DNA of 31,388 nucleotides, from positions 62,001-93,388 of the forward strand of contig JAVECL010000025.1 of the NCBI GenBank assembly GCA_051942245.1. Reading direction: 5' to 3'. Positions 1-31,388 of the stretch are shown piece after piece. Each line of letters opens with the position of its first letter. Position 1 is the first letter of the stretch. The translations under genes were made by a program, and so were the position numbers. The notes beneath the pieces were generated by a model. That model did not search any database and had not been told where the DNA came from. It saw only the letters and a list, made by a program, of their open reading frames with translations. This DNA is from Trypethelium eluteriae (lineage: Eukaryota).

Positions 1-892
1 GAGGATTATCAAAATAAATGGAGGTAATTGTTGGATCACGCTGGGTACCGTCTGCAACTTTTGAAGTTTGAGGGTTGAACACGAGAACAGGGAGACGACG
101 TAGAATCATGGTCTTCACCTCAAGCAAGTTTTCAGGGTGAACCCAGACTATGAAAGTGGTTAGTACTCGTAAAATTCAAGGTGAATCGACGGACAACCTA
201 CATTTGTATGCTCTGTATGTCTCCCCACTGGGTTGCGTCTCGGGCAATGATGGGACCCTTGCCTCCCCGCCTTCGAGATTTTGTCGCACGAAAGAGTACA
301 GTGCTGACAATTGATATAGTATGGGCGAGTAGTCTTCTTGGTTGAAGGGAAGTGCGGCCAGACGCACTTGTAACAGCGGGCGAACTCGATAGTCGTGCCC
401 TCGCTTTCGATCATGCTTTTTCGCAGCCTTCAGGAAGCCGGTATAATTGATTCGACTGTATTTTTCGAGGTCCTTTGTCTCCTGCGAGACACTATCGAGC
501 TCAGTCAAAGCATCTTGCAGGGTCCTTTCTCGCTCTTCGCCATGTTCAGCACGGCCATTGTTCTTCGACTGTCCTTCTCCAGCTTCATGAGATTGTGGAT
601 CTTCCTCTTCCACTGCCAATGGCTCCAATCGTGCCTCACATTTTGATATGCGATCACGCAATTTCTGAACGGTTTCCGCCTGGAAGTCATGCACCTTTTC
701 CAACTGCACATTTACCAGCTCCTCCACAAAAGCTCCCTCATCCTCTTCTGTCCAATCGGAATCTTCCCGACTAATGGGCGACTCGGCATCCGATTTATCC
801 TCCTTTAAAAGATGTTTAAGCTTGTCATAGTCGATGTATTTATCTTTCCACGGTGCATAAATGGATTTTCGGAGTTGGGCTCCGAACCGCAT
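1..892 (-). CDS. SPX-domain vacuolar transporter chaperone (VTC2/VTC3-like) subunit of the polyphosphate polymerase complex; 5' part only, continues past the left edge
   Basis: Exon 1 892-202 has SPX motifs [19 protein letters not shown] and [16 protein letters not shown]. Intron 201-148 (GTAGGT...TACTAAC...TAG). Exon 2 from 147 reads (K)[24 protein letters not shown]...[12 protein letters not shown], the start of the VTC domain. VTC2/3 versus VTC4 cannot be fully settled from this fragment. Confidence 0.93.
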
Positions 893-1013
893 GCTCGAGC
901 TCTTTCGACGGTATACGCAAACAATTCAATTGGGCGACAGTGCGTCTGTGGTGAAGTTAAGAAGCTTGGGATGGGAGGAGAAAAGCAGAAAAGCCCCTCC
1001 CAAGCTCAAGCAC

Positions 1014-1021
1014 CACGTGGG
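1014..1021. promoter_or_regulatory. Pho4/NUC-1/PalcA-type bHLH site CACGTGGG in the divergent VTC/Nudix promoter
   Basis: caccacgtgggg at 1011-1022, about 120 bp upstream of the VTC ATG. VTC genes are established PHO-regulon targets in yeast. Confidence 0.6.
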
Positions 1022-1183
1022 GCAAGCAAGAACAACCCATCGGTCGGTGCCATCTGCATGGAAACCTCTAGGGTTAGCACCGCCTGTCGATCATTGCCTT
1101 CTGCGGAAAACCTTCAATCTCCGGATCTCGGGTCATTTCAGGGCTGACTTTCATCACATCGTCAGTAAGTACCAAAAAACATC

Positions 1184-2605
1184 ATGGACCAATCGAAGGC
1201 GCAGCTACAAATACCGCCTTCGCTAGTTGAATATCTGAGAGATGTTCTCCACGAACTCTCCGAAAAACCGTATCCCGAGATTCCCAATCCTCCAAACCTC
1301 AATAAGCGAGCTTCTGTTGCAGTCATACTCCGGATCAAACCTAACTACACTCACTGGCCCAGTCCCGACGCACCTTTGCCCCACAAATCTGCAAACGACT
1401 CGAATAGGGAACGAATACAAGCTTTTTTCAGTCAGGAATGGGTGAAACACGGGGATCCAGAGTTACTGTTCATGAAGCGGGCTGCCCGTAAGGGTGACCG
1501 ATGGACAAGTCATGTTGCGCTTCCTGGCGGTAGGAGGGATCCCGAGGATGCGGATGATAAGGCTGCAGCTATAAGGGAAGCTTCTGAAGAGGTGGGCATT
1601 ACATTGGATAAAGGCAGCTGTTTAGAGGTGGGGAATCTACCACAAAGACTTGTGACAACGAGCTGGGGAAAAGTTCCTCTAATGGTGCTGTGCCCCTATA
1701 TTTTTCTCATCACGAAGCACGACATTCCTCCACTGCGACTGCAGCCAACAGAGACAGGATCTGCTCACTGGGTACCACTGCGGGCTTTGCTAGCGCCAGG
1801 CCAGCGTACCTTTGAGCTTCAAGATGTTTCCAGTCGACTGGCTCATCAGGAGGTTGGGATCAAGAAATGGTTTCTGCGAGCGATGCTTGGTCGAATGGTC
1901 TTCGCCGCCGTTCGACTGGTACCAAGTGAAAGTACATATTGCACAAGTATAGAAGAATTTTACCCTTTGGAAGTTGATTCTAGAGAGTCGAGGGCTCCTG
2001 GCATCCCGTCACCAATACCCTGGATTCCCCGTCTCATACCTAGAAGAGAGCAAACGTATCCACCAACTAAGCCGCTTCTCCTTTGGGGCCTTACCCTCGG
2101 CGTGCTTGCAGACTTCCTTGAACTGCTTCCACCACACAATGCACTGAGGCTGTGGACTTATCCGACATTCACGCCTTGGGATGTTCGTTTCGCTGTCTGG
2201 GCACTGTCTTATCGCTTCAGAAAGCAGAAAGAAAGGGAGCTGTTAGCGCAGAGCACGCCCGACATGATGTGGGGGGATGAACAGAACGAGGTGGAAAGGG
2301 AGGTCTTCTCTCGAGCAGAAAATGGATTCAAGATTAACCCACATCGAAAAGACATCCCATTGGCTGACCAATACAAGACGACGGAGGAAGAGGCAGCTGA
2401 GGTCGGAATAAGTGGAATTCCGAGCGGTCAAAACCATGCGAGTCCTGTGCAGAGGCGTAATTCCGGTGCTGTCAGTCTAATGTTAGAGGGCTACTACGAT
2501 ATTGTTCGAGGAGCTGTTGCAGTTGCTCTTGCGGGAAGATGTGTCGGCGCTACAGCGCTCTTATTTTTCCTTTGGCATAGAAGGGGATCTTTGACAAGAT
2601 CATGA
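1184..2605 (+). CDS. Nudix hydrolase (CoA-pyrophosphatase/PCD1-like clade) with a C-terminal hydrophobic anchor
   Basis: Intronless 473-aa ORF. Nudix box GGRRDPEDADDKAAAIREASEEVGI, preceded by LLFMKRAARKGDRWTSHVALPGG; RASVAVIL and LWGLT motifs; C-terminal AVAVALAGRCVGATALLFFLW followed by HRR. Confidence 0.9.
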   Translation: MDQSKAQLQIPPSLVEYLRDVLHELSEKPYPEIPNPPNLNKRASVAVILRIKPNYTHWPSPDAPLPHKSANDSNRERIQAFFSQEWVKHGDPELLFMKRAARKGDRWTSHVALPGGRRDPEDADDKAAAIREASEEVGITLDKGSCLEVGNLPQRLVTTSWGKVPLMVLCPYIFLITKHDIPPLRLQPTETGSAHWVPLRALLAPGQRTFELQDVSSRLAHQEVGIKKWFLRAMLGRMVFAAVRLVPSESTYCTSIEEFYPLEVDSRESRAPGIPSPIPWIPRLIPRREQTYPPTKPLLLWGLTLGVLADFLELLPPHNALRLWTYPTFTPWDVRFAVWALSYRFRKQKERELLAQSTPDMMWGDEQNEVEREVFSRAENGFKINPHRKDIPLADQYKTTEEEAAEVGISGIPSGQNHASPVQRRNSGAVSLMLEGYYDIVRGAVAVALAGRCVGATALLFFLWHRRGSLTRS

Positions 2606-3186
2606 TGAGTAGAACGAAAGAACCAAGATGCCAGAACGTAATGCTTCATTCATTTTAAAGGGGAGCCTATCTGCGGTTGCCGTAGGTATCAATTTCCACG
2701 ATGCTATTCGGCCCATCCCAAGTCGCAACGGTTATCCCAACAAATCGCAGCAGCAATTGCTGAATATTGCGAAGACCTTGTCGGGCGCCACGACAAGCGT
2801 AAGCAGATACGAACGAGGCAACCTGCATTTGAGCAGGAAGGATAAAATCGGAAGCATTGTCATGCTCATTCAGTTTGTCGGGTGTAAAGATTGGTAAGTA
2901 AGCAGGGAATGAGTCTGGAGTAATTTTCCGAGGTTTGGCGGTGGATGATCGAGACCCAGGGACGGCATTGTCAGCCAAGTCTAAACGCTTTTTGGACGAG
3001 CTCTGGATGCAAGCTACCGATTTTTGCCCGAGTGACGCCATTCTGATCGTAGATATGATGGATATTTACTGGCTCAACGCACGAGACACAACCCTCATCC
3101 CAATTGCCCGCCACTCAAGGCTTCCACCTCGCAAACTCCATTCGATTTGGCCTCTTCGCTTTTCACTTTCCACGTCGACTCCCAAA

Positions 3187-4131
3187 ATGAAGATTCTCAC
3201 AAAAGAGGAAGAGCAGGCGCATTACAAGTAGCTTCCCCATCAAACTAGTCGTGAGGTACAAGTAATAACACGCTCTCTCAGTGCAACATTAAAAGGCGGC
3301 ATTGGAGGTGGATTAGCTGGATTAGCTGTCGGTACTCTAGGGGTCTATGCCGCAAGCGCCAGGTATCCAGCGTTCAGGCAATTAACACTTCAATTCCGAG
3401 TATTCTTGGCCGCCTCTTCAGGGACCTTCGCCTGTACGCTGACTCTCATCTTACCTTGCATATCTTACATTTCTTGACGCCAGACTGACGCTCTTCTAAA
3501 GCCATCATCTCTGCCGACCGATACTCTCGCAAATTCGAAGAGTCACGTAATCCCGAGAAGAGATACGTCGATAGCGCAAAAACCTTATCACAGCAAATCG
3601 AAGCGCAAAAGACCGGTCTACAAAGAGCTGGTGACTGGGCGAGAGAGAACCGATACCCTATCGTCTTCGCATCATGGGTTGCATCGATGGGTGCGGCTTT
3701 TGGCATTGTTGGACGGAATCCTTACTTGACAGGACAGCAAAAACTTGTCCAGGCCCGTGTGTATGCCCAAGGATTGACGTTGGCGGTCTTACTGGCTAGC
3801 TTTGCGTTTGAAACGAGCGATGCGGCAAAGGGAAAGGGTCGATGGGAGACCATCAAGGTGCTTGACCCGAACGACCCTACTCATCAGCACATCATTGAGA
3901 AGCGGATACATCATGAGCGATACGCGGGCGAGGACCAATGGCGAGGTATGTGTCTTCATTGTACCCATTCACGGCTACCGGGAACTACCGAGGAAAAATA
4001 GCTGATAAGTACTATCAGACATGATTGAGGCTGAGGAGCAGAGGCTGAAAGAAAGAAGAGAAGCCGTCCAGCGAAAGGAGGAAGAAGATGCGAAGAAGGC
4101 CGGCAAGCAGCAGAAGCAGCAAGCTTCATGA
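3187..4131 (+). CDS. RCF2: Respiratory supercomplex factor 2 (HIG1-domain mitochondrial inner-membrane protein)
   Basis: Exons 3187-3227, 3282-3433, 3502-3945, 4019-4131. Protein MKILTKEEEQAHYNATLKGG...WARENRYPIVFASWVASM...QKLVQARVYAQGLTLAVLLAS...EDQWRDMIEAEEQR; QARVYAQ is the HIG1 motif. Confidence 0.92.
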
Positions 4132-6076
4132 GGGTCCTCTTGCGACAACTCGAGATCGCCTCCCGCTCCTCCCGTCAAGTTTCTCCAATCTCTGTAATTT
4201 ATGTCTTCTCCGGGCCCCGGTACACTGGTCCCCTTGCTGTTACTTTTCCATGATTTCATCCCATTTCAAGGTTTTCAGGTCAAAGCGCCGCAAAAGGCTT
4301 CGGGCTTCGCAACTCTATCCTCTCTCGACTTTTCAAGTTCACCTAGGCCGGCATTGTATATGAATCATGATATTCTATAGATTTTTTTTTTCCACAGATC
4401 AGAATGAATCATTTACTTCAATGTTGTAGGACGGGGCGAACAGATGATCGAATATGCAGGAATGCCAATCCATAACCATGTTGAAATATAACTGACCTCT
4501 TGCTGCAGCACTGTTGGTTCTAAAACACATGGCGCTGGGTCTATGAAAGAATAGACAGACTCTTTGAAGGAGTTGCAGCGATACTCCGACTGTTAACGCT
4601 ACGGCGGTTTGATCTGCTCTGATTGTGATCGATCGGTATTACTGTATACAATTGAATGGCGCCTGACGTTCACCCTGCCGAATCACTGACGACCAGTCAA
4701 GCAGCTAGAATAACATTCTCGTCGATGTCTCGTCGCATTCAGGCAGGGGCTCTAATTCTAGAAGGACTTTGAGGCATTTTGCTCTTCAACCGTTGCGTAT
4801 CGAAGGGCACCATTGGAAGAGACAATACGGAGTATTCCTGTCACTGATGTTAGAAGAGACTCTACGAATTCTAGCTCTTCCGATAAGAAGACGCTAGTGA
4901 ACGGCCATAACCCCCATCAGATCTCAGCGCAGAAATAAATCTCTCAGGTCCACTGCCAGTGCTTTTGGTCAAAATGCCTCTACATGAGATCAGGATTCAT
5001 CGTTTAAGAAACGAAAGAGATTCCACCAATGAAAGGTTCGCGGCCCCTGTTTCAATTAAGGCTTGGCACGATGTGGTGGGACTATCTCACCACCTAATCT
5101 TGGAGAGGCCCCCTTCGCCACGAGAGATTTCTCCGGTTGATTAGGTAGGCGGCTATGACCGCTGATGGTGGAGCACCAGCAGTCTCAAGCTCCGGTCATC
5201 GTGCATTCGTTCTGATCTAGACGATCTATGCGACGTTCCGCGATCTTCAAAGAAGCCGAAATCCGACCATCTGAGGATCTGGCGGGCAGGTAGGGCGCGT
5301 CCCTGGTTCCAGTATGTAATGTCACCAGAGCACCCGCCGAGGACGAGTGGGTCCGTTTCAAGTTGAAGACTTCACAACCGCCACGGCCACCAGCAGCGCA
5401 ACGAGTCAACGGGAGAGGCAATCATTGCACTCACGCTGCAAATTCTGTCGATGCAACTTTTGAAAGTCAGCAGCCTCGCAAACATATCTACACCCGGTGT
5501 CACCATGCACTGGAGGCATCCAGTCGGTGTATGTGTGGGGTTTTAGGTGATGGGCAGGCACGCAGGGCAGGGTGGCAGGAAGGGCCGGGAGTGCAGGGTC
5601 GGAGCGGAAACCCCCTGCTAGCGCCATGTGCTGCTGGTTCCGCGCTGTAGGGAAATCTTCCTCCGTCACCTCGCCCACCTCGCCTCTCTGTTTCCACCAT
5701 CTTCCCTTGTTTGCATCGCTTGCCGACGACTCGCTTGACCCAGGCAGGCCCAGGGATTCATCGCATTGTCGATGGGTTTCCGTCGCTTCTGGCTTGAAGC
5801 GCCACCCGGAACCACCTCAATGCCTGCTCGAATCAGGTCTAGCCGCTTGGAACTTTCATAAACATGATACTGGACAATCTAGAAACGACGGCTGCCATTC
5901 GTCTGCCCCTTAGACTCCATGGCAACCGCTGTCATCCCATCGACCTTTACCTCCGCCGGACTAATGGACAGCCTGCGCAACACACCTTTAATCTATCCCC
6001 CGGCGTGATGAGATGACAGTAGCGCCATGTCACGAATGGCTTTAGTAGTGAGTGCTTCTAGTTATGTACGAGAAGG

Positions 6077-6082
6077 TATAAG
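6077..6082 (+). promoter_or_regulatory. Probable TATA element of the AA9 gene
   Basis: TATAAG about 200 bp upstream of the ATG, followed by a CT-rich tract at about 6107-6122. Confidence 0.45.
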
Positions 6083-6278
6083 AAGTGAGAACTTCGCGTC
6101 AACAGTACCTCTTTCTTCTTCACCACAGTCAAGCCTGCTCAGCATTGGCGTTCCATTCTTTTGAACCATATTCAAACTTTTACTACTTCACTGAGTGAAG
6201 CTGGTCCTCCGATTCTCACGCTCTTTCCTGCTATACACATTCGTTCTCAAGACTCAGAGTCCACGCTATCTTTTTCAA

Positions 6279-7493
6279 ATGGCCACATTTTCGATTGCTG
6301 CCGCCCTTCTTGGGTTGGCCTCTTCCGTCTCCGCTCACGGCCAAGTCCAGGGCATTGTCGCCAACGGCGAATTCTACGAAGGATATAGCCCCAGCTTTCA
6401 GTACTCCAACCCGCCTCCCACTGTCATTGGATGGTCCATCCCTCAAGATCTTGACAATGGGTTCGTCGCCTCTAGTGCTCTCCAGACCGACGACATCATT
6501 TGCCACGTGAATGCCACCCCGGCTAAGGGCCACGCTGTTGTTGCTGCTGGCGATGTTGTCGAGCTCCAGTGGTCTGCATGGCCTTCCTCTCACCACGGTC
6601 CTGTGATTGACTACCTCGCCAACTGCAACGGCGCTTGCGAGACTGTCGACAAGACCAAGCTTGAGTTCTTTAAGATCGATGGTGTCGGTCTTGTCAACGA
6701 CAACCCTGTGCCGGGAACCTGGGCTTCCGACCAGTTGATTGCCAACAACAACAGCTGGGTTGTCACCATTCCTAAGAGCATTGCTCCAGGCAACTACGTT
6801 CTCCGCCACGAAATCATTGCTCTTCACTCTGCTGGCTCGGCCGGTGGTGCTCAGATGTATCCTCACTGCATTAACTTGCAGATCACTGGTTCTGGCACTA
6901 CTAAGCCCACTGGTACCCTTGGTACTGCTCTCTACAAGGAGGCTGACCCAGGTATTGAAGTCAACATCTACCAGTCTCTTTCTTACGTCATCCCTGGACC
7001 TAGCCCCATCGCCGACGCTGTCTCCATGAAGCAGTCTCAGCCCAGCATCACGGCCAATGGTGTCGTTGCGACCGGCTCCGCTGCACCTGCCGCAGCCGTC
7101 GCAGCAAGCTCATCTGTTGTCAGCGTCCCCGCTGCTGCTTCCTCCAGCAGTGCCGTTGTCGCTTCCAGTGCTGCTCCCTCAACCAGCGTCGTCAGCAGCA
7201 CTGTTGCTACCAGCGCCGCCGCCAGCGCTTCCGCTCCTGCTGTCTCTGCCGCAGCGTCCTCTGCCCTCGGCTTGACCTCTGCTCTCCCATCCTCCCTCCT
7301 CACCTCTGTCCTCCCCACCGCCGTGCCCACTGGTACCGCCTCTGGCTCCGCACCCGTCCCAACCAACCCTCTCCCCGAGGGTACCACTCTCCAGGACCTC
7401 CTTGACTGGGTGTCCTACGTTTTCGCCCAGATGTTCAAGGACCTTGAGTCTCAGCAGAACGAGCAAAACCACGCTCGATCCTTCCGAAAGTAA
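6279..7493 (+). CDS. Secreted AA9 (GH61) lytic polysaccharide monooxygenase with a Ser/Ala-rich C-terminal extension
   Basis: ATG 6279 in tcaaATG context (the ORF-track GTG start at 6195 is unlikely). Signal peptide [19 protein letters not shown] ends just before His1 (HGQV, codon 6336). Also [32 protein letters not shown] and GAQMYP (Gln and axial Tyr). Intronless. Confidence 0.97.
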
Positions 7494-7958
7494 ACTGTCG
7501 ACTGACTATTTCTTTCACTACTCTTACTATTTCTGAAAATAGTTGGAGCACGGGGCTTTACCGGCTGGAATTTGTTCTTTTTGCATGGAAGATTTATAGA
7601 GAGCGCGGTGTGAAGTGATGGTCATTTGGAAAATTTGGCTGCGGGATTCATGTATATATATCACTATTCAATTCTGCCAATATGAGCACTTGACATAGTG
7701 TCTGCGACATGCTGTCAATGATTATACACTACAAACTTATCCCGATTTGCTTTTAAGTGAAACCGCATCTGCAAATGAACGATGGACAAGAAATTTCAGA
7801 TCCGATCAGCAGGTGACTTTTCGTTTGGAACTCGGGATTCTGGAAATCACTGCGATTTTACTATCTAACTGCAAAACTCACAAAAGCTCAGTTGACTCTG
7901 TCATCAATATGAATATGTACATACAATGCATAGTTTACAGATGTCTAATCGAACGCCT

Positions 7959-9946
7959 CTATGAGCTGCAGCTGCATTGCATAGCCCTGTTATACTTGGG
8001 CACATCCCCACAAAATCTCTCTTCCTCTTCACGATTCCACCCCCACTCATCTTCAAACGGCGAGAGGGTCATTTCCATCACTTGATTTAGGATCTCACGC
8101 TCGCCCTTCTTCTCAACTCTGTCGATGAGCTCATCCAAAATCCACGATCGTGGCAAGAACTGGGCACAATTAGCAGCTGCATCCGTATTTAAGTGAGAAC
8201 GTGCATTACCTTTGGATTGGCTTGCTTCATCTCCGCTATTCTCTCGTCGTCGTGTCCTTCTCCCCAGTCCTCAATTGCCCTTGCTCTCCATTTATCAAGC
8301 CATTTCGCAATCCTTTCCCTGGCAGCCCCTTCATCCTTCTCCAGACCCGTCAGGCCTTCTTTATGGAAGAACTGTCCAGCCACCTCTTTTCGCGCCTCAT
8401 CAGTCTCGACGTCTTTGGTGTTGACATTGCTCAACTTCCTAAACATGTGGTTGAAGTCCAGCTCCAGCGCTTCCATAGTGTCCAATAATTCCGAATATAA
8501 CTCATCAAAATCCTGCTGCTTGCTCTTCTTGAGTCCCAGCCGTAAAGTCATTAGCCGCTTATACTCCGCCATAAATACTGCCTTATACTCTTCGCCCACT
8601 TGTTGAATGATCGTCTCTGCGCGCTCCACGAGCTCATCCGCCCAACCTTTCCTCACGCCCTCGTTGACAAATTCTTCCTCATCTGCCTTCGACCCAGCCC
8701 CGATTAGCTCACCGAGCGCCTCCCCCAGCCTCACCAAATTCCACCAGATGATGGACGGTTGATTCTTGTATGAGTATCTAAGCATGAAGTCATCATGGTT
8801 CGGCGTATAACTCGGATCGAAGTTGTCAAGGAAGGCAAAGGGCCCGAAATCGATGCTCAACCCCATGATGGACGTATTATCCGTATTCAGCACCCCATTC
8901 GTAAAGGCATACGCCTGCCACGCCGCCACGGTCTGCGCATTTCTGCGTGTTATCTCCCGGAAAAGCCTTGTGAATCGATTCTCTTCATATTTCCCCTCCC
9001 CCTCCACCGTCTCTGCCTCAACACCCCTGATCGGCTCTCCCGCAGTCTCACTCACCTCCCCCTCGGGCAGCTTTCCAGGTAGTGACTTCCACCCCGGTAG
9101 CACCTTCGTCGCAACATGCTCTGCCAACTGCCGTATTAACCCGCGATCTCCCCTCGCCCGCAGCAGATCAAATGTGCCAATCCGGATCCAGCTCTGCGCA
9201 GCACGACATACGATTGCGCCCGGCTCCATCCGCTCGCGCTGCACCCGAGAGTGTGGACAGAATGTCAGACTCAATGCGCGGGTGCTCGGGATGCGGAGCG
9301 CATTCAACGCCTCAGACACAACGAACTCGCGTATCGAAGAGCGTAGCACGGCCTTGCCGTCAGCGAAACGCGAGTAGGGTGTCTTGCCCGCGCCCTTGAG
9401 CTGGATTTCATAGGAGGTGTTGGTTGAGGGGTTGTGCGACTCGAAGAGGGAGATGGCGCGACCGTCGCCGAGTTGACCCGCCCACTGACCGAATTGGTAG
9501 CCGCCGTAGCATTGGGCCCAGGGATAGATGCCCGTCTGGGAGTCTGGGTCCCAGAGGATCTTGTTGCCGGAGACGAGCTGCTTAAAGTCGTCGGTGTCGG
9601 CTTCGGCGGGGTCGATGCCGACGTCGAGGAGGGCTCTGCGGCTGGTGGCGAGGAGTTCGGGGTCTTCGGTCGGTTCGGGTCTGACGAAGGTGTAGAGAGC
9701 TCCTTTGACTAGTCGAGGGCCGAGTTCAGAGCGCTCGGCTTTGTGAGAATCGGAAGGTGTGGGGTATTTGGGATCAGAGGGAAGACTATCGGTGAAGATC
9801 TTAGTCTTGGAGAGTTCACTGAGAGATCGAGTGGCGGACAGATCGCCATTGACGCTCTCGCGAATGTGTTTTGGCAGTGGCGAAAAGTTATTCTGCCGCA
9901 TAGTGGTTGTGATGGCGTGCGCTCGACGGAGAGTGCGGGAAAGCAT
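7959..9946 (-). CDS. FMP40: SelO-family protein adenylyltransferase (YdiU/UPF0061), probably mitochondrial
   Basis: Exon 1 9946-8210, intron 8209-8160 (GTAATG...GCTAAT...CAG), exon 2 8159-7959. Motifs AQCYGGYQFGQWAGQLGDGRA, QLKGAGKTPYSRFADGKAVLRSSIRE, GVLNTDN, IDFGPF, NPKFLPR; C-terminal CSCSS; Arg/Thr-rich presequence-like N-terminus. Confidence 0.96.
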
Positions 9947-10344
9947 ACATAGGAAAATGCCCTACGAATGCAAGATCGAGGCGAAAAGTGAAGAAACAGT
10001 GGCCGGTGGAATGTAGGATCGATATAAGTGGAATTGCATTATAGAAGAGTTAGGTAAGGATGATGCTTCGCGACGTCAAATTGCGTCATTAGCCGACCCA
10101 ACTTAGAAAAATTAAGGTTATTGATAAAGTACCAAATGGACATTCCCAACTTCTCATTCTGCAGTTCTGGCTCTATACCTTTGGGGAGGCCCCCCGGGGG
10201 TTTCAAGACTTGGACTGGAACTTTGGTGAGGAATCATGCAAGAAACACCTGGAAACTTTAAGTCTCACAACCTATTGTTACTCCATACGACCTAGCAGGC
10301 CCCCATCATAATCGCGTACACCTTGGCACAAATCTTCGCCTGTC

Positions 10345-12108
10345 ATGGCTCCGCTAGAGTTGCCGGGCTATTATTTCGATCCAGAGCTCCAACGCCATTT
10401 CAAAATCATGCCCGATCATCTCGTAAACCCCGAGCATCCATATAATGCAACCAACGTCGCGAAGAGGCAAAAAGAACAGGAGAAGCGTGATCGTCATGAC
10501 CAACTCATCCGTACGATACGATCCGAAACAGCTCCCCGGTCCAAGATTCTTGGTTGCACTATTTCCATTGGCTTGCACCGAGAACATGGACACACTCTTC
10601 GCAACCCCCTTCTGGCGGACGCTGCGGCCCAGACATATGCCACAGGCATACAGAGATCCTACAATAGGGACATCACTTATCGAGACACGTCGGGTTTTAG
10701 CCGACACTCAAAGCCGAAGTTCAGCACCAAGACCTCTCTTTTCGTTCACGATCCGCTAACAGACGTCTGGATCATGGGCGGGAGTACGGGTGTTAACTCG
10801 GCTAAGACCTCAGTAGTGGCTTCGCCTTGGGCCCAACAACATTGGCAGGACTGTTCGACATCTGCGGCGGGCATAAAACTGATACACGAGGACCTTATGC
10901 GATTCAACGCCGGGCTTTCTTCACTCGGTTTGACCCCCTCTCGAGTCCAACTGGCAACCACGTATGGCGCCGCAGAACCCGCCAAGCTTCATATAACGCG
11001 GCTCCCAGACCCAAGCGATTTTACCTATGGAGATGCTTATTCGCTATGGGGTGGCCTTGACACATTTTACTCTTTACCTGACGATCAGACGATGTGCACG
11101 ATATGGAGTTCGGCGGCAAATCCTTTCACCAGCATGGGTGCCTCGGTTGGAAACGCAGACCAGATAGCCGTAGGTTCTTCGAAGGGCGTATCGCTCATCG
11201 ATCTGGAATCCGGAAGGTGGACAAGATACCGCGACCCCGAAGAATTAGGTCGACACAAACCGCAAGATGAGATCTGGGCCCTGTCTTGGATGAGTCCATT
11301 TGTGCTTGCCGGCGGAGGGAAAACGGGCAAAGTCCTTCTCTGGGATATACGGACAGGCAAGACTGACTTCAGTTTCATGCATGATCACTCTGTTTCAAAC
11401 ATAGAATGTCTGCCTGAGAAGGGTCCCGTTATGGTGGTCACAGGAACAGTCAATTCTCTCAATCTATATGATCTCCGCTTCGGAAGACAAAGGAAGTCTG
11501 AGAAACCCTTAGAGCAGCAACACTCACAAGATCCATATGGCGTAACGCCACCAGAATGTCGCCAGCAGTCATCGAATTTCTACCGTGGAAGAAAGCAAGG
11601 CCCTCATGGCTCCAGACAGCATCAATATCGTCCTAATCCCACCCAACAGTATCGCTCGAAGCGACGACAGCGCTTGCATACCCCAAATTGCCCTCCGAAA
11701 CTAGATCACTATCTACAACCACTTCTTACGTTTGACTATGAGAATGTCGTCCACAAACCTGGAATGGATGTCTGTTCGGATGTCCTTGCGATCAGCGACG
11801 GAGATGGTTACATTCGTCTTTATTCTCTTGTGACGGGAGCACTACTGAGGACCATAATGCCTCAATACCCGAATGAGAGGGCTGAGCGGTCGAGCGATGC
11901 GGTAGCCATCAATTGCATTCGCTTTGTTGATGAACCGGGATACCCCTTATACGGCCCTCCACCTGACGAAACGGACGCTTCCTACAAACACTATAGCAAG
12001 ATATGGAGAAGGCGAAATCTGAACGCTGGGCGGACTGCTCTGGCTGCTGGCGTGGCGGGGGAGATAGTGTTATATGCATGGGAGAATGAAAACGATGATG
12101 AGGCATGA
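10345..12108 (+). CDS. WD40-repeat protein, DCAF4/WDR21-like (putative DDB1-CUL4 substrate receptor)
   Basis: Intronless 587-aa ORF. N-terminal ELPGYYFDPELQRHFKI resembles the DCAF4/Wdr21 N-terminal motif. WDxR-type motifs VLLWDIR and LNLYDLR; DGYIRLYSL. Confidence 0.75.
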   Translation: MAPLELPGYYFDPELQRHFKIMPDHLVNPEHPYNATNVAKRQKEQEKRDRHDQLIRTIRSETAPRSKILGCTISIGLHREHGHTLRNPLLADAAAQTYATGIQRSYNRDITYRDTSGFSRHSKPKFSTKTSLFVHDPLTDVWIMGGSTGVNSAKTSVVASPWAQQHWQDCSTSAAGIKLIHEDLMRFNAGLSSLGLTPSRVQLATTYGAAEPAKLHITRLPDPSDFTYGDAYSLWGGLDTFYSLPDDQTMCTIWSSAANPFTSMGASVGNADQIAVGSSKGVSLIDLESGRWTRYRDPEELGRHKPQDEIWALSWMSPFVLAGGGKTGKVLLWDIRTGKTDFSFMHDHSVSNIECLPEKGPVMVVTGTVNSLNLYDLRFGRQRKSEKPLEQQHSQDPYGVTPPECRQQSSNFYRGRKQGPHGSRQHQYRPNPTQQYRSKRRQRLHTPNCPPKLDHYLQPLLTFDYENVVHKPGMDVCSDVLAISDGDGYIRLYSLVTGALLRTIMPQYPNERAERSSDAVAINCIRFVDEPGYPLYGPPPDETDASYKHYSKIWRRRNLNAGRTALAAGVAGEIVLYAWENENDDEA

Positions 12109-12526
12109 TCTCATGATAGAGTCACGCCACTACAAGGAGTTACTACGAATTTGCTTCGAATGATACCCCATAGATTTAACCGACCCTTGGAAAGAGGTCG
12201 ACAAAATGTATAGTTACTGTAGGTATATCTTTCGGTCTGCAAGCTTCTGAAATCGGGAGTCAAGCTCTATCAATCCGCAAGCGATGCAGATTATCTTAAT
12301 CACATGAATGCTTGAAATGCTGCGTTGATGCTACCCAAGCTGAGTTCAGTACAACATCAGCCTAACGCTGGCAATTTCCGAACCTAAGATCCGAACGAAA
12401 GTGCAGGTCTATCCCGTCCTCTTCCATGCGACACAAATTCTGCGCCAAAACTCCCAGTTGCGCCTCATCCTCCAGCGAACCGTCTCCTACTCAGATTCCA
12501 CACTCTTGTCTATCCTCACCAGATCC

Positions 12527-14962
12527 TCATAGTCTCATCCTTCCGCCTGGCCCGTCTTCCCCGTCACCAAACAACTCCCCCGCCTCCCTACAATACCTCG
12601 CCTCTCCTCCACCACCGATCTGCGTCTCACTCCCCCAACACACCACCGCCGCATCCAACACACCTCCCAGCACCCCTTCCGTCGCACCTAGCACGCCCCA
12701 CCCAATCGCCGCCGCAATCAGTCCCACCACATACGCATACAAGCTACCCTTAATCGTCGTCCCACCCGTCGGCGACTGCAGCGCCAAGAAGCGCGCCGTG
12801 CTGACCCAGCCGCCGAAGCCGAGCGCCAGCGCCGTGATAAAGCGCGTCGCATGGAGGAGCAACTTCGCGAGACGGTACGGGAGGAGGGCGCTACCCGGGC
12901 CGCCAGCTCCAGGGCGGAGAGCGTGCGGGGAGAGGGTGGTGGTGGGCGAGGTCTTGGAGACGAAGGAGAGCTGGCTGAGGGAGCGGGAGGCGTGGGCGAG
13001 GGACTGCGAGTGGATGGCGGCGTGGGTGAGGGTCAGCGGGTTGGTGAGGGTGGCGAGCGAGGAGGGGATGAAGTTGTAGGTGCAGAGGGTGAGCATGCCG
13101 GCGAGGCGGCGGGGGAGGAGCAGCAGCGGGAGGCGGATGGCGAGGGAAAGGAGGGTCGAGAGGCAGATGGTGCCGAAGAGGGGACCGGTGGCGTGGGCGA
13201 AGGAGGCGGTGACGACGGCGCGGGAGGAGGGAGCGGGTACGGTGAGCCGGTGGAAGTACCATTGGGAGACGGTGGCGGCGGTGGTGGCGCGTTGGATGCC
13301 GGAGGCGATGGCGAGGGTCCAGAGGTAGATGAGGCAGAAGAAGGCGCCGAGCCACCAGGTGCTGAGGTCGAGAACGAAGAGGTTCTTGCTGCCGGTGGAG
13401 GCAAGATGGCCGCCGAGGAAGACTCGCGTGAACATGGCCATCCAGACCCATGTCCAGATGACAACGAAAGCCAGAGTGCCGAAGCCAAAGAGAACGAGCA
13501 CTGGGCTGGCAGCAAGGATACGGCAGGCGAATTCTAAGGTTTCTATAGCGCGACTGAGGGAGTGCCTGGATCGATAGACTGTAAACGTCCAGAAGACGGC
13601 AAAGATGGTGGGGAGAAAGGATAACCAGCGCATAATTCTGTCCTGAAGGCTTGCTCCGTTCCATGTTCCTTTGAAGCTTGAGGCCAAAGGATATATGCTA
13701 AATGACACCAGCACTACCGGGACAGCCACCAGGATAAGCAGGACAAGAGGCCGGACAAATGATCGTAGAATTGACAGCCATAGTAGAGCCACAATGACTG
13801 CTACCAAAGTATCTACAGCTAGTAGATGGAAGGAGGCATGCAATGTCGTATATATCGTGTCACCCAATGGTCGACGTTTTGTTGGCGCCGAGGTGTGCAG
13901 GTAAACGAGGATGAAGCTTGCACACATAGAAGCCAGCGATATCCAGTATAACGTCGCCCAGAACTGATCATGACGAGGAGGTTCTGGGTTGCCCGCTGTC
14001 ACCGTTGCTGGTACACTCTCTCGGTCTGGACTTGGTGGTCTCGGATTTGCTATCGCTGCCTCTTCATCGGTCTCGACTGGCATCAAATTTTGCAGATAGC
14101 GTGAAGTCTTCGTTCCAGGCGGACTCCTAAACTGTTGGAAAGGAGGAGGTCGGTCATCATAATCTGGGTCAATATCAGGGGATGCTTCTTTTCTTTCCAC
14201 GTTGTCTATGCTTTCTCGCATGGTCGATGCAAGGTCCACATCGATCAATTTGCCCTTGCCTTGACTGCTAGGACCACTTGCTTCTGACTCATTTGATGTG
14301 GACTCTCTCTCTGGTATTGTCTCTGCTCTGCGAGGCCTATCAAAACGTGTTGAAGCGCTGCCTCTCCAGGAGCTACGTATCCCTCTCCCTCGGCCAAAAT
14401 CCTGTGTTGCAACACCACCTGCGTCGCCGCCGCCGTCATCCTCCTCCTCGGACGCACGGCTCCCAGCATCATCTCCAGATGTTGATTCAGTGAGATTGCT
14501 CGCCCCAATCTGCCGTCTCGACCGCTGCATGGCATAAAAGTCAGCTACCTCCCTCTCATGTTCCTCAACATCATCCTCTTCCCTAAACTCGTCTGTTGCG
14601 CTATAAAACAGTGGCGCCTGTTGTGCCGAGCCCCTTGTTGCGAAGGGAAATCTCGATAATTGAGAGGCCGATGGTTTGTACGGGTTGCCCATGGTTGGTT
14701 TGGGTAAGAAAGATCTGGAAGGCTGGAAGCGAGCTGAGCTGTGTAGACCGCGTCTTCTGTCCGGATGTTGTCGTCCATGTGTGCTTTGATCCGGCTGACC
14801 GAGAGATAACCGTGACTGCGACTGCGCGAGGAAACGTGAGGCATCTGTTGGAGGGAGCAGGTACAGTAATTAGTCACGCGGACATTGCAGATAGCTTCCG
14901 AGATAGACGCGAGCGAGAGTCAAGGATAAAGATACAGGCAGGTACTTACACTCAGAGAACAT
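12527..14962 (-). CDS. Choline transporter-like (CTL/PNS1/SLC44) family multipass membrane protein
   Basis: 13-nt exon 1 14962-14950 (gccaccATG TTC TCT GAG T), intron 14949-14845 (GTAAGT...GACTAAT...CAG), exon 2 14844-12527 in frame with the 721-aa ORF, giving MFSEYASRFLAQSQSRLS. Acidic disordered N-terminus, many TM segments, motifs RATTAATVSQWYF and FGTICLSTL. Confidence 0.85.
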
Positions 14963-15420
14963 GGTGGCCACTGAAGGGCCGCAAGCTTTGGTTCGATCAG
15001 GCTGTGGAGAGGCGTTTTTCTGACCTTTCCGCGGAAGTTGTTGCTTGGCAATATACCTGGTAGCAACGAAGTGTCGAGCTGCGAGAGTGAGTCGGGTGCG
15101 GAGCGAGTGTGACAAAGACGGCAACTGGGCACACGTCACCGGTTCATACGCCTAGCTCAGACTCACTGCCTTATGGCTGAGGGATACGGGATACCAGCCA
15201 GAGGGGAGATGGACGTTCAGTGTACTCGGTAGGGCCCAGGAAAGTGGCGGTGGATGGGTTCGAAGCCTGGGTTCGGGCCGCTGCATGACAAGATGCGGTC
15301 ATCGCCAACCATGCCAAACCCCAGGGACAACTTCTTGTTTGATGTACCACGCACGCCACGCCCACCTTGAACATCCACCTCAAACCCTCATTTCGTTCGT
15401 TTTGCGCTGTCAGTGCGATC

Positions 15421-16329
15421 ATGTCCCAGCCATGGGATTACATAGCTAAGATCGTCTCATTGGGCGATTCAGGTTCGGGAAAAAGCAGTGTACGATACGG
15501 ATAACCTTCCACTTCACATGCCATCCTTATGACCAAACTTACAATGCTCTAGCTTACGATTCGTCTTTGCGAAGGCCGCTTCACTCCTCACCACGATGTA
15601 ACAATCGGCGTCGAATTCGGCTCCCGTATCGTTCCTGTCGGTCCTCCTGCCTCCAAGTCCCTTCACATCAACGACCCATCTTCCACCTCCCGCTCTAAGG
15701 CCTCCAAACCTCACAACGCCTCTCCAAACGGCGACTCACAACAACAATCAGAGCTGCCCCAAAAACACATGAAACTTTCCCTCTGGGATACCGCCGGGCA
15801 AGAAACTTACAAGTCCATCACACGTAGTTATTTCCGCGGCGCGTCAGGCGCCCTCCTCGTCTTCGACATCACCCGCCACTCCACCTTCTCCAGCGTCACC
15901 TCCTGGCTACACGACCTGCGCCAGATCGCCGAGGAAGGCATCGTGGTCGTACTGGTAGGAAACAAGCTCGATCTCGCCACGTCGTCCACCGTCACTTCTC
16001 ATACAAGCACCAACGGCGCATCATCGCTTGAGAGGCCGAACCAGCGGCAGGTTACGCGCGAGGAAGCCGAAGAGTGGTGTCGCGCCAACGGGGTGTTGCA
16101 ATATGTTGAAACGAGCGCGAAGAGTGGGGAGGGAGTCGAGAGGGCGTTTCTAGAGGTAGCGGAGAGGATCTACCAAAATATCGAGGCGGGAAAGTATGAC
16201 TTGAATGATCGAAGGAGCGGAGTCAAGGGACCGAACGCGGGGAGTGGGAGTGCGAACAACGCGTCGCGGACTATCAATCTGGGCTTGAAAGATGGGACGG
16301 AAAAAGGGAGTAGAGGTGGGTGTTGTTGA
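15421..16329 (+). CDS. Rab-family small GTPase (Rab2-like, with loop insertions)
   Basis: Exon 1 15421-15489 (MSQPWDYIAKIVSLGDSGSGKSS), intron 15490-15552, exon 2 15553-16329. Motifs TIGVEFG, WDTAGQE, ITRSYFRGA, GNKLD, ETSAK; C-terminal GGCC prenylation signal. Confidence 0.95.
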
Positions 16330-17042
16330 GGTGGAAGCATGGATGGTGGAAGATGCGCACCGCGACTGCAATAACCATGGCGTGGGTAAAGCATGTCGTG
16401 GACTGAAATAATGTCCGTAAATATCCGGGTGCGAGGCATTCGACAAGATACCCGAGACGAAAACTGACGCAGGATCCAATGCCTTCTGATAGATGGCATC
16501 AAGCTTGACCTCCTAAACTCAATTCTGCTGGGAGGTAGCAGCTGCTGGGCTAGAATCAGTCGGAACAGCACTACGCCAAGAGGCCTTGTGTAGATGCAAA
16601 TGCGAAAGCTGTTGAAGATACGCAAAAGAGTATAGTGGGAGACGGTTCCGAAGCGATGACATTGTATTGTGTTGTGGACGTATTGTATCCATTTGTAAGG
16701 ATGAACGGCTGTACAGCGTATTTGGCTGCAGAGGCCATGCACCTGTAATAGTAGCAGATACAACTTACCCTTTCTTTCCCTTCCATGTTATCCAATGCTC
16801 AGTACCATGATGTCAACTTGATGTCGCTTGAGGGGCCGCATGCAAGCAATGCAGGGGAAATGGCTCTATTTGTATACAATTGATTGCGTGGTAAATACAA
16901 GGATTCCTGACCCACGTATCTCCGTCCACTCTCGAAGCATGATGATTTCTCCGGGCAGTGTGGGCTTAAAAGTTACAGCAGCTCTCTTGTCGTCGATATG
17001 GCGTGCGATTGTTCAGAGGGTTCTTCCTTAGAATACCGAATA

Positions 17043-17811
17043 CTACTTGCTCTGCACCATGCCCTTCCCCTTGTAGCCTTCTGAAGAGACACCCGTGATT
17101 GGCTCGGTATTTTGCGACTATAGAAAACTTGTTAGCACCTTACCGCTCTTGGTGCATAGTATTCTCCTTAAAGGAATTTGGCTTTTTACCTTTAGATATT
17201 CGTTGGTCTGTTCCTGGTACTCCTTGGTCATTGTTTTAGGTGGGGGTCGTGCGAAATGACGGGTGAGCGCAAAGACTCCAGTAGCTACAGCAAGCAAGAC
17301 GAGTGTGTAAGAGAAGACCTTCCAGTTCTCGCCAGGTGGTGTGCCTGCACGAGGACCATGGGGACCAAAGGCGATCCAGTATGCTATTTGAAATGTGATG
17401 GTCAGCTCGGAACCTGAACCTCAAATATCGAATGAGATTTCTGAAAAAAAATTTGTCTATCTTCAGACTTCCTTCCCGCAAGCTGCTCAGAATTCCATGG
17501 CAAATTAGGGAGGGAAAATTGGCCATACCAGCTTTCTTCTCCTGTAAAGTCATCTCATGCCAGTCCACCTTCATCCTATCTCGTAGTTGCATCCATAGAT
17601 CGGCTTGCTCTTGAGGCGGCATCTCTTCCCATCTCTTCTCAATGTTTGCTAGCGTTGGGTTGGAGATGGCGTGGGCTTGTCGAGAGGGTTGCTGAGGGAA
17701 ACATGCTAGAGGCCGGGAAACTTGAGCTATCCGAGAAGCTCTACAGAGGGAAGATGACGAGAAGGCTGTGGACACCGTGTTGGACGCTCGGAGAGTGCTC
17801 GAGCGAAGCAT
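17043..17811 (-). CDS. COX5: Cytochrome c oxidase subunit 5 (fungal COX5, orthologue of mammalian COX4)
   Basis: Exons 17811-17529, 17383-17190, 17117-17043. Presequence followed by HAISNPTLANIEKRWEEMP...LQEKKAAYWIAFGPHGPR...TMTKEYQEQTNEYLK|SQNTEPITGVSSEGYKGKGMVQSK. Confidence 0.95.
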
Positions 17812-18560
17812 CCTGTTGACTGTGTTGTGTATTATCACTTCCGATGGATTTTTGTCTAGCACTGACGACTGCTGCCGCGCAATGGGGTCAGCAATGCTAG
17901 TTTTGATGATGGTACGTAGGAAGGCTGTCGTTTTCTCCTGGACGCAGCGCGCATAGCGAGCCGGGATCGACCACTTTCCACGACTTATCCGGCGAATCGT
18001 TGGCAATACTTAGTTCTCATCAAAATCCACGCTCAACCGTCCCTCACAATTTCCAGCTTTCCACTGAGGCTCACTGGGCCTCTCCAAACATATGAATTGT
18101 GCGAGCACAGATCTTCCACTACTTCAAACTTGACAAGACCTACTCACGATCAGGAACTCATGTTAGGCTAAAATCTTACAAATACCAGGGGCGTGCATGA
18201 CCGTCAGCTTAAGGCAAACGCTAACCAGTCCTTCTGAATTGATTACCTTCTTTCCAGAGCGATTTTCCATGCGGGAAATAACACGACCCTTGGACATGAA
18301 ATGCCACGCATTCTTCTACCATCACGGAAGGCTTGGGGTGAGATTGAAATCATTCCCTGTAAATTCAGCAAGATCGTCTTCTAGCAGGATTCGGAGCAAT
18401 CAAATTTCAGAGCAAAGGACGATAAATAATTTGATTAACAACTTGCTCGAAAGAGAGCGCATTAGCGCAGCTGAGTTGACGAGTATCAGTCTCACATGAC
18501 CGTATTAGACACGACAGACAGAGTTCTATTCTCAAAGTTCCATTTTGCTATTATTTTGTA

Positions 18561-18583
18561 AGAGCTTGCTAGAGCTTGCTAGA
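18561..18583. repeat. 10-bp tandem duplication (AGAGCTTGCT x2.3)
   Basis: agagcttgct agagcttgct aga read directly in the COX5/GAPDH intergenic region. Confidence 0.8.
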
Positions 18584-19395
18584 ATCGCTGACGCTGCTTT
18601 TAGCACAACCCTCAAAGTTGTCTGAAGGCACGCATGCAGAAGGCATGAGAATAGAGTAAATGTAGTTCAGCGAACAGCAAGATGGGAGGCCCGAGGATAT
18701 TTTTTCCGGGGCCCGTATCCATTACCAAAGAGTCTGAAAAAGAAAAACCGTTCTATCGTGGTGCGTACTTGCAGTACCCCATTAAGGTCGTGAGAGTATC
18801 AGGAAATTGACTTGTCCTACGTCCCTTCATTGATACAACGAACTTGAGTACTCAGATCCTCAGTTACCTCGTCCATATGCCGTTCTCGCGCCTTCAACTT
18901 GAGAACCCGAAGATTTCTCGTGCAGAAACTCCGAAGCCGGGCATGGCCGTGTTGCGAAGCCGGTTATTCGGATGAAAAGGGCTTTGATCGAAATCATCTG
19001 ATCACGCAGGACGGCCAGGCAGTGCCCTATAACTTAGAGTGAGTCATGTTCGCGTAGCCAAGCGTAGAGGTGTGAGGTGAGCTGATGAGAAATATGTAAT
19101 AACGGACTCACCGCACTCACAAGCATAATGTACGATAGCGGGAGCGGAACTGCTCTCGGCGCCCGCAACAGTGATGCATTGGGAATGGTGTCCGTGAAGG
19201 AGTTGACGTAAGTTGCCTTAAGGCCTAGAAATACTTCGGAAGGCCCCGCCAAACATCCCACCGTAAGAGCAAGACACCAGCTCATCATTTCTGTTCCCCC
19301 AACAATCCTTTCCCATAGCCGCCCTCGCTAACCTTCCGGATTTACACTTGCCACTTGTTCAAAGGTCCATCAACCATTTCTCTGTCTCTTCGAGG

Positions 19396-19477
19396 GTCAG
19401 TCAATCTCCAGTTCTCACCCCACTTTCAAAATCTCGAGTTCACTTGTGCCTTAATATCTCACTGACGCTCATACCAG
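19396..19477 (+). other. Putative 5'-UTR intron of GAPDH
   Basis: GTCAGT donor at 19396, ACTGAC branch site at 19461, CAG acceptor ending at 19477, 5 nt before the ATG. Confidence 0.65.
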
Positions 19478-19482
19478 TCACG

Positions 19483-20749
<1,267 letters not shown>

Positions 20750-21222
20750 ATATCAACTCATAACGATCACGACTATGGGCGGCCGATGGAAAATAGAGTA
20801 GTAAAACTTTGAGGAAGGCAGGATACGGCAATAGCAAGGGACTTTTTCTCTCTGTCGATGCTTAGCTACCTTATCACCTATTTACAGGGCTTCGATAGAA
20901 AATCCGAGTCTTATTATACTAAGGAAGGTAGAACCCTTCTGGTTTCTTTTTCCTTGGCTTCATTTAATGATAAATATACTTGACTGTGGAAATATTCTGG
21001 ACATGAGAAAAGTTACTGATGAAAGGCAATCTCACCACCTCGTTCCCGTACAACTCATTATATCTTCTGTATCACGAATTCCATGATATACACAAGCTCC
21101 GATTTGTGTTACGGTAATAAATTTTAAAATGCGCAAACGCTCTATAACCAGTTCGTCTATTCAGACATATCAGGATACTAAGCGTTCATTCACTTAATTG
21201 GAATAAGACAATACCAAATTAA

Positions 21223-21293
21223 AAGCCCTCCAGGTAAGGTTAAGATACCTAGTACTTCACTTTTGCTACAGCATACCTTACCTAAAAGGGCTT
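21223..21293. repeat. Imperfect inverted repeat (potential hairpin)
   Basis: AAGCCCT-cc-AGGTAAGGT (21223-21240) pairs with ACCTTACCT-aaa-AGGGCTT (21275-21293); 34-nt spacer. Confidence 0.6.
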
Positions 21294-21985
21294 AGTTTCG
21301 CTGATATAACGCGTACCCGGGTGAAGAGACCGATCGAAGCCATCCAGGTACTCAGTTCTTTCCAGCACCACAAATATACGTCGGCCATCACTGAGCAATC
21401 TCTACGACCTCATTGGGCAACTTGAACCTTTTGATCAGCACTTTTGAGACACAGATACGTACTCAAGATACACCTTAGCTTCTACTCAAGCCGCATTCAA
21501 CAATTAAATCCAACAACGGAGAAACAAGTACAGGGTCCGTCTCTAGCATCTAATTACCTGGTGTCTCCAGTTCGATATATTTTCGCATACGCCTGTTCAT
21601 CCAAGTCCTGTCTCATTAAACCACTCTTGCAAGGACGTGTTTACCAGTTCCGCGTCACCACCAACAGCATGATTGTTGTACCACTGCTCTGTGCTCGACT
21701 CCGACTCCTACTGCAAAGGTAGGAGAGGTAGCTCGATTCCCACTCGACATGTCTGTCGCATGTGATCATGTCCAAGAAACGTACTCTCATGTGATAGATC
21801 TGAAAGAGTGAAAGGCCCCAATGGTTTTCTGTCAGTAGTGTCAATGTCCCTTCGCGTCATGATTTTGTTTGAATTTCTTTGGTTTCACGCGCAGTTATCT
21901 TCAGGTTACAGTAAATGCGCTAACTTTTACTAGCCATTATCAAGCCAGTGAATTCGTACCGGTAGCCAGCCTCTGAGGATGTCCC

Positions 21986-24558
21986 ATGTGGGCCCCTGAT
22001 GACGGCTCCAAAGTCACCGGTTCTGTGGCGACCGAAATCACTATGGACCCAATTATGGACGAGGAGATCCAGGTAGTGCAAAGTACAGAACTGAATGGAG
22101 ACTACACCGTGGATCCTTCCGTATTCGCTCTTGGTGCGGTCCCCGTAAACGAGTCAACGATACAGCCCCTTGTCATTGATGATTCCCTATCGCCCGTAAC
22201 AGAAAACGGGTATGTGTCACTGCAACACCTCCACAATGGCACCAATGACTCTGCAGGTGAGACTGCGAGCTCTACCTCTTCCCACCAGAGTGCGTCGGAT
22301 GCCATGGATGTGGATTCAGGCTCGGAGTCTCATGAGCCCCAACGGATGATCTCTGTAGTCATCCCCCAGATGAAGTTTCCTCCGCTACCATATGCGTCGT
22401 CACGATCGGGTCTTGTATACGATGTACGAATGAGGTTTCACGCCGAGCCCATGACGTCCCGGCAACCGGACGACATTCATCCCGAGGATCCACGAAGGAT
22501 CCATGAAATATATCTAGAGCTCTTCAACGCCAATCTTGTTCACGATGTTATGACAAATGATTCTCCGACCGACTATCAGATGCTTCGCATTAACGCTCGG
22601 GAAGCCACAAAGCAAGAGATCTTGTTGGTACACGAAAAGAAGCATTATGAGTGGGTGAAGAGACTTGTAGAGATGACGAATGAGGAGAGGGAGATCATTG
22701 CTGCGAATTCAGACTCAATCTATGCGCATCAGTTCACCTACAGATGTGCCAAATTATCTGCTGGTGGTGCCATCGAAGCCTGTAGGGCGGTGGTTGCAGG
22801 ACAAGTCAAGAATTCCATTGCCGTGATAAGACCGCCTGGTCATCACGCTGAACCATACCAGGCCGGAGGCTTCTGCTTCTTCAACAATGTCTGCATAGCA
22901 GCTAGAGTCTGCCAGAAAGACTTTCCTACGAAATGCAGAAAGGTGTTGATCCTTGACTGGGATGTGCACCATGGGAACGGTGTCCAGCGGGCATTTTACG
23001 AGGATCCGAATGTGCTATATATCTCGATTCATGTGCACCGTGGCGGCCGTTTCTACCCTTGTACTAATTACGGAGACCACAAGCATTGCGGATCCGGACC
23101 TGGCGAAGGGAAGAATGTGAACATACCATGGCCCTGTCATGGGATGAAAGATGGCGACTACCTTCTAGCATTCCAACAAATAGTAATGCCTATTGCCCAG
23201 GAATTTGGCCCTGACTTGGTGATCATCTCGGCAGGCTTCGATGCCGCTGATGGAGATGAACTTGGCCAGTGTCATGTCACACCAGCCGGGTATGCCCATA
23301 TGACGCACATGTTGATGTCTTTGGCTAAGGGAAAGGTTGCCGTGTGTCTCGAGGGTGGCTATAATCTGCGGTCCATCGCAAAATCGGCCCTTGCTGTGAC
23401 ACGTACGTTGATGGGTGAGCCGCCGGACAGGCTGTTCTCTACAGAGCCTACTGCTGCTGGCGTCGAAACCGTGCAGATGGTGATTCGTTCGCAAGCAAAG
23501 TATTGGGCATGCATGTACCCAAAGTCTGAAAGCCAGGCCGATGGGGTGTTGCAAAAAGAACTACGAGGAGAACGTTTACATGATATATACCGGGCATGGC
23601 AGAGCAAAGAATGGTGGGACAGTTTCCGGATGACCCCTCTCTTCATACATCGCGATGTATTGTCCAAATCATTTGAACGGGAAGTACTCGCTACGTAAGT
23701 CTACCCAGAAACGCGCGCAGTTTGCCTCGTGAAAAGGCTAACACTGGGCACAGCTCCAATTACAGCGAATCTCGCCCACTGCTTGTAATCTTTCATGATC
23801 CGCCAGATGCACGGGGTTTGCCACATGCTCGCACAAGTAAGCTGGAGCTCCACAACGTTTGGGTGGTGAGTAACCCGCGCAGCCTTATGCTAGCGCGTTG
23901 CTGACCGCTTTTGAAAGACTGATGTTGCCAAGTCATACGTTGAGTGGGCGGTCCAGAACGATTTTGCTGTCATTGACGTCAACTTGCCCAAGCATGTCAC
24001 TGAAGAGAATGTTAGTCTTTGCTTTCCTGCTTTTGCAATGCGTCCCTGAGGCCTCTGACAACGGAGCAGGAAGACGAAACATATGCCGACCCAGACGAGA
24101 GCAGCTCCCGCTCCAACACCACCTTCGAACTCGCTACTTACCTGTGGGAGAATTACATTGAGGTTCACGAGTCGACTCATGTCTTTCTTCTTGGTATTGG
24201 TGATGCTTATCTCGGCCTGATCAATCTGCTTAGCAACCAGGAATCTTGTACCGACCGCATCACCTTCCTCATCTCCTTCGTCGCCGAAACGCCTCTCAAT
24301 CGTATCCGGCGCCCTGCCGACGAGGACGAAGTCGCCCGCTGGTTCTACCAGCACTCTCTTATCTTCGTCGCACGGAAGCACGGGCTCTGGGATCGCGACC
24401 GCAAGCCTCGTAAGAAGTTTGGGAGACTAGTCGAAAGCGCGTACGACGACTTGAACGAGATGTTGGTTGGGCATCGAGAGCAGGTGATGCGGCTACTGGA
24501 GCAGGAGACAGAGGAGTGGCGATTGGCGCAGCCGTTGGAGAGTCAGATCGGGAGGTGA
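21986..24558 (+). CDS. hdaA: Class II histone deacetylase (HDA1/Clr3/HdaA) with a C-terminal Arb2-like domain
   Basis: Exons 21986 (or 22043)-23694, 23754-23865, 23918-24010, 24070-24558. Motifs HPEDPRRI, RPPGHHA, GFCFFNN, DWDVHHGNG, SAGFDA, LEGGY; Arb2-like LLVIFHDPP, FAVIDVNLP and LATYLWENYIE. Start codon uncertain. Confidence 0.97.
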
Positions 24559-26047
24559 GGAGGTGGACTTCCTCTATTCTTGGGAGAAACTCAAGACCGT
24601 AGTCGGGCCGTGGGTTGGGCATGCTGTAGGCATTAGCATGGGGAAACGAGCGTGCATATTGAGGGAGTCTTGAGAAATGTAGAGGGGAAGCCTTTCGGTT
24701 TGAAGCGCTAAGCTCTTGGGTTGGTATATAGGTATGTCATCGAAGATCATCATGAAATCATTTCGCGGCCGGCCGATCCGTTTGCAAGATTGCCGCGTCT
24801 ATTGTCAATATAGAGATAGCGAAAGGACAATGCTCATCATTTTTCCACGAAGTTCCTGTTCCGTCCTCTTCTAGTGCTACAGTGCAGCCTTAACCCAGAC
24901 GTGCCGAGTACTTTCATGAACCAGCATAGCTATTTACTGCAGTCGGAGCTGCCATGGCTTAACCATCTCGCGCGGACAGCTGATAAAAAGGTGCTCGTAC
25001 AAAAATCGAGCAGGCATAGGCCTTGATTCTTTCCTCCTCCAGGAGTTGATTCTATGATCTACCGTGCTTTACCAAGCAAAAATTACAAGTAAGATACCGT
25101 AGTTTTCAGACTGGGCCCCTAAGTCGGTTAAACTTATCAGTAGAGGTATGGTCTGCGGCCGCAGGCGTAGATCGTGATCGTCACCATCGTGGTGCTGGTG
25201 CTACCCCGGACCGGCAAGCTAGGGGCATAGGATAACCTCCTTACTATCGTCAAGATAGACTGAATCTTTACACCTTTCGATTACAATACGTTCGAGCCCA
25301 AAGGCCGGAGATCAACCCACTCGGCGATCCAAACGAACACTGAACACCAATACTTGGATGGCTGTAACAAGCTTCCTTGCTCTCCCTTCTTTCCAAGTCC
25401 CAGGCATTGTAATTTCAACAACGAAGTCGGCCATCAGTGCATCACACACTACTCCGTTGGCCGTGGCTCAATTGAAAAGCTTCACTAACTACCCAAGATT
25501 TGATGATATACGGGCCGGCTAGGAGGAGAAGAAATCAGTAGATTCGCACACCTAGAGGATGGAGGGAATTATGAATCAGGTCTCAGACCCTTACGAGTGT
25601 TCACGTTGAGCTCTGCTCAAAGACGCGGACAGTTGAGACGCCGTGCACAGACAATGAAGAGATAATATCGGATATTACACTGATGGGAGGATGTTAGAGT
25701 AAGCAATCGGCACTGATGCGGGATGGTGTCGTATTTGACCTCTATCGCAACTGCCTGAATTGACTCATTGCGATGGTCAAACGATGTTCACTAAAATCGA
25801 CGGCCCAAAAATGTGGCTGAAGCGTACGCAGCTTTGCATCCTAGGTAAAACCTGTGAGGTAAGCAATGCATTCCTCTCTCCATATCTCTTTGTCTCAAGT
25901 AGCAATTAAACCCTGGCTCTCGCGCGAGCATGTGATTGTTTGCTGCGCCGGAAAGAGCTAGAATCTCGACTTCATTGTTATCATCTCTTCAATCATATAG
26001 TTGCTACTCTACCTTACAATTCTGCGACAGTCTCACCATCGCACAAA

Positions 26048-28558
26048 ATGCCGGTAACCACTAGGTCTAAGAGCCACCTTTTACCTATGGCGCAAGCTGT
26101 ACGGCCGCGGCATTCACTCAAGCCATCTAAGACAATCAAACGTTTGTCCAACCCCACAAACGCTGGTGCACCTAAGCAGCGCTGTGAGCCCAAAGGGGCT
26201 CGTTGCTCCGCGCAGAAAGCACACAAGAAATCAGACACATGACGAACCTCCGATGATAAAGAATCGCCTCAAGACTCTAGGCAAGAGGAAGTATCTCAAT
26301 ATCTCATTAGACAAGAACCGCCTCAGATAGCCAGCAAGCCTCCTTCACCGGTTTTCTCCAAAAACACTGCGCAATCCTTTTGGCCTTGTCGATATTGCTC
26401 TTGCCCTGAAGGAATTTTCGAAGGCCTAATCAATAGCTGTGTTCGGTGTGGGCACGAGATGCTTCATCATCATCCAGATACTTCTCATCCTTGGAATGAT
26501 GGAGGTGATTACACCTGCGAGCGACAGGAGCTCGTTACCTCGATTCTGGACATGGCAGTACAGACCAGAGTTGTAGCTATCCGTGCGACACCTCAAGTTG
26601 GAAAGACGACTCTACTTTACCTGCTTGGCAAACACATCCTTATGAAGGAGCCGAAGCTAGAGCCGATATATCTCAATTGGAAAAATAGGGAGGAACGGGA
26701 AGGTCTGCCATATCAGCAATATCTTGAACAGGCGAAGGTCGTATGGGAAGAAAAGAATGCAAAACTTCGCTCTTGCGATCCAAACGCCCGAAGGATCTAC
26801 CTTATTGACGAAGCGCAAGACTCGTACGAGGAAGGAGAATTTTGGACAGACTTGGTCAAAAATCATAACACAAGACATCAGGACATCTTCGTACTTGTCT
26901 GTGTTTATGGTGCTCACGGCGTTTCCCATACACGCGATCCGAACATTGAATCCCAGGCGCTTCGCATGCACTCACTCCACCTCATCGAGCTGCGTCCGTC
27001 CAAGCCTGGCCACCCATGTATGCTCTTCAAGTTTGAGGAGACAGTTGTCGTAGTTGACAAATGGGCCATTGAGCACGAATTCCAGCTCGAGGACGGTGTT
27101 CATCGATACCTCCATCGTGCAACTGATGGGCACCCCGGTATGATTGGAATGCTGCTAAACCACTGTGAACAAATGTTTTACAAGGTATGCCCCCAATGGT
27201 GTATATCAAGGTGTAGCTTTTTGTTAATAATTCTCCAGCTCCATTTTCCCCGGACGTTATCACCGACTTTATGTCACAAGCTGCTGGTCCAGCACGAGAA
27301 TAATTTCGTCGATTGGCTTGTTTGTTGGGGAAGAGGAATCTGGTCACCATGGGCTGAGCAGTTTGTGCAAGAACGTCTTCGTCGCTCGCCCATGTACAGC
27401 CATCTTGGGTTTCGAGATATACAAAGTGCGCTACGCCAAGTCGCCTTGCAACCTTACGGCTTAACTCATATACGGGAAGATCTTGATGCGTTTGCATTTT
27501 GTCACAAGATGGGCTACCTACATACCGAGCAGCCGATTCTGGGGAGAGCAGGGACCATCTTTACTTTTGCATCTCCGTTGCATCGAAGGGTCGCTTATCG
27601 CCGTCTTTTTCCGGGCCGAGAGCCAGACGCTGTGCTGAAGAACCTTAGTCTCCAGCAGATTTGTGTCAACGCTGTTGCTCGATTCAGCCCAAGCACTCTC
27701 CAGAATCGTCGACATCTTCAGACTAACGGAGATTGGGGCATCCCGGAAGCTGCATTTCAGGATGAACTCTACTGCTGCCTCAACCTTGAACTCCATTATC
27801 TTCCTATTCTATCGGAATATTCTCATACCAAAGCGGGTCGCATAGATTTCTATATCTCCGATCGAAAGTGGGGGATTGAAGTGCTGCAATGTGGAAATAA
27901 AACGGAAATCGCTAAGCACACCTCCCGATTCGCGCTTGGCGGCAACTATCAAACGTGGGATATTATGGATGATTACATCATTCTCAATTTCTGCTCCAGA
28001 TCCGCGCTTTGGAAGAGCAAGGTTGAAGGTAAGCTCCCTCGCCATCCATTTTTCACTAAAGAGGTCCACGTTAATCTTCAGTACTAATTCATATACTGAG
28101 TAGACGAGAAAATCCAATCGCACGTCTTCCACGTTGTAATAGAGCCTGACGAGTCGGTTGCAGAGGTTTATACCTACGACAAACAGTTGCATAAGTCATG
28201 GTCATTAGGCGAAGGAAGACAAAGATTCAATGCAGACGACTTCGCCGATTTCATCGACCAATCATCCGACGCAGACGATGATTGTATGCCGTTGCAAGAT
28301 GAGCCAACACAGAGAGAGCGGGCGATGATAGGAGAAATAGAGAAGATGAAGCGGCAGAGGGAGCGAGAGTTGAAGGAAAGGGAGCGAGAAAGGCAGGAGA
28401 GGGAGCAAGAGATGGAGGTATTGAGGCAGGCGAAAGAGGAATGGGAGCGAGCGAAGGAGGGGACGAGGCCACAGATGGTGCGAGAGCAGAATGGAGACGA
28501 GAAATTGCAAGAGCAGGACAAGTCAAGGTCAGGAGGAGGTAAGAAGAGAAAGAGGTAA
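26048..28558 (+). CDS. Zn-finger + P-loop NTPase + PD-(D/E)xK-like nuclease + coiled-coil/NLS protein (Crinkler/RHS-effector-like core); interrupted by an in-frame TGA at 26240-26242, so possibly a pseudogene
   Basis: caaaATG at 26048 is in frame with the 26459 ORF. Cys/His cluster CRYCSC-x10-CVRCGHEMLHH; Walker A ATPQVGKTT; Walker B IYLIDEAQ; TDGHPG; nuclease-like PEAAFQDELY...SEY...GRIDFYI...WGIEVL. Introns 27185-27238 and 28029-28103. Last exon is E/R-rich and ends GGGKKRKR. Confidence 0.8.
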
Positions 28559-28982
28559 AGCAGAATAGAAAGAGCGTACAGTTGGTCTTCAGAAGTTTTC
28601 GTGCTTACAGAACTAGATCAGAATAGAATCTATTTCTTGGAGATGCCGTAGTGTTGATGTAGTCTTCTCCCAAAATTTATGTGGTGCCTATGGAGTTTTT
28701 AGAACTGATACAATTAATCAGAATCAAGACAATTATCGTTGCTCTTACAGAGATAAATCAAGAGCTGATCTAAAGTAGGTAAGTACCTTAGTAGGATAGG
28801 CAAGCGCTGTGCTCCTTCATTTTCGTATAAGGGAGGTGAGGGAGGGGTGAAGAGGACGAGTGTAAAGGATGCCCACCGCATGCATGCGCAACAACACGTG
28901 ACGAGAGTACGGACGGAACCTTAAGGTAAGGTATGGTACTCCGCAGATCATCAGGAAATTGTCCTAGCATCGAACCTCGCTA

Positions 28983-29548
28983 TTGAGCTTTGTTGTTACC
29001 ACTCCGTCCTACGCGATCACCACACCGACCAGGTGTTCTATCGTCACTGGACACGTGCGCGCACTGAAAGAACTGACAGATGAAGACCGAGACGTCGATC
29101 TGAGCTACGAAACAACCTCTCCGATTCTAGAAACCCGAAGACCTTTCCAGAACTCTTCAAGCTTTTCCCTCATCCGTATCCAGTAGCTTCCATCTTTCGT
29201 AGCACTCTCAAAACTACAGTTGCGTTCGCTATACCAGTAAAAGATTACCTCTACGCGGATTATGGACATTGACAATGTCGAGAACTTCCTTCGAATACTC
29301 TGGGAGGCTTGCGATAAGAATCAGCTGAGTGCAACATAATGACAGGCTGCATCTGCATCGGGCTGGCGGAGATTGACCGGTTGGTGGAGGCTGAATCGCG
29401 CAGCATGCAGGATATTTCAGGCAATGCGGAACATGAGTATATTTCATGCATTATGTCCGGATTAAGAAGTTACATACAGTCTTATCTTGCGTCGCACGGC
29501 GTAGGTACTGAGTATGCGGTATATGGAGAAACAATTTCTCTAGGTTAG
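28983..29548 (+). pseudogene. Possible degraded gene relic
   Basis: Consecutive short protein-like + strand frames broken by stops and frameshifts (MDIDNVENFLRILWEACDKNQLSAT*, then CICIGLAEIDRLVEAE...IMSGLRSYIQSYLASHGV). No family recognised. Confidence 0.3.
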
Positions 29549-30138
29549 AGATCTTGGCCGATCTTTCTATTCTACTCAACTCGGTGCCGATTTTTTAACT
29601 CCTTTTCAAGAACCGACCACTAAATCATTTCGTGGTATGCACCTTTCTCATGAAGGCAAGATCACATCTACAGCATCTATTCATTTTGACAAGACCCGGA
29701 TCAAGTTAGACTCCGCGCCTCAAGCCAGGCTGAGATCCTGCTTTTGTGCTCTACTTAGAGACTTTTTACGTGGGGCTATGTCCCGTCCAAGTGCTCGACC
29801 ACTAATACTACCTTTTGCGCTCCACGAGAATTGTCGCGCGTTCCTTGCGCCTGCTTCACCCTCTGCAGGAATCCGGAAATGGCAATGTTGAGCGTAGTGC
29901 AGATGTCTGCGCCGGCAGATGGGATAACGACAATGTCGTGCTTTGCTACCCTACTACGACCCTGTCAGACAAGCAGCCTTGCCTTCATGTGATGGTCTCG
30001 ACGGAGCTCTTTTCTTAGATCCTGATTAATTCTTTTTTCCTTGCCTACGGTTTTCCTCCAGCTTGTGTTTCTGCTGTCTCATGCCAACTGAAATTAAGGA
30101 TCTACTTTGACACAAAGTTGATATCTTCCTCTTTTCAG

Positions 30139-31388
30139 ATGTTTTCCTTCCTTGAAGCAGGCATTTTAATACTGCTTACTCTCGTATTGGGGTCAATGGC
30201 TCAATCAAGCACGGCCTCAAGTTCAGGTACAAGTTCAGCAACATCTCAAGCACCTCCTCAAACACACACCGTCACTGTCGGTAAAGGAACAAACTCATAC
30301 GATCCTGATACGATCCAAGCCCTTCCCGGCGATTTGATAGTATTCGAGTTCTTCCCAACAAATCATTCCGTAGTAAGAGCGTCGTATGGCTACCCGTGTG
30401 TCCCATATGAGGACACTGCTGGACCTGATGCCGCCGGATTTTTCTCAGGCCACTTCCCTTTGGAGACAATTCAGCCAAACGTAAGTCACTTGAAGAGGTC
30501 ACCTCGCGAGGGACTTTCTACTCATCCAGTATGGATCTACGACTGATAGCTTTCTTATAGCCACCAACTTGGAACCTAACGGTGAATGACACAGAACCGG
30601 TATTCTTCTATTGCTCAGCAGTTGGATCATGTATTGACTTTCAGATGGTTGGAGTGATCAATCCTGTATGGAAACCATTGCATTTCTTTCAGGACCATTC
30701 CTTTCTGACATTTGAGATTAGAATGGAACGGAATTTTTGGCAAATCAAAAGGCTGCCGCTAAAGCAGCTGACTATATGCTCGAACCAGGTCAGCCGTTCC
30801 CGGAAGAAGCAGCATCATCAATGTCTTCAATAGCCGCTACTGCAACGGCAACTGTCACCTCCGCGACCAGTGCACCTACAACTGCTGGCCCACCCTTGAC
30901 CGTAACCACCACGCACACTGGCCTCTCTAGCGGCGCCATTGCCGGCATCGTCGTCGCCGGCTTCATCGTCCTCCTCCTCGGCGCCGCGCTCTTTTTCTTC
31001 ATCGGCCGCAACTCCACCCTCCGCCAAGCCCTTGCCTTCACCAGCCACCCTTCTCCGACCGCCCGATCCTCCATGGCTCCTCCGCCCCCTCCACCGGCGA
31101 AAGACATGTCCTACCCAACCGACCACACCCTCCCCACCATCTTGCCTTACAAATCCGACCCCTGCGCCCCACATCACCGTATCCCCTCTTACGACGTACC
31201 GCCTTACTCCCTCGCAGCCAGCCCAACCCCAGACGCCGTTGCTGGCTGCGCTCCCACTGCTGAAGAGCTGAGCTCGGTTGTCGGGAGCAGCCCGCGTATG
31301 AGCCCACGGTCGTTCGGGCCTGGGCCGCGCTACACACCGGGCACGGAATACGGGAACTTCTTGGCGACTGGGGGGATGGGGGATCAGA
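30139..31388 (+). CDS. Fungal extracellular Ser/Thr-rich cupredoxin-domain protein with one TM helix; 3' end runs past the window
   Basis: Exons 30139-30480, 30561-30665, 30722 to the edge. Signal peptide; THTVTVG...PGDLIVFEFFPTNHSVV...PC...GFFSG...VNDTEPVFFYCSAVGSC...MVGVINP; S/T-rich stalk; TM LSSGAIAGIVVAGFIVLLLGAALFFFIG; Pro-rich tail. The ATG directly follows cttttcag, so an upstream exon or UTR intron is possible. Confidence 0.88.

What the first reader, a model, noticed from the sequence alone, without database searches (positions are those of the whole stretch)
26048..28558. Accessory nuclear-targeted Zn-finger/NTPase/restriction-like nuclease gene among housekeeping genes
Seen: after removing two introns the frame is about 793 codons. 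It runs basic N-terminus, CxxCxC...CxxCGH..H cluster, P-loop NTPase (variant Walker A ATPQVGKT, Walker B LIDEAQ, GHP helix motif), a nuclease-like E...D...E triad (FQDE, RIDF, WGIEVL, with L in place of the usual ExK lysine), a charged coiled coil and a terminal KKRKR NLS. No signal peptide is visible. Known: NTPase + restriction-endonuclease-fold cores typify Crinkler/RHS-type effectors and related selfish elements. Inference: a non-secreted nuclear version could act on DNA inside the fungus, as a selfish element, a cell-death or non-self-recognition toxin, or an anti-parasite nuclease. It is the only non-housekeeping gene here and has about 1.5 kb of gene-poor DNA on each side.
Basis: partly seen in the sequence, partly recalled or inferred. 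Interest (0 to 1): 0.75.

Follow-up and report, generated by a model that had tools for sequence, protein, structure and literature searches.

The report
Zinc-headed Crinkler-type nuclease, stop-broken allele
A lichen-fungus gene encodes an ATP-switched DNA-cutting protein of the Crinkler effector family whose usual delivery domain is replaced by a small cysteine/histidine cluster, a form shared by many sac fungi that probably acts inside the fungus's own cells, although this copy is interrupted by an early stop codon.

Summary
A 793-aa protein from another genome differs only at codons 65 and 455, so this is an isolate-level nonsense allele or a base error. The protein is a Cys/His header + STAND-like AAA+ NTPase/lid/winged helix + restriction-endonuclease fold + coiled coil + KKRKR. 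Its core is homologous along its length to basidiomycete proteins with Pfam Crinkler headers; in ascomycetes the Cys/His cluster takes the header's place and the two headers never co-occur. The missing lysine is family-wide, not decay. The gene is single-copy here, has no terminal repeats, shares both introns with relatives and is under purifying selection, while relatives are patchy, duplicated and in unlike neighbourhoods. Best reading: a cell-internal, ATP-gated conflict nuclease evolving by birth and death; defence versus selfish killing is open. New variant of a known kind; Zhang et al. 2016 could not be read and may list it.

The parts
26048..27184 (+). Exon 1 (codons 1-379): basic, low-complexity N-terminus, premature stop, Cys/His header, AAA+ domain and lid
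   Evidence: start shared with full-length relatives
26240..26242 (+). In-frame TGA at codon 65; a sense codon in public run X1 and in protein P0327
26387..26470 (+). Cys/His header (C-x2-C-x-C ... C-x2-C-x-H-x4-H), putative zinc-binding; no Pfam or PDB relative
   Evidence: five Cys and two His invariant where present in 22 of 29 close relatives and in 6 of 6 DNA loci aligned; searches found no other family
26585..26608 (+). Walker A, ATPQVGKT
26801..26818 (+). Walker B, LIDEAQ
   Evidence: D in 29 of 29 close and 42 of 43 distant relatives
27128..27139 (+). GHPG, the GxP motif of the STAND-type helical lid
   Evidence: G invariant in 72 of 72; motif name recalled
27185..27238 (+). Intron 1, 54 nt, in frame and stop-free
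   Evidence: 18-residue insertion against relatives; intron at the matching place in L002 and L003
27239..27613 (+). Exon 2, first part: helical and winged-helix domain
   Evidence: model residues 80-459 align to archaeal AAA+/winged-helix ATPases and NLR cores
27614..28228 (+). Restriction-endonuclease-fold domain (spliced 505-684, interrupted by intron 2); putative active site E555, E572, D582, E593, Q596
   Evidence: pLDDT 90.8; BamHI Z 8.1, BglII 7.7, OkrAI 7.5, BstYI 7.5; conservation
28029..28103 (+). Intron 2, 75 nt, with TACTAAT branch-like site
   Evidence: matching intron in L002 and L003
28332..28478 (+). Charged E/R-rich coiled-coil-like tail built from degenerate 21-nt repeats; length varies widely among relatives
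28541..28558 (+). KKRKR, candidate nuclear localisation signal, and stop
   Evidence: basic tail in 12 of 26 close relatives

Best explanation
An ascomycete branch of the CR (Crinkler-RHS-type) NTPase + winged helix + REase family that works inside the fungus as a switchable conflict nuclease. Shown: domain order, folds, kinship of the core with Crinkler-header proteins, replacement of that header by a Cys/His cluster, selection on the nuclease domain, birth-and-death pattern. Inferred: the basic ends bring the protein into the nucleus; the STAND-like module holds the nuclease off in the ADP state; a trigger (foreign DNA or a non-self protein, read by the Cys/His header or winged helix) drives nucleotide exchange and oligomerisation, which brings REase domains together; E555/E572/D582/E593 bind metal, the polar residue three after the last Glu (Q596) stands in for the usual lysine, and DNA is cut, destroying the invader or killing the compartment. 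The window's allele is a null (or an assembly base error); an open allele exists in the species, as expected for a dispensable, costly gene.
For: Fold: NTPase region matches archaeal AAA+/winged-helix ATPases (2qen Z 16.9, rmsd 4.3, 282 aligned; 2fna Z 15.5) and then NLR and Avs STAND cores; the isolated C-terminal domain gives restriction-fold nucleases in all top 10 rows. Kinship: a profile of close relatives finds proteins with a Pfam Crinkler header at E 1e-31 to 1e-29 over profile positions about 65-545 (P0199, P0203, P0217), named as basidiomycetes; 8 of 102 rows carry PF20147. Headers: of 101 fetched full-core proteins 45 have the Cys/His header, 12 a Crinkler header, none both. Catalytic residues kept: E508/E525/D535/E546 of P0001 in 29 of 29 close and 40-42 of 43 distant relatives; dN/dS about 0.06 for the REase domain against L002. 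Turnover: several copies per species (Massariosphaeria 5, Pyrenula sp. 4, Polyplosphaeria 3) that fall in different clades; 4 of 4 distinct metagenome loci with usable flanks have different neighbours, one head-to-head with a PNP_UDP_1 gene, two just behind a DNA element with terminal repeats. Literature: NTPase+HTH+REase is the commonest CR core, the REase is held to be the toxin and the NTPase its regulator, and non-secreted plant CR proteins were proposed to target invasive DNA (PMC5289972, section 11 and passages read).
Against: No activity, localisation or expression data. The REase Z-scores are middling (best 8.1; the tool warns that Z under 8 can be a common arrangement) and Foldseek gave no match at E 0.001, with ketohexokinase on top. 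No lysine at E+2 in any of 72 aligned proteins, so catalysis is inferred. There are no sensor repeats, so what would trigger it is unknown. The basic tail is missing in 14 of 26 close relatives. Botrytis cinerea members differ by only 0-12 residues in 630, which is not the deep allelic divergence typical of het loci (recalled). dN/dS rests on one pair near saturation (pS 0.58-0.73). This allele is broken.
Confidence: 0.5

Rival explanations
1. A selfish one-gene killer (Medea1- or Spok-like): the nuclease poisons meiotic products or nuclei that do not inherit the gene, while the NTPase or header gives self-resistance; once fixed it decays, hence the nonsense allele.
For: Medea1 has the same CR-NTPase + CR-REase plan and CifB nucleases derive from it (PMC11342252, section 19 read); SPOK1 kills through DNA damage by a restriction-like domain controlled by a second domain (PMC9972908, abstract and passages); patchy, multi-copy, non-syntenic distribution; a null allele here and a split annotation in one B. 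cinerea strain.
Against: E+3 is Q or R, not the His that defines the CR-REase7/Medea1/CifB clade; no kinase domain; conserved introns and a position among ordinary genes; no Starship or other carrier seen in the window; no segregation data.
Confidence: 0.17
2. A domesticated, possibly catalytically weak DNA- or chromatin-binding ATPase with a regulatory or repair role in some lineages.
For: Single copy here; low dN/dS; introns shared; present in all 12 named B. cinerea cluster members; no catalytic lysine.
Against: All acidic active-site residues are kept, also in Crinkler-header relatives that equally lack the lysine; a premature stop is tolerated; neighbours differ at every locus seen; copy number varies between species.
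Confidence: 0.13
3. An unconventionally exported effector acting on the lichen alga, plant host or competing microbes, like classical CRNs.
For: Core kinship with CRNs; most CRN-like proteins of Rhizophagus also lack signal peptides (PMC6131194, passages); relatives occur in lichen fungi and plant pathogens.
Against: The Crinkler header credited with translocation is absent (no hit in 25 of 25 close members); the family also occurs in saprotrophs and truffles; single copy, no expansion here.
Confidence: 0.1
4. The gene is, or rides in, a mobile element and the NTPase-nuclease serves its transposition.
For: NTPase+REase modules are linked to prokaryotic transposons (PMC5289972); L007 and L005/L006 are 94% identical in an exon yet have different neighbours; DNA elements lie just upstream in 2 of 4 loci.
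Against: Both of those elements close their terminal repeats before the gene starts (L002 3346-4721, gene at 4892; L006 4292-6736, header at 7184); no convincing terminal or target repeats in window 24500-30200; flanks unique in the genome; no RIP signature.
Confidence: 0.1

Closest known systems
CR (Crinkler-RHS-type) proteins with NTPase + HTH + REase core (Zhang et al. 2016, not read; as described in PMC5289972 and PMC11064341)
   Same: Domain order and folds; whole-core sequence homology to proteins with a Pfam Crinkler (PF20147) header; no signal peptide; basic NLS-like stretch.
   Different: The ubiquitin-like header is replaced by a Cys/His cluster behind a basic low-complexity leader; the close clade adds a C-terminal coiled coil; single copy instead of an expanded family; free-living or lichen ascomycetes. 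The review names Ubl, helical and Myb-HTH headers but no zinc-type one in the section read.
Tribolium Medea1 and Wolbachia CifB (CR-NTPase8 + CR-REase7; PMC11342252)
   Same: NTPase + REase plan; an extra Glu on the first core strand; a conserved polar residue three after the catalytic Glu.
   Different: That residue is Gln (close clade) or Arg (distant clades), not His; no evidence of killing or of a partner antidote gene.
Podospora Spok spore killers (PMC9972908, PMC12693581)
   Same: Non-secreted fungal protein with a restriction-like nuclease and a second, regulatory nucleotide-using domain; patchy multi-copy family.
   Different: Spok has a kinase after the nuclease and a catalytic lysine; here an AAA+ NTPase precedes a lysine-less nuclease. 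No sequence comparison with Spok was run.
Archaeal AAA+/winged-helix ATPases (PDB 2qen, 2fna) and STAND NTPases of NLRs and Avs systems
   Same: AAA+ domain, GxP lid and winged helix superpose (Z 10-17); weak Pfam AAA_14 and nSTAND3 hits in 12 of 25 members each.
   Different: No NACHT or NB-ARC hit, no sensor repeats; the effector is C-terminal.
BamHI / BglII / OkrAI / BstYI restriction enzymes
   Same: Best structural matches of the nuclease domain; these enzymes also lack the lysine (ExE or ExQ, recalled).
   Different: 6-14% identity; the polar residue here is at E+3; residue-level superposition could not be inspected.

Membership tests
CR (Crinkler-RHS-type) NTPase+HTH+REase proteins | P-loop NTPase, HTH and REase domains in this order | tested here: met
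CR (Crinkler-RHS-type) NTPase+HTH+REase proteins | Core homologous to header-bearing CR proteins | tested here: met
   P0199, P0203, P0217 at E 1e-31 to 1e-29 across the core, Crinkler header above cut-off in these 3 of 50 scanned
CR (Crinkler-RHS-type) NTPase+HTH+REase proteins | Assignment to a numbered CR-NTPase / CR-REase clade | not testable with these tools
   Zhang et al. 2016 and its alignments are not held
Classical Crinkler (CRN) effectors | N-terminal ubiquitin-like header (LxLFLAK...HVLxxP, PF20147) | tested here: not met
   no Crinkler hit at E 0.1 for the query or any of 25 close members; Cys/His cluster instead
Classical Crinkler (CRN) effectors | Translocation into a host cell | not testable with these tools
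   only a hydropathy check was run
CR-REase7 / Medea1 / CifB clade | Glu on the first core strand | tested here: met
   E525 of P0001 in 29 of 29 and 40 of 43, on strand 65-69 of the domain model; definition
CR-REase7 / Medea1 / CifB clade | His three residues after the catalytic Glu | tested here: not met
   Q in 28 of 29 close, R in 36 of 43 distant relatives
PD-(D/E)xK / REase superfamily | Alpha-beta-beta-beta-alpha-beta core fold | tested here: met
   model pLDDT 90.8; top 10 of 50 rows are restriction-fold nucleases, best Z 8.1, rmsd 4.4, 139 aligned; Foldseek alone inconclusive
PD-(D/E)xK / REase superfamily | Canonical lysine at (D/E)xK | tested here: not met
   E+2 is L, M, I, V, T; no K among the commonest residues in 72 rows; known variants of the fold also lack it (recalled)
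PD-(D/E)xK / REase superfamily | Metal-dependent nuclease activity | not testable with these tools
   needs an assay
Fungal NLRs (STAND) | STAND-type NTPase with lid and winged helix | tested here: met
   Pfam NACHT and NB-ARC not hit
Fungal NLRs (STAND) | C-terminal sensor repeats and N-terminal effector | tested here: not met
   no repeat family; nuclease is C-terminal
Spok spore killers | Kinase resistance domain after the nuclease | tested here: not met
   only a coiled-coil tail follows; no Pfam hit for the last exon
Spok spore killers | Spore killing in heterozygous crosses | not testable with these tools
   needs crosses
Autonomous DNA transposon | Terminal repeats, target duplication, transposase, dispersed copies | tested here: not met
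   counts in this genome are lower bounds

The most novel reading that the evidence does not exclude
A previously unrecognised, Pezizomycotina-wide family of one-gene poison-antidote elements: an ascomycete counterpart of beetle Medea1, in which a STAND-like ATP switch and a new Cys/His header (in place of Spok's kinase) protect carriers while the lysine-less REase cuts the DNA of sibling spores or non-self nuclei; the codon-65 stop would be a decayed allele of a driver that no longer pays.
Probability: 0.17. Interest if true: 0.8.

Novelty: new variant of a known kind. Interest (0 to 1): 0.42.

Why it matters
CR proteins are studied almost only as oomycete and early-diverging-fungal effectors. 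This family shows the same NTPase-nuclease core in lichens, moulds, truffles and leotiomycetes with the delivery header swapped for an uncharacterised Cys/His domain, all annotated as hypothetical proteins. It offers a tractable test of the idea that CR cores act inside their own cells against invasive DNA or as selfish killers, of how a STAND switch gates a nuclease in eukaryotes, and of whether an E-x-x-Q/R active site cuts DNA. A genetically tractable member exists (B. cinerea BCIN_12g01700).

Tried and rejected
Programmed read-through or editing of the codon-65 stop: rejected, the codon is a sense codon in X1, P0327 and the closest relative P0014. An intron removing the stop: one GT..AG candidate without a branch site, contradicted by ungapped alignment. 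Start at a later ATG (codons 138, 169, 199; P0003 is annotated from 169): rejected as the true start because the N-terminus is conserved, though re-initiation there is not excluded. Passenger in a transposon: rejected for L002 and L006. RIP: composite index -0.76 for the gene against -0.61 for the window. Paralogues in this genome: none with P0001, P0143, P0020, the header alone or the DNA (lower bounds); the Crinkler family search found nothing but its controls were also silent, so it is uninformative. No RNA holder listed, no evidence either way. PDB by sequence: nothing significant. Foldseek on the nuclease domain: nothing at E 0.001. PADLOC: nothing for P0001, P0003, P0020; only P-loop-level hits for the other 3 of 6. 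Header in other architectures: 10 hits, 9 family members and one 158-aa fragment ending before the NTPase; ESM Atlas blank. Bacterial relatives: the one hit in prokaryote genomes (L014, a 3.4-kb contig of a MAG) looks intron-broken and fungal, so it was set aside; ESM Atlas lists bacterial AAA_35 clusters at 0.94-0.95 as leads only. A 29-codon tblastx hit of L006 to the window's SelO gene was taken as a linked-score artefact. The careful tree did not finish; the quick tree was used. Literature: searches found no paper on this ascomycete form or on the gene tags tried; Zhang et al. 2016 and its supplements are not held and may already list it. No complex prediction was run.

Full report
1. Observation. 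The frame opened by ATG 26048 runs through two introns (27185-27238 and 28029-28103) to the stop at 28558, 794 codons with the stop. The start is nevertheless right: 11 of the 15 proteins fetched begin MP(V/A/S/P)xT, and the closest relative P0014 aligns through the stop without a gap. The only public run listed, X1, is a DNA contig set that differs from the window at 2 of 5,901 bases, 26242 and 27464, both in this gene. A 793-aa protein from another genome, P0327, differs from the window's read-through only at the same two codons, 65 and 455. X1 and P0327 may have one source and are counted once. So the gene model is independently confirmed, an open allele exists, and the window holds either an isolate-level nonsense allele or a base error. 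The nearest named records are labelled Trypethelium eluteriae and Viridothelium virens, lichen-forming fungi.

2. Anatomy. Pfam gives only a sub-threshold AAA_14 hit. The model of the 614-residue open part (mean pLDDT 69) matches archaeal AAA+/winged-helix ATPases best (2qen Z 16.9, 282 aligned; 2fna Z 15.5), then plant and animal NLR and Avs STAND cores (Z 10-15); Foldseek agrees at the AAA+ level. The C-terminal domain folded alone on an 86-row alignment is confident (pLDDT 90.8). VIA-align puts BamHI (Z 8.1), BglII (7.7), OkrAI and BstYI (7.5) on top; all top 10 and, by my reading of titles with some folds recalled, about 42 of 50 rows are restriction-fold nucleases. Against this, the Z values are middling and Foldseek found nothing at E 0.001. 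In an alignment of 29 close and 43 distant proteins chosen for covering the core, the acidic residues E555, E572, D582 and E593 (spliced numbers) are invariant in the close set and kept in 40-42 of 43 distant ones; the position of the usual lysine is hydrophobic throughout, and E+3 is Q (28 of 29) or R (36 of 43). The missing lysine is thus a family trait, shared with Crinkler-header members, not decay of this copy. The four best structural matches are themselves lysine-less enzymes (recalled), and CR-REase7 uses a strand-1 Glu and an E+3 His (PMC11342252, section 19), so an E+3 substitute is plausible but inferred.

3. Family. The word search gave 90 proteins; every named one is an ascomycete hypothetical protein. 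A profile search of 1.84 billion representatives gave 1,688 hits at E 0.001. I scanned 50 of the 150 listed, those covering most of the core: 3 carry a Crinkler header above the Pfam cut-off and 3 more below it; the five of these with names are basidiomycetes. A second profile gave 8 of 102 rows with PF20147. Distant ascomycete members (Aspergillus, Paecilomyces, Tirmania, Kalaharituber) instead carry the same Cys/His cluster as the query. Among 101 fetched full-core proteins (redundant alleles included; Crinkler labels only) 45 have the Cys/His header, 12 the Crinkler header, 29 are too short in front, 15 have something else, and none has both. A quick tree of 60 rows places Cys/His-header proteins in several clades and Crinkler-header proteins within one weakly supported clade; copies from one species fall in different clades (midpoint root, fragments left out). 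That the Cys/His header replaced the Crinkler header is an inference from the wider spread of the latter (PMC5289972). The header matched no Pfam family consistently, no solved structure and no other architecture; zinc binding is inferred from the pattern.

4. Context and evolution. The gene is single-copy in G000 by four protein queries and its DNA (lower bounds), lies between a histone deacetylase gene and a cupredoxin-like membrane protein gene (label recalled; Pfam silent), and shows no convincing terminal repeats or RIP. L002 lies 170 bases behind a Tc1/mariner element, L005/L006 behind another element with 25-nt terminal repeats, L003/L004 head-to-head with a PNP_UDP_1 gene (a common NLR effector domain, recalled), L007 among housekeeping genes. 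Both elements end before the gene, so it is not their passenger. These are not loci of close relatives, so synteny within the lichen order is untested. Both introns recur at matching places in L002 and L003, and dN/dS against L002 is about 0.21 (NTPase), 0.27 (winged helix) and 0.06 (REase), near saturation. Several species hold 2-5 copies. B. cinerea has it in 12 named cluster members, differing by 0-12 residues in 630, with one strain annotated as split.

5. Mechanism. Shown: architecture, folds, kinship, header swap, constraint, turnover. Inferred: nuclear import by basic ends, nuclease held off by the ADP-bound STAND-like module, trigger-driven oligomerisation, DNA cleavage. The review of the CR classification says that NTPase+REase is the commonest core, that the REase carries toxicity under NTPase control, and that non-secreted plant members may target invasive DNA (PMC5289972, section 11 and passages). 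I put 0.5 on an intracellular defence or conflict nuclease, 0.17 on a Medea1- or Spok-like selfish killer (PMC11342252 section 19 and passages; PMC9972908 abstract and passages; PMC12693581 passages), 0.13 on a domesticated regulator, 0.1 on an exported effector (PMC6131194 passages) and 0.1 on a mobile element. The window's allele, if real, is probably null; re-initiation at codon 138 or 169 would give a protein without an intact header.

6. Novelty and verdict. It works like, and by core homology belongs to, the CR NTPase+HTH+REase family; it is not a classical Crinkler, not CR-REase7, not an NLR with sensor repeats and not a transposon. Eight searches found no description of an ascomycete Cys/His-header form, but the defining paper (Zhang et al. 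2016) and its supplements could not be read and may list it. Also seen: PMC11064341 (passages), PMC12957317 (abstract), bioRxiv 10.1101/2022.03.16.484565 (passages). Verdict: real gene, broken allele, new variant of a known kind, interest 0.42.

Noticed in passing
window 26240-26242 and 27464: The only two differences from public run X1 in 5,901 bases both change this protein; the coding part is about 40% of the stretch, so this can be chance.
   Followed up: partly
window 26240-26243: The premature stop is followed by C, a leaky context (recalled), but it is not conserved, so no programmed read-through is claimed.
   Followed up: partly
proteins P0021, P0328-P0337 (B. cinerea), residues 537-558: Allelic differences cluster in the first helix of the nuclease domain (537, 549, 552, 555, 558), and position 555 varies across Botrytis species (H, Y, F, R, Q); possibly a specificity or recognition surface.
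   Followed up: partly
L002 3346-4721 and L006 4292-6736: DNA elements with terminal inverted repeats inserted 170 to about 450 bases upstream of family members in 2 of 4 loci; L006's element has no Pfam hit.
   Followed up: partly
L004 1-1221 (minus): PNP_UDP_1 domain gene head-to-head with a family member, about 600 bases apart; could be an NLR-type partner.
   Followed up: no
L014 118-2272: A Crinkler-header-like, apparently intron-broken family member on a 3.4-kb contig of a bacterial MAG; probably fungal contamination.
   Followed up: partly
protein P0118: Botryobasidium member with the whole NTPase-nuclease core twice in tandem (1,143 aa).
   Followed up: no
proteins P0007, P0008, P0010, P0029 and others: Many relatives are annotated from the Met inside the Cys/His cluster; whether upstream stops or introns cause this could not be checked without their DNA.
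   Followed up: no
No named relative is a sordariomycete; weak, since most rows are unnamed and the searches are limited.
   Followed up: no
window 6195-7490: AA9 lytic polysaccharide monooxygenase gene among housekeeping genes in a lichen fungus.
   Followed up: no
window 19732-20646 (minus): 305-codon stop-free antisense frame over the GAPDH gene, no Pfam hit; likely a codon-bias shadow.
   Followed up: partly
window 29544-29891 (plus): 115-codon stop-free frame in the downstream gap, not examined.
   Followed up: no

What the first reader, a model, noticed from the sequence alone, without database searches (positions are those of the whole stretch)
26048..26470. One in-frame TGA (ACA-TGA-CGA) cuts the NTPase-nuclease off from its start codon
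Seen: the track ORFs ending at 26242 and starting at 26459 are the same frame, broken only by TGA at codon 65. There is no in-frame ATG from 26243 to 26458, and the 26459 ATG falls inside the Cys/His cluster (CVRCGHE-M-LHH), so it is unlikely to be the original start. The rest of the frame and the splice sites look intact. Possible explanations: a recent CGA>TGA nonsense mutation disarming a toxic gene; leaky readthrough (UGA-C is the most permissive stop context) limiting the dose; sexual-stage A-to-I editing of the stop to Trp, which is known to repair premature stops in some filamentous ascomycetes, mostly at UAG; an intron skipping the stop (GTAACC at 26054 to CAG at 26326 keeps frame); or a sequencing error.
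Basis: partly seen in the sequence, partly recalled or inferred. Interest (0 to 1): 0.7.

Follow-up and report, generated by a model that had tools for sequence, protein, structure and literature searches.

The report
Recent stop allele in fungal nuclease
A gene for an ATPase-plus-DNA-cutting protein in a lichen-type fungus has an early stop codon in this genome, but a nearly identical genome has an ordinary amino-acid codon there and a full-length protein, so this is most likely an ordinary recent loss-of-function variant (or an assembly error), not RNA editing or programmed readthrough.

Summary
In detail: ATG 26048, TGA 26240-26242 (codon 65), same frame open beyond, no in-frame ATG from 26243 to 26458. 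The gene has three exons and 793 codons. The stop is not fixed. A public DNA run laid on 25500-28800 differs at 2 of 3301 bases, one being 26242 (T, codon TGT, Cys). A Viridothelium virens protein of 793 aa differs from the window's frame at the same two codons only; I count the two as one observation. The other state is thus Cys, not Arg (the proposed CGA origin) or Trp (the editing product). Of 89 other homologues, 64 start MPxxT[RK], none with Trp opposite codon 65. Related genomic loci are open without a 5' intron. At the second difference the window holds the residue usual in homologues, so it is a distinct genotype. Best reading: a very recent nonsense allele (about 0.7); rival: consensus error (about 0.2), untestable without the window's own reads. 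The protein is an AAA+/winged-helix/restriction-endonuclease-fold protein like Crinkler C-termini, without a Crinkler header. Editing, readthrough and intron skipping are unsupported. My look-ups found no relevant earlier scan note. Ordinary.

The parts
26048..27184 (+). Exon 1 (codons 1-379): basic disordered N-terminus, Cys/His cluster and AAA+-type NTPase domain; interrupted by the TGA
   Evidence: residues 1-106 have pLDDT under 50 in the model of the intact allele P0091
26048..26071 (+).
   Evidence: 64 of 89 other hits start MPxxT[RK]; ATG CCN GTA ACT also in L002 and L004
26240..26242 (+). Premature TGA at codon 65; not fixed: run X1 reads T at 26242 and P0091 has Cys65
26387..26470 (+). 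Cys/His cluster CxxCxC..CxxCxH....H (residues 114-141), probably metal-binding (inferred); holds M138 at 26459
   Evidence: Seven Cys/His columns invariant in 18 of 18 rows; no Pfam family hit on this part
26552..26554 (+). M169, next in-frame ATG with G at -3 and +4; start of the public gene model P0001, which omits everything upstream
   Evidence: P0001 begins at residue 169; context ATTCTGGAC ATG G
26582..26608 (+). Walker A region RATPQVGKT (residues 179-187)
   Evidence: R179, T181, P182, G185, K186 invariant in A2; Pfam AAA_14 E 1e-4, below its curated cut-off
26807..26812 (+). Walker B acidic pair D254-E255 (YLIDEAQ)
   Evidence: Invariant in A2
27185..27238 (+). Intron 1 (54 nt, GTATGC..CAG, in frame, no stop)
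   Evidence: 18-residue gap against P0091
27239..28028 (+). Exon 2: helical/winged-helix part and restriction-endonuclease-fold domain
27464..27464 (+). Second difference between the genotypes: Thr455 here, Ala in X1 and P0091; Thr is the usual residue in homologues
   Evidence: T in 20 of 33 proteins of 480 aa or more, A in 0, gap in 9
27623..28027 (+). Restriction-endonuclease-fold domain (residues 508-642) with conserved acidic residues E555, E572, D582, E593
   Evidence: Alignment A3; model pLDDT 91.8; best matches BglII Z 7.6, rmsd 3.4, 114 aligned, and BstYI Z 7.4, rmsd 3.7, 113 aligned
28029..28103 (+). Intron 2 (75 nt, GTAAGC..TAG, branch-like ACTAAT at 28083)
   Evidence: matching gap against P0091; intron at the same place in L002
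28104..28558 (+). Exon 3: last strands, acidic linker, E/R/Q-rich long helix built on degenerate 21-nt repeats (28332-28478), basic tail KKRKR (possible nuclear signal, inferred) and TAA
   Evidence: helix 712-778; family D1

Best explanation
The TGA is a very recent nonsense allele of a single-copy gene for a Crinkler-C-terminus-like NTPase + restriction-endonuclease-fold protein in a Trypetheliaceae fungus. Shown: a near-identical genotype has a Cys codon and a 793-aa frame; the family keeps an uninterrupted exon 1. Inferred: the change is a third-position transversion in this lineage. Ribosomes starting at 26048 or 26087 stop after 64 or 51 codons, the mRNA becomes a likely target of nonsense-mediated decay (general knowledge), and the allele is a null or near-null. 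It survives because this gene is dispensable. The intact protein is inferred to be a nuclear, ATP-regulated DNA nuclease (basic N- and C-terminal tails, Cys/His cluster, AAA+ motor, winged helix, REase-fold domain, coiled tail).
For:: X1 contig (depth 427.6, one piece over all 3301 bases) differs only at 26242 A>T and 27464 A>G. P0091 (V. virens, 793 aa) differs only at residue 65 (Cys) and 455 (Ala); neighbours diverge as little (PNS1 769 of 771 identical; AA9 253 of 253), so the two genomes are very close; the window's Thr455 is found in 20 of 33 homologues and Ala in 0, so the window is a separate genotype rather than a noisy copy. The closest other relative P0012 (about 82% identical over exon 1) has Tyr at this column and an open frame, which fits a pyrimidine-ending ancestral codon. 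L002 and L004 are open for 260 and 257 codons from the ATG; 39 of 52 non-NCBI gene calls run from MPxxT[RK] to the Cys cluster in one frame. No other break lies in the gene, as expected of a young allele.
Against: The reads behind the window's own assembly were not seen, so an error is not excluded. X1 and P0091 share both differences and may not be independent: only two genotypes are compared. No RNA or protein data show that the allele is null. Dispensability is inferred from patchy, partly fragmentary homologues, not measured. Downstream codons show no decay, which fits a young allele but fits an error equally well.
Confidence: 0.7

Rival explanations
1. Assembly or consensus error, or a minority base from a mixed-genotype sample: the organism has the sense codon and an intact gene.
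For: The only read-derived contig found has the sense base at depth 427.6 and the tool marks it as a possible source of this DNA. G000 is fragmented (1369 contigs). P0001, which carries the window's Thr455 and starts at M169, is labelled MAG by its source. The rest of the frame and both introns are intact.
Against: The window also differs from X1/P0091 at 455, where it holds the residue usual in homologues (20 of 33), and from V. virens PNS1 at 2 of 771 residues. True between-genotype differences thus occur at about this rate, and short-read consensus substitution errors are usually rarer (general knowledge). The site is not in a homopolymer or repeat, and the locus is single-copy.
Confidence: 0.2
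2. The stop is real but the allele still makes a shortened protein by leaky scanning or reinitiation at M138 (26459) or M169 (26552), keeping ATPase and nuclease but losing the basic N-terminus and the Cys/His cluster.
For: Both ATGs precede Walker A; M169 has G at -3 and +4. 9 of 90 hits are annotated from the Met equivalent to M138, and P0001 from M169.
Against: Five other ATGs lie between 26048 and 26458 or overlap the stop region (26048, 26087, 26239, 26253's list, the first with A at -3), and reinitiation after 51-64 codons is weak (general knowledge). The nine short annotations may be gene-calling artefacts or other broken copies; their DNA was not seen. M138 cuts through a cluster whose Cys/His residues are invariant.
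Confidence: 0.05
3. The stop is bypassed on purpose: sexual-stage A-to-I editing to a Trp codon, or UGA-C readthrough, doses a toxic protein.
For: UGA followed by C is a leaky context (general knowledge, recalled). The site lies in a disordered region where any residue may serve. PMC10776026 notes that edited stops often derive from non-Trp codons and that stops occur at such sites in single species of other Pezizomycotina classes (passages). A Pezizomycete has editing, so it is not confined to one class.
Against: The stop is not even shared with a near-identical genome. Trp is opposite codon 65 in 0 of 64 homologues. Fungal editing strongly prefers U at -1, hence UAG and UAA; this A follows G (PMC11156358). 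The passages on the 71 Fusarium cases speak of TAG; TGA and UGA occur 0 times at word start in that main text. The editing role of Ame1 is reported to have evolved in Sordariomycetes (PMC11087585). The 86 nt around the stop fold worse than 195 of 200 shuffles (z +1.79): no readthrough-type hairpin.
Confidence: 0.04
4. A 273-nt intron (GTAACC 26054 to CAG 26326) removes the stop in frame.
For: The length is a multiple of 3 and the ends are GT and AG.
Against: The donor is the Val-Thr codon pair of the family's conserved MPVTT start, kept in L002 and L004 whose frames are open without it. P0091 and the homologues that start MPxxT[RK] keep this stretch as protein. No [AG]CT[AG]A[CT] branch motif lies before 26326 (weak, since intron 1 also lacks a perfect match). 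The two real introns are 54 and 75 nt.
Confidence: 0.01

Closest known systems
Crinkler (CRN/CR) C-terminal NTPase + HTH + REase architecture (as reviewed in PMC5289972, passages; the primary paper, Zhang et al. 2016, was not held)
   Same: P-loop NTPase followed by a winged-helix-type region and a restriction-endonuclease-fold domain; Atlas feature neighbour 'Crinkler family protein' score 0.95, PF20147 on 40% of members, mostly Mucoromycota.
   Different: No ubiquitin-like Crinkler header: no PF20147 hit in 36 members, no LxLFLAK or HVLV motif; the N-terminus is a basic disordered stretch plus a Cys/His cluster. Single copy. No sign of secretion or delivery into a host.
Bacterial AAA-ATPase + PD-(D/E)XK proteins (Pfam AAA_35 PF14516, AAA-ATPase_like PF09820, PDDEXK_3 PF13366)
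   Same: Nearest Atlas clusters by features (0.94-0.95) and by structure (TM about 0.5 over about 350 residues); fold matches to RuvB, archaeal ATPases PABY2304 and SSO1545, and ORC/Cdc6.
   Different: Eukaryotic, spliced gene with an added N-terminus and a long helical tail; the third catalytic motif reads E-V-L, not E-x-K.
Premature-stop-codon (PSC) pseudogenes repaired by sexual-stage A-to-I editing in Fusarium graminearum (PMC10776026, PMC11156358, PMC11087585)
   Same: One in-frame stop in an otherwise intact fungal gene.
   Different: Those stops are described as TAG, arose at ancestral nodes in Sordariomycetes and are often shared among species; this one is TGA, differs between two near-identical genomes, and lies in a Dothideomycete lineage.
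Viridothelium virens hypothetical protein KAF2238412.1 (P0091)
   Same: Orthologue, 791 of 793 residues identical, same exon layout; V. virens PNS1 (KAF2238407.1) lies five accession numbers away on a contig of the same length, matching the gene order in the window.
   Different: Full length, with Cys65 and Ala455.

Membership tests
A-to-I-repaired PSC pseudogenes | Stop codon is UAG (edited A has U at -1) | tested here: not met
   Codon is TGA, the A follows G; preference from PMC11156358 and PMC10776026
A-to-I-repaired PSC pseudogenes | Stop fixed in the species, often shared with relatives, or Trp in orthologues | tested here: not met
   Sense codon in X1 and P0091; Trp in 0 of 64 homologues (rough pairwise alignment, 23 gaps)
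A-to-I-repaired PSC pseudogenes | A-to-G seen in sexual-stage RNA | not testable with these tools
   No RNA run could be laid
A-to-I-repaired PSC pseudogenes | Host has mRNA-editing machinery (Tad2-Tad3 with an editing-competent Ame1) | not tested
   G000 was not searched for Ame1; papers place the activity in Sordariomycetes and report editing in one Pezizomycete
Crinkler (CRN) effectors | C-terminal NTPase + HTH + REase module | tested here: met
   Walker A and B invariant; AAA+/winged-helix fold matches at E about 1e-7; REase fold: best Z 7.6, a middling score, but most of the 50 rows are restriction-endonuclease-fold chains
Crinkler (CRN) effectors | N-terminal ubiquitin-like header with LxLFLAK and HVLV motifs (Pfam Crinkler PF20147) | tested here: not met
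   No PF20147 hit among 36 members at E 0.1; motifs absent from P0091; residues 1-106 modelled without structure
Crinkler (CRN) effectors | Delivery into host cells and nuclear activity | not testable with these tools
   Needs experiments
Autonomous mobile element | Several copies, terminal repeats | tested here: not met
   One match in G000 by protein and by DNA (only the best candidates are scored); no long terminal direct or inverted repeat in 24400-30300
Recent nonsense allele | Sense allele in a near-identical genome, rest of gene intact | tested here: met
Recent nonsense allele | Stop base supported by the sample's own reads | not testable with these tools
   Only one run was listed, and it carries the other allele

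The most novel reading that the evidence does not exclude
The gene belongs to an uncharacterised ascomycete family of header-less Crinkler-type ATPase-nucleases (MPVTTRS start, Cys/His cluster, AAA+, REase fold, coiled tail) that may act as selfish or conflict nucleases. The TGA would then be a selected disarmed state segregating in the species, or would switch the gene to a shorter product from M138 or M169, as the nine homologues annotated from the M138-equivalent might also do. Armed and disarmed natural alleles would offer a direct test of what the family does.
Probability: 0.08. Interest if true: 0.5.

Novelty: already known. Interest (0 to 1): 0.1.

Why it matters
As found, it matters little: single nonsense differences between close fungal genotypes, and consensus errors in fragmented assemblies, are both common. 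It does show that the public model starting at M169 (P0001) omits 168 conserved codons. Had editing of a UGA stop in a Dothideomycete been true, it would have extended fungal mRNA editing to a new class and a disfavoured codon; the evidence points away from that. The remaining value is the protein family, which has no functional name in the records returned here and carries a Crinkler-type nuclease module behind a different N-terminus.

Tried and rejected
CGA>TGA origin: rejected, the other allele is TGT and Arg is opposite codon 65 in 2 of 64 homologues. RIP as cause: the change is a transversion, and the gene's TpA/ApT (0.62) and (CpA+TpG)/(ApC+GpT) (1.38) are like the window average (0.66, 1.27). 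Paralogue collapse or mobile element: one copy found, no terminal repeats. Readthrough hairpin: none. Expression: no RNA holder listed; this is no evidence either way. Sequence search of solved structures with the family profile gave 1 match at E 0.91, ignored; Foldseek on the nuclease domain gave no match at E 0.001 or better. The metagenome scan gave 11 loci of 50 candidates, 3 of them close (L002-L004); L003 lacks the 5' end; L002 shows no neighbour shared with the window. Exact look-up of ten window ORFs found 2 in the collection, so background divergence rests on two neighbours. Earlier scan notes: one unrelated bacterial hit sharing 3 of 180 words, none by words or place. Literature: searches listed no paper on this gene or this ascomycete family; Zhang et al. 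2016 is not held, so whether it already covers the family is unknown. In one search the class 'MPxxTR start' (65 of 90) wrongly included P0001; the stricter count is 64 of 89.

Full report
Observation. In the frame that begins at ATG 26048, TGA at 26240-26242 is codon 65, the frame then stays open to 28085, and no in-frame ATG lies between 26243 and 26458. A second in-frame ATG at 26087 also precedes the stop. Two short GT..AG introns (27185-27238 and 28029-28103) give a frame of 793 codons ending at TAA 28556-28558. Both gaps match those seen when a full-length public protein is aligned to the window.

Setting. The window is fungal. Pfam names the neighbours as SPX, NUDIX, HIG_1_N, AA9, SelO, a weak WD40-like protein, a choline transporter (PNS1), a Ras-family GTPase, COX4, GAPDH and a histone deacetylase with Arb2 domain. 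The nearest named records are labelled Trypethelium eluteriae and Viridothelium virens, both Trypetheliaceae in the Dothideomycetes; that these are lichen-forming fungi is recalled knowledge. The gene was found once in G000, by protein and by DNA, with no terminal repeats.

The stop is not fixed. One public run was listed for this DNA. Its contig covers 25500-28800 in one piece at depth 427.6 and differs at 2 of 3301 bases: 26242 A>T and 27464 A>G. The first makes codon 65 TGT. Separately, the 90%-identity cluster of the best protein hit holds a 793-aa V. virens protein, P0091. It differs from the window's frame at two residues only: Cys at 65 and Ala for Thr at 455. These are the same two differences, so X1 and P0091 may not be independent and I count them as one other genotype. 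P0091 is the orthologue: V. virens PNS1 is five accession numbers away on a contig of the same length, as the gene order in the window predicts. PNS1 is 769 of 771 identical and AA9 253 of 253, so 2 differences in 793 residues is the local background.

Which state is derived. The closest other relative, P0012, has Tyr at this column and an open frame. Of 89 hits other than P0001, 64 start MPxxT[RK]; opposite codon 65 they show Trp 0, Arg 2, Cys 4 times and a gap 23 times. The region is disordered (pLDDT under 50 for residues 1-106) and aligns poorly, so these counts are rough. Two metagenome loci with the 5' end, L002 and L004, are open for 260 and 257 codons from the ATG. Of 52 non-NCBI gene calls, which appear to ignore introns, 39 run from MPxxT[RK] to the Cys cluster in one frame. 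The stop is therefore the derived state. At residue 455 the reverse holds: the window's Thr is seen in 20 of 33 long homologues and Ala in none. So the window is a separate genotype and not a noisy copy of the V. virens sequence.

Allele or error. I could not see the reads behind the window's own assembly. G000 has 1369 contigs, and P0001, which carries the window's Thr455 and begins at M169, is labelled MAG. A consensus error or a mixed sample remains possible. Against it, real differences between the genotypes occur at about this rate, the site is in single-copy non-repetitive DNA, and 4.9% of possible single-base changes in this gene give a stop (352 of 7128). I put a real recent allele at about 0.75 (0.70 null, 0.05 with a shortened product) and an error at about 0.2.

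Editing, readthrough, intron. PMC11156358 (passages) reports a strong preference for U at -1, hence UAG and UAA, and editing in Sordariomycetes and one Pezizomycete but not in Aspergillus nidulans or Botrytis cinerea; it does not mention Dothideomycetes. PMC10776026 (passages) describes 71 Fusarium pseudogenes in terms of TAG stops that arose in Sordariomycetes. It also says that such stops often derive from non-Trp codons, so the lack of Trp in homologues is not decisive alone; its supplements were not read. PMC11087585 (passages) places the editing role of Ame1 in Sordariomycetes, although orthologues are widespread; I did not search G000 for Ame1. Here the A follows G, the stop is not shared with a near-identical genome, and the 86 nt around it fold worse than 195 of 200 shuffles. 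The proposed intron donor is the Val-Thr codon pair of the conserved start motif, present also in L002 and L004. No RNA was available to test any of these directly.

The protein. Seven Cys/His residues at 114-141 are invariant in 18 rows; metal binding is inferred. Walker A (RATPQVGKT) and Walker B (DE 254-255) are invariant in 36 rows. The model of P0091 (mean pLDDT 69.1) matches AAA+ proteins with winged helices: RuvB, archaeal ATPases, ORC/Cdc6 (E about 1e-7). Residues 508-642, modelled alone (pLDDT 91.8), match restriction endonucleases BglII (Z 7.6, rmsd 3.4, 114 aligned) and BstYI (Z 7.4); the scores are middling, but most of the 50 rows share that fold, and four acidic residues are conserved. 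The Atlas places it beside bacterial AAA_35/PD-(D/E)XK proteins and a Crinkler family cluster. The review PMC5289972 (passages) describes NTPase + HTH + REase as the commonest Crinkler C-terminus, with toxicity ascribed to the REase. The protein works like that module by inference, but it is not a Crinkler effector by test: no PF20147 hit in 36 members and no header motif. A nuclear, ATP-regulated nuclease is my inference from basic termini and architecture; no activity was measured.

Effect of the stop. Initiation at 26048 or 26087 gives 64 or 51 residues of disordered peptide; decay of the mRNA is expected from general knowledge. A shorter product from M138 or M169 would keep both enzyme domains, and 9 of 90 hits are annotated from the M138-equivalent, but their DNA was not seen and gene-calling may explain them.

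Novelty. The feature is an ordinary one: a young nonsense allele or an assembly error. Searches listed no paper on this gene or on this ascomycete family (listings only); the primary Crinkler survey was not held and may cover it. Look-ups of earlier scan notes gave nothing relevant. Interest 0.1.

Noticed in passing
window 6279-7493 (+): The AA9 protein is 404 aa here, but its cluster partner P0226, on a contig of the same length as the V. virens records, is 253 aa and identical over that length. It may be a partial annotation or a truncation in the other genome.
   Followed up: partly
window 26387-26470 (+): The CxxCxC..CxxCxH....H cluster is invariant across the family and has no Pfam match; possibly an unnamed zinc-binding module.
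   Followed up: partly
window 26459 (+); proteins P0005, P0006, P0008, P0027, P0036, P0037, P0043, P0046, P0072: Nine of 90 homologues are annotated from the Met inside the Cys/His cluster. It is unknown whether they have upstream breaks, an alternative start, or only a gene-calling artefact.
   Followed up: no
window 28332-28478 (+): Degenerate 21-nt repeats encode the E/R/Q-rich helix; tail length varies widely among homologues, with repeat expansions in P0004, P0009 and P0011.
   Followed up: no
window 27185-27238 (+): Intron 1 is in frame and has no stop, so retention would add 18 residues; the public model P0001 uses an acceptor 14 codons further on than P0091 does.
   Followed up: partly
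window 24560-26047 and 28559-30100: About 1.5 kb on each side of the gene holds no ORF over 130 codons. The gene sits between a housekeeping block (COX4, GAPDH, histone deacetylase) and a gene for a probably secreted Ser/Thr-rich membrane protein from about 30139; L002 shares no neighbour with the window, so the gene may be a lineage-specific insertion.
   Followed up: partly
L002-L004: One metagenome holds at least two different family members (L002 and L004 both have the start); L003 and L004 overlap in sequence and may be one gene.
   Followed up: no
proteins P0009, P0011, P0013, P0028, P0036: Massariosphaeria phaeospora has at least five family members, and Polyplosphaeria fusca three partial ones, while G000 has one: copy number varies strongly.
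   Followed up: no
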